Below are positions 1 to 58,764 of a DNA stretch of 58,764 nt, piece after piece. Both the position numbers and the translations under genes were made by a program. Numbering within the stretch: position 1 is the stretch's first letter; every line of letters starts with the position of its first letter. The notes under the pieces are model-generated. The model was not told where the DNA came from and did not search any database. It saw only the letters and a program-made list of their open reading frames with translations. The stretch comes from Candidatus Bilamarchaeaceae archaeon (lineage in GTDB: Archaea > Micrarchaeota > Micrarchaeia > Anstonellales > Bilamarchaeaceae): positions 15,934 to 74,697 of the forward strand of contig JAVZJR010000001.1 in the NCBI GenBank assembly GCA_038870635.1, in the 5' to 3' direction.

Positions 1-639
1 GTATTCGTAATCAATTAAAGAACGAATAATTTTTGCTCTTTTTTCACCTAATTTTTCAACTTTTTTTAGCTCTTCTTCACTAGCATTTATAACAGCGCGA
101 ACAGAACCAAAATGAGACAAAAGAGTGCGTGCGAGTTTTGGCCCAACCATCGGTAAAGATTCTATAACTGCTCTTTGATTTTGTGAGGGAGTGAGGCTTT
201 TTCTTTTGGCAAAAATACGAAGGGACAAAGGCTTTGCCAATTGAGCGTGCTTTGCAAGATGAAAAATTATATTTGCGCTTTCATTCAAATCTTTTGAAAA
301 AAACAATGGAACACCGAAATCAGAAAGCACTGCCGCATACGCACCCATTACTGCTTCTTTTCTGATTATACCAGCATCGCTTTCTCCTTCAATTAAAAGA
401 ACAGGATGGGAAAAATTTTCAACTAAATTTTTTAATTGTGTGAAGAGCCTGCCATCGATTATAGAAACTTCAAAGTCTTCTCTAGTTTTTCTCTCTATTG
501 CAATGTTTTCAGAACACAAAAAATCGCCAACTTCAAGTTGTTTTATCTCTACCTCGGCCCCAAACATATTTAAGATATTAACAAAATCTGGAGGCTCTCT
601 TCTGTCAATTACTATTTTAGGTTTCTTTATCTCACTCAA
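1..639 (-). CDS. ERCC4/XPF-family structure-specific nuclease, short form (nuclease + HhH2, no helicase domain); 3' end cut by the window edge
   Basis: Not in the ORF track. Manual translation from TTG at 639 gives MSEIKKPKIVIDRREP...LEVGDFLCSENIAIERKTREDF...IIDGRLFTQL...LPMVGPKLARTLLSHFGSVRAVINAS: the ERCC4 GDxnERKx3D motif plus helix-hairpin-helix. Confidence 0.9.
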   Translation of the reverse strand, partial: MSEIKKPKIVIDRREPPDFVNILNMFGAEVEIKQLEVGDFLCSENIAIERKTREDFEVSIIDGRLFTQLKNLVENFSHPVLLIEGESDAGIIRKEAVMGAYAAVLSDFGVPLFFSKDLNESANIIFHLAKHAQLAKPLSLRIFAKRKSLTPSQNQRAVIESLPMVGPKLARTLLSHFGSVRAVINASEEELKKVEKLGEKRAKIIRSLIDYEY

Positions 640-1322
640 CTTACCCACCGAACATAAGAGAGAATTTCATCAAAGCTAATACTGCAACCATTAAATCTAA
701 ATGAGTATAAAGTTGCTTCGAGCATTTCCTTTTCAAGGTCACCATACTTGCTAAAAAATCCATTTTCATAACCAAGAATAAGCAATTCACTACTACGAAA
801 AGCATTAAGACCGCGAGTATATTTAGAAAAATCCTCCATGTTAGTCTTATTAACCATTATATTGACTTTTAGTTCATCTTCCATGTGCTCCTTTAGTCTA
901 AATGGTGCTTCTATAAGCATTCTAGTGGTTCGCTCGTCAAGAACTATGCTTTCTGCACCTATTTCTTTAGCAAGAGCTATCATTTCTGTTTCACCCACGT
1001 CAACTAAATGAAGTGGTTTCCCTCTCGCATAAAAAAGATTATTGCCAACATTTAAGAGGTGGTCTCGAACATGAGTTAACTCATCAACGCGCATAATAAC
1101 GATAACTTTATCTTCAATAGCTTTTTTTATCTTGAGAGCAGATTGCATATATTTTTTTATTCCCTTTCTCAACGGATACAAGACAACTTCTTCCTCTACG
1201 CTCGGTGGAATAACAAAGGTGATATTAAATTTATTTTTATAAAAATAAAGCAAATCAGAAGCACAGGATGCGGTAAGAGTTATCAAAGACCCAGAATCAC
1301 AAACCACATATCTTTCTTTCAT
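636..1322 (-). CDS. PIN-domain protein (DUF3368/COG2405-like)
   Basis: N-terminal VVCDSGSL, IPPSVEEE, DVGETEMIALA and IVLDE place the acidic PIN active-site residues as expected. Confidence 0.75.
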   Translation of the reverse strand: MKERYVVCDSGSLITLTASCASDLLYFYKNKFNITFVIPPSVEEEVVLYPLRKGIKKYMQSALKIKKAIEDKVIVIMRVDELTHVRDHLLNVGNNLFYARGKPLHLVDVGETEMIALAKEIGAESIVLDERTTRMLIEAPFRLKEHMEDELKVNIMVNKTNMEDFSKYTRGLNAFRSSELLILGYENGFFSKYGDLEKEMLEATLYSFRFNGCSISFDEILSYVRWVS

Positions 1323-1332
1323 AATATCGCTC

Positions 1333-1878
1333 CTACTCTAAAAGTTTTCTAACTTTCTTTACTCTTTCACGAATGTCGACCTCTTCTTTTAATCTATCGA
1401 ACATCATGCTGTCGCCCGCATACTTTTGGATTTCTTGTTGACCAACTCCACTAATTTCAGCAGCCAAACCAAGCGACACACCTTTAGCATAAAGTGTGGC
1501 CGCACACTTAACTCTTCCTTTGGTTAAAAGTCCTAAAAAGAAACGTTTGTCTTGTGCTTCCATACTATTTACTATGACCTCAATTTTACGAAGCAACTCC
1601 AAAAATTCCTCATCTGTTTTTTTGCCGACACCACTTTCTATTTGTTTTAGGATGCCTTCTATCTTAACTAATTCTTTTTCATATTTATCTGTTAAAAAAC
1701 GCGGCTTAGAGATTATTTTCGAGAGAACATAAGTAATAACGCTAAACTCAAAAAAAAGTTTGCTACTTCGCATGATGCTTTCTGATAAAAAATCATCCTG
1801 TATTTTTCTTAATTTTTTCTCATTTCTTTTCTTGAAATTATTATAAAGTCCGGCTACAAGCTCGTGAAAAACCACCAA
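1333..1878 (-). CDS. Helical protein with C-terminal UPF0175-like HTH
   Basis: LYAKGVSLGLAAEISGV resembles the UPF0175/COG2886 HTH; the gene lies directly upstream of the PIN gene. Confidence 0.55.
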   Translation of the reverse strand: MVVFHELVAGLYNNFKKRNEKKLRKIQDDFLSESIMRSSKLFFEFSVITYVLSKIISKPRFLTDKYEKELVKIEGILKQIESGVGKKTDEEFLELLRKIEVIVNSMEAQDKRFFLGLLTKGRVKCAATLYAKGVSLGLAAEISGVGQQEIQKYAGDSMMFDRLKEEVDIRERVKKVRKLLE

Positions 1879-1920
1879 ACCACAACCGATTAAACGTCGA
1901 TAAAAATAATGATAAACGAT

Positions 1921-1952
1921 ATATTTATAAATATTATCATGATATTATCATG
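1921..1952. promoter_or_regulatory. Palindromic TATA element plus tandem 11-bp repeat between divergent genes
   Basis: ATATTTATAAATAT (1921-1934) is a perfect palindrome containing TTTATAAA; ATATTATCATG occurs twice in tandem (1931-1941, 1942-1952). Confidence 0.55.
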
Positions 1953-2021
1953 ACAGTTGCGTGATCTTAGCGCAACGTTGTCATTGCAGTGGAGCGAAAT
2001 CCCATGTAGAGGTGATCATTT

Positions 2022-2465
2022 ATGGATGATAATAACAAAGATAAAATATATAAATCTAACGCACACGCAAGCAACAACAGTGGCATAAACTACGAAATAG
2101 AACGAGATATACAAGCAAACCTTGACAAGTTTCGAGACCCTATAATTTTAGGAGAACTTGTTTACAAGCTCCTAGAGGAACGAGAAAACACAAACAGAAT
2201 ATTAAAAAACTTACTTGCAAAAATTGAAGCCCTAGAACAAAAATTAGAAAGCAAAGAGATAAACGAAGAGGAACTACTTGTGCCAGAGATAGATGAAAAA
2301 ATAATAGAATTCGTAAAGCAAAGGCAAAGAGTAACGGCCGAGGATGTTAGAGTACAATTTGGCTATAAAGGTAAAAACGCTGCATCATCGAGGCTTAATC
2401 GATTGTGCGATATGGGTATATTAAAAAAGAAACAAGTCGGGAAGAAAGTTTTTTTCTTCCTTTGA
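2022..2465 (+). CDS. Coiled-coil + winged-helix DNA-binding protein
   Basis: Heptad-rich middle region, then IDEKIIEFVK...VTAEDV...GYKGKNAASSRLNRL...GILKKKQVGKKVFF (wHTH). Strong SD GAGGTGATC at 2009-2017. Confidence 0.75.
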   Translation: MDDNNKDKIYKSNAHASNNSGINYEIERDIQANLDKFRDPIILGELVYKLLEERENTNRILKNLLAKIEALEQKLESKEINEEELLVPEIDEKIIEFVKQRQRVTAEDVRVQFGYKGKNAASSRLNRLCDMGILKKKQVGKKVFFFL

Positions 2466-2480
2466 ATTTTTTGCTTATTA

Positions 2481-2657
2481 AGGCAAGGCAGAGGACGGCA
2501 AGCCAAAAACTCCCGCCTCTCAACCCCCCTATTTTTATTATTTGGCTGCCGGCCTCTCCACTATCCTCCCACCAGAAACCCCTCTGGGGTTTCTAATATT
2601 AATTTAGGCAAGGCGATAAGAGTCGCGCGTCCTCCCATAAACCCAAACGCGACTCTT
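2481..2657. ncRNA. Candidate structured RNA / cis element with three hairpins and C-rich loops
   Basis: Stems 2490-2507/2541-2557, 2574-2582/2586-2594 and 2618-2627/2648-2657; AGGCAAGGC repeated at 2481 and 2606; a T-rich tract follows on +. Confidence 0.45.
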
Positions 2658-2740
2658 TCTATCTTTTTTAGTTTTTTATTCCAAAGAAAGTAAAGAAATT
2701 AAGATAAAGAAAGAAATAGATAAAATTAAAAAATAAAAAA

Positions 2741-4012
2741 TTATTGAGTCTTTGGGGTAACGTTAAGAACTATACCAGCTGCCACTGTTTGACCCATATC
2801 TCTTATGGCAAATCTTCCAAGTGGTGGAAAGTCTTGGAACTTTTCAATAACTACTGGTTTAAGCGGTTGTACTTTTACAACTGCAACATCACCAGTCTTA
2901 ATAAAATCTGGTTTTACTTGTGCGGTCTGACCTGTTTTTGGGTCTTTCTTTTCTAGTATTTCAATAATCTTACCAGCAAATTGGGCGGTATGAACATGGA
3001 AAACAGGTGTATAACCAACTGCTATTGCGGTTGGATGATTAAGAACGACGATTTGTGCAGTAAAATCTGCTGCAACTGTTGGGGGATTGTTCGTTGGGCC
3101 TATAACATCTCCACGCTTTATATCTTTCTTATCGACATTTTTAAGATTAAAACCAATATTGTCACCAGGTACTGCTTGTGGAAGCTCTTTGTGATGCATT
3201 TCAATTTTCTTAACTTCACCCTTTACACCAGAAGGCATAACAATAACAGTGTCATTTGGCTTGAGGACACCTGTTTCTACTCTTCCTACTGGTACAGTAC
3301 CATGACCAGTAATAGTATAAACATCTTGGATTGGTAATCTCAACGGCTTATCAATTGGTTTTGGAGGAACCACAAATGTATCTATAACTTCCACTAAAGT
3401 AGGTCCATTATACCAAGGCATGTTGGATGATTTTTTAGTTATATTATCACCCATGTAAGCTGATGTTGGGACGAACTTGACTTTACTCACATCGTAACCA
3501 ATACCTTTCAACAACTTTTCAGCCTCTGCTTTTACTTTATCGTACTCTGCTTGGCTATAATTAACAGCATCCATCTTATTCAAACTAACTGCGATTTGTG
3601 GAACACCAAGAACCTTAGCTAAGAAGGCGTGTTCTTTTGTTTGTGGCTGAATACCATCTTTAACAGATACGATAAGAATTGCTGCATCTGCTTGACTTGT
3701 ACCAGTAATCATGTTCTTAACAAAGTCCCTGTGGCCAGGTGCGTCTATAATAGTGCAATAGTATTTTGGTGTTTCGAACTCTCTGTGGGCTACATCAATA
3801 GTAACACCACGTTCACGCTCTTCTTTTAAATCGTCCATAACATACGCAAATTCGAAAGTCGCCTTACCGAGCTTTGCTGCTTCTTCTTTTAGCCTCGCAA
3901 GTACTTGCTCGGATATCGCGCCAGTCTCATACAAAATCCTACCAACACTTGTTGACTTACCAGAGTCAACATGGCCGATAAAGACCAAATTCAAATGCTC
4001 TTTCTGTGCCAT
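2741..4012 (-). CDS. tuf: Translation elongation factor EF-1 alpha
   Basis: [17 protein letters not shown] and [10 protein letters not shown] motifs; ATG at 4012 (MAQKEH) with GAGGAGG SD upstream. Confidence 0.98.
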
Positions 4013-4338
4013 ATACAATACCTCCTCTCGAATATTTTTTACCTTACCAGAATAAGGCTTAAAATGAGTTTAAAAAAAAACTTTTATAAAGCTTTCCCTA
4101 AATAATTTATATAAGTGGTAAAAAATATATAAAAATGCAATTGAAATGAGAAAAAAGAGGTACGAATTTTTTGATTTCTTCCATTCTTTCTTTTCTAATC
4201 TTTTTATATAAAGGTATATAAGGCCCTTAAAAATAATATATTAAAACTCTGTTAAGTCCTAGAAACACTTAGTTGCCGCCAACACTATTCATCATAAACA
4301 TTAATAAATACTTTTATACACATTATTTCTGTGATTTT

Positions 4339-5049
4339 ATGGAGATGAAAACAAAAAAAATGGAAGGTAAAAAAGCAAAAGTTGAGAAAGATAATCAAAA
4401 GCCAAAAAACCTTGCCTTCGATACTTTGCTTGAAGAGGCCAGAAGAAACGAAATAAAAGCAAAAATGCAAAAGAATATTGAATTAATCGAAGCGGTTAAA
4501 AAACGTGATAAAAAAAAGATAAGCGAACTTATTATGGCAGGAGCTGATCCTACAAAAAGAGACATACTAGGCGGCTATCCTGACGAAGCCATAATAATAG
4601 CAAAAAAGACTCAAGATTATGAAATGCTTACACTCATAACTAACAAGATTATTGAATATTTTGAAACAAAAGGAAATGTGGAAAAAAAAGAAGAAAAAGA
4701 TAAACTCAATAAAGTACTCATTATCGCAAGCGATATGTTTTTACCGCTTGAGAAGATCAAAAGATTGGTAGAACTCGGCGCAAAACCAGATTCACAATAT
4801 AAAGACTTTGAAAATGGACAGAGCGCATTCATAAAATGTGCAATAAAAGGAAATATAGTTGCTGCAAATTATTTTAAGGATTATATAAAAAATATATCGC
4901 ATGAGGATGGAGATGGAAAAACTGCGATGATGCATGCGATGGCGCACAGACATGATGATATTAGATGGCTAATTTTTGAAGAAATGGAAAAACGCAGAAA
5001 ATCACCTCCAAGAGAAATAGAAGAAGAATTAATAATTCCAGATGATTAA
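4339..5049 (+). CDS. Ankyrin-repeat protein
   Basis: LIEAVKKRDKKKISELIMAGADP, LVELGAKP, GQSAFIKCAIKGN and DGDGKTAMMHA are ankyrin-like. Start moved to ATG 4339 (4345 also possible). Confidence 0.7.
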   Translation: MEMKTKKMEGKKAKVEKDNQKPKNLAFDTLLEEARRNEIKAKMQKNIELIEAVKKRDKKKISELIMAGADPTKRDILGGYPDEAIIIAKKTQDYEMLTLITNKIIEYFETKGNVEKKEEKDKLNKVLIIASDMFLPLEKIKRLVELGAKPDSQYKDFENGQSAFIKCAIKGNIVAANYFKDYIKNISHEDGDGKTAMMHAMAHRHDDIRWLIFEEMEKRRKSPPREIEEELIIPDD

Positions 5050-5079
5050 GTTTTTTTTAATACTTTACACAAAACATAA

Positions 5080-5146
5080 AAACCCAAGGAGAGGATGGTA
5101 CACCCGAAGGCTCCATCCACTCCTCCCACCAGCCTAAAAAGGCATC
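5080..5146 (-). ncRNA. Candidate small structured RNA with cUUCGg tetraloop hairpin
   Basis: Minus strand reads GCCU-UUUU-AGGC UGGUGGGA GGAG-U-GGAUGG-A-GCC-UUCG-GGU-GUA-CCAUCC-U-CUCC, then a U-run; TTTAAA at 5167-5172 lies about 22 nt upstream. Confidence 0.45.
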
Positions 5147-5275
5147 TGATAGTTATGTTAAAAAGATTTAAATTACTTGATTTTTTTCTCGTGATAAAAA
5201 ATACGCAAAAATTTATTTTAAAACACTAAAAAAATCTTACGAAAGAATTTTAAAACAAAAACGATAAACAAATTT

Positions 5276-6478
5276 ATGGACGACCAGAAAATTGAGAAAA
5301 TAATAAAATATGGAACAATAGTCGCTGTTTTGGGTCTGGCCACAATAGTAGTAGTTTTATTTTTACAAGTAAAACTTCCAGTAATTGGCAAACCGAGTAA
5401 TTGGCTCGTGAGCGGAGGGCTAACACTTACAGAAATAGAAGAAACAGAAGAGGAAAATATTTGCGATGATATGTGTTATTACAAAAAAGCTCTTCAAAAC
5501 GCAACTTATTGTGATTACATAAAAAACGAAAGCGTAAAAGAGGATTGTTATGAGAAATGGGTAGATGAAAGCTTAGATTATTGTCTTAAGGTAAAGGGAA
5601 ACATTAGGGAAGAATGCATATACTACCACGCGAAAAAAAACGACAACATAGATATATGTAGAAATGCAATAAATAGAAGCGCTTGCATGCTGTATGTTGA
5701 TGATTGCTATAGCTACGAGGATAACACAGAAAAAGGCAGATGTTTCGCTTTTAAAAGAAAAAATTACACTTATTGTTTAGATGACTTATGTTATTTTGAT
5801 TTCGCTCTTTCAATAAATGAAAAAGAAATATGTAATATGATAAGTTCGCCTGCAAGAAAAACAGCATGCGTGTCGATAATAGAAAAGAATGATAGATGTA
5901 CCGAATTAAATGTTCCTGCAGAAAAAGACTTGTGCTGGCAACTATATGCTATTGAATCGAAAGATAGTGCAGTGTGCTTCAGAATAAGCAAAGTGAGTAG
6001 GTATGCTCTTAATTGCTTTGCATATTATGCGGCTAAAATGAAAGATTTAAGCTTTTGCGATGCAGGCGGATTTGTTTTAGATGATTTATGGAAATGCTAT
6101 CGCATATACTCCCTTGAGAGTGGGGATCTCACTGGCTGTGATTTGATATACAATAAATCATTAGGGTACGCAACGACGAATATATATGCGTGTTATGCAG
6201 AGTATGCAAAAAAATATGGAAACCCTGCAGCATGTAATGGAATTCGTGACCTCTCTCAAATGAGAACTTGTTATGAAGGGTCGATATTAGGAAAAACAAA
6301 CATAGATTATACAAAGTGCGCAGATATCCAGCTATCTATATGGAAAAACAAATGTTATACAGAGTATGCAAAATACAACAATGACCCCACTAAATGCGAT
6401 TACATAACAACAAATAAAGAAGAAAGAGAAGCTTGTTATATCGCTTGGCGTGTTTATAATAATGTAACGTCAAGTTAG
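5276..6478 (+). CDS. Membrane-anchored Cys-rich repeat surface protein
   Basis: N-terminal TM helix, then many C-x2-I-x5-7-C-Y/W-x3-A repeats. Confidence 0.75.
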   Translation: MDDQKIEKIIKYGTIVAVLGLATIVVVLFLQVKLPVIGKPSNWLVSGGLTLTEIEETEEENICDDMCYYKKALQNATYCDYIKNESVKEDCYEKWVDESLDYCLKVKGNIREECIYYHAKKNDNIDICRNAINRSACMLYVDDCYSYEDNTEKGRCFAFKRKNYTYCLDDLCYFDFALSINEKEICNMISSPARKTACVSIIEKNDRCTELNVPAEKDLCWQLYAIESKDSAVCFRISKVSRYALNCFAYYAAKMKDLSFCDAGGFVLDDLWKCYRIYSLESGDLTGCDLIYNKSLGYATTNIYACYAEYAKKYGNPAACNGIRDLSQMRTCYEGSILGKTNIDYTKCADIQLSIWKNKCYTEYAKYNNDPTKCDYITTNKEEREACYIAWRVYNNVTSS

Positions 6479-6937
6479 TTTTATCTCTTTGTCAGCTAAC
6501 AAATGAGAAAGAAAACCAGCAGTGCCAAAAACTGCAAAGTAAAAATTAAAAAAAACCAAAAGGATAAAAGCGTAAATGATGCTGAAGACAATCGAGTGAA
6601 CAAAGCCGCGATGGCGAGGAATTAAAAATAACATAACTATGGAGTAAGCCCCAAACATAGCAAGTGCTTGGAAAAGAATTTTTTGAAGAACCACAATAAT
6701 AAAAACGTCATCTATTTCATGAATATTTATAATCAACGGAAGTAAAAAAGAGAGCAAGAGAGCAGTGAAATTGCTCAATTGCCTTATCTTACTATCTTTG
6801 TGATCTATATCAGGCACTAAAGCAGATAAAGCGCAAACAACAACGAGAAGAGCAGAATAAAAAAAATCAAAAGTGAAAAATAATGATAAAATAACGCCAG
6901 TGAGGAAGCCGATTAGCAAGTGTTGAGGCCAATTCAT
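6470..6937 (-). CDS. Membrane-bound metal-dependent hydrolase (YdjM/DUF457-like)
   Basis: H near the N-terminus, PDIDH, HRGFVHS and SHLLAD motifs among TM helices. Confidence 0.85.
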   Translation of the reverse strand: MNWPQHLLIGFLTGVILSLFFTFDFFYSALLVVVCALSALVPDIDHKDSKIRQLSNFTALLLSFLLPLIINIHEIDDVFIIVVLQKILFQALAMFGAYSIVMLFLIPRHRGFVHSIVFSIIYAFILLVFFNFYFAVFGTAGFLSHLLADKEIKLT

Positions 6938-6959
6938 AAAAAATTATTGAAAAAAATAA

Positions 6960-7850
6960 TTATAATGATTTCACAAAGCCTAAGAGGTCTTCAACAGATT
7001 TTGCCTGAGAGATTTTAAAACGAATAGAAGAACAATTGTCGCAACCCCTAAAAATAAATAAGGCTTTTTGGCGTAAATCAGTAATATTGATATAACCTAC
7101 TTTTTCACAAAATGAGAAATACTCAAGAAAAATTCTTTTTTGCCCTTTTATACCATTGGGTTTTTTGTTTTTAAAACAAAGGGGATTTTTCATTGCAGCG
7201 CGGCCTATCATAAAAGAAGCGCAAAAACCATCGCGTACCCTTCCTAAACCATCGGCTACATTTGCAATATCGCCATTTCCCACAACTGGTACGTTTATTT
7301 CATTAGATATTTTTTTTATTATGTCCCAATTAGCTTTTCCAGAGTAAAGTTGAGTTGGAGTTCTGCCATGTACTACTAAAAAATCTGCGCCGCCCTGTTC
7401 TATTTTTTTGCAAAAACATATTGTTTTTTTCTCATTTTCTAAAATACGCATTTTAACAGATATAGGTAAATCAGTATGATATAATGATGAAATTATTTCT
7501 ACTATTTTTTTTGGCTTTTTGAGAAGTGCAGCTCCAGCTCCTACGCGTATTATATTATCCATAGGGCAACCACAATTAATATCAAACCATTTAATAAAAG
7601 GAAATGAGGCCAAAAGAACATGGGAAGCAATTTTAAACTCTGTTGGATTCGACCCAAAAAGCTGAACGCCGACAAACTTTTCTTTATCGCTAATCTGGAT
7701 TTTATCAATCCCTTCTTTTCTTTTAGCGATTGCAGTAACATTAACTAAAGGCACAACTGTAGCGCTAGCGCCGTATTTTTGACACAGAAGTCTAAAAGGT
7801 AGGTTGGTATACTCAGAAATAGGCGCGAGAAAGTTTTTTGGTAAGCGCAT
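6960..7850 (-). CDS. dus: tRNA-dihydrouridine synthase
   Basis: LAPI, VQLFGS, DINCGCP, GAGAALLK, SVKMR, VHGRT, NGDI and MIGR motifs. Confidence 0.93.
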   Translation of the reverse strand: MRLPKNFLAPISEYTNLPFRLLCQKYGASATVVPLVNVTAIAKRKEGIDKIQISDKEKFVGVQLFGSNPTEFKIASHVLLASFPFIKWFDINCGCPMDNIIRVGAGAALLKKPKKIVEIISSLYHTDLPISVKMRILENEKKTICFCKKIEQGGADFLVVHGRTPTQLYSGKANWDIIKKISNEINVPVVGNGDIANVADGLGRVRDGFCASFMIGRAAMKNPLCFKNKKPNGIKGQKRIFLEYFSFCEKVGYINITDLRQKALFIFRGCDNCSSIRFKISQAKSVEDLLGFVKSL

Positions 7851-7868
7851 GTTATAATAAATAAGTAG

Positions 7869-8777
7869 TTAATCAAATAAAGCTGCCTCTAAAACGAAGG
7901 CATAACAACTGACTACATAACTACATATACGATCAATTATCTTTTGAGGCATTCTTCTTCTTTTTCCTTTACAAAGATAGACAGTACCTCCATGATGTAA
8001 TCCAAGAGAATATGAAATTCCAAAACCAGGTGATGTAAAATTATCTATCTTTTCATAGTTAAAAAGAGGTAATCTTTCCATACAGCCGCCTAAATCAACA
8101 CGTACAAGATTTCCAGTTTCCTTAGCCAAAAGAACTGCTTTTTTTATATCATTGATAGAAAAACCTTCAGCACAAATCCACTGACTTAATTGCGAAGGGA
8201 AAAAAGGAACACTGTCAAAATCTATTGAGAGATGTATATTATAATTTTTTGGGAAAGGATGGAGTAAATCAACGATACTGCGCAAAAAATAACGTTGAAA
8301 GTATTCCAGCTGTTCATCTTTTATCCATCCTTTAGATACACCTTTACAAAGATGCTCATAAACTTCGTCATTAGCACACCATTTATTTGATTCTGGTATT
8401 GCAAATTGCGGAATAAATTTATGCCGGTATTCTGACTGAGACATATGATTAGCAAAATTAATTCTACTTTTTTTATACTTCTTGAAAGGATCAACTTGCA
8501 CCGGAATCCAATCAGAATGAGCATCAATGTTTCTCTTTATTGTTCTTCTTCTGCTGTCCTTATAATCAAAGTAATAGGAGAGATGATGATAATAACCGGA
8601 AGACCAAATGAGTATGGCTGGCTGATTTCGTGGCTGTTCTATTTTTGTTATCATACTAATTGCTTTTTTTGGCGAGAGTGGAAGGAACGATACTTGCGAA
8701 AAATGTTCAAACTCTTTTATCTTCTCAACAATTCTTTTGTTTGATTTGTTGTCCACGAAGTAAACAGTTTTTTGCAT
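7869..8777 (-). CDS. Divergent arginase/ureohydrolase-fold protein
   Basis: SGYYHHLSY, NIDAHSD and LSIDFD match the H / DxHxD / DxD metal-ligand spacing. Confidence 0.55.
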   Translation of the reverse strand: MQKTVYFVDNKSNKRIVEKIKEFEHFSQVSFLPLSPKKAISMITKIEQPRNQPAILIWSSGYYHHLSYYFDYKDSRRRTIKRNIDAHSDWIPVQVDPFKKYKKSRINFANHMSQSEYRHKFIPQFAIPESNKWCANDEVYEHLCKGVSKGWIKDEQLEYFQRYFLRSIVDLLHPFPKNYNIHLSIDFDSVPFFPSQLSQWICAEGFSINDIKKAVLLAKETGNLVRVDLGGCMERLPLFNYEKIDNFTSPGFGISYSLGLHHGGTVYLCKGKRRRMPQKIIDRICSYVVSCYAFVLEAALFD

Positions 8778-8823
8778 ACTATTATTCTAAATAAAAGTGT
8801 TAAAAAATGTATTTGCTTGGCTA

Positions 8824-9984
8824 TTATAGACCTGCTTCTTCCCTCAACAACTTTGCCATATCAGTTTTTTCCCAACTAAATTCCGGTTCTTCCCTTCCAA
8901 AATGACCATAGGCCGCAGTTTTTCTGTATATTGGTCTTAATAAATTAAGTTTCTCTATCATGTCTTTTGGTTTAAACGAGAAGTTCTCCATGACAAGCTT
9001 TTCTATTTTTTCAACTGGAATCTTTGCTGTCCCTCTTGTATCTATGAATACTGAAAGAGGCTTTGCAACACCTATAACATAAGAAATCTGCACTTCGCAT
9101 TGGTCTGCAAGACCTGCTGCAACTATATTTTTTGCCACATATCTTGCCATATACGCGCCAGAGCGATCGACTTTGGATGGATCTTTACCTGAGAAGCAAC
9201 CGCCACCGTGATGACCTCTACCACCGTAAGTATCAACTATTATCTTTCTACCAGTTACACCACTATCCGCAGCAGGTCCACCAAGCACAAATTTTCCTGT
9301 GCCATTTATATGCACTATTGTTTTTGAGTCAAAAAGATCACCGCAAACTGGCTTTATTACTGTTTCCAATATATCTTTTCTTATTTTATCTAATGAAACG
9401 TTCTCGTCATGTTGCGCAGCTATAACCACAGTATGCACTCGTGCAGGAACATGATCGCGGTATTCTAAAGTAACTTGAGTTTTTCCATCTGGCCGAAGAT
9501 AAGGTAAAGTGCCGTCTTTTCTAACTTCTGCAAGTTTTTTTGCCATCTTGTGTGCCAACATAATGGGCATAGGCATAAGCTCTTTTGTCTCTTTGTTTGC
9601 ATAACCAAACATAATTCCTTGATCGCCCGCACCTTGCTCATGGCCTGCGGACTCATTTACACCTTGTGCTATATCTGGCGATTGCTCGTGTATAGAAGAA
9701 AGAACGCCACAAGTCCTGTAATCAAAAAGATATTCTGGTTTTGTATACCCAATATCTCTTATAACATCTCGCACAACTTCTTGAAACTCAACATAACCAG
9801 TAGTAGTTATTTCTCCCATAACAACAACAAGACCAGAAGTAGTCGCAGTCTCAACAGCAACGCGCGCTTTTGGATCCTGTTTTAACAACTCGTCCAAAAT
9901 GGCGTCTGAGATTTGATCGCACATCTTATCTGGATGTCCTTCAGTTACAGATTCTGATGTAAACAAATAATTTTTAGATGACAT
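8824..9984 (-). CDS. metK: S-adenosylmethionine synthetase, bacterial/eukaryotic type
   Basis: [39 protein letters not shown] and YGHFGR motifs. Confidence 0.97.
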
Positions 9985-10051
9985 GCTTTTTTTTCTACAC
10001 TATCATTTAAAAACATTTAATAAAAAAGTAGTACACAAAAGGTGACCATAA

Positions 10052-11656
10052 ATGGCTGAGTTGTTCAAGGATTTCAAGGAGCACTCAGTAGCGGAATTCT
10101 TCAAGAAAAACAGACAGATGTTAGGTTTCAGTGGACCTACCCGCTCCTTTACTATAATAGTACATGAGTTAGTGACAAATAGCCTTGACGCGTGTGAAGA
10201 AGCAGGAATACTGCCAGAAATAGAAGTAGAAATAAACCAACTTGAGGAGGATCATTTTCTAATAAAAACAAAGGATAATGGACCCGGCATCCCTGAAAAA
10301 TATATAGGAAAAGCACTTGGAAAAATGCTTGCAGGCACAAAATTCCACAGATATATCCAACAAAGAGGGCAACAGGGAATAGGAGCAAGCGGCTGTGTTA
10401 TGTTTTCCTACTTAACAACTGGAAAACCTATCAAAGCGATATCCTGTTTTGATAAAGTTAAAAAAGAATACGAAATTAGTATTGATTTGAAAAGAAATGA
10501 GCCGATAGTGAAAAAACTAAATGAAGAACCGACAGAAGAGCAAGGTCTAACATTTATAGCGGAATATAAAGAATTGAAATATGAGAAAAGCAACAAGGGA
10601 CCGTTTGAGTATTTAAGGAGAACGGCACTTGCGAATCCACATGCAACAATAAAAATAAAAGAACCTGACGGAACATTGTCAGTCTTTCCGCGTTCAGTAA
10701 CAACAAATCCGCCTCGTCCTTTTGAGATAAAACCGCACCCTCTTGGCATAGGAACACACGATCTTCTTGAATTTTGCCAAAGATATGCGAAGGATTACAG
10801 AAAATTTTCATCAATGTTACAAGAAGTTTTTGCAAGAGTGAGCGCTAACAAAGTCGCTGAATTGCGCGCACTTCTCCCCGATGTTGATTTAGATAAAAAC
10901 CCAGCACTTATAAACTGGGAAGAGGCTGAGAAAATAGTAAATGCCTTTAAAAAAGTAAAATGGATAGCACCCTCGATGGACGCATTAGTACCTATAGGAA
11001 AAACGCAAATAGAAACTTCTTTCAAAAATATTTTTAGCCCAGAATACCTTGTAGTAACAGAAAGAAGCCCAAAAGTTTATCGCGGAGGCATTCCTTTTAT
11101 GGTTGAGGCGGCTATCGCTTATGGCGGCGGCATCACAGCAGCAGATAAAAAAGGAGAAATAATGAGATTTGCAAATCGTGTGCCTCTGCTTTTTGACGCT
11201 TCCAGTTGTGCGATAACAGAAACGGTAAAGAGTATTGATTGGTCAAGGTACAACTTAAAGAACTTCGAAGAAGAGCCAATAGTCGTATTAGTAAATTTTG
11301 TGAGTGTGTACGTGCCATACTCCAGTACCGGCAAACTTGCGATAAGTGGCGAAGACGACATAAACGACGAGATAAAATTTGCGGTTATGGAAGCTGCGAG
11401 AGGGATGCAGAGATATATATCTGGTAAAAGAAAGACTATGGAGTTAGCAAACAAAAAGAGATTAGTTTTGAGGTATGTGCCGCAATTATCATCAGACCTT
11501 GCTTTTTTAACTGGTGAAAAAAAAGAAGATATAGAAAAGAAATTAATTGAGATAATAGAAAACAAATATTCAAGAGAAGAAACCGAAGCGGAGGAAGAAA
11601 AAACTGAAAAAAAACCGCAGCCAAGTTTGGAAGAAGAGGTAGATGTTAATGAATAA
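10052..11656 (+). CDS. top6B: DNA topoisomerase VI subunit B
   Basis: GHKL motifs ELVTNSLDA, DNGPGI and RGQQGIG; RFANRVPLL. Confidence 0.97.
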   Translation: MAELFKDFKEHSVAEFFKKNRQMLGFSGPTRSFTIIVHELVTNSLDACEEAGILPEIEVEINQLEEDHFLIKTKDNGPGIPEKYIGKALGKMLAGTKFHRYIQQRGQQGIGASGCVMFSYLTTGKPIKAISCFDKVKKEYEISIDLKRNEPIVKKLNEEPTEEQGLTFIAEYKELKYEKSNKGPFEYLRRTALANPHATIKIKEPDGTLSVFPRSVTTNPPRPFEIKPHPLGIGTHDLLEFCQRYAKDYRKFSSMLQEVFARVSANKVAELRALLPDVDLDKNPALINWEEAEKIVNAFKKVKWIAPSMDALVPIGKTQIETSFKNIFSPEYLVVTERSPKVYRGGIPFMVEAAIAYGGGITAADKKGEIMRFANRVPLLFDASSCAITETVKSIDWSRYNLKNFEEEPIVVLVNFVSVYVPYSSTGKLAISGEDDINDEIKFAVMEAARGMQRYISGKRKTMELANKKRLVLRYVPQLSSDLAFLTGEKKEDIEKKLIEIIENKYSREETEAEEEKTEKKPQPSLEEEVDVNE

Positions 11657-12743
11657 AACAACATTGGAAAAACTCGAAGAGTTGGGGAAAAAAATAACTG
11701 CAGAGATAGAAAGAAATGAAAGCCCAACTTTTGAAACTCCTTTGCGCACTAAGGCAAATACAATATACGACGAAGGATTAGGGTGCCTAAGGATAGGAGA
11801 TAAAAAAGAAACACGAAAGTTTCTCAGCATGTCTCAAGCAAAAACTTTTATGCAAACAATAGCAATAGCAGCGAAAACAAAGAAGTTTATAAAAGAAGGA
11901 TTACACACATCCATTCGTGGTCTATTTTACCAACTTAAATTTACATTAGGAGAGGATATAGAAGAAGATTTATTTTCTGAGCAAAGCGAATCTAATGCAC
12001 TCATAGAGGACTTAGAAGTTGCACTGGGTGTAAAAAGGGAAGACCTTAACCTTACAACCGACAGAAAAGGTTTTGTTGCAGGAGAAATGATAATAAAAGA
12101 TAAGTTTGGGGGGGAAGAAACAATAATAGATTGCTCAAAACAAGGAAGAAGCGGTTGGAGCATCCCAAGTGATGTAGACAATGATATGGAGATAAAAAAA
12201 ATAGATGCTAATTATGTGCTAGTTGTTGAGAAAGATGCGCTCTGGCAAAGGCTAAACGAAGATAAGTTTTGGAAAAAAGAAAACTGCATCCTTATAACAC
12301 CAAAAGGACAATCGACGAGAGGAACACGAAGATTATTAAGAAAGTTGGCAGACATGAAGCTGCCGATATACGCCCTAATGGACTGCGATGCATGGGGATG
12401 GTATATTTATTGGACTATAAAGACTGGAAGTATGAACCTTGCCTATCTTGGAAGAAATTTTGCAGTTCCTGAAGCAAAGTTTTTGGGAGTAACGATGAGC
12501 GACATAGAAGAATTCCCATTCCTCAAAAAACTGACAATAAAGGCAAAAGAAGTAGACATAAAAAGAGCGGAAGAGATGCTTGAGTATCCTTGGATAAACA
12601 AGCACAAAGAATGGGTAAAAGAACTTAAACTAGTTTTGAAAACAAAACAAAAAATAGAGCAAGACGCTTTACAAGGCGAAAGATTAACTTTTGTCGGGGA
12701 GTATATAAAAAATAAAATAGAAAAGAAGAAGTGGTTGCCTTGA
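11643..12743 (+). CDS. top6A: DNA topoisomerase VI subunit A
   Basis: IRGLFY catalytic Tyr, VVEKDA and DCDAWG TOPRIM motifs; overlaps top6B (true start may be 11649). Confidence 0.97.
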   Translation: MLMNKTTLEKLEELGKKITAEIERNESPTFETPLRTKANTIYDEGLGCLRIGDKKETRKFLSMSQAKTFMQTIAIAAKTKKFIKEGLHTSIRGLFYQLKFTLGEDIEEDLFSEQSESNALIEDLEVALGVKREDLNLTTDRKGFVAGEMIIKDKFGGEETIIDCSKQGRSGWSIPSDVDNDMEIKKIDANYVLVVEKDALWQRLNEDKFWKKENCILITPKGQSTRGTRRLLRKLADMKLPIYALMDCDAWGWYIYWTIKTGSMNLAYLGRNFAVPEAKFLGVTMSDIEEFPFLKKLTIKAKEVDIKRAEEMLEYPWINKHKEWVKELKLVLKTKQKIEQDALQGERLTFVGEYIKNKIEKKKWLP

Positions 12744-12744
12744 T

Positions 12745-13227
12745 TTACTTGTTTTCTCCTTTATACCTGCCATTGTAAAGTTCCTTTGTTTCTTCTAAAA
12801 GTTTTATAAAAACAATTTGACCTAATTTGGCATTTTTCTTTAAGATTATCCCATTTTCGTTATGGACTACCAAAAGAGATTCACTTCTGCCTTCATAACC
12901 AGGATCCCAAACTGCGCATTCTAAAGTTGCACCGCATCGTAATAAAGAAGAGCGCGGGAAACAAAAAGCAGCTACGTCGGATGGAATCCTAACGTACTCA
13001 TTATATAAAACCTTGTATGCCCCTTTCGGAAGAAAAACCTCATCCCTAACAAAATCTATTCTTTCCGCTGTGCTTAGCATTCTTTCTTTATTGTCAAAAT
13101 CAATTTTACCTGGTGAAGAAAACCTATAAACTTCTTTCATAGTCATATCAAAACCTGCTGGCTGAAACTGACTTTCACTTAAAAAATTTGAAAAAAAAGA
13201 TTGCATTCTATGTTTTGGGATTATCAT
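12745..13227 (-). CDS. dut: Trimeric dUTPase (dCTP deaminase/dUTPase family)
   Basis: QPAGFDM, PRSSLLRCG, WDPGYEG, LGQIVF and YNGRY motifs. Confidence 0.85.
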   Translation of the reverse strand: MIIPKHRMQSFFSNFLSESQFQPAGFDMTMKEVYRFSSPGKIDFDNKERMLSTAERIDFVRDEVFLPKGAYKVLYNEYVRIPSDVAAFCFPRSSLLRCGATLECAVWDPGYEGRSESLLVVHNENGIILKKNAKLGQIVFIKLLEETKELYNGRYKGENK

Positions 13228-13277
13228 GATTTGTTTTTTCTAGCAATGTTTTTTAAGGTGTGGTGCGTTAAACGTTC

Positions 13278-13670
13278 ATGAGAAAAAAGAAAGTTGTACT
13301 AACCGGTGGCGTTTTTGATGTTTTGCATGCGGGCCATATTTATACACTTGCGCAAGCAAAAAAATATGGGGACAAACTCGTCGTGGTGGTAGCAAACGAT
13401 GATTATATAAGAAAGAAAGGAAGAGAACCAATACACACACAGGAATATCGCGCCTTTATGGTAAAAGCAATACGCTACGTTGACGAAGTTATCCTAGGAG
13501 GAAAAAATCCAGAGGACATTATAAAAAAAGTAAAACCAGATGTCATAGTCTATGGATACGATCAAAAACCATTTATTAATCCAAAAGGTGTGAAAATAGT
13601 AAAACTCAAAAAGCATATAGAAAAAAACAATCTTAAAACAAGCAACATACTAAAAAAATTGGGTTTATGA
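13278..13670 (+). CDS. ribL: FAD synthetase / cytidylyltransferase family
   Basis: [11 protein letters not shown] (HxGH), [10 protein letters not shown] and KTS motifs. Confidence 0.75.
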
Positions 13671-13680
13671 AGGTGATGGA

Positions 13681-14166
13681 ATGCAAATAAAATCAATAAG
13701 TATAGATTTGCCAAAAGATTGTAATGTAATAATCGGGCATGCACATTTCATAAAGACAGTAGAGGACTTATACGAAACTCTTGCGGAGAGTGGGACAGCG
13801 CTAAAATTTGGAATTGCATTTTGTGAGGCGTCAGGAAAATGTCTTGTGAGAAGTGATGGGAATGATGAAGAGCTAATAAAAGCAGCAGAAAAAGAGGCAT
13901 TAAAGATAGGCGCAGGGCACACGTTTATAATTTTTTTAAAAAATGGTTATCCTATAAATGTCTTAAATAGAATAAAAAATGTAAGTGAAGTATGCACAAT
14001 CTTCGCAGCTACTGCTAATCCGCTCGAATTAATAGTAGCAGAAAACGACAAAGGAGCTCGGGGCATTTTGGGGGTTATTGATGGTGAAAAGCCACAAGGA
14101 ATAGAAAGCGAAGAAGATAAGCAATGGAGAAAAGATTTTTTGAGAAAAATTGGCTATAAAAGATAA
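13681..14166 (+). CDS. Adenosine-specific kinase family protein (DUF355)
   Basis: [39 protein letters not shown] and FLRKIGYK motifs. Confidence 0.9.
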
Positions 14167-14170
14167 GGGA

Positions 14171-14761
14171 TTATTTTTTAGCAAAGACAAGGTAAGCAGA
14201 GTGCATAAGACCAAAGTGTTTTGGGCGGACACCAAAATCCCGTACTTCGTAATCCCGAGTTATGCATTCAGTCATAAAAACTTCATCACAATGTTTTTGG
14301 CATTCAAGTGCAAAAGCCTTGGCCTGTTCTATGTGAAGGCAATGTGCTACAGCAAAGCAACCTTTCTTTAAAACTTTTAGAACAATCGGGACAACTTTTT
14401 CTGCATCCGGTATATCACAAACTACTAAATCAAAAATTTCATCGTTTTCATCAATACCATCTTTTACTACATCACGCAGTTTAAAAGATACGTTATCAAA
14501 ACCTAATCGTTTAGCATTTTCCTCAGCGATTTTAAGAAATTCTGCCCTTTTTTCATAGGATATAACTTTTTTAGCAATGTTTGCCATTTGCAAAGACAAA
14601 AAACCAGAACCACTACCTATTTCAAGAACAGTACTATCTTTTCCTACACTAGTATAAGCGATTATCAATCCTGCATCTTTTGGAAGTGTGACCGCGGGCC
14701 CTCTTTTTAGTTTTTTCAACAAAGGGGATAGATATGGTTTTGGAGCTGTAGATTTTTTCAA
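14171..14761 (-). CDS. trmI: tRNA (adenine-N1)-methyltransferase TrmI-like, short form
   Basis: KRGPAVTLPKD, VLEIGSGSG, SYEKR, CDIPD and RP...MHSAYL motifs. Confidence 0.8.
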   Translation of the reverse strand: MKKSTAPKPYLSPLLKKLKRGPAVTLPKDAGLIIAYTSVGKDSTVLEIGSGSGFLSLQMANIAKKVISYEKRAEFLKIAEENAKRLGFDNVSFKLRDVVKDGIDENDEIFDLVVCDIPDAEKVVPIVLKVLKKGCFAVAHCLHIEQAKAFALECQKHCDEVFMTECITRDYEVRDFGVRPKHFGLMHSAYLVFAKK

Positions 14762-14851
14762 AAAACCACCAGAGAAATTTTAAAAGACAGATTTTATAAT
14801 CCATCGCAAAACGCAAAAGAATAAAAGGAAAAGCGTGCATATTTAATAGAC

Positions 14852-15619
14852 ATGAAAAAAATTGTTTACTACTCGCCAACCTTATCTAATGAGCAGATTA
14901 TAGAAAAAATGAAAAAAGTATTACCTTTTAGATTTAAACCGCTTAGCACTGAAATAATAAAAAGAACAAGAGAACTGGAAAACATAGATGGAAGAGTAGC
15001 TTATATTTGGGGCGATGGAAGATACCATCATGAGTCTTACTTCTTTACAAAAAACAAAGTAAAAATAAAAATAAATTACGATTACCATTGCGATTTTGAC
15101 GGTAGCGCCACCTATGTGGATTACTTTAACCACATGTATTACACTCAAAAAGACTCTACAAAGATAATACTACCACGCGGAATAGAATTATTAAAAGACA
15201 AAAACGAAATAAGCAAAAAATTTGAGGAATACATAAATGAAATAAAAATAGAGACAAAACAATTTGGCAAAAATTCTATTGCTTTAACTATTGACTGTGA
15301 TGCTTTTAGAAACTTTCCGGCAGTACCTTATTGGGTGCACGAAAACGCTTCAGAACCAGCACTCTTAATAAATTTGATAAAAACTATACGTGAAAAAATA
15401 GCACTTCTGGATATTGGTGGCCTTGCTCCCAAAATAAAAGATTTTAAATTTATGAAAGATTTTTCACTAGATGAGATACCACAAAAAAATGACACAAAAA
15501 TATTTTTAGGAGAATACGATTATCTAAATAAAAAATTTGATAAAAAAATAATAAACAGAGTCGGCAATTATGCGATTAAGATATACATTGAAGTATTGTC
15601 AGCCTTCTTTTTTGATTAA
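14852..15619 (+). CDS. Divergent arginase/ureohydrolase-fold protein, paralog of 7869-8777
   Basis: [27 protein letters not shown] and LDIGG align with the paralog. Confidence 0.55.
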
Positions 15620-16050
15620 GCATTTTTTAAGCGATAATCCCTTAGTTTTTTAGAAAGATTTTCGTCTTTCAATGCAAGAATTTCAACTGCAAGCAGAGCA
15701 GCATTTTTACCATTGTCTATCCCGACCGTAGCAACAGGCACACCGGGGGGCAATTGAGCAATGCTTAAAAGCGCGTCAAGACCGCCAAGCTTTGCTGATA
15801 CTGGCACACCTATCACTGGTTTTGTAGTTTTGCTTGCACAAAAGCCCGGCAAAGCCGCACTTAGGCCAGCGATTGCAATTATCACTTCCGCTTTTGTTTT
15901 ACTTACCAACTCCTCAACTCTATCAGGATTTCTATGAGCAGAAGCAACTTCATATTTATAAGGGATGCCAAATTCCTGAAGGGTATCCAATGCCTTTTTC
16001 GCGATTTCATCATCGCTTTTGCTCCCACAGATAACTAAAACTTTTTCCAT
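15616..16050 (-). CDS. purE: N5-CAIR mutase
   Basis: [26 protein letters not shown] and PVATVGI motifs; start moved to ATG 16050 (MEKVL). Confidence 0.95.
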
Positions 16051-16112
16051 ATTGCGATTATCCAAGGGATTATTTAAAAATATACTCATAACAAAATAAT
16101 GATGGTGGATTT

Positions 16113-16421
16113 GTGACCAAAGCAAAAGCGCCAAAAAGGAGACATATCATGATAGAAGTAAAAGAAAAAATCACAGAAGAAGACCTAAAAGCTCTACTCT
16201 ATAGAGAGGCTCTTCGTTTTTTTGGAGAATATGGCTGCTCATTTTTACAGCTTAAAATAACCAAACATGAACCTGAAAAAAACTTATGGATTATAACCTG
16301 TGCTCGTGATTATGCAGATAAAGTAAGGGGATTTTTAACATTAATAGAGAAACCAAGAATAATAGCGAAAAAGACAAGCGGAACTATGAAAAAACTTAAA
16401 GAAAAAATTATCTGCTCATAA
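16113..16421 (+). CDS. rnp2: RNase P protein component Rpp14/Pop5
   Basis: KRRHI, FFGEYG and TSGTMKKL motifs. Confidence 0.8.
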
Positions 16422-17589
16422 TCTCTATAATATCACGGTGTTTTAGGACATATTCTGCTCCGAGGGCTTTTTTTGTGCGTACATCTATAGCCTTCACAAA
16501 ACCTTTTGCTAAGTCAGTATGTATAGTAGCTGCAAAATCCAAGGCAGTGCTACCTGGTTTCATTAGAAAACAATCTGGCAGGATATTTCCTTTGCTATCG
16601 GCCAACTTATTAACACCACCCGGAAAAACTGCTATATAGTGAAGAAAATCAAAAACTGCTGCGTTAAGAGCTTTCTGGACTCCTGTTCCGCCAGCCATCT
16701 TGATGTAATTTTTCAAAAATTCCATTGCTTTTTTTTGTTGCTCATCTAACTGTGCGATAATCTCAAAATCACTATCGCCAGGAATGTATTTTATAAAACC
16801 ATTCTTTGCTGCACTTTTAAGAGCAATCTCTGCTTCAGCAGAACAAGGAATTATAACATAGTTGGGAAACTCTTTCACAAGCCTTTGATAGTTTTGATAA
16901 GCGCCAGGAAGGTCGCACTTATTTGCTGCTATTAGAATTGGTTTTCCTATTTCTCGCATTTTTTTTGCAAATGCTAATTTTTCCTCTTCGCTCCACTGCT
17001 CTAATAATTTATCTTTTAAACGAAGCTCGACCAATGTTTTCACAATTGCGTTTTTACTTATCCCCAAACCAGTGAATTGGTCAAACAAAACCTTTTCGTT
17101 TCCATCCTTCTTACTATCTTTTACTAACCTTATCCAATTGTTATCAAGAATTCCTTTTATCCAATAGTTAAGCTCGTTTTCAAGGAATATTATATCTTTT
17201 GCTGGGTCATAGCTACCAACAGGAACTTTCTCACCGTTCTCATTAGTTGAACCACTAGCATCAACTATATGAATAAGCACATCTGCCTGCCGTAAATCAT
17301 CTAAAAATTTATTGCCTAAACCTTTTCCTTCATGCGCCCCTGGCACTAAACCAGCAACATCGAGTAGTTCGACAGGAACAAAACGTCTGCTGTTTATGCA
17401 ATAGCCGGCCCTCGGATTGCATTTAACCCCAAACTCCTTATCAACACATTCCACTTCAACATAACCTATCGCATGATTTGGTTTAATAGTTGTGAAAGGT
17501 CTGGGAGAACGCTCTACGGCCACACTGGTGGCTGCCATAAAAAAGCTACTCTTTCCAGTTGATGGTTTTCCAACTATACCAATAAGCAT
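16408..17589 (-). CDS. ychF: YchF/Obg-family ATPase/GTPase
   Basis: [22 protein letters not shown] and ANKCD motifs; C-terminal TGS domain. Confidence 0.93.
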
Positions 17590-17615
17590 TTTTTCATCAC
17601 GCTCAAATTTTTATT

Positions 17616-18080
17616 CTATTTTTTATTAGCAGAATAAAAGCCAACAAGTCCAAGAACAAGAAGAATCAAACCTGATGAACCAGGGCATTGTTTTTCTACT
17701 TCGCCGCACTTAATGGCAGCATCCGCAATACAACGATCGGCAGCGCTATAACAAGTAGTCATAGAACCTTCTTGGCAATCATATTTGTCGTTTCCAGTAG
17801 AAACATCTGCAATGCAACTTGATAACTGGGATGCACACTCATCAACTTGCGGGCATTGTCCTGCATGGTATTTCCCACTCATAATAGGATAACTCTTACT
17901 TATACATGTCAAAGCACTCGCTTTATAGGCATCTGAACAAGAACGGTCAATTTTTCCATTTTGGTCAAATCTGCAATTTGCGCATGCTTGTTTGTATGCT
18001 TCAAGTGAGCAATCTGCAAAAATTGTGCCAGACAACAGAACTAAACCTAAAAGAACAGCTAAGTAAATAATAAATTTCAT
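17616..18080 (-). CDS. Small secreted Cys-rich protein with C-terminal membrane anchor
   Basis: N-terminal signal peptide, many Cys, C-terminal QCPGSSG + hydrophobic helix + KK. Confidence 0.7.
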   Translation of the reverse strand: MKFIIYLAVLLGLVLLSGTIFADCSLEAYKQACANCRFDQNGKIDRSCSDAYKASALTCISKSYPIMSGKYHAGQCPQVDECASQLSSCIADVSTGNDKYDCQEGSMTTCYSAADRCIADAAIKCGEVEKQCPGSSGLILLVLGLVGFYSANKK

Positions 18081-18130
18081 ACTACAATTGAAAAAGAAAG
18101 GATTAATAAAGATAAACTTTGGGCTCTTGG

Positions 18131-19285
18131 TTATTTTCTTAAAATAACTACGCTCTCTCTTGTTTGCACTCGTTGAGGTTTGACATCAGCAAAACGGTAG
18201 GCACCAATTATTATTTCTGCTTCCATACCTAAACGATTACCAATTTCTGCCAGTATTTTATCCACAAGTATGTGCTCATTAAATATCACTGCATTAGATA
18301 CTACAAAATAAGCAGCGCGCCCTTCTCCTAATACCCTTTGTAATTCTTTTATGACTAGCTCCATATCCGCAAAATAACTTCCAACTATCGGTATTTTTTG
18401 TCCAACGTCTCCGCATTCTGGTGGAGAGTTAAGAGTAAAATGATCGCCTTTTATAAAAGAGTGCAAGAGCCTCCCTCTTGTCTTTTTTGTACTTTGTTGA
18501 TCCAAGGCAAGAAGACTAAGTTCAAGACCATATATTTTAGAATAATCTACATTGTTTAGGTAAGGCGGCGAAGTTATAGCTACATCAAAATATTCATCTT
18601 TAAAATTCAAGTGACGAGCATCACCCAAAAAAACTGCTGGCTCTGGGCCATCTATTTTATTTTCCTCGATATCTTTTAGCATAAGTTTTAACTTTCTAAA
18701 AAAGGCCTCTTTTGCTGGCATTGCTCTTTTTCTTTTATCAATTTTAAGAACGCCGCCATCCTTTATTACTATACTTGCCTGAGGAAGAATTGACAACAAA
18801 GCAAGGAGAAGAAAATCCTTTGCTTTTTGACCGCATTCGTATTCATATATCGCTTCACGGATAGATAATATTTCTATAAGGTTTCTTTTTGGAAAAGCTG
18901 CCCTTGGACTAAAAAGCTCAAAATCCCATTTAATAGACGCCTCTCTCTTTAATTTTTTAGAAAGAAAAAAAATAATCTCTGAAATATCTTCTTTTGTGTA
19001 ATTCGTACATTTAACTTTTGAAACAAGAACAGCCAGTTCAGAAGCATCTATTCCGCACGATTTTAAACCGCTTTTTTTAGCCGCTAATAATGATGTGCCG
19101 ACACCACAAAAAGGATCTATTAAAGATTTTATCTCTCGACTGTGGGACTGTTCTTTTTTTAGACAATATTCTACTATTTCAGGAGAATAGCCCTCTTTAT
19201 AATAAAACCATCGATGAATAGGTTTTTCTTTGTTTGGCTGAAAAGTCATGTAGGGCGCAAGCCAAAGTTCTTCGTGTATTTTCAT
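18131..19285 (-). CDS. Amino-DNA methyltransferase (probably N4-cytosine)
   Basis: IHRWF..KEGYS, motif I DPFCGVGT preceding motif IV TSPPY. Confidence 0.85.
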   Translation of the reverse strand: MKIHEELWLAPYMTFQPNKEKPIHRWFYYKEGYSPEIVEYCLKKEQSHSREIKSLIDPFCGVGTSLLAAKKSGLKSCGIDASELAVLVSKVKCTNYTKEDISEIIFFLSKKLKREASIKWDFELFSPRAAFPKRNLIEILSIREAIYEYECGQKAKDFLLLALLSILPQASIVIKDGGVLKIDKRKRAMPAKEAFFRKLKLMLKDIEENKIDGPEPAVFLGDARHLNFKDEYFDVAITSPPYLNNVDYSKIYGLELSLLALDQQSTKKTRGRLLHSFIKGDHFTLNSPPECGDVGQKIPIVGSYFADMELVIKELQRVLGEGRAAYFVVSNAVIFNEHILVDKILAEIGNRLGMEAEIIIGAYRFADVKPQRVQTRESVVILRK

Positions 19286-19289
19286 AAAA

Positions 19290-19685
19290 TCAACTTTTCT
19301 CTTTCGCTATTGCTTTTTTTGAAAGGTTATCTGCGATGGTATTATGTTCACGCGGTATATGCTCTATCTCCACATCCATACCCCGGAGCAACTCATCTGC
19401 TTTTGATTTTAATATTTTAAGATTATGGTCCTTTACTTTGTATAGGCCGTTCATCTGATTCGCAAGCAGTTGGCTATCTGTCCGAATAAGAGCTTTTGAC
19501 TCCCCGAATTTTTTTATTTCCTCTAAAGCACGAATTAATGCACTATATTCTGCAATGTTATTGGTGCCTTCACCTAAATATTCACTTATCTCTTTTATCT
19601 TATGTTTATTTTTATATATTACAACCCCTATGCCCATAGGGCCAGGATTACCAAAGCAAGCACCATCAATGTAAACATAAAGCAT
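19290..19685 (-). CDS. rnhA: Ribonuclease HI
   Basis: IDGACFGNPG, TNNIAEY, TDSQL and IPREHN..AD motifs. Confidence 0.93.
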   Translation of the reverse strand: MLYVYIDGACFGNPGPMGIGVVIYKNKHKIKEISEYLGEGTNNIAEYSALIRALEEIKKFGESKALIRTDSQLLANQMNGLYKVKDHNLKILKSKADELLRGMDVEIEHIPREHNTIADNLSKKAIAKEKS

Positions 19686-19705
19686 AAAATCATTTTAGGC
19701 TGGAA

Positions 19706-20332
19706 CTATTTAAATTGTTCTTTCCCCCACCGCACTATCAGGGCGTGATATTCATTAAACAAACGATAGTTTTTTGGGAGGTTTTTTTCAAAAAATAGTT
19801 GACAATCGTTATAACTTTTAAAATTACCAAGACCATAGTAAATGCAAAACCTAAGTGTGTATGCATCCACAACGAAAATAGGTTTCTTAAAAGCATAAAG
19901 AAGAATGGAATCCGCAGTTTCAGGTCCGATTCCTTTTACACTCAGAAGAGCTTCGCGCGATTCTCTTAAACTGCTGCATTTCCTTATTTTTTTATAGATA
20001 GGCAAAAGCCGTTTTATTCTTTCTGCTTTTTGATTGTAATAACCCGAGGAACGTATAAGCAAAGCCAATTTTTTTATAGGCATACCTAACAGAGATGAAT
20101 AGTCTAAGACATTATTTTCATAAAGTGAAAGAAGAGCTTTTTCAGCATTTTTCCAATTTGTCCCTTGAGCAAGAATGGCACCAATGGTAATCTGAAATCT
20201 ATCTCTTTCATTTTTTGGAGTGTTGTAATCATTAGGGTGGTAATGGATTTTACCCCTTTTTATTGTTGGCCACCACCCCTGTGGACCGTATATACCAAGC
20301 AATCTTTTGTACATCGCTAAAAGAGATACCAT
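19706..20332 (-). CDS. HhH-GPD endonuclease III-related DNA glycosylase (no Fe-S motif)
   Basis: GPQGWWP, GAILAQGTNW, LLSVKGIGPETADSILLY, VVDAY and EYHALIV motifs. Confidence 0.88.
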   Translation of the reverse strand: MVSLLAMYKRLLGIYGPQGWWPTIKRGKIHYHPNDYNTPKNERDRFQITIGAILAQGTNWKNAEKALLSLYENNVLDYSSLLGMPIKKLALLIRSSGYYNQKAERIKRLLPIYKKIRKCSSLRESREALLSVKGIGPETADSILLYAFKKPIFVVDAYTLRFCIYYGLGNFKSYNDCQLFFEKNLPKNYRLFNEYHALIVRWGKEQFK

Positions 20333-20390
20333 AAATCGATAACACGGCGCAGATTTTTAAGCACTTACCAATAATCATTTGTCGATTGTT

Positions 20391-22766
20391 ATGCTTGAAA
20401 AAAATTACAGCAGAGAGATTGAAAAGAAGTGGCAGGAAAGATGGAAGGAAGAAGGAACTTATAAATTTGATGAAAACGACAGTGTCAAACCTATTTATAG
20501 CATAGACACGCCCCCTCCTTTTACTAGTGGGGAGCTTCATATGGGACATGTGCTTTCCTACAGTTACTTTGATTTCGCAGCAAGATATAAACGAATGCGT
20601 GGTTTTAATGTATACTACCCTCAAGGATGGGATACACAAGGTTTTCCAACTGAAGTAAAAGTAGAAAAAAAATATGGAAAGTTGCCGCCTGTTGAATTTA
20701 GGCAAAAATGTGTGGAATGGACAAAGGAGTTTATAGCAAGAATGAAACAACAGATGAACGAGCTTGGCTTTAGCGCAGACTGGAGATATGAATATAGAAC
20801 AATGGACCCGGCATATCACAAAAAAGTACAACTCTCCTTAATACAAATGTACAATGACAAGTTAATATATCGATCAAAATATCCTGTATTTTGGTGCACC
20901 AAATGTGTATCAGCAATAGCCAAGGCAGAATTAGACGATTTTGAAAAGGAAGGCGTTCTAAATTACATAAAGTTTAAAGGACCAGAAAATGAAGACCTCA
21001 TAATAGCAACAACAAGACCAGAACTTCTTCACGCGTGTGTTGCGGTTATGTTCAACCCAAACGATAAAAGGTATTTACATCTTGATGGTAAAAAGATAAC
21101 TACCCCTCTTGGAAAAGAAGTTATCGCGATACCAGATAAGGAAGTTGACATGGAATTTGGCACTGGGCTCGTCATGCTGTGTACTTTTGGGGATAAGATG
21201 GATGTAGTATGGATGCATCGCTATAAGCTTCCACTAATAGAAGCACTTGATCAACACGGCAGATTGATAAATGCAGGTGAATTTAATGGCTTAAAGGTAG
21301 AGGAAGCAAAAAAGAAAATAATAGAAAAACTTGAAAGAGATGGTAAAGTAGTAAAAAAGGAAAAAATAAAACAAGTTATTAAAGTACATGACCGGTGTAG
21401 CACACCGATAGAACTTTTAACGTCGTATCAATGGTTCGCGGACATAAAGACAACTGCAAAAAGAATAAAAGATATGGCATATAAGATAAGATGGATTCCA
21501 TCTTTTGGTATTACTTATCTAATAGACTGGGTGGAAGGTGCGGAATGGGATTGGGTGATTAGCAGACAGAGAATTTTTGGCACCCCCTTACCTTTTTACT
21601 ATTGTGAAAAATGCGGTGAAACCGCTCCTGCTGATATAAAAGATTTGCCTTTTTACGCAGAAACCGCTCCAATCAAAAAATGTAAATGTGGCGAACAGAT
21701 GAAACCAGAAACAAGTACCTGTGATTGTTGGGTGGATTCAAGCATAACTCCATTAATAATAAGTGGTTGGCCAGATGATGAAAAAAAATTCAAACGGTTC
21801 TACCCAATAACTTTGCGCCCTCAGGGAGTAGAAATAGTAAGAACTTGGGCTTTTTATACACTCTATAGAAGTGGAGTAGCACTAACTGGTATCCCGCCAT
21901 GGAAAGAAATACTGCTGAATGGAAATGTATTGGCTCCTGATGGAAAAAAGATGAGTAAGAGCTTAGGGAATGTAATATCTCCGGCAGAATTGCTAAACGA
22001 TTATCCAGCAGATGCAATAAGACAATGGGCAGCTATGAGTGGGGCGATGGCAAAAGATCGACCTTTTAGTTATGAAGACTTACGTTTTGCAAAATCTTTT
22101 CTCAATAAACTTTGGAATGCTGCAAGATTCATAGAACTTAACTTAAAAGATTATAAAAAATTAGAGAGACATTCGCATCAATTGACACTTATAGATAAAT
22201 GGATATTGCAAGAACTAAACAAGCTCATCCAAGATTACACAACAGCATTTGAAAATTATGATTATCAAAAAGCGATATACCGTCTACATTCATTTTTTTG
22301 GCAAGAATTTTGTGATGATTATCTCGAATATGTAAAACATAGAATATATGGACCAGATAGCGAAGAGAAAAACGCGGCCTTTTATACATTACACACTGTT
22401 TTGGAAACTGTAGTTAAGCTACTCGCACCAATTGCCCCGCATATAAGTGAAGAGATATATAGAGAAGTACTAAAAAATAACGAAAGTATCCACCTATCTT
22501 CTTGGCCTAAGAAAATCGAAAATATAGAAGGAGAAACGACCCCAGTGGAAATAATGAGAAAAATAATAAGCCAAGTACGACAACAGAAAGCTTCCGCGAG
22601 ATTGCCACAAAATGCTGAAATAGAAAAAGGAATAATAAGTGGCAAAAATGAAGACACAGATACACTCATAAAAGCAGGGCTTATCGAAGAAATAAAGAAA
22701 ATAACAAAAATAAAAGAATTAGAGATAAAAAAAGGCGAAGAGATTAAGATATCAATAGTGAACTAA
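20391..22766 (+). CDS. valS: Valine--tRNA ligase
   Basis: IDTPPP, HMGH, DWVISRQR and KMSKS motifs; start moved to ATG 20391. Confidence 0.95.
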   Translation: MLEKNYSREIEKKWQERWKEEGTYKFDENDSVKPIYSIDTPPPFTSGELHMGHVLSYSYFDFAARYKRMRGFNVYYPQGWDTQGFPTEVKVEKKYGKLPPVEFRQKCVEWTKEFIARMKQQMNELGFSADWRYEYRTMDPAYHKKVQLSLIQMYNDKLIYRSKYPVFWCTKCVSAIAKAELDDFEKEGVLNYIKFKGPENEDLIIATTRPELLHACVAVMFNPNDKRYLHLDGKKITTPLGKEVIAIPDKEVDMEFGTGLVMLCTFGDKMDVVWMHRYKLPLIEALDQHGRLINAGEFNGLKVEEAKKKIIEKLERDGKVVKKEKIKQVIKVHDRCSTPIELLTSYQWFADIKTTAKRIKDMAYKIRWIPSFGITYLIDWVEGAEWDWVISRQRIFGTPLPFYYCEKCGETAPADIKDLPFYAETAPIKKCKCGEQMKPETSTCDCWVDSSITPLIISGWPDDEKKFKRFYPITLRPQGVEIVRTWAFYTLYRSGVALTGIPPWKEILLNGNVLAPDGKKMSKSLGNVISPAELLNDYPADAIRQWAAMSGAMAKDRPFSYEDLRFAKSFLNKLWNAARFIELNLKDYKKLERHSHQLTLIDKWILQELNKLIQDYTTAFENYDYQKAIYRLHSFFWQEFCDDYLEYVKHRIYGPDSEEKNAAFYTLHTVLETVVKLLAPIAPHISEEIYREVLKNNESIHLSSWPKKIENIEGETTPVEIMRKIISQVRQQKASARLPQNAEIEKGIISGKNEDTDTLIKAGLIEEIKKITKIKELEIKKGEEIKISIVN

Positions 22767-23288
22767 TCAATCTGGCGCAACTACTTTTGCGACTAAACGA
22801 CCGCTTATAGTATGCTCATCACCACTACACGCAGCACTCTGCGGATCATCCCGCAATTCAGGCGCACAGGAACGGTATTGTAAATAGAGAGAAAATTGTT
22901 TCAAGGCATTCTCTTCTAATTTTTTCTCTTGTGGAAAAGCACCATTGAAAACCAATTTGCTTCCACTCTCTACACTTTTTTGTTGAGAAGATAAAGCAAC
23001 TTTGCTTCCATCAGAAAGAATTAAAGAAAAATCCGATATCTCTATAGGGTAAGAGAATGCATTAAGCACCTCAATAGAAACCTTAGTAATACCCGCTCGG
23101 TCGTTATAAACAACTGCTTTACAAGGAATGTTGGAACCAAGTTCGCATTTTTCGCTTATAAAAAAGTCAGAGCGAAAAAAACCGCCAAAAAGTAATATAC
23201 CAATCACAACCGCCAAAATAAATATCGCCCAACCATAAGTAGTGAGATATTCTATCATTGCCTGTCCTTTGAAATTTTTAAAGTTCAT
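22767..23288 (-). CDS. Pilin-like protein with class III signal peptide
   Basis: KG/QAMIEY followed by a hydrophobic helix. Confidence 0.8.
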   Translation of the reverse strand: MNFKNFKGQAMIEYLTTYGWAIFILAVVIGILLFGGFFRSDFFISEKCELGSNIPCKAVVYNDRAGITKVSIEVLNAFSYPIEISDFSLILSDGSKVALSSQQKSVESGSKLVFNGAFPQEKKLEENALKQFSLYLQYRSCAPELRDDPQSAACSGDEHTISGRLVAKVVAPD

Positions 23289-23351
23289 ATTCTTGATTAA
23301 AACATATATAATTAAATTAATTACGGAAGAAATCCAAGTGAGAGTGATAGT

Positions 23352-24038
23352 ATGGATAGAGTTAAGACGGGTATAAGTGGATTAGACGAAATGCTTAACG
23401 GAGGAATACCAAAAAACAGACATGTTGCGCTCTATGGTGGTCCTGGTTGCGGAAAAACTTCTTTCTGCTTTGAATACTTATACCGTGGCGCAGAAGAGGG
23501 AGAGAATGGTGTTTACATAACATTAGAAGAAACACCAGAAGACATCATTACAAACATGAGGAATACTTTTCCTCTTTTAAAAAATACTGAAAAACTAATA
23601 GAAGAGAAAAAACTAGAAATAGTAAAACCAGAGAAATTTGTAATGGAAGAAATAGCTAATATAATAGAGGAAAGAATAACAGAAAATGATGTAAAAAGGG
23701 CAGTCATAGATTCAGCAACAATGATAAGAATGTCTTTTGGTACTGAAATAGAGTATAGGCAAACGCTTTTTGAGTTCCTCTCTCTTTTAAGAAATCTTGA
23801 CTGCACAACAATAACAACTGTTGAAGCAAATTCTGCTATGAAAACAGAAATGCGCTTTGATATAGAACACTTTGTTATGGATGGTATAATAAATCTGTAC
23901 AATCTTGATAGAGAAGACAGAAGAATAAGAGCGCTTGAAATATTCAAAATGAGAGGAACAGATCACTCGCGTGAACTCGTGCCCTTTAAGGTGACGCCTT
24001 CAGGCATAAAGGTTTATGTTGGCGAGAAAGTTTTCTAG
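23352..24038 (+). CDS. Single-domain KaiC/RecA-like ATPase
   Basis: TGISGLDEMLNGG, GPGCGKTS, YITLEE, VIDS and KMRGT motifs. Confidence 0.92.
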   Translation: MDRVKTGISGLDEMLNGGIPKNRHVALYGGPGCGKTSFCFEYLYRGAEEGENGVYITLEETPEDIITNMRNTFPLLKNTEKLIEEKKLEIVKPEKFVMEEIANIIEERITENDVKRAVIDSATMIRMSFGTEIEYRQTLFEFLSLLRNLDCTTITTVEANSAMKTEMRFDIEHFVMDGIINLYNLDREDRRIRALEIFKMRGTDHSRELVPFKVTPSGIKVYVGEKVF

Positions 24039-24612
24039 AACTGGATAAGGGCAACCAGATACAACCATCTTTACCTTTTAACGCGAGTGCTTTTTGTTTG
24101 TTAATAAAAAGTCCAGTTATGGCACAACACATAGCATCTATTTCATCTTGCGTGTAGTTTCTTTTCTTAAATTTAAAACCGCTTTTTCTAAACATTTCTA
24201 AAATTTCTCTTTTGTCTTTTCTATTCACTTTCCAAATATCATAGCTAGCGCCAGGAAAGACTTCAACAACGCGAATCTTTTGTTTTTTCATTTTATTTCT
24301 CAATTTTATTCCTCTTTTTGTCAGCATTCTCATAGGACCAAGCGTTATAGGAAAAAACCGTATGCCAAGTTTTCTTAACTTTAAATCGCACTCACGAAAA
24401 TGAGCTTTATTTTTTTGATTAATATTTTTCCTTCCTTTAGGTAATGTGAGAGGTGCATCAATAGCAACAATTTCGAGTTTTGTTTTTTTTATAATTGTAA
24501 GCAATTCATTATCACTATGCACTATTCCTATGTCTAAAAAATTTTTTCCATCTAAAAGCGCTATTCCAGTGTTTCTTTTCTCACTCCCTGCAAGATCTAC
24601 CCCTAAAATCAT
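23986..24612 (-). CDS. DUF429 family protein (RNase H-like fold)
   Basis: GVDLAG, AIDAPL, FRECD, VEVFP and DEIDA motifs; start moved to ATG 24612 so it does not overlap the tRNA. Confidence 0.85.
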   Translation of the reverse strand: MILGVDLAGSEKRNTGIALLDGKNFLDIGIVHSDNELLTIIKKTKLEIVAIDAPLTLPKGRKNINQKNKAHFRECDLKLRKLGIRFFPITLGPMRMLTKRGIKLRNKMKKQKIRVVEVFPGASYDIWKVNRKDKREILEMFRKSGFKFKKRNYTQDEIDAMCCAITGLFINKQKALALKGKDGCIWLPLSSSRKLSRQHKPLCLKASP

Positions 24613-24633
24613 AAAAACACTTATTAAAGCTAG

Positions 24634-24708
24634 TAGCGGGGGTTGGATTTGAACCAACGAGCTCCGGGTTATGAGCCCGGCGGGCACTCCAGGCTACCCC
24701 ACCCCGCT
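24634..24708 (-). tRNA. tRNA-Met(CAT), initiator, intronless, CCA not encoded
   Basis: AGCGGGG...CCCCGCT-A acceptor stem (A1:U72); anticodon arm CCGGG-CTCATAA-CCCGG with three G-C pairs; T arm GTTGG-TTCAAAT-CCAAC. Confidence 0.97.
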
Positions 24709-24728
24709 GAGAATAAGATTATATATAA

Positions 24729-24806
24729 TTATTCGAGCGTGCCCCGCCCTACAATTACTGCTTCTATTTCTGGCACATCATCAACATATTCGGGTGCTTT
24801 TTCCAT
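24729..24806 (-). CDS. Putative 25-aa microprotein
   Basis: MEKAPEYVDDVPEIEAVIVGRGTLE*; the ATG lies about 24 nt from TTTAAA at 24831-24836. Confidence 0.4.
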   Translation of the reverse strand: MEKAPEYVDDVPEIEAVIVGRGTLE

Positions 24807-24857
24807 GCATACGATTTAGCACTATCATTTTTTAAAGCTACCGACAGATTTTTTGTT

Positions 24858-25325
24858 ATGGAAAAAATATACCGTCTTCTATACCCTATGAGAGTGGCTC
24901 TAATAACAACATCGCACGGCAAAAAAGAAAATGTAATGTCTGCCGCGTGGTGTTATCCGCTATCTGCAGACCCCCCTCTGTTTGGTGTTGCAATATCAAA
25001 AAAAAGGTATACTTACGAATTAATAAACGCCTCAAAGAAATATGCTATAAATTTAGCAACGCCCCAAATGAAAGAAGCTGTAATGATATGCGGCTCGATT
25101 AGTGGAAGAGATAAAGATAAGTTTGCGCTTGCAAAATTAAAAAAAGAGAAGGGAAAGATAACCACCGTACTTTCACAATCATCTGCCTCAATAGAATGCG
25201 AAGTAATTGATGAATACGAAGCAGGCGACCATATAATTTTCGTTGGTAAAGCGATTAATGTGATAAAAAGAAAAGAAGAAAAAGGTCTTTATCATCGTGG
25301 CGGTGAGGAATTTGAAGCTATCTGA
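24858..25325 (+). CDS. Flavin reductase family protein (DIM6/NTAB)
   Basis: YPMRVALIT, NVMSAAW, CGSISGRDKDKF, IECEV and GDHIIFVG motifs. Confidence 0.9.
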   Translation: MEKIYRLLYPMRVALITTSHGKKENVMSAAWCYPLSADPPLFGVAISKKRYTYELINASKKYAINLATPQMKEAVMICGSISGRDKDKFALAKLKKEKGKITTVLSQSSASIECEVIDEYEAGDHIIFVGKAINVIKRKEEKGLYHRGGEEFEAI

Positions 25326-25836
25326 CAACGTAAAAAAAGGAATAACGCAAATTTTAATAGGTTTAATAATCGCCATAGTTGCTTTTTATTCAATAAATAA
25401 CATCTCAGAATTTAAAGAATATGGCTATGTTGGAGTTTTTATAATATCCTTTTTAAGTGCAGCCACCATATTCATACCGGCACCTGGTTGGGCAGCAGTC
25501 ATTGCAACAAGTGGTGTTCTTAATCCATACCTTATTGGAATAGTTGCTGGCTTAGGGAGCGGTATAGGTGAAATAGTTGGTTATAATATAGGAAGCGGTA
25601 CTGCTGAAATATTGAAAAAAGAAAAAAATGGCAATTTCCAAATTGTAAAAAAATATGGCGTTTATGGTGTTTTTATCTTAGCGTTCATACCGAATCCTTT
25701 TTTTGATATCGCAGGTATAGCCGCAGGCGCTTTAAAAATAAATCAGATTAAATTTTTAATAGCAGTAATAATCGGCCGAACTCTTCGCTTTATTTTACTT
25801 GCCCATCTTGGGGCGCAAATGCTTAGTCTTATATAA
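25297..25836 (+). CDS. VTT/DedA (SNARE-associated) membrane protein
   Basis: ATIFIPAPG, GSGIGE, IPNPFFDIAGIAAG and GRTLR motifs; start uncertain. Confidence 0.85.
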   Translation: MAVRNLKLSDNVKKGITQILIGLIIAIVAFYSINNISEFKEYGYVGVFIISFLSAATIFIPAPGWAAVIATSGVLNPYLIGIVAGLGSGIGEIVGYNIGSGTAEILKKEKNGNFQIVKKYGVYGVFILAFIPNPFFDIAGIAAGALKINQIKFLIAVIIGRTLRFILLAHLGAQMLSLI

Positions 25837-25838
25837 AA

Positions 25839-26849
25839 TTAATCAACTTTGAATTGTCTAACTTTGATACCTGCTTCTTTAAGCAATTTCATAGCGCTTT
25901 CTGAAATAGGATATCTCTCATTGTAAACTACTTCCACTATGCCGGCGTTTATTATCATCTTAGTACATAACAAACAAGGTGAAAAAGTTGTATAAATAGT
26001 GCAGCCCTTTGTACTAACACCGTTATACGCAGCCTGTACTATCGCATTCTCCTCTCCGTGAGAACAAAAACATTCATCAAGATTTTTGCCACTTTCAGTA
26101 AAATTGTTACAACGCGGGCAGCCACCCTCATTGCAATTTCGTGTTCCACGAGGAGTACCATTATAGCCAGTGGATATTATCTGCTTGTCGCGAACAATAA
26201 CTGCTGCAACTTTTCTTTTGATACAATTACTTCTTGTTGCAACTTGTTTTGCGATGCTCATAAAATACTCATCCCAACTTGGCCTATCTATTTTAAACTC
26301 AGTCGATATGTCAGCTAATGCACGATCTATTTGTTCATAAAAAGAAGAAAGTTGGCCGTTATTCTCTATTTTTTTATCTGCCATTGCAAAAGTCTGCTTA
26401 AGATTTTGCTTTGTTCTTTCTGCATTTTCCATTTCAAGTTTTTCTATCTCTAAAAATGCTTCTAGAGTTTTTGGATCTTCCTCTCTTCCTCTTTTTTTCA
26501 ATCTCTCAAAACGAACTTCTGGCGAAGCTGTGATGTAGATCAAATAAAAATTTTTTAGACGCCGTAATTCTTCAACTTCCGCGGGATTTCTTATTGAATC
26601 TATCACGTAATTTTTATCCTTTGTTATTTTTTCTTTTGCACGTACTGCAAGCACAGAAGGACCAAATTTTTCCCTTAATTCATTTCCCTTTTTTATCAAT
26701 GCTTCTCTTGTCAAGGCCTTTCCTTCTGCTTGCAACTCCTCTCTTATTATATCAGAGAGAGATATAGGATAAAATCCTTTTTTTGAAAGATAATAGACAG
26801 CAGTAGTCTTACCAGCACAATTTTCACCAGTTAACCCTATGTAAAGCAT
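25839..26849 (-). CDS. P-loop kinase (dephospho-CoA/NMP kinase-like) fused to dCMP deaminase
   Basis: N-terminal GLTGENCAGKTT, IDSIRNPAE and RFERLKKRGR; C-terminal RPSWDEYF, TGYNG, HGEENA and PCLLC. Confidence 0.88.
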   Translation of the reverse strand: MLYIGLTGENCAGKTTAVYYLSKKGFYPISLSDIIREELQAEGKALTREALIKKGNELREKFGPSVLAVRAKEKITKDKNYVIDSIRNPAEVEELRRLKNFYLIYITASPEVRFERLKKRGREEDPKTLEAFLEIEKLEMENAERTKQNLKQTFAMADKKIENNGQLSSFYEQIDRALADISTEFKIDRPSWDEYFMSIAKQVATRSNCIKRKVAAVIVRDKQIISTGYNGTPRGTRNCNEGGCPRCNNFTESGKNLDECFCSHGEENAIVQAAYNGVSTKGCTIYTTFSPCLLCTKMIINAGIVEVVYNERYPISESAMKLLKEAGIKVRQFKVD

Positions 26850-26891
26850 GGAGTAAGATTAGTTAAACTATGTTTAAATTGTTTTTGTTTT

Positions 26892-28520
26892 TTACGGGAA
26901 GTTTATACGCGGAATTATGCATGCTCCATCTTCACAACCTACATCGCAAATTATGGTAACAGGCGCGATATAGTTAGCACTACAAGTATATTCTACTAAT
27001 TTGTTGTTATCTATACATTTATCTTCTGCATAAAGATTTTTTCCTCTACGCACGGTTGTTTTAATAAAGTAGGCATTGTCTCCTTCACTTTCATCTGGGT
27101 CATAGCATTGAGCTGGTATTAATTCACCATTATAGCACTCTTGCATGGAACCAGCGGTGTACGTAATATTTACCAAATTATTATCAACACAAGCATACTC
27201 AATGAGATGAAAGTAGTCGATGCAGTAATCAGTGTAAGATTTAGAGTCAAAAATGACTGTTCCTTTTATACCAAGTTCGTCTCCACCATCACTATCAGTA
27301 CATGAATGCGGAGGCTGTTTCTTAATACATCTGCCTCCCAAACATTCGTAATTAGTCGGGCAAACAATTGTTTCGGAAAGCACTCGATTATTAGAAGAAC
27401 AATAATATTCTTTTACTGATTTAGAATCTACGCAATAATCAGAATAAGAAACAGAAGCGTTCTCTGTTTGTCCTTTTACGTAGATTTCCATACCATTGTC
27501 GCTATCCATACAGTAATCAGCTAACTTTACACATCTACCGCCACTACAACTATAACCACTTGGACAGTCCTTTTCTACAGAAATAACATTGTCACCACTG
27601 CAATAGTACTCTATTATAGTTTTGGGATCAACACAATAATCTTTATATTCAAAATTATTTTTTATAACTGAACCAAAAGAGTAAATATCTATACCACCGT
27701 CGCTATCAACACAGGAAAGGAGAAGAGAACACGCTCCATCTACACATCTGTAACCACTAGGACATTTTACCACCTGAGTTTTCACATTATTATTCTCACA
27801 ATAGTACTCCACGCTATGGGTTGCGTTTGCGCAATAATCACTAAAAGTTTCATTTCCTTTTGTAACGTTATCCTTCACATAAAAATCAAAAAACTTAGAA
27901 GAAGAAACAGTACTTATACACACAGGAATGCATGCTCCATCAGAACAACCGTACCCTTTTGGGCAAGGAAATTTTTGGCTTTTAAGAAAGACGTCGTCAC
28001 AAAAGTATTCAACTACTTCACTCATGTTAACGCAATAATCAGTTTTACTTTCACCATCCAAAAAACTTGCTGTTTTTTTGTAGATATCTTTTCCATCATC
28101 ATCTTTGCATACAATTGAAACACACTTTCCATCTTTGCATGCATTGGCCCCTGCCACTGAAGAGCAATCAATTGTTTCTTTATATGCTTCTTTACTAGTG
28201 TTAGACGAACAGTAATATTCTACTAAATTCTTATTGTCTGCGCAATAATCATCAAATCTTTTATTATTCACAATAACATAACTAGATTCACTCGCTATCT
28301 TACCATCGTCATAATCCTTACACTTTATACAATTTCCTTTATACGCAACCCCTACCCCTGCATCTTTGGCAGCACATTCACTTGAGTATTCTTTATTATC
28401 TATACCACAAACAACTCCTTGATCAGAACACGTAGAAGATTTCATTTGAAGCTGATCAACACAACCTGCAACTAAAAACACAAACACAAAACATAAAACA
28501 ATAAAAGAACCTGCTTTCAT
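26892..28520 (-). CDS. Putative lipoprotein with Kazal-like domain and Cys-rich repeats
   Basis: LVAGC lipobox-like signal; VCGIDNKEYSSEC (Kazal); about seven C-x-D-x-D-x-G...DYC...EYYC...C...C..G.C repeats. Confidence 0.8.
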   Translation of the reverse strand: MKAGSFIVLCFVFVFLVAGCVDQLQMKSSTCSDQGVVCGIDNKEYSSECAAKDAGVGVAYKGNCIKCKDYDDGKIASESSYVIVNNKRFDDYCADNKNLVEYYCSSNTSKEAYKETIDCSSVAGANACKDGKCVSIVCKDDDGKDIYKKTASFLDGESKTDYCVNMSEVVEYFCDDVFLKSQKFPCPKGYGCSDGACIPVCISTVSSSKFFDFYVKDNVTKGNETFSDYCANATHSVEYYCENNNVKTQVVKCPSGYRCVDGACSLLLSCVDSDGGIDIYSFGSVIKNNFEYKDYCVDPKTIIEYYCSGDNVISVEKDCPSGYSCSGGRCVKLADYCMDSDNGMEIYVKGQTENASVSYSDYCVDSKSVKEYYCSSNNRVLSETIVCPTNYECLGGRCIKKQPPHSCTDSDGGDELGIKGTVIFDSKSYTDYCIDYFHLIEYACVDNNLVNITYTAGSMQECYNGELIPAQCYDPDESEGDNAYFIKTTVRRGKNLYAEDKCIDNNKLVEYTCSANYIAPVTIICDVGCEDGACIIPRINFP

Positions 28521-28565
28521 AAAAAAAATTATTAAAAGATGTTTTTAAAAACTATTTTGATTGTA

Positions 28566-29384
28566 CTATGGGTATTTTTTCATTGATTCCTTTAACTCTT
28601 CGATCATTTTATTAATTTGCTCCTTAAATTCTTCTTCTACTATTTTATCCACCCTCTCTCGCCCCATAACAAATTGATATGTGTCTGCTAAACTCCGCCA
28701 CACCATACTCTTCAAATCCTCAAACATTTTATTTAGTTTTGAATATATCGAATTTATATTATTCAATTCTTCAAATGTTAGCATAATCTTCTTGTCGCCG
28801 TATTGTAAAAAAATTGTGTTAGGTTGATTGGTTTGAACACATTGCTCAATACTACATTCAACTAAACGCACTGTGCTTTTTAATTTTTGAATATTTTCGG
28901 TAACAATCTCATTAGTTTTTTGCTTGGTCAATTTTTGAGCATCTTCTAAAGATGGTATATAATAAATACCATATTTAGCATTTACAATATTTTGGTAGAA
29001 CGCCAAACAAGCTTTAATTCTTTCTTCTAGCAATTTAATTTTTTGAGGATTAGCATCATCTCTCTTATCTTTTTCTTTTTTTAATTCTTCTTGGGCAAGG
29101 TCACACTGTTCGTCAATGTTTTTTATTATTTGATACACTCTTCTATTACTCTCTAAAACCATATTTTGTAGAGTTTCAACTTTTTTTTCTAGTTGTTGTA
29201 TATTGCTCTCTAGTGTACTTTTTGGTGCAAAAAGAGCACAGTTAGACAAAGTAAGCATCGCAGCGGCGCAAATCGGCAAAAGCGAAGAAAAAGGTTTTCT
29301 TCTCTTTTTAGTATTAACTTTTTCTTTATTTTCCTTATTAGATTGATTAATTAATTCTTTAACGCCACATTTCATTAAAAACAC
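28566..29384 (-). CDS. Hypothetical coiled-coil protein with a hydrophobic segment
   Basis: 272-aa ORF filling the gap; hydrophobic stretch followed by heptads; no family recognised. Confidence 0.6.
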   Translation of the reverse strand: MFLMKCGVKELINQSNKENKEKVNTKKRRKPFSSLLPICAAAMLTLSNCALFAPKSTLESNIQQLEKKVETLQNMVLESNRRVYQIIKNIDEQCDLAQEELKKEKDKRDDANPQKIKLLEERIKACLAFYQNIVNAKYGIYYIPSLEDAQKLTKQKTNEIVTENIQKLKSTVRLVECSIEQCVQTNQPNTIFLQYGDKKIMLTFEELNNINSIYSKLNKMFEDLKSMVWRSLADTYQFVMGRERVDKIVEEEFKEQINKMIEELKESMKKYP

Positions 29385-29489
29385 CTATCCACCTACTTCA
29401 ACTTATATAAATATGTGTAAAAATATTTAAAAATATGTAATATTAGAGATAAAATTAGGGAGAATGAGTAAAAAAAATAAAAAAGAAAA

Positions 29490-29942
29490 CTAAACTTTTT
29501 CTATCTTTACTACGGCTGTATTTGTCTGAGAATCATATATGTTGGATATTTTCAATCTCGTCCAACCATAGCTCGGTTCTTTTACTAAAGTGCCATCACC
29601 TGTTGATATAACGTGGTATTTTACTACTTCAGCAAAATCTTTTTCTCCACTAGGAGTGACTGCTTTTAATTGAACTTCAGCAGCGCCGCCAACATTTTTT
29701 ACTCTAAAATATTTCGTGCCTCCTGGGATATAAACGTCGCTATAAACAATAGTGTTTGCGCCTAAGCTTCCCACTGAATTTATTAGATAAGCTGTCCTGA
29801 AAGTTGCTATTTGAGCCTGGTAGGCCGCCATTTCTCTCTGAGCTTCATCAGCCTTGGTATAAACAAAAACAAGCAAAGGAATAAAAATAACGAAAATAAC
29901 TGCTATGATAACCATTAACTCGGTACTTACCTGTCCTTTCAC
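29490..29942 (-). CDS. Pilin-like protein with class III signal peptide
   Basis: KG/QVSTE + hydrophobic helix; GTGA overlap with the upstream gene. Confidence 0.8.
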   Translation of the reverse strand: MKGQVSTELMVIIAVIFVIFIPLLVFVYTKADEAQREMAAYQAQIATFRTAYLINSVGSLGANTIVYSDVYIPGGTKYFRVKNVGGAAEVQLKAVTPSGEKDFAEVVKYHVISTGDGTLVKEPSYGWTRLKISNIYDSQTNTAVVKIEKV

Positions 29943-31042
29943 TCCATCACCTTTGAACGAGTTCTCACTTTTCGACTTTTCTCTATTGTTTTCTTTCTAC
30001 CAAGTACTTTTTTAAGTTCAGAAGCTGCGATATTAATAGCGTCTTCTAGCGATGGTCCTTCAGCCGAAACTACAAATTTCTCCTTGCCCTCTACGTGCAG
30101 TTTAACAGAATAGAAAGATTTGGTACTTTTGACGTGTACTTTCACTCTCTCTATACCATAACTTTCCCTAAATTTTTCTGCGATTTTTTCTATTGTACCT
30201 TTTATTTCGTCATGCAACATTTTTGTTTCAGCGTCAAGACCACTGACAGTAACCTCTACCTTTTCTTCTAACTTTTGCTTAACCCATTTAAATATGTCCA
30301 ATGCAGAAAGAACGCCGATGGGTTTCGCATCCTTATCAGAGATTATGATTATATGTGATATTTCTTTTTGTATCATTAATCGTGCGGCTTCTTTTACAGT
30401 GCTCCTTTCGCTCATTGTTATTGTTGTTGGCCGATAGAAAAACGCAAGAGGTTGATCGTCTATGGATTTTTTGGCAACAACACCGCGCATCATATGTGTA
30501 GTTTCTTTTGGTTTAATCGCAAGACCTGCCAAGTCAAGACTGGAGAATACGCCTACAGGTTTGCCTTTTTTTGTCACAACAAGTTTTTTTGCATCATACT
30601 CTTTCATCTTACGTTTTGCTTCACCTATGGTACTGTTCTCATCTATTGTATAAACAGGACTGCTCATAAGGTTTTTTACATTTATATCTGGGACTATATC
30701 TAAAGCCAACAATTCCTTGAGAACTTCAACACGGGTGATTATACCTAATGGCTTTTGATTTTTGTCGATAACAGGAAGTGCTTTAAAACGGCCAAGCAAA
30801 AAAGCCTCTGTCCTTTCAAAAATATTAGAATCTTCAGATATCACAGGTGGTTTCACTACGACAGTTTCACACTTAACTTTAGCAGGGTCTGCTCCTGCGA
30901 CTCGCAAATTCCTGTCATCAATCAAACCATAATACTTCCCATTTTTTGATATTATAACCGCAGTGTTACTATCCAAAATACTTCCAAGGGCTTTAGAAAG
31001 TGGCTCACTTCCATCTAAAACAACGGCTTGTTTTATTTCCAT
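29939..31042 (-). CDS. Tandem CBS-domain protein with C-terminal HPF/RaiA-like domain
   Basis: Four CBS-like repeats (e.g. LPVID...LGIITRVEV, MSSPVYTI), then VEVTVSGL...VKVHVK...YSVKLHV...VVSAEG.SLEDAINIAASELKKVL. Confidence 0.7.
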   Translation of the reverse strand: MEIKQAVVLDGSEPLSKALGSILDSNTAVIISKNGKYYGLIDDRNLRVAGADPAKVKCETVVVKPPVISEDSNIFERTEAFLLGRFKALPVIDKNQKPLGIITRVEVLKELLALDIVPDINVKNLMSSPVYTIDENSTIGEAKRKMKEYDAKKLVVTKKGKPVGVFSSLDLAGLAIKPKETTHMMRGVVAKKSIDDQPLAFFYRPTTITMSERSTVKEAARLMIQKEISHIIIISDKDAKPIGVLSALDIFKWVKQKLEEKVEVTVSGLDAETKMLHDEIKGTIEKIAEKFRESYGIERVKVHVKSTKSFYSVKLHVEGKEKFVVSAEGPSLEDAINIAASELKKVLGRKKTIEKSRKVRTRSKVME

Positions 31043-31105
31043 CCCATCTACCTCCTTCTTAAATAGAACACAAAATATATAAACAAGTTAGATTATTAAA
31101 TAAAT

Positions 31106-31801
31106 ATGGCGCACCCTTTGGCAAACATCTCTTACTTTGAGCGAATAGTAGTAAAACCAACATGGAAAGAGATATTACTAGATTTAATAGCGCAAAATAA
31201 GATAGACCCCTGGAACGTCGATATAGTAAAACTAGCAGATGAATTTTTAAATAGAGTAAAGGAATTGAAAACGCTTGATTTAGGATTGCATGCAAATGTT
31301 ATTCTGGCAGCGGCGATACTTTTGAAATACAAAAGCGATTATCTAAAATATTTCTCAGCCCCCCCTGTTATTGCTGAAGTACAAGAAGTACAAGAAATAA
31401 TAGATACATCGTTAATTGAAACACAACTTTCTTTAGTTGGAAGACTCCCACCCAAAAGACAAATAACAATGGACGAGTTAATTGCTGAAATGGAAAAAGT
31501 AATAAAATATGAAACAAATGAGATTAAAAGAATGCCAAAAGGTGCGATAACAAAAACAATAGATCTTGTATTAGATTTAGAAGATATAGAAAAATTAAAA
31601 GAAGAAATGTTAAGTAGAGTAAAAAATAACATAGATGAAAGTGGATTTGCAACTTTTTCTTCCATCTTAAGAGAAAAAACAAGAATGGAAATAATACAAG
31701 TACTAATATCTCTTCTACATTTAGCACAAGAAAAAAGAGTATCTATTTACCAAGAGAAACTTTTTGGCGAAATATTAATAGCGATAATAGAAGAAAAATA
31801 A
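31106..31801 (+). CDS. scpA: Segregation and condensation protein A (kleisin)
   Basis: KIDPWNVDIVKLADEFL, AAILLKYKS and LLHLAQE...IYQEKLFGEI motifs. Confidence 0.9.
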   Translation: MAHPLANISYFERIVVKPTWKEILLDLIAQNKIDPWNVDIVKLADEFLNRVKELKTLDLGLHANVILAAAILLKYKSDYLKYFSAPPVIAEVQEVQEIIDTSLIETQLSLVGRLPPKRQITMDELIAEMEKVIKYETNEIKRMPKGAITKTIDLVLDLEDIEKLKEEMLSRVKNNIDESGFATFSSILREKTRMEIIQVLISLLHLAQEKRVSIYQEKLFGEILIAIIEEK

Positions 31802-31817
31802 GAAAAAGTAAAAAGAA

Positions 31818-32201
31818 CTAACTTATTAAAGTTGCTCCACTGCTTGGCTTCTTTTTTGACTTTACAATTTTTACATTAGTAGGAGTTAAAATTAAAAGGC
31901 CACTCTCTTTAGATATTAAGGAAATATCGCCGTTTATTTTTGTCGCATTGTTCTTTAATTTTGCGATTATTCCCTTAAGTCTATTTGGCTGCTTAGAGAT
32001 TGGCATAACATTAAGAATAATGATATTCTTTTCGCTCAACTCCTTTATAACTAAATCTGCATCTCCTTCATTTCTAAGATCAATCCTCTTAATATAAAAG
32101 TCAGCTGGCGGATTAACCACATCTCCTTCTTCATTCATCAATTCCTCTAAATTTGGTGTCTCACTCTTCTCTTTCCCAAAAATTTTATCGAATAGACCCA
32201 T
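31818..32201 (-). CDS. sepF: Cell division protein SepF (archaeal)
   Basis: Amphipathic N-terminus MGLFDKIFG, NIIILNV, INGDI and ILTPTNVKI; ATG 32201 with GGTGA SD. Confidence 0.85.
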   Translation of the reverse strand: MGLFDKIFGKEKSETPNLEELMNEEGDVVNPPADFYIKRIDLRNEGDADLVIKELSEKNIIILNVMPISKQPNRLKGIIAKLKNNATKINGDISLISKESGLLILTPTNVKIVKSKKKPSSGATLIS

Positions 32202-32289
32202 ATGGTCACCTTCTTTGTGCATGTTTTTTGTTCATTATTTAACATAATATATTTTAAACCATTTGCTTTTTGCAAAATTTAAAAAAAAA

Positions 32290-32757
32290 CTAACGATAAA
32301 GGTAAATATCAAAAGTTGCGATAGTGGTTTTTCCGTTGCTATCAACAATCGAACCGATCCTTCGTATTTTTACAACTTCTGTATTTTGAGGAGGATTATC
32401 GCCGAATTTTTTAAGTGTTGACCCGCCTACCACTTCAGTGACCACTAGCTGCATGTTATACGGAGTCGCAAATTTTGATTTTAAATTTTCAGTGTTTGTT
32501 GGCAAAGCGTTCATAAATGAAGCGTTAACTCTTCTATCGCTTGATGATATTATAATACCAGAAGGATAAGGAGAAAAAAGGGTGGCGGATATTCTCATCG
32601 CTTCTTTAGTCATATCGCCACCTTGAAATTCTAAAAAAGTTCGAACAGAGTGCCAATAGCTTAGCAGCATCACAACTGCCATCATAAAAATTACTGAAGC
32701 AATAATTGCATCAAAACTAAAATATTGACCTTTCCTAAACATATTCATCCTCCTCAT
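32290..32757 (-). CDS. Pilin-like protein with class III signal peptide
   Basis: RKG/QYFSFD + hydrophobic helix; true start may be a few codons later. Confidence 0.75.
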   Translation of the reverse strand: MRRMNMFRKGQYFSFDAIIASVIFMMAVVMLLSYWHSVRTFLEFQGGDMTKEAMRISATLFSPYPSGIIISSSDRRVNASFMNALPTNTENLKSKFATPYNMQLVVTEVVGGSTLKKFGDNPPQNTEVVKIRRIGSIVDSNGKTTIATFDIYLYR

Positions 32758-33188
32758 CTATTACTGATAACTAAACCATTTTCAGTATTGTTTAATATAA
32801 GCAAGTTTGAGCATTTATCGCTCGAAAGTACTCCATTCTTTATACAACCATCATAAGAATAGCTATAAGTTGGCAAAGAGTAATAGTAATTAAAACTTCC
32901 ATACTCATTTGTCCACTCCATCACCATTGCGTTAGTTTTAAAAGTTATGTTGTACGGATAACCATAAATTGTTTTTGGGAAATAATAATAATAAGTAAAG
33001 CCAGGGCCGGCCCGCACTGCAAGAGAAATAGCATCAGCAATGTTGTAACCAACGCCAACTGCAACTTTATTTTTTTGTGAAGGTAACTCACTTCTTTGTG
33101 TATAATCAACCATTACAAAAGCAACGATGGCGATAAACATAAAGAGAGTGATGTAAAGAAAAAACTCAGTAGCAGATTGGCCTTTCAT
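32754..33188 (-). CDS. Pilin-like protein with class III signal peptide
   Basis: MKG/QSATEF + hydrophobic helix. Confidence 0.8.
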   Translation of the reverse strand: MKGQSATEFFLYITLFMFIAIVAFVMVDYTQRSELPSQKNKVAVGVGYNIADAISLAVRAGPGFTYYYYFPKTIYGYPYNITFKTNAMVMEWTNEYGSFNYYYSLPTYSYSYDGCIKNGVLSSDKCSNLLILNNTENGLVISNR

Positions 33189-33599
33189 CTAAGAAACCTC
33201 CGTGACAGAAACTTTTCCATCTTTGTTGTAGACAAGCAACTGGAAGAGACCGCTTCTTTTTATAACCTTCTGCTGATCAATAGATGCGAAAATAGGAGCA
33301 CTAGCAGTGTAAAACCCTTTGCTAGTCTTTATAGAAATAGTAACCTCTTTGTTTCCTATGTTGATGCTCTCAGTGTTAGGGGGAGTGCTTAAAAGCATTA
33401 TACGACTTGCTCCGCTACCTTGCGCATAAACAAGATTTAGGGTTTCTGCAAGTGAGCGAGCGGCTGCATCTGCTTGCGCAAGAGTACTGTCCTCGTATCC
33501 TAACTGACTTATAGAGAAAAGTAAAAGTACAACTGGAATAGTAAATAAGAGCACAACGCCCAAAGTCACAAAAAACTCAGCTGCAATCTGTCCTTTCAT
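33189..33599 (-). CDS. Pilin-like protein with class III signal peptide
   Basis: MKG/QIAAEF + hydrophobic helix. Confidence 0.8.
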   Translation of the reverse strand: MKGQIAAEFFVTLGVVLLFTIPVVLLLFSISQLGYEDSTLAQADAAARSLAETLNLVYAQGSGASRIMLLSTPPNTESINIGNKEVTISIKTSKGFYTASAPIFASIDQQKVIKRSGLFQLLVYNKDGKVSVTEVS

Positions 33600-35137
33600 T
33601 ATTCACACCTCGCTCCACCATTATTGCAACTTACTGTATCAGCTCCATACTCCTTTACAGAATCTTCACTTAAACCAAATTTTCCTGTTGAAGGATCACT
33701 ACTGCATATTCCTTCACTCTTACAACCTGTTTCGCCTCGAACAAGCACTGTGGTATCGCTTTTTCCAAACATCTCGCGATCAAGCGCGCTTCCTTTTGTA
33801 AAATCAAATGTATTCTCTCCGCTTGCGTACTCACCTATAATAAATGTTTCAATACCATAAGTGCTGTTAAGCGAATAAGCATCTCTAAAAAATCTTTGTA
33901 AATAGGATGGTGCTTTGTCGCTTAAAACATAATAACCACACATCGTAAAGTCTCGCAATTTCTCTATGTCAAAAACACCAGCGCCATCTTTTTTATATTT
34001 TAATTCAGGATTATTAGAAACTTCAAATGGAGAAGCACCTCCAATAATTAAAGCGCATAGTGATTCTTTTTTCTCAACTAAATTATAGCAAGTCGGTAAA
34101 GAAATAGAAGAAGAAACAATAACAAATGGTTTCGAAGTTCGGGTGGCGTCATCTATAGAAGGTTCGCACTTAGCGCCTTCGTATTTTATTGCGTTGAAAG
34201 TATCTTTTTCACTTGTTTTAGTAGTGCCAGCAACAGTACACGTTCCCGCAGACGAAGGAGTATTTGTTACCATATAAGCACTGAAATTCTCGTATCCCTC
34301 AAAATTTACTATTTCATTATAACTTCCCTTCAAAATATATAGATGTCTGTATTGAGAGGGTATTAAAGATGCATCATTAACATTAACAACATATCCATAA
34401 AACCAACCTTGGCCCCCTCTAACATCAGCAATTTTACTTGCGCTCATATCGCTTGGGCTTGAATAAGGACCAAAAAAGAACCTCCTGTAAATCTTTGTTC
34501 CTTTCTTTCCGCTTTCTCTTGCTATTGCCGGATCAATATAGCCAGTGATGTTAACAAAACCTTTCACATCATAATCGCGAGTTAGCGTTGTAGTACCTGT
34601 TTTATCACGCATACTCAAAGACATTTTTATTGAGTAGTTTAAACCATCAAATCTTTCTTGCCAAACCTTAAAATCAGAAACAACAAAATTATCAATAAAA
34701 ACGCCGGTGCCTTCAAGCGAGCGATTGAGTGCCATTACCCAACCACCAAAAGATGATTGTGGTTTTGAAAATGAGATGGCACCATCGAAATTGGTTTCAG
34801 ATGGAGTCCCATTTACAAAGTATTCATTAATCGCTTTTTTAACATATTTCTCCCTATCCCCCTCTGGACCCTTTTTTAAAGGAGTATCAATGGATACTAT
34901 ACTGAGATCGTATACTGCTCTTTGCATTACCATATCTGCAACCTTACCTACTTTTTCAGGTGAGAGTTCAGTAACTGCAAGTTCCACATTTGACTCCTTG
35001 TATATTTCTGCGTATGCTTTTTCAGATGTTTCTAATCCCTTCACCCAAACACTCAAAGACATAATTATGTATGAAAGAATAAGAAAAACTGAAAGAACGA
35101 AAAAAAATCCTTTTCTGTCTTTTGTCATCATAATCAC
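33599..35137 (-). CDS. Large pilin-like / adhesin protein with class III-like signal peptide
   Basis: RKG/FFF + hydrophobic helix, then a ~480-aa Cys-containing domain. Confidence 0.7.
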   Translation of the reverse strand: MIMMTKDRKGFFFVLSVFLILSYIIMSLSVWVKGLETSEKAYAEIYKESNVELAVTELSPEKVGKVADMVMQRAVYDLSIVSIDTPLKKGPEGDREKYVKKAINEYFVNGTPSETNFDGAISFSKPQSSFGGWVMALNRSLEGTGVFIDNFVVSDFKVWQERFDGLNYSIKMSLSMRDKTGTTTLTRDYDVKGFVNITGYIDPAIARESGKKGTKIYRRFFFGPYSSPSDMSASKIADVRGGQGWFYGYVVNVNDASLIPSQYRHLYILKGSYNEIVNFEGYENFSAYMVTNTPSSAGTCTVAGTTKTSEKDTFNAIKYEGAKCEPSIDDATRTSKPFVIVSSSISLPTCYNLVEKKESLCALIIGGASPFEVSNNPELKYKKDGAGVFDIEKLRDFTMCGYYVLSDKAPSYLQRFFRDAYSLNSTYGIETFIIGEYASGENTFDFTKGSALDREMFGKSDTTVLVRGETGCKSEGICSSDPSTGKFGLSEDSVKEYGADTVSCNNGGARCE

Positions 35138-35746
35138 CTATATAAAAACTGTAAGACGAACAAGTGTGGAATTAACCGCAGGTGCAATCTTAGAATCATC
35201 TGGAGGCAAAAGCTCGGCATTACCACAAGTGATAACTCTTTTTTCAGATGCACCAATGTCCTTGCAACTATTATATAGGTAGGGGTTACCAGTCTGGTAT
35301 AAATAATCGCTTTGACTAAACAAACCTATATTTGTTATTGTAGTAGATGCTTGGAGTTTCTTCATTGATTTTGCATGAGGATCACTTGCAACTAAAGAAG
35401 TATCATATATAACAACCCATTCATCTCCAGATTTCTTTTCTAATTTATAACCAAATTGATTAGGAATAGATTTTCCAATACTTTGCTGGACCACGCTATT
35501 AATTATCGGTGAAGAAGAATCAGCAGAAACTATCAAGTCAAGTACAGAACCACTGCAATCTTTTATGAGCACGCTACATGGAGTTGAAGCCGACGAAATT
35601 AAAGCATCACGCGAAAGGTAGTGTGCCTGTGTAAGGACAAAGTAGTAAGCAGATGGAACACTTGAAAAGAATATCAATGTGTAGACTGCAACAAGAGCCA
35701 ATATAAATGCCACAAAAGCATCTAAAGAAAAAATAAAACCTCTCAT
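35138..35746 (-). CDS. Pilin-like protein with class III signal peptide
   Basis: MRG/FIFSLD + hydrophobic helix; first gene of the operon. Confidence 0.75.
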   Translation of the reverse strand: MRGFIFSLDAFVAFILALVAVYTLIFFSSVPSAYYFVLTQAHYLSRDALISSASTPCSVLIKDCSGSVLDLIVSADSSSPIINSVVQQSIGKSIPNQFGYKLEKKSGDEWVVIYDTSLVASDPHAKSMKKLQASTTITNIGLFSQSDYLYQTGNPYLYNSCKDIGASEKRVITCGNAELLPPDDSKIAPAVNSTLVRLTVFI

Positions 35747-35955
35747 GAAATTACTTTGTTATGCACCTTTTAAAAATCCTGCGTATTCCTAAAAATTTTG
35801 CGATTAACTCTGAATAATATTTAATCTTAGTTTGGAAAACATACTAAAAGTACAAAAAGATATAAAAAACATATAAAAAAACACAAAATTTATATATAAT
35901 AAGAGTAATATATCACTAATGCTAATAGCAGAATTAAGTATATTAGAATTAAAAA

Positions 35956-36465
35956 ATGGGGCGGGAAGATATGCCAAAGGGATATGATGATTTAGATATT
36001 GCGATAATGAGAGAGTTGCGGGATAATGCTAAAATATCATACAAGAAACTTGCAGAAAAACTAAAAACCCATCCAAACACTTTAATGCAAAGAATAAAAA
36101 AATTAGAAAAAGATGGAGTCATAAGAAAATACAGCGTAGACATAGATTATCGCAAAATCGGCCTTGGTTTAAGAGCAATTATTTTACTTAGAATAAAAGG
36201 AATAAATATAGTAAAAGCAAAAGAAGAAGGCGAAACAGATTTTAGTGCGATACTTAAAATGCCGCAAGTTGTTTCGCTATACGGAATAACCGGCCCATAC
36301 GACGCAATAGTTTTGGTAGAAGTAAAAGACATAAAAGATTTAACCGAGACAATAGGAAAGATACAAAGCACTCCTGGAGTTACAAGAACGTCAACTTTCA
36401 TCATCCTAACTACATATAAACACAGTACAGATTATAATCCTTTTAAATATGAAGGAAACAGATGA
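35956..36465 (+). CDS. Lrp/AsnC family transcriptional regulator
   Basis: DDLDIAIMREL...ISYKKLAEKL...RIKKLEKDGVI HTH; ITGPYD RAM domain. Confidence 0.93.
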   Translation: MGREDMPKGYDDLDIAIMRELRDNAKISYKKLAEKLKTHPNTLMQRIKKLEKDGVIRKYSVDIDYRKIGLGLRAIILLRIKGINIVKAKEEGETDFSAILKMPQVVSLYGITGPYDAIVLVEVKDIKDLTETIGKIQSTPGVTRTSTFIILTTYKHSTDYNPFKYEGNR

Positions 36466-37431
36466 CTAAGTTTTAATTTCATTTTCTTTTTTCTCAGATT
36501 CTCGATAAATCTTCTCTGCAGTTCTTAGAAATACGCTATGAACATCATCAATTGGCGTTGTACCTTCGCCCACAATAACAAGACGACCGTTTCTTATCCT
36601 CTTTATTTCAGTTTCTGTTTCATTTTTACCGAAAGGATCAAACAGTGTCTTAAAAAGTAGAGCAACCAAAGGATCGCTTTCACTTTCTAAAGTAAATCTC
36701 GATGGGTCTTCACCTATGACAATCATTCTTCCTCCTATTTTAAGATAATCGTGCAGAATTGTTAAAACTTTGTTTTTTGCCTCTATTCCACGGATAACAT
36801 CCAAAACTTGAGAAACAATAGCAACATCAACAGAATTAAGTGAAAGATTTATTTGTTGGCGTTTATTATCATCTAAAAAATCAACAGAAAAAGAAAACAA
36901 GTCAACAATAACTAGATTATCGTCCTTATGATTTAATAGTTTTAATCTTTTTTTAGCAAGTGCAATCATATTCTCGGCGATGTCATTTATGTACAAGACA
37001 ACCTCTAATTTTCTTTTTGTTTTTTCATAATAATAATTTGCCATTGTTTTGAGGAGGTTTATGGTGACATCACCGTTGCCTACAAATGGCTCAAAAACAA
37101 TTAAAGGAGAATTTTTGTTGTTGAGGGCCCTCTTTTTATCTAAAAAGTAGGATGGGAAAAAAGAATCGACCTCTTTTCCTAAAAGAATTTTTATAGCATT
37201 CGTATGTTTTTGCATCATTTTTCCATAAGCATCGTCTACCGCCCATAGATTAAAAAGTAAACGGGCGCGCTCAGAGATATCAAGTTCCTTTAGGCTCTTA
37301 GTTATTTCCTCCTCTTTTCTTTTTACTCTTTTGAAATCTTTGTGCCATTTTAGTATCTCGTCTTTTAATTTTTTGCTCCTTATATTTTTTTCTTGGTCTT
37401 GATTAAAAATCTGTGACAGAATCATAAGCAT
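36466..37431 (-). CDS. Class I SAM-dependent methyltransferase-like protein
   Basis: VFEPFVGNG (motif I-like), INDIAENMI, SVDVAIVSQVL and LKIGGRMIV. Confidence 0.65.
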   Translation of the reverse strand: MLMILSQIFNQDQEKNIRSKKLKDEILKWHKDFKRVKRKEEEITKSLKELDISERARLLFNLWAVDDAYGKMMQKHTNAIKILLGKEVDSFFPSYFLDKKRALNNKNSPLIVFEPFVGNGDVTINLLKTMANYYYEKTKRKLEVVLYINDIAENMIALAKKRLKLLNHKDDNLVIVDLFSFSVDFLDDNKRQQINLSLNSVDVAIVSQVLDVIRGIEAKNKVLTILHDYLKIGGRMIVIGEDPSRFTLESESDPLVALLFKTLFDPFGKNETETEIKRIRNGRLVIVGEGTTPIDDVHSVFLRTAEKIYRESEKKENEIKT

Positions 37432-37590
37432 CTAATTTATTTATTGCAAGAAGCCTTTTTAAATCCTACCATAAGATTATACGTCTAACGACGCATAAAA
37501 TATTATAACTCTCAAACTTCTAATATTATTACGACGAAAAATAAAAAAATATGCAATTGTTTTAAAATGCTTGCAATAAAAAATTTTGGT

Positions 37591-38784
37591 ATGACTTCTT
37601 TTGAAAAATTTTTAGGTTCAAGCACAATATTCCAAAACATATCTGTTCTATCCCCGCATTATATACCTAAGACCCTTCCCTACAGAGAGAAACTAATGGA
37701 AGAAATAATGATGCATATTGCTCCAACTCTTAAAAACCAAAGAAGTAGGAATATATTAATATATGGAAAAACCGGAACAGGAAAGACATGCTCAATAAAA
37801 AAAATAATGGAAGAATTTGAACGAATACCAAGTAAAACAAAGATGCATTATCTTAATTGCCGGGTGTATAATTCAAAGTACAGAGTTCTCCAAAAAATTA
37901 TGAAAGAATACTATCCTGAATTAGAGAAAGCAGGTTTTGGTTTACCTTTTATATATGAAAAACTAATAGAAACAATGAAACAAAATGCGTATATTATAAC
38001 GGTGTTGGATGAAATTGATATGGTAAAGGACCTTGACGATTTAATATATACGCTCACACGTGCAAATGACGAAGCAGGTAATGGTGGTATAAGTATAATA
38101 GGTATATCCAACAAATTATCATTCAAAGAAAACCTTGACCCTCGTAGTAAAAGTAGTCTTAATGAGATAGAAATCGTCTTTCCTCCATATACGTCAGAAC
38201 AACTTCAGAAGATATTAGAACAAAGAGTAAACGAAGGTTTTAAACCAGGTGTGGTGCAACAATCAGCAATAAATCTCGCTGCTGCCATAACCGCCCAGGA
38301 AAGTGGTGATGCAAGATACGCTCTTAAACTTTTAATGCGAGCTGGGGAGATTGCAGAAAAACAACAAAAAACCATCGTTGACGATAGTGATGTTGAAGAA
38401 GCAAGAAAACAAGTAGAAACTGACCTAATATCAGAAGTTGTAAATACTTTACCAGAAATGCATAAGATAACGCTCTATGCGATAGCGAAACTTTCGCTTA
38501 ATGGAAGTAAGTATTCAAGATTGGATGGTATAAGCGAAGGTTTTCTGATGTCAGGCGAGGTTTATGAAGAATATGAATATTGCTGCAAAAGATTACATAA
38601 AAAACCACGAAGCCTCAGATGGTATAAAGAATACCTTAATGATTTAGAAATGCTTGGCTTAATAATAACCACACCAAGCAGCAAAGGAATAAGAGGACAA
38701 ACGACGTTGATAAAACTTGGACACCCTGCAGAAAGCGTACATAAAATAACAAAAAGCGTTTTATTCGATGGTGAAGGTGAATGA
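37591..38784 (+). CDS. cdc6: Orc1/Cdc6 replication initiation protein
   Basis: LSPHYIP..LPYRE, GKTGTGKT, LDEID, FPPY, SGDAR and C-terminal wHTH; start at ATG 37591 (37567 possible). Confidence 0.95.
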   Translation: MTSFEKFLGSSTIFQNISVLSPHYIPKTLPYREKLMEEIMMHIAPTLKNQRSRNILIYGKTGTGKTCSIKKIMEEFERIPSKTKMHYLNCRVYNSKYRVLQKIMKEYYPELEKAGFGLPFIYEKLIETMKQNAYIITVLDEIDMVKDLDDLIYTLTRANDEAGNGGISIIGISNKLSFKENLDPRSKSSLNEIEIVFPPYTSEQLQKILEQRVNEGFKPGVVQQSAINLAAAITAQESGDARYALKLLMRAGEIAEKQQKTIVDDSDVEEARKQVETDLISEVVNTLPEMHKITLYAIAKLSLNGSKYSRLDGISEGFLMSGEVYEEYEYCCKRLHKKPRSLRWYKEYLNDLEMLGLIITTPSSKGIRGQTTLIKLGHPAESVHKITKSVLFDGEGE

Positions 38785-39515
38785 AAATAAAACTAATAAA
38801 AAAGAGCGATAGGTATTTTATCGAGTTGCCAAAAGAATTCGGAATTTACGATGAGCTGGAACTTTTCAAACTCAAAGAAGGATTTTATCTTATGACAATA
38901 CCTTTAGAGAGCCAAGTGCAAAAAGAAGAAAAGAAAAAAGAAAATGAAGAGTATAAAGTTAGTGAAGAGGAAAAAGCGCTCATACAAAAACTTCTCAAGA
39001 TAAGATTCGAAGAGAGAACACCAGCGTATGTAAGCAGAATATTAAACCAAAAAGAAAAAGAAATTTTACGTGAATTAGAAAACAAGAGATTTGTCAATGT
39101 CTATAAAGGAGAAAAATACAAACAAGGAGTATACAACATAAACGACCGCGTTTATTCTGTGATTTATACTCAACAAAATAAACCAAAAAACAAAGAAGAT
39201 GATTTATTTAAAAATGGTTATTTAGTAGCAAGTGAAAAAGAAGCGCTCGCACTTCTTGAAAAAATAAAAGAACAGATAAAAAAAGGGGAGATAAGAGGAA
39301 TGAAAGGATTCGATGGAAATTATTACATAATAACCTTAAAACTTTACAATGAACTTTCAAGAAAAATCTTGAAAACACTTGATAAGGAGAAAGAAATAAG
39401 CGAAATAGCAAAAACAGTTAAGGTAGAGGAAGAAGCAGTCCGCGCAGTGCTGCACTTCTTAGCTGAGGCAGGAGAGGTAATAGAAAAAAGAAAGAATGTT
39501 TATGTTGCAGTTTAA
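38781..39515 (+). CDS. Hypothetical protein with AbrB-like N-terminus and winged-helix-like regions
   Basis: YFIELPKEFG...ELELF at the N-terminus; ISEIAKTVKVEEEAVRAVLHFLAEAGEV at the C-terminus; ATGA overlap with cdc6. Confidence 0.6.
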   Translation: MKIKLIKKSDRYFIELPKEFGIYDELELFKLKEGFYLMTIPLESQVQKEEKKKENEEYKVSEEEKALIQKLLKIRFEERTPAYVSRILNQKEKEILRELENKRFVNVYKGEKYKQGVYNINDRVYSVIYTQQNKPKNKEDDLFKNGYLVASEKEALALLEKIKEQIKKGEIRGMKGFDGNYYIITLKLYNELSRKILKTLDKEKEISEIAKTVKVEEEAVRAVLHFLAEAGEVIEKRKNVYVAV

Positions 39516-39530
39516 ATAGATACTAAGCGG

Positions 39531-40460
39531 CTAAGAGGATAATAGTCTTAGCATGTTTACCCCAACACCGCCAAAAATAAAAATAGATATATATAGAAAA
39601 TAGAAAAGAACCACAACCATTATTGCTGTTAGAAATAAAATAGCTATAGAACCTACTGTAGATATAATAGCACGATTTTGCGATAAGTTGTGGATGTGTT
39701 TTATCCCACGATATCTATAATAGAGCATAACTAAAAATATTAACAAACTAACTGCTTCGACAAGCGGCCCTAAACAATATCCGATTAAAACAGCACGAAT
39801 TAAGTGGATAGGTATTAAAAAAATAAACATGCTTGCGGTAGATGATAAAAGAACAGACATGGTGTCCTTAAAACTTCCATTACCACCCAGTATTTTTGAG
39901 AATAAATAGTAAATGGTAGTTTCAAAAAGTAAACCTACAGCAGTAAGAATTAAAACCAAAAGAATAATAGTTATAAAAATTAAAATAAATCCAACTACGC
40001 CACTTGCTAAAGTGAATACGACGCCCGTGCCCCCAATTATAGTTTTTAACAGTCCTCCAAATAATACAGAAAAAAAAGCTGTAAGAATACCACCATAAAA
40101 CACAAAAACTAATAAAAAAGGCCAGCCACCGATTAAACTAAAAATAAAAGATAAAAAGGTAAGCATCCACATGTCAATTATATTTTTTATTATTCCCCTT
40201 CCTTTTTTAGATTCTTCGTCTAAAACTTCCTCACATTTCCCGTCTGCAAATTTAATCCAGGTCGCAACAGAAGAATATGGAATAAAATTAACTATCTTAA
40301 AGCAAAAGTTCTTATATTCTCTTACTATTTCAAATATATCAGAAAAAGAACTGTTGGAAGTTGTAACGGTAGTTGAAGATTGCTCGGGTTTTTTACTTTC
40401 TTCCTTAATTTCATTTTTAGCTGAACGGAGTACTGTCTTTTTTTGTGATTCTGTTGCCAT
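39531..40460 (-). CDS. YIP1-family membrane protein
   Basis: Multiple TM helices with YLFSKILGGNGSFKDT and GIKHIHNLS..RA; start moved to ATG 40460. Confidence 0.75.
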   Translation of the reverse strand: MATESQKKTVLRSAKNEIKEESKKPEQSSTTVTTSNSSFSDIFEIVREYKNFCFKIVNFIPYSSVATWIKFADGKCEEVLDEESKKGRGIIKNIIDMWMLTFLSFIFSLIGGWPFLLVFVFYGGILTAFFSVLFGGLLKTIIGGTGVVFTLASGVVGFILIFITIILLVLILTAVGLLFETTIYYLFSKILGGNGSFKDTMSVLLSSTASMFIFLIPIHLIRAVLIGYCLGPLVEAVSLLIFLVMLYYRYRGIKHIHNLSQNRAIISTVGSIAILFLTAIMVVVLFYFLYISIFIFGGVGVNMLRLLSS

Positions 40461-40521
40461 AAGGGAAAAATATAAAGAAGCATTTAAAAAAGTAAGTAGG
40501 GGAATAGGTAAGCGTATCATT

Positions 40522-41646
40522 ATGATAGTAAAAGACAATATCTACGGAACTATCGAATTTGACGAATTAGAAGAAAGAATAATAAACACCCCAGAATTCC
40601 AGAGATTGAGAAGAATAAAGCAAATGTCAATAACTAATCTAGTTTATCCTGGTGCAAACCACACCCGTTTTGAACATTCTCTTGGAACGGCACACCTTGC
40701 TGAAAAAATCGCGGAGAAATTAGTGGACAACATAGAAGAACGCAAAATGATAAAACTTTATGCCCTTCTTCACGACATTGGCCATGTAGCATTTTCTCAT
40801 GAAGGAGAAGACGTACTAAAGAGATACTTAGGAGACCATGAAAAAATAGCAAAAGACATTATACTCAAGACACAAATAGCAGACATAATCAACGAAAATT
40901 TTAACGTTAAAAAAATATTAGAAATAGAAGAAAAAGGGATTGGCGCAATAGTAGATGGAGATATAGGTGCAGATAGAATGGATTATCTTAAAAGAGATGC
41001 GTTAAACACCGGCGTTGCTTATGGTATAATAGATATAGATAGATTAGTACACACCACACGATTAGTAAAAAATGAGATGTGCATTACAGAAGGTGGCTTA
41101 GAAGCAGCAGAATGGCTTTTGGTTGCGCGATTTATGATGTTCTCTGCTGTTTATTTGCATAAAACAGTTAGAATAGCTACAGTGATGGTTCATAAAGCAA
41201 TAGAACATGCTATAAAAGATAACACGATAAAACCAGAAGAGTTTATATGGATGGGAGATGAATTTGCTCTTGCGAAAATGCGCGAATCACCAGGCGCACG
41301 CGAGTATGTTGATAGAATTATAAAGAGAAGGCTTTACAAGGAAGTAGCAGTTATTAGAGAAAAAGACATTACAAAAAAAGAAGCAGAAAAATTAGAAAAT
41401 GAATTAAAAGAAAAATTTGGAATAGACATAATATTTGACTATCCAACACAATTTTTCAAACCAATAAAACTTAAAGTCTTAAAGAAAAACAATGCACTTG
41501 TTCCAATTTCTAATCTTTCGGATTTAGTTTCATCCCTAAATGAAGCCGAAGAAAAAAGAAAAAAAATAATGATAATTACAAGTGAAGAAAACAAGAAAAA
41601 ATATGGCAAAAAAATACAAAAAGAATTGGAAAATTTCTTAAGTTAA
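40522..41646 (+). CDS. HD-domain phosphohydrolase (SAMHD1-like dNTPase family)
   Basis: FQRLRRIKQ, YPGANHTRFEHSLG, LLHDIGH, ADRMDYLKRD and VYLH motifs; start moved to ATG 40522. Confidence 0.92.
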   Translation: MIVKDNIYGTIEFDELEERIINTPEFQRLRRIKQMSITNLVYPGANHTRFEHSLGTAHLAEKIAEKLVDNIEERKMIKLYALLHDIGHVAFSHEGEDVLKRYLGDHEKIAKDIILKTQIADIINENFNVKKILEIEEKGIGAIVDGDIGADRMDYLKRDALNTGVAYGIIDIDRLVHTTRLVKNEMCITEGGLEAAEWLLVARFMMFSAVYLHKTVRIATVMVHKAIEHAIKDNTIKPEEFIWMGDEFALAKMRESPGAREYVDRIIKRRLYKEVAVIREKDITKKEAEKLENELKEKFGIDIIFDYPTQFFKPIKLKVLKKNNALVPISNLSDLVSSLNEAEEKRKKIMIITSEENKKKYGKKIQKELENFLS

Positions 41647-41649
41647 AAA

Positions 41650-41811
41650 TTAATGAATAAAAAAGCCGGCTATTTTTATAAAAAGAACGAATGCAAAAAC
41701 TACGACAATCACTGTTTTAGGGTCTATTTCAAAGCCACTTAATTTTACATCAGGTGAAAAACCGATTATCCCAGCTGAACCCATTGGCATTGTAACTTTT
41801 TCCTGTGCCAT
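41650..41811 (-). CDS. secG: Preprotein translocase subunit Sec61beta/SecG
   Basis: Not in the ORF track (53 aa): MAQEKVTMPMGSAGIIGFSPDVKLSGFEIDPKTVIVVVFAFVLFIKIAGFFIH. Confidence 0.85.
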   Translation of the reverse strand: MAQEKVTMPMGSAGIIGFSPDVKLSGFEIDPKTVIVVVFAFVLFIKIAGFFIH

Positions 41812-41853
41812 GGAAAAATTTTCACTTAGATCATTTTAAAAAGGTTTTGAAAT

Positions 41854-42975
41854 TCAGGAGACAGTAATCTTACTTTTTTTAAAGGAGAGAACAAAAGGAT
41901 ACAAAAGGAGAAGGAAACCAAGAAAAACAAAAGAGAAACGAACATCACCTAGAGCATAGATAGAAAGTATTACTACAGAGATTCCAAAAACTCTCCCTAC
42001 ATTTAGAAATATTTCTCTCCCGCTCATCAAAAGCGAAAGATCTCTTTTGTTATCTACTAAAATAGCAGTAGTAAAAGGCCAAAAAAGAGCAGAGAAAAAA
42101 TTACGAATTCCACTAAAAGCCGCCCAAGTAATTACATTTGAGTAAAAGAACATCAAGATAGTCGAAAGCGAAGTCATAACACTAAAAATATTTATGTATA
42201 ACTTTCTCTTTTTTGTCTTATCCGAAAGATAACTCATAAAAAAAGAAGCTAAAATAGAGAAAATGGTTACAAAAGCAATAAAGATGCCTAGATAAAAAGG
42301 CTGATCGAGCAATGATAGAGAAACAATAGTACCGCCTGCCAAAACACCAGTTGTTGTTCCTTCTAAAAAATTCAGCGTTCTAAAACCTTTTGTCTCTTTT
42401 ATACAGCTGTTTAAATTATTTTTATACTGCTCTTCTTTTAGCAAAAATATTAGAAAAACAACTGGCAAAAAAAGAAGTGCGCTTATCAGAAAGAAAGAAA
42501 AACCGCCCCATCGCTGCAATACTAACCCCCCGACCACTGTTAAAAGAATGCTAAGAAGACCGCTTACAGAAAAATAGAGCGTGCTAGAAGTAGCGGCGCT
42601 ATTAACTGCTCCACGAAAGTACAAAATATTAAAAGGCACCCAAAATAAAAAAACAGAAAAACCATAAATAAAAAAACTTAAAGCAAGGAGCGGAAATGAA
42701 GGTGGAAAAAACAAAATGATGATATAGGAAATCATTGCAGATAATGCTCCGCAACCCATCAACGCTCTCTTATCCAAAGATGGAGCGAAACTAAAAGCAA
42801 ATATAGTAAAGAGGGCAGACAATGGCCACATGATATAAGCTAATGAAATATCAAGATTACTTAACCCCGCCTCTTTAAAATAAATTAACCAAACACTGCT
42901 AAAAACGATTGGCATAAGCCAAAAAACATAAATGAGTATAAGGTTTCTTTGGTTTTGACCACGGCCTTCGTACAT
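41854..42975 (-). CDS. MFS transporter
   Basis: About 12 hydrophobic helices; motif-A-like SYLSDKTKKRK. Confidence 0.8.
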   Translation of the reverse strand: MYEGRGQNQRNLILIYVFWLMPIVFSSVWLIYFKEAGLSNLDISLAYIMWPLSALFTIFAFSFAPSLDKRALMGCGALSAMISYIIILFFPPSFPLLALSFFIYGFSVFLFWVPFNILYFRGAVNSAATSSTLYFSVSGLLSILLTVVGGLVLQRWGGFSFFLISALLFLPVVFLIFLLKEEQYKNNLNSCIKETKGFRTLNFLEGTTTGVLAGGTIVSLSLLDQPFYLGIFIAFVTIFSILASFFMSYLSDKTKKRKLYINIFSVMTSLSTILMFFYSNVITWAAFSGIRNFFSALFWPFTTAILVDNKRDLSLLMSGREIFLNVGRVFGISVVILSIYALGDVRFSFVFLGFLLLLYPFVLSFKKSKITVS

Positions 42976-43036
42976 TCTAATACCTTTTTAATTATTAAAA
43001 TAGCAAACTTAAAATCCTTTAGGAAGAATAAAACAC

Positions 43037-44359
43037 ATGGCAAAATATTTTGGGACGAATGGTGCAAGAGGAAAAATAGATGAATTCCCTCCACACATAG
43101 CAAAAAAACTTGCATACGCAACAGGCGAATACCTTAAAAATGGAAGGATTCTACTTGCACGCGATGGAAGAAATAGCGGCCAAATTTATTTTAATGCGAT
43201 TTCAGAAGGTCTGCTTGAAGCAGGATGCACAGTAATCGATCTTGGAATGGTGACTTCTCCGACTGCAGAATTTATGATAAAAAAGCTGAATGCAGACGGG
43301 CTTGTGATAATAACCGCTTCTCACAATCCTCCAGAGTATAATGGTATGAAAGTAGTGGACGGCAATGGCGTGGCTGTCTCCAAAGAAAGAGCAGAAGAAA
43401 TAGAGATAATAGCGGAAAAACCAGCAACTAAAAAAAATGGAGTTATGAAAAAATACGAAAGGGCAACCGAAGACCACATAGAGGAGATTATAAAAAAAAT
43501 CGATGTTGAAAAAATAAAAAAGATAAAACCACGCTTAGTGCTTGACTGTGGAAATGGAATGTCATCACTCATAACACCTCAACTATTCAAAAGATTAGGA
43601 TGCGAAGTAATACCTATAAACTCCCATGTTGATGGTAATTTTCCAGGCAGGCCTTCAGAACCAACAGAGGCAAACGTAAGCGATATGTTGTCATTAGCCA
43701 AAGAGGTTGGGGCTGACGCTGGGATTGCATGGGATGGTGATGCAGATAGAGTAGCATTTGCAGATGAAAACGGCCATTATGTAATAGGAGACAAGGTTTT
43801 TGCCCTTTCAGCTATCCTTAAGTTGAGAAAGGAGAGAGGAGATATAGTAACAACAGTAGCAACAACAAAAGCAATGGAGGATATAGCAGAAAATTTTGGC
43901 GTTAAAGTAAGATACACTAAAATAGGTGCGCCATATCTATGCGAAGAGATGTTGAAGGGAAACGCGGCGATTGCAGGGGAAGAGGTTGGCGGAGTGATTT
44001 GGCCAGAGATATCGCTAGCAAAAGAAGGCATATATACAGCTGCGAAGATAGTAGAAGCGATATGTGAAAAAAAACTTTCAGAGTGGATTAAAGATTTGCC
44101 TCAATATGTAAACATAAAAGAAAAAATAAAGGCAGATGATAAAAAGAAAAAAGAAATAATTAGAAAAATGTTAGAATACGCAAAAACAAATAATCTCAAT
44201 TACATCGACATAGATGGAGTTAGAATAAATTATGATTGTGGGTGGGTTATAGTTAGAGCATCAGGTACAGAAGATTACGTTAGAATATTCGCAGAGGCAA
44301 AGAGCACCAAAGAAGCAAAAGAATTAATAAACAAGCATAGATTAATAATCGGTGAGTAA
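43037..44359 (+). CDS. Phosphohexomutase (GlmM/PMM-PGM family)
   Basis: FGTNGARG, TASHNP, DGDADR, GEEVGG and RASGTE motifs. Confidence 0.93.
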   Translation: MAKYFGTNGARGKIDEFPPHIAKKLAYATGEYLKNGRILLARDGRNSGQIYFNAISEGLLEAGCTVIDLGMVTSPTAEFMIKKLNADGLVIITASHNPPEYNGMKVVDGNGVAVSKERAEEIEIIAEKPATKKNGVMKKYERATEDHIEEIIKKIDVEKIKKIKPRLVLDCGNGMSSLITPQLFKRLGCEVIPINSHVDGNFPGRPSEPTEANVSDMLSLAKEVGADAGIAWDGDADRVAFADENGHYVIGDKVFALSAILKLRKERGDIVTTVATTKAMEDIAENFGVKVRYTKIGAPYLCEEMLKGNAAIAGEEVGGVIWPEISLAKEGIYTAAKIVEAICEKKLSEWIKDLPQYVNIKEKIKADDKKKKEIIRKMLEYAKTNNLNYIDIDGVRINYDCGWVIVRASGTEDYVRIFAEAKSTKEAKELINKHRLIIGE

Positions 44360-44860
44360 ATGGCGAGGATCCTCTTGGTGCTCGCTGATGGTTTTTTGAA
44401 TGCAGAGTATAAAATAAAAACATTACTAGAAAGAAAGGGACACGATGTAAGAGTTGCAAGCAAACAGAGAATTACAATAACAAGCAAAGATGGAGAAAAG
44501 ATAATGCCTGACCTTGCCCTTTATGAAATAAACCCAGATTACTTTGATTTTGTTATCATAGCTGGACAAGATATGAAAAAAATTATAACACCGGAAACAA
44601 TAAATGCGATAAGGAAATGCGCAGCGAAAAAAGGTGTTGCTGGAGTAAACGAGGGTGCAGTCGCGCTGGCGTTTGCAGGTATTCTTAATGGAAAGAACGC
44701 AACTGTTGCTCGAGAAGAAAAATCAATAAAATTTTTAAGAGATTCTGGCGCGAAATATAAAAATGAAGAAATAGTACTTGATGGAAATATACTCACTGCT
44801 GCTTATCCTGAAATGGTAGAGGAGATAGCAGACAATATAGATAAGATAGTAAAAAAATAG
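44360..44860 (+). CDS. DJ-1/PfpI family protein lacking the catalytic Cys
   Basis: LADGF..AE, PDLAL, FDFVIIAG, LAFAGILNGKNAT and VLDGNILTA; nucleophile elbow reads GVNEG. Confidence 0.8.
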   Translation: MARILLVLADGFLNAEYKIKTLLERKGHDVRVASKQRITITSKDGEKIMPDLALYEINPDYFDFVIIAGQDMKKIITPETINAIRKCAAKKGVAGVNEGAVALAFAGILNGKNATVAREEKSIKFLRDSGAKYKNEEIVLDGNILTAAYPEMVEEIADNIDKIVKK

Positions 44861-44868
44861 GTGATAAG

Positions 44869-45066
44869 TTGATAACAATAAGACATGAAGGATGTATTGT
44901 TTGCGCTGGTTGCGCAGCTGTTTGTCCAACTGGTGCGCTTGAGTTAGTAGGAAATAGGATAGAATACTACCCTGAAAAATGCATAAAATGTGGCGCTTGC
45001 GTAAAGGTGTGCCCAGCAAGCGTTATAAAACTTGAGAGAGGTGCGAAAAATGAAAACAAATTATGA
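44869..45066 (+). CDS. 2[4Fe-4S] ferredoxin
   Basis: CIVCAGCAAVCP and CIKCGACVKVCP; GGTGA SD before the TTG start. Confidence 0.93.
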   Translation: MITIRHEGCIVCAGCAAVCPTGALELVGNRIEYYPEKCIKCGACVKVCPASVIKLERGAKNENKL

Positions 45067-46264
45067 TGCTATAGTTATTGGTGGCGGGCCAGCTGGCTCT
45101 ACCTTTGCGCGATTGGTTGCAGCAGAGGGAATGGAAGTACTTGTTATAGATAAAAGAAAGGAAATAGGTGTTCCAGTTAGATGCGGTGAAGGACTTGGAG
45201 CAAGAGAAGTAATCGCACAAGGCCTAGAATTGCCAAAAAGGTGCATTTCAACAGAAATAGTAGGCGCAAAAGTGGTTGCACCAAATGGCAAAGAAATAAT
45301 CTGGAAAGACAAGACTACAACAGGTTGGGTACTCGAAAGAAAACTCTTTGACAAATGGCTGTGCGAATTAGCAATAGAAAAAGGAGCGGAAGTAAGAACT
45401 TATACGAGAGCAACAGAGCTCATAAAGAAAGATGGAAAGATAATAGGATTAAAAGTAGTGCAGTGGGGAAATAACGAACAAGAAATCTATGCACCGCTTA
45501 TAGTATCAGCAGAAGGAATGGAAGCAAGAATCGCAAAACAAGCAGGATTTGATACAACGCACAGGCTATATGACGTTGACACATGCTACCAATATGAAAT
45601 GAAACCATATGACCACGAAAACCTTATAGAGTTATATTTTGGAAACAAAGTTGCGCCAAGGGGTTATGTTTGGATATTCCCAAAAGCAGATAGAAGAGCA
45701 AATGTTGGTATAGGAATAGGGGGCAACCTTACTAATGGAAATAAAAACGGCATCCCTGGTGCTGATCCTAAAATTCTTTTGGATAAATTTATAGAGAACC
45801 ATCCGACACTAAAAGATGCGAGCACTCTCGTAGATTTTGGTGGTGTTATAAGTGTTGGTGCGCCACTTAATGAATTCGTCAAAGATAATTTTATGGTCAT
45901 CGGAACGGCTGCAAAACAAGTTGACCCTATCCACGGAGGAGGCATAGCGCTGGCTATGGAAACATCCGTAATGGCGGCAGAAGTGGCTTTGAAAGCACAT
46001 AAGAAAAGAGATTACAGCGCCCAAGCGCTAAAAGAATACGAAAAGAAATGGTTCCCCTCATTAGGAAAGAAGATGGAAAAAAGATTAATGCTTAGAAAAG
46101 TATTGGAAAAACTAAATGACGATGACTTAGACTATATATTCAATGCGATAACACCAACCGATCTTAATGATGTAATGGAAGGTAGATTTGCAGGTCCTGT
46201 CGCAAAAGTACTGGCGGGCAGACCGCAGTTGCTAAAAATCTTAAGCGTTCTCGTAGGAAAATAA
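45050..46264 (+). CDS. Digeranylgeranylglycerophospholipid (geranylgeranyl) reductase
   Basis: GGGPAG, GVPVRCGEG, ERKLFD, APRGYVWIFPK and PIHGGG motifs; start moved to ATG 45050. Confidence 0.9.
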   Translation: MKTNYDAIVIGGGPAGSTFARLVAAEGMEVLVIDKRKEIGVPVRCGEGLGAREVIAQGLELPKRCISTEIVGAKVVAPNGKEIIWKDKTTTGWVLERKLFDKWLCELAIEKGAEVRTYTRATELIKKDGKIIGLKVVQWGNNEQEIYAPLIVSAEGMEARIAKQAGFDTTHRLYDVDTCYQYEMKPYDHENLIELYFGNKVAPRGYVWIFPKADRRANVGIGIGGNLTNGNKNGIPGADPKILLDKFIENHPTLKDASTLVDFGGVISVGAPLNEFVKDNFMVIGTAAKQVDPIHGGGIALAMETSVMAAEVALKAHKKRDYSAQALKEYEKKWFPSLGKKMEKRLMLRKVLEKLNDDDLDYIFNAITPTDLNDVMEGRFAGPVAKVLAGRPQLLKILSVLVGK

Positions 46265-46324
46265 AACAATTAAAAACCCTATGAAACAAAATTATAGTGT
46301 TAAAAAAAATATTTTGGTGATAAA

Positions 46325-46672
46325 ATGGCTGGCGGACCGGAGTTAAAGGGACATGAAGAAACAGAATTGCCTCCAAAAGAAATAATACCAAAAAAAATAA
46401 CAGGTGTCCAATATAAAATTGAAGTGGGAGACAAAGTGTACATAGTGGAACTTGAAAAAGGCGAACATTTCAAAAAAGGAAGAAAATCAGCAGATATATA
46501 CGCCCAAGAACTAATGACGGCAATTTCAAAAGCAAAAAATATTTATCGTGAGGAAGGAGATAAAAAAATAGAATTGACAGAAGACGAGAAGTCTAATCTT
46601 AGGTCAACCATATTAAAACTATACAATGAAAACAAAGTTGCTGAAGTAATTGTTGAGAAAATAAAACAGTGA
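46325..46672 (+). CDS. Hypothetical protein
   Basis: 115-aa ORF with GGTGA SD; no family recognised. Confidence 0.6.
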   Translation: MAGGPELKGHEETELPPKEIIPKKITGVQYKIEVGDKVYIVELEKGEHFKKGRKSADIYAQELMTAISKAKNIYREEGDKKIELTEDEKSNLRSTILKLYNENKVAEVIVEKIKQ

Positions 46673-46676
46673 GCAA

Positions 46677-47153
46677 ATGGGAAGAAGAATAGCAGCAGTG
46701 ATAATAGCTGCAGCTATAATACTCAATCCTCACACGCCCCCGATATTTAAAAAAGAAAGACCGCTAGTTGAGCATATAAAAAACGGTGAGAGGATAATAA
46801 AAAAAATAGATAAAAAAAACGGTGTTTATACGATAACAGACAAAGGGATTATTTTTGAGGAAAAAAATCCCAAAGTAGTGTCCGTAGAAGAAGTAGGAAC
46901 AATAAATAACAATGGAAAAAGCATTAAAATAACAAAGCAGCAAATCGAAAAAGGACGGGAATTAATATGGGAAGACAGTGGTTGCACTGATTTTATTTGT
47001 ATGAAAGAAAGCGAAGATGATAGAGTACAAGTGCTATTAAAAAACAATAAAGGCGATATTTGCGTCGTTGATATAAAATTAGAAGATGATATAGACAAGG
47101 TCAGGGCGAGAGTTAGAAAAATGAAAAATAGTCAAATACCAGATTGCCGTTAA
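46677..47153 (+). CDS. Hypothetical protein with N-terminal hydrophobic segment
   Basis: 158-aa ORF directly following the previous gene; IAAVIIAAAIIL. Confidence 0.55.
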   Translation: MGRRIAAVIIAAAIILNPHTPPIFKKERPLVEHIKNGERIIKKIDKKNGVYTITDKGIIFEEKNPKVVSVEEVGTINNNGKSIKITKQQIEKGRELIWEDSGCTDFICMKESEDDRVQVLLKNNKGDICVVDIKLEDDIDKVRARVRKMKNSQIPDCR

Positions 47154-48300
47154 ATAAAACAGATTTCACTTTTCCTTTTAGTATTTGACCTTCAAAAGGC
47201 GACCATTTACATTTTGTATAGAGTTCCTCGCCTTCCACTTTCCATTCTTTTTTTAGATCAACTATAGTTATGTCTGCCTTTGCACCTTCTCTTATCTCGC
47301 CACGATCGCTCAATCTAAAAAGTCTAGAAGGTACTGCTGACATTTTTTTAATTATTTCTTCCAAAGAGAGAATCCTTTCATGGTACAACTTTAACATAAG
47401 AGCTAATGACGTTTCTAGACCTGGAAAACCGTGCGCACCGTTCTCTTTATCTTCTAATGTATGTGGTGCATGATCAGTTGCTATACAATCAATGAGAGAA
47501 ATATTTTGAAGTAATTTTTTTCGTACACTATCACTTCTTAAATTAGGGTAAACAGTTCCTTTGTTTCCAAGACGAGCTGCATCTTTTGAAGATAAAAATA
47601 AATAATGGGGTGCGGTTTCTGTTGTTATGTTAAAAAAACGAGCCTTCTCAAGTTCTTCGCTAGCCGAAACGTGCGCTATGTGGCAATTTCTTTTATATTT
47701 TTTTGCAAGAAAGCCAACTGAAGATATGTTTTCTATTGTTTTTTCTATCTGTGTTACTTCATCGCCTTCTGAAGAAGAAGCATGAAAAACAAAAACCCCA
47801 TCAAATGTTTGGAAGTGTTTCTCTATTGAATCTTTTTCTTTTAGTAAAAGATCACCAGTAGTCTTACCTAAATAAAACTTCATAGATAATGCTCCTGCTT
47901 TTTTTGCTTCACCCTGGTTATTATCAGTCGCACCAAAATGGAAAAAAACATCACACAATGCTTTCTTTTTTGCAAGCTCTTTTTTTTCTTTATAGCGCGC
48001 GATAGTAATTGTAGGTAAAGGATTATTTGGCATATCAATTACTGTTGTAAATCCGCCTGCAATCGCCGCCATTGTCCCGCTTTTAAAATCTTCTTTGTAC
48101 TCTGCACCAGGTTCACGAAGATGAACGTGCGGGTCAATAAGACCAGGAAAAACAATGCAGCCTTTTGCATCGTAATAAGAATCTGCTTTTAAGTTATGGC
48201 CAATCTTAACAATTCTTTCTTCATCGATTAATATCTCAAGTTCTCTAAACTCATCCCTAAAAAAAACTAAACCGTTTTTTATGCAAAGCAAACTATGCAC
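47113..48300 (-). CDS. pyrC: Dihydroorotase
   Basis: PGLIDPHVHLREPG, AAIAGGFTTVIDMPN, ETAPHYL, ATDHAPH and SPFEG motifs. Confidence 0.88.
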   Translation of the reverse strand: MHSLLCIKNGLVFFRDEFRELEILIDEERIVKIGHNLKADSYYDAKGCIVFPGLIDPHVHLREPGAEYKEDFKSGTMAAIAGGFTTVIDMPNNPLPTITIARYKEKKELAKKKALCDVFFHFGATDNNQGEAKKAGALSMKFYLGKTTGDLLLKEKDSIEKHFQTFDGVFVFHASSSEGDEVTQIEKTIENISSVGFLAKKYKRNCHIAHVSASEELEKARFFNITTETAPHYLFLSSKDAARLGNKGTVYPNLRSDSVRKKLLQNISLIDCIATDHAPHTLEDKENGAHGFPGLETSLALMLKLYHERILSLEEIIKKMSAVPSRLFRLSDRGEIREGAKADITIVDLKKEWKVEGEELYTKCKWSPFEGQILKGKVKSVLFNGNLVFDYFSFF

Positions 48301-50035
48301 CTATGACAAGTTGACCTGTAAATATTAATGAGAGAATACGCAAAATTAAAAGCGAAAATTCTTTAATTATTCTAAAGGCAATTTTCATATACCATTGGTT
48401 GCGGTTATTAATCGTATCCAAAAGATCCTTAAACGCCTCTTTTTCACCAGGCCCCATCTTACTCTCAGTAACTTTTTTATGCTCCTTTCCATCAACTATA
48501 GTGATCTCTTCTTGTTTTCCTATTTGCTTTTTTGCTTGCTCATACCACGGTGGTAAAGAAGAACGCTTTTTTATAATAGCTCTCGTAAAATCTGCGATAT
48601 TCACCGGTCTTTGAACAACTTGTTTTTTAGCCAATTCTTCTGCTTTTGCTTTATCCATTCCTTTTTTAATGTACTCTTCTGTCTTTTTCTGAATCGCAAA
48701 AAATGCTTCTAACCATGGATAAGTAGACGCTTCATCCACTATTGCTTTAAGGTCAGAAGATGCATAGCCCCATGTCGCAAGTGCAAGAAGGCGATAAGGA
48801 ATAAAAAATGATAAAGGCCTTTTCTTTGCATGCATCTTTATTATTTCCGTTCTTGATTTAAAATCAGGCTCAGGAATATATATAGTTTTACTGAAACGAC
48901 CACTTCTTCTCAAAGCTGGATCAACATCCCACGGAGCGTTTGTAGCGGCTATAGTTAGGACGTTTTCATTATGTGCTTCTACACCATCCATTTCATAAAG
49001 CATTTGATTAACTGCCATTCTCATATATTGTTGACCCTCACCTTGGTCTCTTCTACCACCAATAGCATCAACTTCATCAAAAAAGAGAATACATGGTGCA
49101 TTTTTTCGTGCAAGTTCAAAAACTTTATGTATATTCTTTTCGGTATTACCTACATACATATCTAACAAGTCGCTCAATTTAGCGTTTATAAAACCTGCTT
49201 TGCACTCTCCTGCTGCTGCTTTTACGATATATGTTTTTCCGCATCCTGGCGGGCCATACATTAAAATACCGCCGCCACCCAGTTTTCCGTATTTTCTCGC
49301 CAACTCTGGATTCATCATAGGATAAACAATGGATTTTCTTATTTCTTCTTTCATTTTTTCCATACCCGCAACATCATTAAAAGACATGTTAGGCTTTTGG
49401 AGCATCTTTATGTCTGCACCTGCTTTTCCCTCCTCACCTTTTCCTTGAGACTCCTTCTTTTCCTTAACGCTTTCAAGATGCTGTTTTGCTTCAGTGAGTT
49501 CAGGATTAAGTTTTAAAGCTTGTTCATAATCCGCAATCGCACCATCAAGGTCGCCGCCGTATTCGCGAGCTAAACCTCGAAGGTGGTAAGCTTCTGCAAA
49601 ATCAGGTTTTAATTCAATAACTTTACTAAAATCCTCAACTGCTTTATCGTAATCCTCTAAAGAAGCATAAGAAAGTCCTCTATTGTAATATGCTTTAAGG
49701 TAATTGTTATTTAACTGAATAGCCTTATCATAATCTTTTATAGCGCTGTTGTAATCCTGCAATCTGTAATAAGCATCCCCTCGATTATTATAAATAAAAG
49801 GATTATGAGGGTCAAGCTCTGCTGCTTTTGTATAATCAGCTATAGATTTCTCAAAATTTTTTAATTGATAATAACTAAGAGCACGATTAAAATAAGCTTC
49901 AGAGAACATTGGATTGAGAAGAACAGCCATATTGTAATTTTCTATAGCTTTATCATAATCGCCTTTTTCATAATAATCATTACCTAATTGATAGTAAGTT
50001 TTTGCATCTGTTGGATTCGGCTTTCGAATAACCAT
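48293..50035 (-). CDS. TPR-repeat AAA+ ATPase (classical clade) with hydrophobic C-terminal tail
   Basis: Five TPRs, GPPGCGKT, pore loop MYVG, FFDEVD and SRH AATNAPWDVDPALRRSGRF. Confidence 0.9.
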   Translation of the reverse strand: MVIRKPNPTDAKTYYQLGNDYYEKGDYDKAIENYNMAVLLNPMFSEAYFNRALSYYQLKNFEKSIADYTKAAELDPHNPFIYNNRGDAYYRLQDYNSAIKDYDKAIQLNNNYLKAYYNRGLSYASLEDYDKAVEDFSKVIELKPDFAEAYHLRGLAREYGGDLDGAIADYEQALKLNPELTEAKQHLESVKEKKESQGKGEEGKAGADIKMLQKPNMSFNDVAGMEKMKEEIRKSIVYPMMNPELARKYGKLGGGGILMYGPPGCGKTYIVKAAAGECKAGFINAKLSDLLDMYVGNTEKNIHKVFELARKNAPCILFFDEVDAIGGRRDQGEGQQYMRMAVNQMLYEMDGVEAHNENVLTIAATNAPWDVDPALRRSGRFSKTIYIPEPDFKSRTEIIKMHAKKRPLSFFIPYRLLALATWGYASSDLKAIVDEASTYPWLEAFFAIQKKTEEYIKKGMDKAKAEELAKKQVVQRPVNIADFTRAIIKKRSSLPPWYEQAKKQIGKQEEITIVDGKEHKKVTESKMGPGEKEAFKDLLDTINNRNQWYMKIAFRIIKEFSLLILRILSLIFTGQLVIGA

Positions 50036-50124
50036 AATACCACTGCGATGTCTTAGATTTAATCTTACTAATTAATTTAAAACCTATTGTGTTTAATTTT
50101 TAAACTTTTCTTATTAAGGCAAAA

Positions 50125-51294
50125 TCAAGGCTGCGTCCATTCTATTTCATAATATTCGTAATCACTACTGCCCAGCTCTATTTTTCTTATTATGTAATAT
50201 GTAACACTACTTTCACGATCGCTTATTGCCATAAGCATCTCAAGACCATAGTGATCACACTCTGCCAATGCTTTTGCAAGTTCTTCGCCACCGATGTATT
50301 CATCTTCGCTCAAAGAGTACATGAGAAATTGGGGCGCGCCAGTTTTCGGTGTTTCTATTCCATCTTTTTTTCTTGGATAGAGTAAAAAATCCAACCGTGG
50401 TTTTTTAGGATTAACTTTTATCTCTGTTTTCTTTCCAGGGATGGCAAGTATAAAAGTTTTTTTAACGCTGTGGGCAACACGAATTGCCCTCGCCCATTCA
50501 GAAATAAGCATTTTGTCTTTTCTTGAGAAAACATGTAAAACATGCTTGGAGTGGATCCATTCTCCAGCAGTGTTCACTGGTGAGGCGCCGGGGAAATATA
50601 TACGAAAATGAGTGCCAAATTTAAAACCTGTTTTAACTATATACCCCCTATTTCTCCAATCCTCATATACAGAATAAATGTCCTCAAAATATTTTATTCT
50701 TTTCTTGGCGATTTTTATAACACCATCCAAAGAACAGTTTTTTAACTTCAGAATTTTTTTCTTACAGAGAAAAATAGTTTCATAAATATCAAGCTTACTT
50801 ATGCGTCCCCGATGGGCTGCTTTATACGTACCGAATTGACCAAGCCAATACTTCTCGTAAAGAATCTTTCCTTTGTTTTCGTCGTCAATCACCGTCATAA
50901 GGTCATCAATAAAAAAAACGCCCTCAACTTTTATATCGTCTATCTTTAAAACATCAATCCTATATTTTTTTGCAATGCTTCTCCCATAAGAACCATACGC
51001 CTCGGTCGCAGGGCGGGCTATAAGGCCCTTATCGCGCCAGTCCTTGTAAGTAAGATAACGAGCAAGAAGTTTTTTATTTTTTAGATAAGCCAAAGCTAAC
51101 TCACTAAAAGAGTGCTCTTTATCACTAAGGTCAAAACAACGTCCGTTTCTTATATCCATTATATAAAGCGCTTCTTCTATAGAAAGGATTCTTTTATCAA
51201 TCTCCTGATAACCATAAAAACCATTTTGAAGAGAGGTAATATCTGCAGGATCACTCGCCCATATTTTTTTCTTATCCCAGTGCAATTTTATCAT
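50125..51294 (-). CDS. endA: tRNA splicing endonuclease, three-unit epsilon2-like
   Basis: KTGFKFGTHFRIY...HS...RVAHSVKK catalytic unit, two alpha-N-like units, GTYK loop; 389 aa. Confidence 0.9.
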   Translation of the reverse strand: MIKLHWDKKKIWASDPADITSLQNGFYGYQEIDKRILSIEEALYIMDIRNGRCFDLSDKEHSFSELALAYLKNKKLLARYLTYKDWRDKGLIARPATEAYGSYGRSIAKKYRIDVLKIDDIKVEGVFFIDDLMTVIDDENKGKILYEKYWLGQFGTYKAAHRGRISKLDIYETIFLCKKKILKLKNCSLDGVIKIAKKRIKYFEDIYSVYEDWRNRGYIVKTGFKFGTHFRIYFPGASPVNTAGEWIHSKHVLHVFSRKDKMLISEWARAIRVAHSVKKTFILAIPGKKTEIKVNPKKPRLDFLLYPRKKDGIETPKTGAPQFLMYSLSEDEYIGGEELAKALAECDHYGLEMLMAISDRESSVTYYIIRKIELGSSDYEYYEIEWTQP

Positions 51295-51328
51295 GTCCTA
51301 TCGCCTCTCTCTAAAAAATAAATCACTA

Positions 51329-51976
51329 TCAAATGTCGCTATATTGCGTCAATTTTTTTTGTTTTACTGTTTCAAGTGTTTTCCATTTCTTTCTAATGAA
51401 TTTATCTGCAACTTTCAAAAAAGAAGGACTTTTAAGCGACTCCCTCGTCTTCTCATCACTAGGGTAACCACTCCCAAAATCCATACCCAACTGTTCTTTT
51501 ATTTTTTCTATTTTTTCGTCTCTTTTCACCTTAGCAAATATAGACGCTGCTGCAACGATAGGAAACTTTTCATCTGCTTTGTGTTCTGCCTCAAACTTTT
51601 CGCAGTTAAACTTTTTCATCCTTGAACGAAATGTCCTTCCATACCTGTCGGGCATGTCTATGAAAACGTCTGTATTTTTTAACTGCTTTATAAGCATTGA
51701 CATAAACATTGCTTCTATATCATTGAGAGAGTATTTTTTCATAAGTTTGTTAAGGTCTTCAGCGCTTACTTCGACCCACTTGAAATCACAAATGGTTTTT
51801 AGTTCTTCAAGTATTTTTTTTCTTTGTTCGGGAGTAAGTTGCTTGGAGTCTTTTTTACAAAGTTCCTTAAGTTTTTTTTCATATTTTCTATTGCACACAG
51901 CACAGCATATAACAAGAGGCCCTATAACAGGGCCACGCCCTGCCTCATCTACGCCGGCAATAAAAAGAGAAGACAT
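51329..51976 (-). CDS. rnhB: Ribonuclease HII
   Basis: GVDEAGRGPVIGP, DSKQL, KAD, AAASIFAKV and GSGYPSD; C-terminal PIP-like QKKLTQY. Confidence 0.96.
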   Translation of the reverse strand: MSSLFIAGVDEAGRGPVIGPLVICCAVCNRKYEKKLKELCKKDSKQLTPEQRKKILEELKTICDFKWVEVSAEDLNKLMKKYSLNDIEAMFMSMLIKQLKNTDVFIDMPDRYGRTFRSRMKKFNCEKFEAEHKADEKFPIVAAASIFAKVKRDEKIEKIKEQLGMDFGSGYPSDEKTRESLKSPSFLKVADKFIRKKWKTLETVKQKKLTQYSDI

Positions 51977-51982
51977 AAAAAA

Positions 51983-52240
51983 TTAGTAATTTATGTTTCT
52001 TCTATCGATTATGATGTAGTCGCCAACCGCAGTTACGGCTTCATAAGGAACATAAACTAAACCATCTTCTTTCTTTAATTTTACAGCCAGTTCGCATTCA
52101 GGGTTTGGTTCACTTACTAGCGACTCTATTTTACCAGTTACTTCATTTATATTAAGGTCGATTAAGCGACCAAAATCCTCACCTTCATTTGTTATAATCT
52201 TTCTTCCAGAAAGTTGTCTGGCTATCAGGTATTTCACCAT
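51983..52240 (-). CDS. PRC-barrel domain protein (CdpB-like)
   Basis: LSGRKIITNEGEDFGRLIDL...TGKI and VPYEAVTAVGDYIII. Confidence 0.88.
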   Translation of the reverse strand: MVKYLIARQLSGRKIITNEGEDFGRLIDLNINEVTGKIESLVSEPNPECELAVKLKKEDGLVYVPYEAVTAVGDYIIIDRRNINY

Positions 52241-52325
52241 ATTTGATCACCTTTGACTTACAATGCACAGAAATGTTATTTAAACTTTATAAAGATTTGT
52301 TTTTAACATTTTGTAAAAACAAAAC

Positions 52326-52562
52326 CTATTCTTTTATTTTCAACAATGATTTTACTCTTTCTACATCAAAACCAACAATTATCTGACCATCTATTTCTAT
52401 AACTGGAATGCTGTACTGTTTACTCTTTCTTAAAACTTCTTCTGCATTTTCTTCTATATCAACATCTTTCCACTCAAACGGAATGTTATGATTTTCAAAG
52501 AACATCTTAGCGCGTAGGCACCATTGGCACCATGGTGCACCGTATAAAATTACTTTTGCCAT
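52326..52562 (-). CDS. Glutaredoxin/NrdH-like redoxin
   Basis: WCQWC, IPVIEIDG and VGFD motifs. Confidence 0.9.
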   Translation of the reverse strand: MAKVILYGAPWCQWCLRAKMFFENHNIPFEWKDVDIEENAEEVLRKSKQYSIPVIEIDGQIIVGFDVERVKSLLKIKE

Positions 52563-52681
52563 ATTTGAAATTGGATATATAAGAGTTTAAAAATACAGCC
52601 TACATGTCGTAAAACATTGCGCGCAGCAATGGTTTTAAACTATTTGTTTTTAATCACTAACACAAACAGGGAGGTTTTACA

Positions 52682-53074
52682 ATGGCAATTGTAGGAGAAA
52701 GAATAAGGGAGATTAGCGGTCGAAAGCAAAAATCTGAACAGATAAAAGGATTGAACATGAGCATAAGTATAGATGATGTAAGAGTAAACGACAAAAATAT
52801 AGAGATTGATTACGCATACGCGGCAAATTATGAAGAAGGTGTTGGAAATATAACTATAAAAGGAACAATACTTGCAGTAGAGGACAGTGTCCAAGCAAAA
52901 AAAATAAATGAAGAATGGAAGAAAAATAAAAAACTTCCAGAGGACTACACCACTACTATCTTAAGTGCGATAAACTATAGCGGAAGCGCAAATGGCACAT
53001 TGATAGCGAGAGTGCTAAATCTCGCAGCTCCACTCATACCACCAAGAATCGAACTATCTAAACCATCTAAATAA
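52682..53074 (+). CDS. Uncharacterised archaeal protein
   Basis: 130-aa ORF with GGAGG SD; beta-rich N-terminus and LNLAAPLIPP C-terminus resemble a recurrent archaeal family; function not recognised. Confidence 0.65.
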   Translation: MAIVGERIREISGRKQKSEQIKGLNMSISIDDVRVNDKNIEIDYAYAANYEEGVGNITIKGTILAVEDSVQAKKINEEWKKNKKLPEDYTTTILSAINYSGSANGTLIARVLNLAAPLIPPRIELSKPSK

Positions 53075-53097
53075 TATTTTCTTTTTTTCTAATATTT

Positions 53098-53634
53098 TTA
53101 CCATATTAAGCCACATTTTATATAATATACAGAATAACCCTTTTTTTGGATGACATCATAAACTTCGCAACATTCTAAATTTTTTCTTTTATTATACGAG
53201 TCATAAAAACCCATAGAAAAATTTCTTTTTTTAGAGATTAAGCCATTTGTAGAATTTTCGCCGGCCATAATGACTGCTGCGCGCACGAATGGTAATTCCT
53301 TCCCGTCCTTGCTCTCGGCAATAAAAAATGTTGCGCCTCGCGCATTGATTGGAAATTCGTTATCAATTAAAATTACGTTATCTTGCAGTGTCATATTTTT
53401 TTCAGCATGTACTGCTGTTACCTTTTCAAACTGTGAACTAGGTGCCCAATCATACCTATAAAAGTTATAATTGTTAATAAGACTTTTTCCATAAAAAGAG
53501 CTTTTTAGCTTTGCGAAAGAGTTATCTAAAACATCCTTAATAATATCGCTATGAAGTGTGTTCAAACTGGAAGCAAATAATATGCCGAAAAACAAAAGGA
53601 TGATTAAAAAAACCTCGTTAATTTCAAACTTCAT
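53098..53634 (-). CDS. Hypothetical membrane-anchored/secreted protein
   Basis: N-terminal hydrophobic helix; follows priS on the same strand. Confidence 0.6.
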   Translation of the reverse strand: MKFEINEVFLIILLFFGILFASSLNTLHSDIIKDVLDNSFAKLKSSFYGKSLINNYNFYRYDWAPSSQFEKVTAVHAEKNMTLQDNVILIDNEFPINARGATFFIAESKDGKELPFVRAAVIMAGENSTNGLISKKRNFSMGFYDSYNKRKNLECCEVYDVIQKKGYSVYYIKCGLIW

Positions 53635-53643
53635 AAAAACACC

Positions 53644-54747
53644 TCATAATTTTTTGGCGCTGTTTTTTAATATGAAAAACAATGCTACGCCAAGTGGTAA
53701 TTCAACTTTATCACCAGGAGAAAACTTTCCAAATGTCTGGTTAAGCATTTCTAATTGTGGTGTTTCCTCTAAAAACTCAACACTTACCTCTGGTCCGTTT
53801 ATAACCGCATGTCGGAGTGGTTCAAAAGTATATATGTCAGCTACAATCTTTGCAACAAAACCAGTTTCACCATGAATTGAATTTGGCACGCGGATTAATT
53901 TGCTCATATCATATGTAACCGCAGGGTCAGCGTTTATTGACATAACTGCAAGCTCCTGTTTTAAACCATCTAATCTTTTCAAAAGGTCGTCTAGTTTCAA
54001 AGATGTCCTGCTCCAATTTCCTTCAATAATTCCTGAGATAAAAAAATTTCTCTTTTCTTCATTGAGAAATATCTTTGAAATAGAAGCAGGGTTATCTTTT
54101 AATTTTTTTATTACTAACTTTGCAAGCCTGCCACGATAGCCGCCATCTGTAGGCTTAGGCCCAAGAAGTTTTTTCATTTCTTTTTTACCGCGCAACTCTT
54201 CCCAAAAAAATAAATCTCTAATTCGCAAACCTTCAGCCCTGATGTAATTTGTTATTTCTTTTCTCTCATCCCCGCCAAGGCAAAGATAATCATCACTCCT
54301 TACATGAACATGATATCCTCTATTACCGGAAAAAGCGATAAGTATTTCTTCTTTTTTTAAACCAAAATCTGCTATTAAAAAATCTTCAACCAATCGAATA
54401 ACATCTTCCCGCATATCTAAAAGTTTTGGGTAAACATCGTATTTTCCATCGGCGTGCATATCAAGGTCAAATATTAAATCAGCACCTATTCTGCCTTTTT
54501 TCTCTATGGGCGTTGCTGATGGAAATTGATAATACGCAGCAGAGTGAGAAACAAAATAAGGTGGATTGCTGATTAAAAAATTTCTAAATTGCTCAGTAGT
54601 AGAAAAAGATAGATGTCTTGTATCTATTTTTTTATAGTTTCCAATACCAAACTCTCTTTGATCGATTCTTTTTATATCAAAATGCGCATTTTGGTAATAA
54701 CGTGAAAAAACATTTCTGACAAAAACATCATTTTTATTTACTTCCAT
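53644..54747 (-). CDS. priS: DNA primase small (catalytic) subunit
   Basis: REFG, DLIFDLD, FSGNRGYHVH, D..VTYD and LIRVPNSIH motifs. Confidence 0.95.
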   Translation of the reverse strand: MEVNKNDVFVRNVFSRYYQNAHFDIKRIDQREFGIGNYKKIDTRHLSFSTTEQFRNFLISNPPYFVSHSAAYYQFPSATPIEKKGRIGADLIFDLDMHADGKYDVYPKLLDMREDVIRLVEDFLIADFGLKKEEILIAFSGNRGYHVHVRSDDYLCLGGDERKEITNYIRAEGLRIRDLFFWEELRGKKEMKKLLGPKPTDGGYRGRLAKLVIKKLKDNPASISKIFLNEEKRNFFISGIIEGNWSRTSLKLDDLLKRLDGLKQELAVMSINADPAVTYDMSKLIRVPNSIHGETGFVAKIVADIYTFEPLRHAVINGPEVSVEFLEETPQLEMLNQTFGKFSPGDKVELPLGVALFFILKNSAKKL

Positions 54748-55648
54748 TTTTCTTACCTCTCCATTGTATAGGGGTGGTTATACCACATGCGGCCCTACAA
54801 AGGCCAAAGGAAGTAACAGAAGCACAATTAGGCACTTTATACCCTTTCTTTCTTGCGTGTTCCACTTGGTATCTTGTTATTTTTTCAGAAAAATCTGGCG
54901 AATTTGAAAAAAGCGAGACGATTTCTTCATCACTGAGACCAATGTTTATTAGATAAACAGCGAGAAACCACCGTGCCTGGTGCGAGAGATTATGGTGTTT
55001 CTTTAGTTCTTCTATTAAATAGGAAATGCATGGTGGATAATCCCCTTTAACTGCAACTGGCAACCGTTTATCTTCTTGTCTGGGCATTCTTTTTTCTATC
55101 TCCTCAACTGCCCGCGATATAAAAGGTGCGGGATTCTTAAGGAATGGTACAACTTCTAAATGCTTTCTTATCGCTTCCTCTATAATCCTTTTCTCTTCTT
55201 CAGAATTTATCACCACCCATCCGCCGTTCAATTGACGATTTACCAAGGCATAATGAGAATCGCGAGGGGTGTACTTTAAATAATCTGGAAGAAAAATTTT
55301 TCCATCTTTAACACGTATGTTAAACTCCTCTAAAAGTTTCTTTATACCTTCCCTGCTCTCATTGTTTATGTTTTTTCTGGCAAGCTTAGAGTAAGCTACT
55401 GCAAACCTACTCACAACATACCTATTCCTCATCGCGCCGAGTATCATTCTTGCAGTAGCATAAACAACAATGCTTTCTTTTTTTTCAATATCGTCAATAT
55501 ATATTTTTTCTACAATTTTGCCAGAAAGCGCTGAGAGAATGAGCTCTACTGCTTTATCTACAAGTGATTCGCTAACCTCTATGTTGGAAACTATGTCTTT
55601 TGCTTCTTTTGTAAAAGGATACTTTACTATAAAATCTAAATCAACCAT
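54734..55648 (-). CDS. priL: DNA primase large subunit
   Basis: KYPF, YPPCI, LSHQAR, PDF...TRYQVEH, PNC...C...C (Fe-S Cys). Confidence 0.92.
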   Translation of the reverse strand: MVDLDFIVKYPFTKEAKDIVSNIEVSESLVDKAVELILSALSGKIVEKIYIDDIEKKESIVVYATARMILGAMRNRYVVSRFAVAYSKLARKNINNESREGIKKLLEEFNIRVKDGKIFLPDYLKYTPRDSHYALVNRQLNGGWVVINSEEEKRIIEEAIRKHLEVVPFLKNPAPFISRAVEEIEKRMPRQEDKRLPVAVKGDYPPCISYLIEELKKHHNLSHQARWFLAVYLINIGLSDEEIVSLFSNSPDFSEKITRYQVEHARKKGYKVPNCASVTSFGLCRAACGITTPIQWRGKKNGSK

Positions 55649-55652
55649 GTTA

Positions 55653-56969
55653 TCATTCTTTTTTATAATTTCTAATGAGCCAACTCAAAATAAAAGGTGT
55701 TACGAAAGTTGTTAAAAGAGCCATTGCAGATATAACAGAGTATTCTTGGATATTAAGAACTTTTTTTGTTAGACCCAGACCAGCTATAATTAGTGCCACT
55801 TCTCCACGGGGAGCCATTCCAAGACCAACTAAAAAGGATTGATAAGGATTTAGTTTTCCTGCGAGCGCTCCAACACCGCATCCAATGGTTTTGGTTAAAA
55901 TCGCGATAACTGTTATAATCGCAATAGGTACAACAAAAGAAATAAGTGCATCAACATCTACGAGCATTCCCATAGTTATGAAAAAGATTGGCATAAAAAG
56001 AAGCTCTAAACTATAAGTATTATTTTCTATGTAATCGATATGCCTACTGCGATTTAAAACAACACCAGCTAAAAATGCACCAACGATGGCTGAAAGTTTT
56101 ATGAATTCTGCAACGTATGCGCACATAAGCATAAACGCAAAAACAAGAAGCAATCTTCTCGCGCTCATCTCTTTTCTGTCTAAGTATCTGACAAAATAAT
56201 CACCGGCCATCACCGTACCAAAAAGAAAAACAGAAGTAGAGATTAAAGTCATAACAATTGGGAGCATTGCCTCGCTAAAAGTTGCTGCGCTACTGGCGTT
56301 TATAACGAATGAAAGCACTAAAAGACCAAGAACATCATCCAAAACAGCCGCACCTATTATCACTTGTGCGAATCTCTCTTGCATGAGATTCATTTCTTTT
56401 AGAAGAGCAACAGTAACACCGACACTTGTTGCAGTAAGAGCAGCACCTAAAAACATAGAATACGCGAAATTTCCTCCTTCATAAACGGCATATAAATAAC
56501 CGCCAATAAAAGGTATAATAACTCCTGCAAGCGCAACCAAAAGATTGTCCGTTCGGAATATTCCTTCAAACTTATTGTGCAAACCAACTTTAAAAAGCAA
56601 AACAATAGCGCCCAATTGAGCAAAGGTATGCAAAACTTCTTCAGAACGAAGAAGATGGGGCGGCTCTCTCGGCAAATTAAAAGGAAGGTGTAAATCATCT
56701 AAATAATGAAAGCATATTTCTAAAAAGCTCGGACTTATTAAAACTCCCAATAACATAAGTATCATAACTGATGGCTGTTTGAGATAGATGACTGCAAGTT
56801 CACCTATAACCGCAAGCAAAAGTAGAAAAACTATTTCAAAGTATATATGCTGCTCTAAAGGCACGTTGCCAAAAATGCTGGGGCCGATAACTGCAATAAC
56901 TAATATTATAAAAAGTAAAGGAAGCACGAGCCATTTAGATATGTCTTCGCTTATTGTTATTTTGACCAT
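55653..56969 (-). CDS. Cation:proton antiporter (CPA2)
   Basis: LLFKVGL, LTATSVG, AAVLDD, GAFLAG and GMAPRGEVALI motifs. Confidence 0.92.
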   Translation of the reverse strand: MVKITISEDISKWLVLPLLFIILVIAVIGPSIFGNVPLEQHIYFEIVFLLLLAVIGELAVIYLKQPSVMILMLLGVLISPSFLEICFHYLDDLHLPFNLPREPPHLLRSEEVLHTFAQLGAIVLLFKVGLHNKFEGIFRTDNLLVALAGVIIPFIGGYLYAVYEGGNFAYSMFLGAALTATSVGVTVALLKEMNLMQERFAQVIIGAAVLDDVLGLLVLSFVINASSAATFSEAMLPIVMTLISTSVFLFGTVMAGDYFVRYLDRKEMSARRLLLVFAFMLMCAYVAEFIKLSAIVGAFLAGVVLNRSRHIDYIENNTYSLELLFMPIFFITMGMLVDVDALISFVVPIAIITVIAILTKTIGCGVGALAGKLNPYQSFLVGLGMAPRGEVALIIAGLGLTKKVLNIQEYSVISAMALLTTFVTPFILSWLIRNYKKE

Positions 56970-57466
56970 ATTTCCACCATGTTCTTCTGTATTTTGGTAA
57001 ATAAAATATAACCAATATCAAAAAATAATATAGCTAAGAAATATTCCCATTTTTGAAAGAGTAAAGCAGTTATAAAAGCTCCTATTGGAAGAAGCAAACG
57101 GTAGTTTTCAAAATTTCTAAAACGCCATCCTGCTGTTTGCTCATCTAAAACAGCAAGAACAAAAAAGAAAAATAAAAATGAGAGTGATTGAGGGGGAAGC
57201 CCAAAATAAAAAAGAGAGACAACCACCATGAAAAAGCCAAGCATATGAGAAAGAGTATCAACTTTTCTAGAAAAAAGCTGTGCTAAAAGAGTTCCCAAAA
57301 ATAACTCGCTAAATGAGGTAAGACTCGTAAGATAACCAATCAATATACCATAAAAAATGGCTATTAAATATTTTATTTTATCCCTCCCGCCTTTATCGTC
57401 GTCTATCCAATCAACCCACTTCACCAAAAAACCAGAAACAAAAGACAACAAATAAGCAAAAATCAT
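56957..57466 (-). CDS. Uncharacterised multi-pass membrane protein
   Basis: Several TM helices with polar motifs KWVD, KVD..SH, LDE and FDIGY. Confidence 0.7.
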   Translation of the reverse strand: MIFAYLLSFVSGFLVKWVDWIDDDKGGRDKIKYLIAIFYGILIGYLTSLTSFSELFLGTLLAQLFSRKVDTLSHMLGFFMVVVSLFYFGLPPQSLSFLFFFFVLAVLDEQTAGWRFRNFENYRLLLPIGAFITALLFQKWEYFLAILFFDIGYILFTKIQKNMVEIWSK

Positions 57467-57470
57467 GATA

Positions 57471-58358
57471 TCATCTCTTTAACAGATAATATGCAAGTGG
57501 AAATGTTATTGAAACATCACCATAAACAGTGACATGGTTTGCTTTCTCTCTTATCTTTCCCCATGAAACTGCTTCATTTGTTTGAGCACCAGAAAGCGAT
57601 CCGTCCCAAGGTGTGGATGTAGTGAAATAAACAGCATAATTAAAACCGTCGCGCAATATGTTTACACCAATGGCGTGATGCTTTGATATCCCTCCACCTA
57701 AGATTATGCCACCTGTTTTTTCTGCTTCTAGCGTAATTGAAGCGAGCTTTTGCATATCACCGGTAACATCTATTCCAAAATCCTTATGTCTCTGCTTAAA
57801 AAAATATGCCTGAAGACCTAAAGCAGAATCAGTTATGCCTGGGGAAAAAACAGGAATTTTATTTTTTGCACACCAGTACAAAAAAGAGTTTTTATCCCTT
57901 ATTTTTTTGCCAGCCGCCTCGGCAATTTCAGATGGGCTCACTATTCTTTTCTTTTGGTAAAGTTCGCTAAAAAGCGCGGTGATTCTTTTTTCCAGTAATA
58001 CATATCGATCGTTTGGGACAAAGATATTGCCAATCCTATTAACGCCTTTTTTATGCAACGTACTATCATCAGCAGAGAAATCGCCAATAAGATAGGGTTT
58101 CTCTGCCCGTATTATATCATGATCGATGCTTCCACCTGTGGTTATAATTATATCAACAAATTTTCTTTTACACATATCTGCTATTATCCCACGTAAACCA
58201 CTGGCAACCATATTTGCAGTAAATGTTAAGTATACTGTAACATTTTCTTCTTTCATCTTATTAATTACATCTATTGCATAACCAAGCTCAGTAGCCTGAA
58301 AACCAATTCCTTTTAAATTAGCAAATGGTTTTGTAGGATCGATATCTATAACTTTCAT
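57471..58358 (-). CDS. dys: Deoxyhypusine synthase
   Basis: GFQAT, TANMVASGLR, NRIGN, GGGISKH, DGSLSGA and EAVSWGK motifs. Confidence 0.95.
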   Translation of the reverse strand: MKVIDIDPTKPFANLKGIGFQATELGYAIDVINKMKEENVTVYLTFTANMVASGLRGIIADMCKRKFVDIIITTGGSIDHDIIRAEKPYLIGDFSADDSTLHKKGVNRIGNIFVPNDRYVLLEKRITALFSELYQKKRIVSPSEIAEAAGKKIRDKNSFLYWCAKNKIPVFSPGITDSALGLQAYFFKQRHKDFGIDVTGDMQKLASITLEAEKTGGIILGGGISKHHAIGVNILRDGFNYAVYFTTSTPWDGSLSGAQTNEAVSWGKIREKANHVTVYGDVSITFPLAYYLLKR

Positions 58359-58418
58359 AAATTGATATTGAAGTAGTTATTAAAAAAGATGATTGTTTAT
58401 ACAAAAACAGTGATGGGT

Positions 58419-58764
58419 ATGAAAATAATAGGTGTGTTTGGTCGTGAGATATTAGATTCGCGAGGGAACCCAACAGTAGAAGTAGATGTTATTGCACAGG
58501 GTGGAGTTGGCAGTGCAGCTGCACCAAGCGGCGCATCAACTGGAAAACACGAAGCAGTAGAGCTTCGCGATGGCGGGAAACGATACGGTGGCAAAGGTGT
58601 ATTAAAAGCAGTTGAAAATGTCAATACTATAATTGGACCTGCTTTAGAAGGGATGGATGTCACAAAACAGGAAGAAATTGATCTCAAGATGAGGGAGTTG
58701 GACGGTACAAAAGATAAAAGTAGATTGGGGGCTAATGCAATAGTTGCGACTTCAATGGCTGTTT
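58419..58764 (+). CDS. eno: Enolase (N-terminal part; runs off the window)
   Basis: Not in the ORF track. [24 protein letters not shown]...[18 protein letters not shown]...GKGVLKAV...LGANA. Confidence 0.96.

Follow-up and report, generated by a model that had tools for sequence, protein, structure and literature searches.

Two conserved, mutually complementary structured RNA families in Micrarchaeota as a candidate trans-acting base-pairing pair

Small RNAs acting in trans in Sulfolobus and Pyrobaculum reportedly pair with the 3' regions of mRNAs, and in Bacteria RoxS and RosA, like RsaI and the Rsa RNAs, are said to meet through C-rich and G-rich seed motifs, with several C-rich sites per RNA. 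For DPANN archaea such as the Micrarchaeota, with genomes of about 1 Mb, almost nothing is to our knowledge known of RNA-based regulation. The bacterial sponge pairs are the subject of PMC8216469 and bioRxiv 10.1101/278127 and the archaeal trans-acting RNAs of PMC3388794; the available parts of the literature on Micrarchaeota or DPANN non-coding RNAs and on archaeal sRNA sponges contain no description of either RNA presented here.

We have analysed a stretch of 58,764 nt from a Candidatus Bilamarchaeaceae archaeon (the window) and, on balance, favour the reading that two of its intergenic islands are genes of two different conserved, structured RNAs that are mutually complementary and would act as a trans-acting base-pairing pair. 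An earlier note on this DNA had pointed out that the 12-mer TCCTCCCACCAG occurs on the plus strand at 2564–2575 and again at 5121–5132, each time between a long and a short hairpin; both copies are exact, the extension to TCCAC(TA)TCCTCCCACCAG is present in the sequence, and all the hairpins fold as claimed. The stems themselves mostly differ, as the note had it, except that both start AAGG(C)AGAGGA(Y)GG. With up to one mismatch allowed the window still holds two matches to TCCTCCCACCAG (chance expectation 0.09), and none of 100 dinucleotide shuffles of the window reached two or more. The genome-wide count that the note had proposed gave, in 859,065 bases and both strands together, exactly two copies of TCCTCCCACCAG, both hairpin-flanked, and exactly two of CCTCCCACC, while TCCTCCCA was counted 20 times; blastn-short of the islands against the genome returned low-complexity noise only. 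The listed matches to the region 1900–5300 of the window are DNA contigs of hot-spring metagenomes, with no RNA run among them.

The first island lies downstream of a small gene and comprises the following features.

2022–2465, plus strand: gene of a small winged-helix (wHTH) protein, 147 aa; an ORF whose place 5' of the C-rich RNA is conserved
2469–2677, plus strand: island 1, the C-rich RNA locus, with a covarying hairpin family
2469–2575, plus strand: C-rich RNA unit 1, with GCTTATTAAGGCAAGG on its 5' side, then a long hairpin that covaries, then a 3' tail rich in C; match to family model R1, 109.4 bits, E 3.5e-32
2490–2557 (arms 2490–2507 and 2541–2557), plus strand: long stem around the apical loop, from the fold and compensatory changes
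2508–2529, plus strand: apical loop with the family-invariant CTCCCGCCTCTC (2510–2521), kept in 6/6 genus members
2557–2575, plus strand: unpaired C-rich 3' tail TCCACTATCCTCCCACCAG, containing the 12-mer at 2564–2575; proposed pairing site for the G-rich RNA
2574–2594, plus strand: short hairpin 3' of the tail, from the fold
2594–2677, plus strand: degenerate second tandem unit, the second-best R1 match in the window and a weak one (10.2 bits, E 0.23)
2606–2616, 2620–2627/2648–2655, 2630–2647 and 2663–2677, plus strand: parts of the degenerate unit, namely AGGCAAGGCGA, its stem, its loop TCCTCCCATAAACCCAAA and T-runs

On the plus strand island 1 folds with −39.4 kcal/mol (z −4.0), a value as good being found in 0 of 200 shuffles, and among the six genus members 9 of 15 stem pairs show compensatory changes. 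The covariance modelling that had likewise been proposed gave, for both islands, models with matches in related genomes. Across 69 sequences of the C-rich RNA, 93.3% of the cells pair, 14 of the 15 pairs change on both sides, and the covariation score was reached by none of 500 shuffles. The R1 family is present in 54 of the 99 genomes of the taxonomic family, often as two or three tandem matches. Its C-rich portions are well kept: CTCCCGCCTCTC is exact in 55/70 units and CTCCC[AG]CCTC is found in 66/70, and a TCCTCCC tail occurs in 43/70. Thirty of the 70 units have GACCAGGG no more than 100 nt downstream, and a run of T5 or longer follows 30/70; in relatives the tail is followed by a short hairpin with a conserved YGACCAGGG loop and then a T-run. 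Some relatives carry extra hairpins inserted within the outer stem GAUGGCAAG/CUUGUUAUC. A third TCCTCCCA, at 2630–2637, does lie in a loop, as stated earlier, the hairpin (2620–2655, z −2.1) being weaker; by the weak R1 match, this loop is that of the degenerate second R1 unit, and a homologous hairpin is seen in genomes G001 and G003.

The linkage of the C-rich RNA to the wHTH gene is strict. Homologues of the protein were found at 77 archaeal loci, and all 70 R1 matches, at 47 of these loci, lie directly downstream of the wHTH gene on the same strand, an arrangement that suggests co-transcription. The protein itself has weak Pfam matches (SoFic-like_C, E 8e-6; Penicillinase_R, E 0.0096), and sequence searches of Pfam, NCBIfam and PDB yielded weak wHTH-type matches only. 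Upstream of the wHTH gene there is a conserved palindrome, separate from the 12-mer.

The second island lies between protein-coding genes, and its features are best listed with these neighbours.

2741–4018, minus strand: EF-1alpha gene, by Pfam match
5071–5146 (approximate), minus strand: G-rich RNA, one copy per genome; match to family model R2, 112.9 bits, with predicted ends
5071–5085, minus strand: GGGTTTTTATGTTTT, likely transcription stop of the G-rich RNA, suggested by the sequence
5087–5124, minus strand: main hairpin, its loop region 5099–5112 capped by cUUCGg, from the fold and covariation
5116–5132, minus strand: linker rich in G (RNA sequence CUGGUGGGAGGAGUGGA), the complement of the C-rich RNA tail
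5132–5143, minus strand: 5' short hairpin GCCT AAAA AGGC, from the fold; the sequence varies and covaries
5166–5173, no strand assigned: ATTTAAAT box, read from alignments as the putative TATA box of the minus-strand RNA
5276–6478, plus strand: conserved gene (about 400 aa) present in 29/30 loci, in divergent orientation to the G-rich RNA gene

Folded on the plus strand, island 2 gives −22.7 kcal/mol (z −3.5), with the stem at 5087–5124 and the short hairpin at 5132–5143. Matches to R2 are found in 65 of the 99 family genomes, always singly, and in 80 of the 151 genomes of the order. In the alignment of the G-rich RNA 94.9% of the cells are paired, and both sides have changed in 11 of 16 pairs; the short hairpin (helix 4) has such changes in all four of its pairs. 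The TATA-like box, which reads TTTATATA in most relatives, is conserved at 20–22 nt from the short hairpin, and the distance from the R2 model start to the ATG of the plus-strand neighbour is variable (117 to 328 nt); since the spacing to the short hairpin is constant, we assign the box to the minus-strand RNA as its probable TATA box. The box is nearly palindromic and could instead belong to the divergently oriented ~400-aa gene, which has no Pfam match. Pyrimidine-rich stretches or short U-runs stand 3' of the G-rich RNA hairpin in relatives, and GGGTTTTTATGTTTT is the likely stop of transcription here. Part of the G-rich pairing site (GGAGGA) lies within the lower stem of its own hairpin. 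The EF-1alpha gene directly adjoins the G-rich RNA gene in most relatives, and its cluster is present at 23/30 loci; island 2 is nonetheless unlikely to be an EF-1alpha leader, a second promoter-like TTTAAAAATA lying between island 2 and the EF-1alpha start in relatives and an ankyrin-repeat gene standing between them here. We also considered that island 2 might be a minus-strand mini-gene or leader, with GGGAGGA as the Shine–Dalgarno (SD) sequence for a short peptide (MEPSGVPS...), given that GGAGGA precedes a minus-strand ATG by 5 nt and that the first eight codons look conserved in four genus members. These ‘conserved codons’, however, coincide with the covarying hairpin, and the C-terminal parts (13–20 aa) are unrelated; moreover, the loop within the putative ORF has 3 or 5 nt, not 4, in 3 of 30 members, so that the frame is broken and the mini-gene, which we find hardly credible, is rejected.

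Which strand each island uses decides how the shared word is to be understood. The C-rich RNA read on the plus strand has 107 G.U against 13 A.C pairings, whereas the 30 related sequences of the G-rich RNA show, in plus-strand terms, 20 A.C (that is, G.U on the minus strand) against 6 G.U; for its main hairpin alone the figures are 16 and 2, the reverse of island 1, despite an alignment fitted on the plus sense. A UUCG loop is present on the minus strand in 11/30 family members, and the stable UUCG and CUUG loops of island 2 exist on that strand only, the plus strand having a single GNRA loop. From this wobble-pair asymmetry, the cUUCGg loops and the upstream TATA box we infer that the G-rich RNA is encoded on the minus strand. 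With two families on opposite strands, the shared DNA word therefore reads as RNA–RNA complementarity and not as a common motif. The earlier note had instead seen one multi-copy regulatory system in the same orientation, and in this form both islands would present, on the same strand, a common C-rich single-stranded docking site for a shared protein or a third, G-rich RNA. Considering that island 2 in plus sense does have a layout like that of island 1 and shares with it the words CCCGCCTC and CCTCCCAC, that the third and fourth TCCTCCCA sites stand in similar GC-rich intergenic hairpin contexts and that T-runs follow island 2 on the plus strand too, we do not find this absurd, yet regard it as quite unlikely: apart from the wobble pairs and loops, the island-1 model fails to recognise island 2 (5.1 bits, E 8.8), and no other G-rich partner is apparent, the search of this genome for trans targets of the C-rich loop or tail, G.U allowed, returning two 12-nt loop-core matches only (GAGAGGTGGGAG at C1:85844 and C6:17571), of which one is read as coding and the other looks coding. 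The common orientation is real in this window but contingent, given that in 13 genomes of other genera with both elements on one contig, about 22–39 kb apart, the models lie in opposite orientations. What stands of the earlier proposal is that both islands are conserved, covarying structured RNA elements whose motif is unpaired and appears functional; what falls is their membership of one family.

The conservation of complementarity supports our preferred reading, of two RNAs that pair. A perfect G-rich/C-rich duplex of 9–15 nt is possible in 37 of the 39 genomes for which both loci were in hand, out of roughly 80 or more that have both RNAs, with pairing sites at loop, tail or linker positions; here it is of 12 nt and extendable to 17 with a 2-nt bulge. 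The duplexes are clade-specific in genera g1, g19, g12, g18, g9 and g3 and in families f6 and f12, both sides differing by clade, as in the following.

This genome (genus g1): UCCUCCCACCAG / CUGGUGGGAGGA
Genus g19: CCUCCCACUCU / AGAGUGGGAGG
Genus g12, 5/5 genomes: CUCACCUCCCAC / GUGGGAGGUGAG
Genus g9, 15 nt: UUACCUCCCACCUCU / AGAGGUGGGAGGUAA
Genus g3, 4/4 genomes: CCUCACUUC / GAAGUGAGG
Family f12, genome G035: 14 nt

Within genomes the match has a mean length of 10.05 nt against 9.28 for label-permuted pairs, and only 1 of 20,000 permutations reaches the observed value, a figure that overstates the case since relatives are not independent. With shuffled partners, 9 nt are reached in 3.9% of trials. 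For the heterodimer a gain of −13.7 kcal/mol is predicted, compared with −3.2 for a wrong-sense control, and the duplex energy beats that control in 19/20 genomes. Whole-molecule RNAduplex predictions are long and messy, with a mean z of only −2.1, modest because C-rich and G-rich composition alone favours pairing; similarly, partners from different genomes also share 7–14 nt, since the core motif is conserved. The two genomes lacking the duplex are G103, with none, and G011, with 8 bp including one G.U plus an unrelated 9-mer. In genus g3 the first hairpin keeps a CCUCCCAC loop that has no match to the g3 G-rich RNA, and in this genome the G-rich RNA has, in its 3' arm, a further complement to the C-rich RNA, namely to the 5' arm of the C-rich stem. 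Taken together, the comparisons show at the level of sequence that both families exist and covary, that the strand calls hold, and that the complementarity is conserved and co-varying; unpaired regions that are complementary and change in a coordinated manner are the marks by which a trans-acting base-pairing pair would be recognized.

Might the shared word be instead a DNA operator of the wHTH protein, present at two loci and drifting with the specificity of the protein, the RNA structures being incidental? The motif is linked to the gene of a protein of DNA-binding type, and identical words at two loci do co-vary, which such an operator would also produce. We hold this to be very unlikely, considering that, of the 37 genomes with a duplex, 36 have the word on the wHTH side unpaired (in the apical loop, or in the tail immediately 3' of the stem), the exception being G004, where the stem of the short hairpin reaches into the tail, and that the hairpins carrying the word covary strongly. 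Further, the word stands anywhere from +33 to +428 with respect to the wHTH stop codon, and for an operator the palindrome preceding the wHTH gene is the better candidate. The match is asymmetric, of 9–15 nt, and the sites of dimeric wHTH proteins are typically unlike that.

The C-rich core also recalls the end of 16S rRNA, and it is conceivable, if improbable, that the C-rich RNA imitates the 16S 3' end and the G-rich RNA a ribosome-binding site, so that they would primarily target ribosomes or the ribosome-binding sites of mRNAs and their pairing with each other would be incidental or work as a decoy. The 16S rRNA of this genome ends ...GATCACCTCC, and the family loop ACCUCC equals its last 6 nt; in g12, g18 and g24 the C-rich loop is CUCACCUCCCAC and in g31 and g47 UUCACCUCCCAC, both forms containing UCACCUCC, the last 8 nt of 16S, with GGAGGUGA in the partner RNA. 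These 8 nt are common to the 16S end and the loops in g12, g18 and f6. Against this, the duplex has drifted from 16S and is mutually complementary all the same, with UCCUCCCACCAG here and CCUCACUUC in g3. The comparison with the 16S end and SD usage that the earlier note had suggested thus bears on the mimic in part only, the tail here sharing just CCTCC with 16S and AGGTGA being the dominant SD; as RNA, the usual AGGUGA is to be set beside GGGAGG, which precedes only 3 of 725 crude gene starts. Nor is there extended complementarity to the wHTH start region, the longest matches at 47 loci being of 5–8 nt, and pairing of the C-rich RNA back on the wHTH ribosome-binding site was rejected on the same lengths.

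Returning to two RNAs that act on each other, we suggest the following mechanism. The C-rich RNA would be transcribed together with the wHTH gene or directly after it, in one to three tandem units, each of them with a long hairpin showing the invariant C-rich apical loop and a single-stranded C-rich 3' tail, followed by a small hairpin and a U-run. The G-rich RNA would arise from the minus strand under its own TATA box and consist of a 5' hairpin, followed by the linker rich in G and then by a hairpin capped with UUCG. Base-pairing in trans would then join its linker to the C-rich RNA, at the tail or the loop; in this genome the two partners are CUGGUGGGAGGA and UCCUCCCACCAG, the 12-mer. One RNA may titrate the other; alternatively, by acting on the 3' region of the wHTH transcript, the G-rich RNA may govern how stable that transcript is or how it is processed. 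On this view both RNAs would be expressed, would pair in the cell and would regulate by pairing. More speculatively, and with considerable doubt, one may picture an order-wide two-RNA module of Micrarchaeota, in which the G-rich RNA, present once per genome, and the C-rich RNA, present in several copies and tied to the wHTH gene, form a duplex like that of SD and anti-SD. Together they would be a dedicated switch acting either on translation or on the wHTH regulator, perhaps by joining the wHTH protein in a stable particle of two RNAs, and the G-rich RNA would have arisen as an inverted copy of a C-rich unit.

Neither RNA could be placed in a described family. With Rfam 15 at gathering thresholds the only match in the whole window was a tRNA at 24634–24708, and permissive scans of 2440–2740 and 5040–5280 peaked at 19.8 and 19.6 bits, the thresholds being 88 and 44. 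Neither ARAGORN nor the Rfam tRNA model detects a tRNA or tRNA-like structure at either island. SRP RNA, RNase P RNA and 5S rRNA are all found above threshold elsewhere (C5:43888-44146, C3:35761-35997 and C1:312056-312170). A box C/D sRNA has an RUGAUGA C box and a CUGA D box, a K-turn, guides of 10–12 nt and a length of about 50–60 nt; the islands offer only partial look-alikes (UGAUGG in the outer stem, YGACC in the hairpin loop) with unfit spacing and length, and the Rfam C/D models match neither. A box H/ACA sRNA is recognised by a pseudouridylation pocket within its hairpin, by a K-turn or K-loop, and by an ACA box that follows the lower stem on the 3' side; the stems here are continuous, with internal loops of 1–2 nt, no pocket and no ACA after them.

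The findings point to a previously undescribed RNA–RNA regulatory pair, concretely of a ~75-nt and a ~110-nt RNA. Two RNA families outside Rfam are kept across an order, one in single copy and the other locked to a small gene of DNA-binding type, and their pairing sites change in step; the pair would be among the few archaeal RNA–RNA interactions supported by comparative evidence alone. More generally, what looks like a ‘repeated motif’ on a single DNA strand can mark two opposite-strand genes whose products pair.

Among known systems, the 3' end of tRNA offers one likeness: TCCTCCC-A-CCA here resembles an acceptor strand with ACCA, but the CCA is not conserved, genus relatives having CACTT, CACTC or CACAT. 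With SD and anti-SD the pair has the GGAGG/CCUCC core in common; the duplex here, however, reaches into non-16S sequence (CAC/GUG and beyond), and in this genus and g3 it has drifted from 16S with mutual complementarity kept. With tracrRNA and pre-crRNA, every unit of a tandem array has its complement in one small RNA encoded in trans; here, by contrast, there is no repeat–spacer organisation, no cas genes were seen nearby, and the units are long hairpins. The bacterial sRNA/sponge pairs (RoxS/RosA of B. subtilis, RsaI and the C-rich Rsa sRNAs of S. aureus) are reportedly likewise two separately encoded small RNAs with complementary unpaired C-rich and G-rich stretches. From these the present pair differs in lacking sequence or structural homology and any Rfam match and in its archaeal (DPANN) host; additionally, its C-rich RNA is fixed behind the wHTH gene, often in tandem, and its G-rich RNA is single-copy and order-wide. 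Archaeal trans-acting sRNAs, finally, resemble the pair in that a small RNA is complementary to a site 3' of a coding region; the putative ‘target’ here, in contrast, is itself a conserved, structured and covarying RNA of one to three units, and the duplex co-varies across the order.

The 12-mer TCCTCCCACCAG, on which an earlier note had built one multi-copy regulatory RNA system, lies on the + strand at 2564-2575 and 5121-5132 and, with up to one mismatch, matches no other site in the window (chance expectation 0.09; two or more matches in 0/100 shuffles). Counted on both strands of the source genome (859,065 bases in 8 contigs, 35% GC; the window is 15934-74697 of contig C1), it occurs exactly twice, as does the 9-mer CCTCCCACC, and TCCTCCCA has 20 occurrences. 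The hairpins described around it fold as proposed and better than shuffled controls, and the third TCCTCCCA (2630-2637) does sit in the loop of the hairpin at 2620-2655. What failed was the proposal that both islands are copies of one family: R1, the covariance model of island 1, scores island 2 at 5.1 bits (E 8.8). The features concerned are as follows.

2022..2465, + strand: wHTH gene (147-aa protein with weak winged-helix matches only)
2469-2677, + strand: island 1, candidate C-rich RNA (model R1)
2741..4018, - strand: EF-1alpha gene
4273..5049: ankyrin-repeat gene (Pfam Ank_2, E 8.5e-10)
~5146-5071, - strand: island 2, candidate G-rich RNA (model R2)
5276..6478: conserved gene of ~400 aa

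ARAGORN and Rfam (gathering thresholds) found a single match in the whole window, one tRNA at ~24633-24708, and permissive Rfam scans of both strands of both islands gave no score near any threshold. SRP RNA, RNase P RNA, 5S rRNA and 16S rRNA were rejected as identities, all being located elsewhere in the genome, and the tRNA-like end TCCTCCC-A-CCA is accidental, the equivalent position in relatives being CACTT, CACTC or CACAT. Across the whole genome (assembly 89.6% complete), ARAGORN with intron search called 33 tRNAs. Odd introns are frequent among them, and no tRNA was called for Asp, His, Trp, Val and Ile; these either have unconventional genes or lie in gaps of the assembly.

Island 1 appears to be a conserved + strand RNA downstream of the wHTH gene. 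The region is present in 5/6 same-genus genomes (E <= 3.2e-6), where the stem varies, with compensatory changes in 9/15 pairs, around an invariant 'loop', CTCCCGCCTCTCAACCC. R1 detects the element in 54/99 genomes of the taxonomic family (20/35 of those of high quality), frequently as 2-3 tandem matches spaced 120-220 nt. Homologues of the wHTH protein are encoded at 77 archaeal loci, in metagenome-assembled genomes labelled Candidatus Micrarchaeota, Micrarchaeia or Bilamarchaeaceae (the source organism is a DPANN archaeon); 47 of these loci hold 70 R1 matches, and the RNA is fixed behind the gene, all 70 lying directly downstream on its strand. Over 69 distinct sequences pairing holds in 93.3% of cells, with two-sided changes in 14/15 pairs, a covariation matched by 0/500 shuffles. 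The + strand is favoured by 107 G.U pairs vs 13 A.C, by T-runs at the ends of units and by the outer stem GAUGGCAAG/CUUGUUAUC, which requires two G.U pairs and in some relatives encloses extra hairpin insertions. The window's third hairpin is the second-best R1 match, a weak one (10.2 bits, E 0.23) that aligns as a degenerate second unit.

Consensus of the C-rich RNA, from the 5' side
1. ..AUU GAUGGCAAGGC
2. covarying stem
3. loop ACCUCCCGCCUCUC..
4. returning stem strand
5. ACUUGUUAUCCUCCCAC
6. small hairpin, loop often YGACCAGGG
7. U-run

Given this layout, the motif-bearing tail (TCCTCCC in 43/70 units) is a conserved unpaired part of the RNA. The loop word YGACCAGGG is strongly conserved in the small hairpin after the unit (30/70 units, e.g. 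L025, L041 and L062) and some tandem units succeed each other without T-runs, which suggests a processing signal and not a plain terminator.

Immediately upstream of the wHTH gene lies an inverted repeat, GTTGCGTGATCTTAGCGCAAC (1957-1978), itself directly preceded by two direct ATTATCATGA repeats (~1935-1955). Relatives have a similar palindrome, TTGCG(T/C)GAT..ATCGCAA, at the equivalent place, and the palindrome is probably the wHTH protein's own operator. At the other end of the gene, the last codons form a perfect hairpin, GGAAGAAAG TTTTTTT CTTCC (2436-2458), which may belong to the RNA unit; at loci L040 and L042, similar GGAAGRRG...CYYCTTCC hairpins, which seem not to be part of the wHTH reading frame, precede later tandem units.

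Island 2 is best read as a different, single-copy RNA on the minus strand. It is conserved, loop included, in the relatives G001, G003 and G004; its short hairpin covaries, and a ATTTAAAT box lies 32-37 nt downstream. R2 has exactly one match per genome in 65/99 family genomes (28/35 of high quality); in an order-wide sample it matches 80/151 genomes, members of other families among them (e.g. f6, 32/42; f12, 2/2). In its hairpins 94.9% of cells pair, two-sided changes affect 11/16 pairs and 0/500 shuffles equal the score. Islands 1 and 2 are two conserved, covarying RNA structures. Their strand-specific wobble patterns are opposite: read in the + sense, the island 2 family has A.C in 20 cells vs G.U in 6 (16 vs 2 in the main hairpin), and this reversed asymmetry argues that the structure is better as a minus-strand RNA. 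Pairing is 98.0% on the minus strand vs 94.9% on the + strand (452 cells), an advantage seen although the alignment was fitted to the + sense model. The minus-strand apical loop is C(UUCG)G in 11/30 family members, and the spacing between a TATA-type box and the short hairpin is constant at 20-22 nt (hand count, 3 loci), unlike the gap that separates the model start from the beginning of the + strand neighbour, which varies over 117-328 nt. A short minus-strand ORF after GGAGGA (MEPSGVPS...) is not credible, because the internal loop has 3 or 5 nt, not 4, in 3/30 members.

The element lies divergently upstream of the ~400-aa gene in 29/30 loci and near EF-1alpha in 23/30, the G-rich RNA gene being ~100-130 nt away from EF-1alpha in at least 12/30 relatives; in the source genome the ankyrin-repeat gene intervenes. 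A conserved AAACCTTTAAAAATATCTCG...ACCTTTTTCTAAAAGGTTGG block, comprising a promoter-like box and a conserved leader hairpin, precedes the EF-1alpha start codon in many relatives, at loci L133, L136, L137, L142, L143, L150 and L153-L157. On the minus strand the G-rich RNA hairpin is followed by the word GGGTTTTTATGTTTT, which is found twice more on contig C2, at 43079-43093 and 43181-43195, 102 nt apart; it may serve as a general stop signal or represent a different small repeat.

With island 1 read on the + strand and island 2 on the minus strand, the shared 12-mer becomes RNA-RNA complementarity: the G-rich linker CUGGUGGGAGGA is predicted to pair with the C-rich tail UCCUCCCACCAG, over 17 nt if a 2-nt bulge is allowed. 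For the two RNAs of the window, the predicted heterodimer, which includes the 12-mer duplex, gains -13.7 kcal/mol vs -3.2 for the wrong-sense control. Both loci could be paired in 39 genomes, and in 37/39 the linker can form 9-15 uninterrupted Watson-Crick pairs with a C-rich loop or tail that lies no more than ~430 nt beyond the wHTH gene. G103 had no match, and G011 has only an 8-bp duplex with one G.U (read by eye) plus an unrelated 9-mer. The complementarity of these unpaired regions is conserved and co-varying, the duplex sequence differing by clade with changes on both sides.

Predicted duplexes by clade (g, genus; f, family)
Source genome (g1): C-rich UCCUCCCACCAG; G-rich CUGGUGGGAGGA
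G006 (g1): C-rich UCCUCCCACUU; G-rich AAGUGGGAGGA
g19 and g33: C-rich CCUCCCACUCU; G-rich AGAGUGGGAGG
g19, alternative site: C-rich UCCCGCCUC(UC); G-rich (GG)GAGGCGGGA
G076 (g19): C-rich UCCCGCCUCUCA (12 nt); G-rich UGAGAGGCGGGA
g12, 5/5: C-rich CUCACCUCCCAC; G-rich GUGGGAGGUGAG
g18: 13 nt
g9: C-rich UUACCUCCCACCUCU (15 nt); G-rich AGAGGUGGGAGGUAA
g3, 4/4: C-rich (C)CCUCACUUC; G-rich GAAGUGAGG(G)
f6, 3/3: 10-11 nt
f12: 10 and 14 nt

In g3 the first hairpin retains a CCUCCCAC loop, to which the G-rich RNA of g3 has no match. In statistics on the first 20 genomes, the mean length of the common word is 10.05 nt within genomes vs 9.28 nt for mismatched genome pairs; 1/20,000 label permutations reached the observed mean, a figure that overstates the case because the relatives are not independent. 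A length of 9 nt is reached in 3.9% of trials with shuffled partners, the mean for the wrong-sense control is 6.85 nt, and RNAduplex favours the proposed sense in 19/20 genomes with modest z-scores (mean -2.1). Outside the window, on the minus strand of contig C5 (~19700-19800), a fourth GC-rich intergenic element has a hairpin (GGCCAGCGCATTTCTGCGCTGGC) followed by the family words GGCAAGGCGACCAG and GTTATCCTCCCAT; it resembles a minimal C-rich unit distant from the wHTH gene and could be a further site for the G-rich RNA (8 nt).

We keep ribosome mimicry by the RNA pair as a rival, or as an ancestral state. The 16S rRNA, with whose 3' end the earlier note had proposed a comparison, ends in ...GATCACCTCC. 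The C-rich loop is CUCACCUCCCAC in g12, g18 and g24 and UUCACCUCCCAC in g31 and g47, both including UCACCUCC, the last 8 nt of the 16S end, and the partner RNA reads GGAGGUGA, so that the pair looks like an SD:anti-SD duplex. In the source genus and g3, however, the duplex has departed from the 16S sequence and kept its mutual complementarity, which we read as selection on the RNA-RNA duplex itself. As to SD usage in the source genome, a 4-mer SD core stands at ~38% (275) of 725 crude gene starts, where AGGTGA is the leading non-AT hexamer and GGGAGG occurs at only 3 of 725.

On the preferred reading, both RNAs would be transcribed from the proposed strands and would pair inside the cell, and this pairing may be regulatory. 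The 3' element may be the point at which the G-rich RNA acts on the wHTH transcript; alternatively, the C-rich RNA, with its multiple sites and often tandem units, may titrate its G-rich partner. Complementarity of the C-rich RNA to the start region of the wHTH gene itself is not notable, and no other convincing target was found in the source genome.

Neither RNA has an Rfam family, and no published description of either was found in the limited full-text literature collection searched. Among known systems, the nearest functional analogues are those sRNA/sponge pairs of bacteria in which the seeds are C-rich and G-rich; the Micrarchaeota pair shows no homology to them. We rate the kind, trans base-pairing RNAs, as already known; what is new is the two families, the lineage that hosts them and their genetic architecture.
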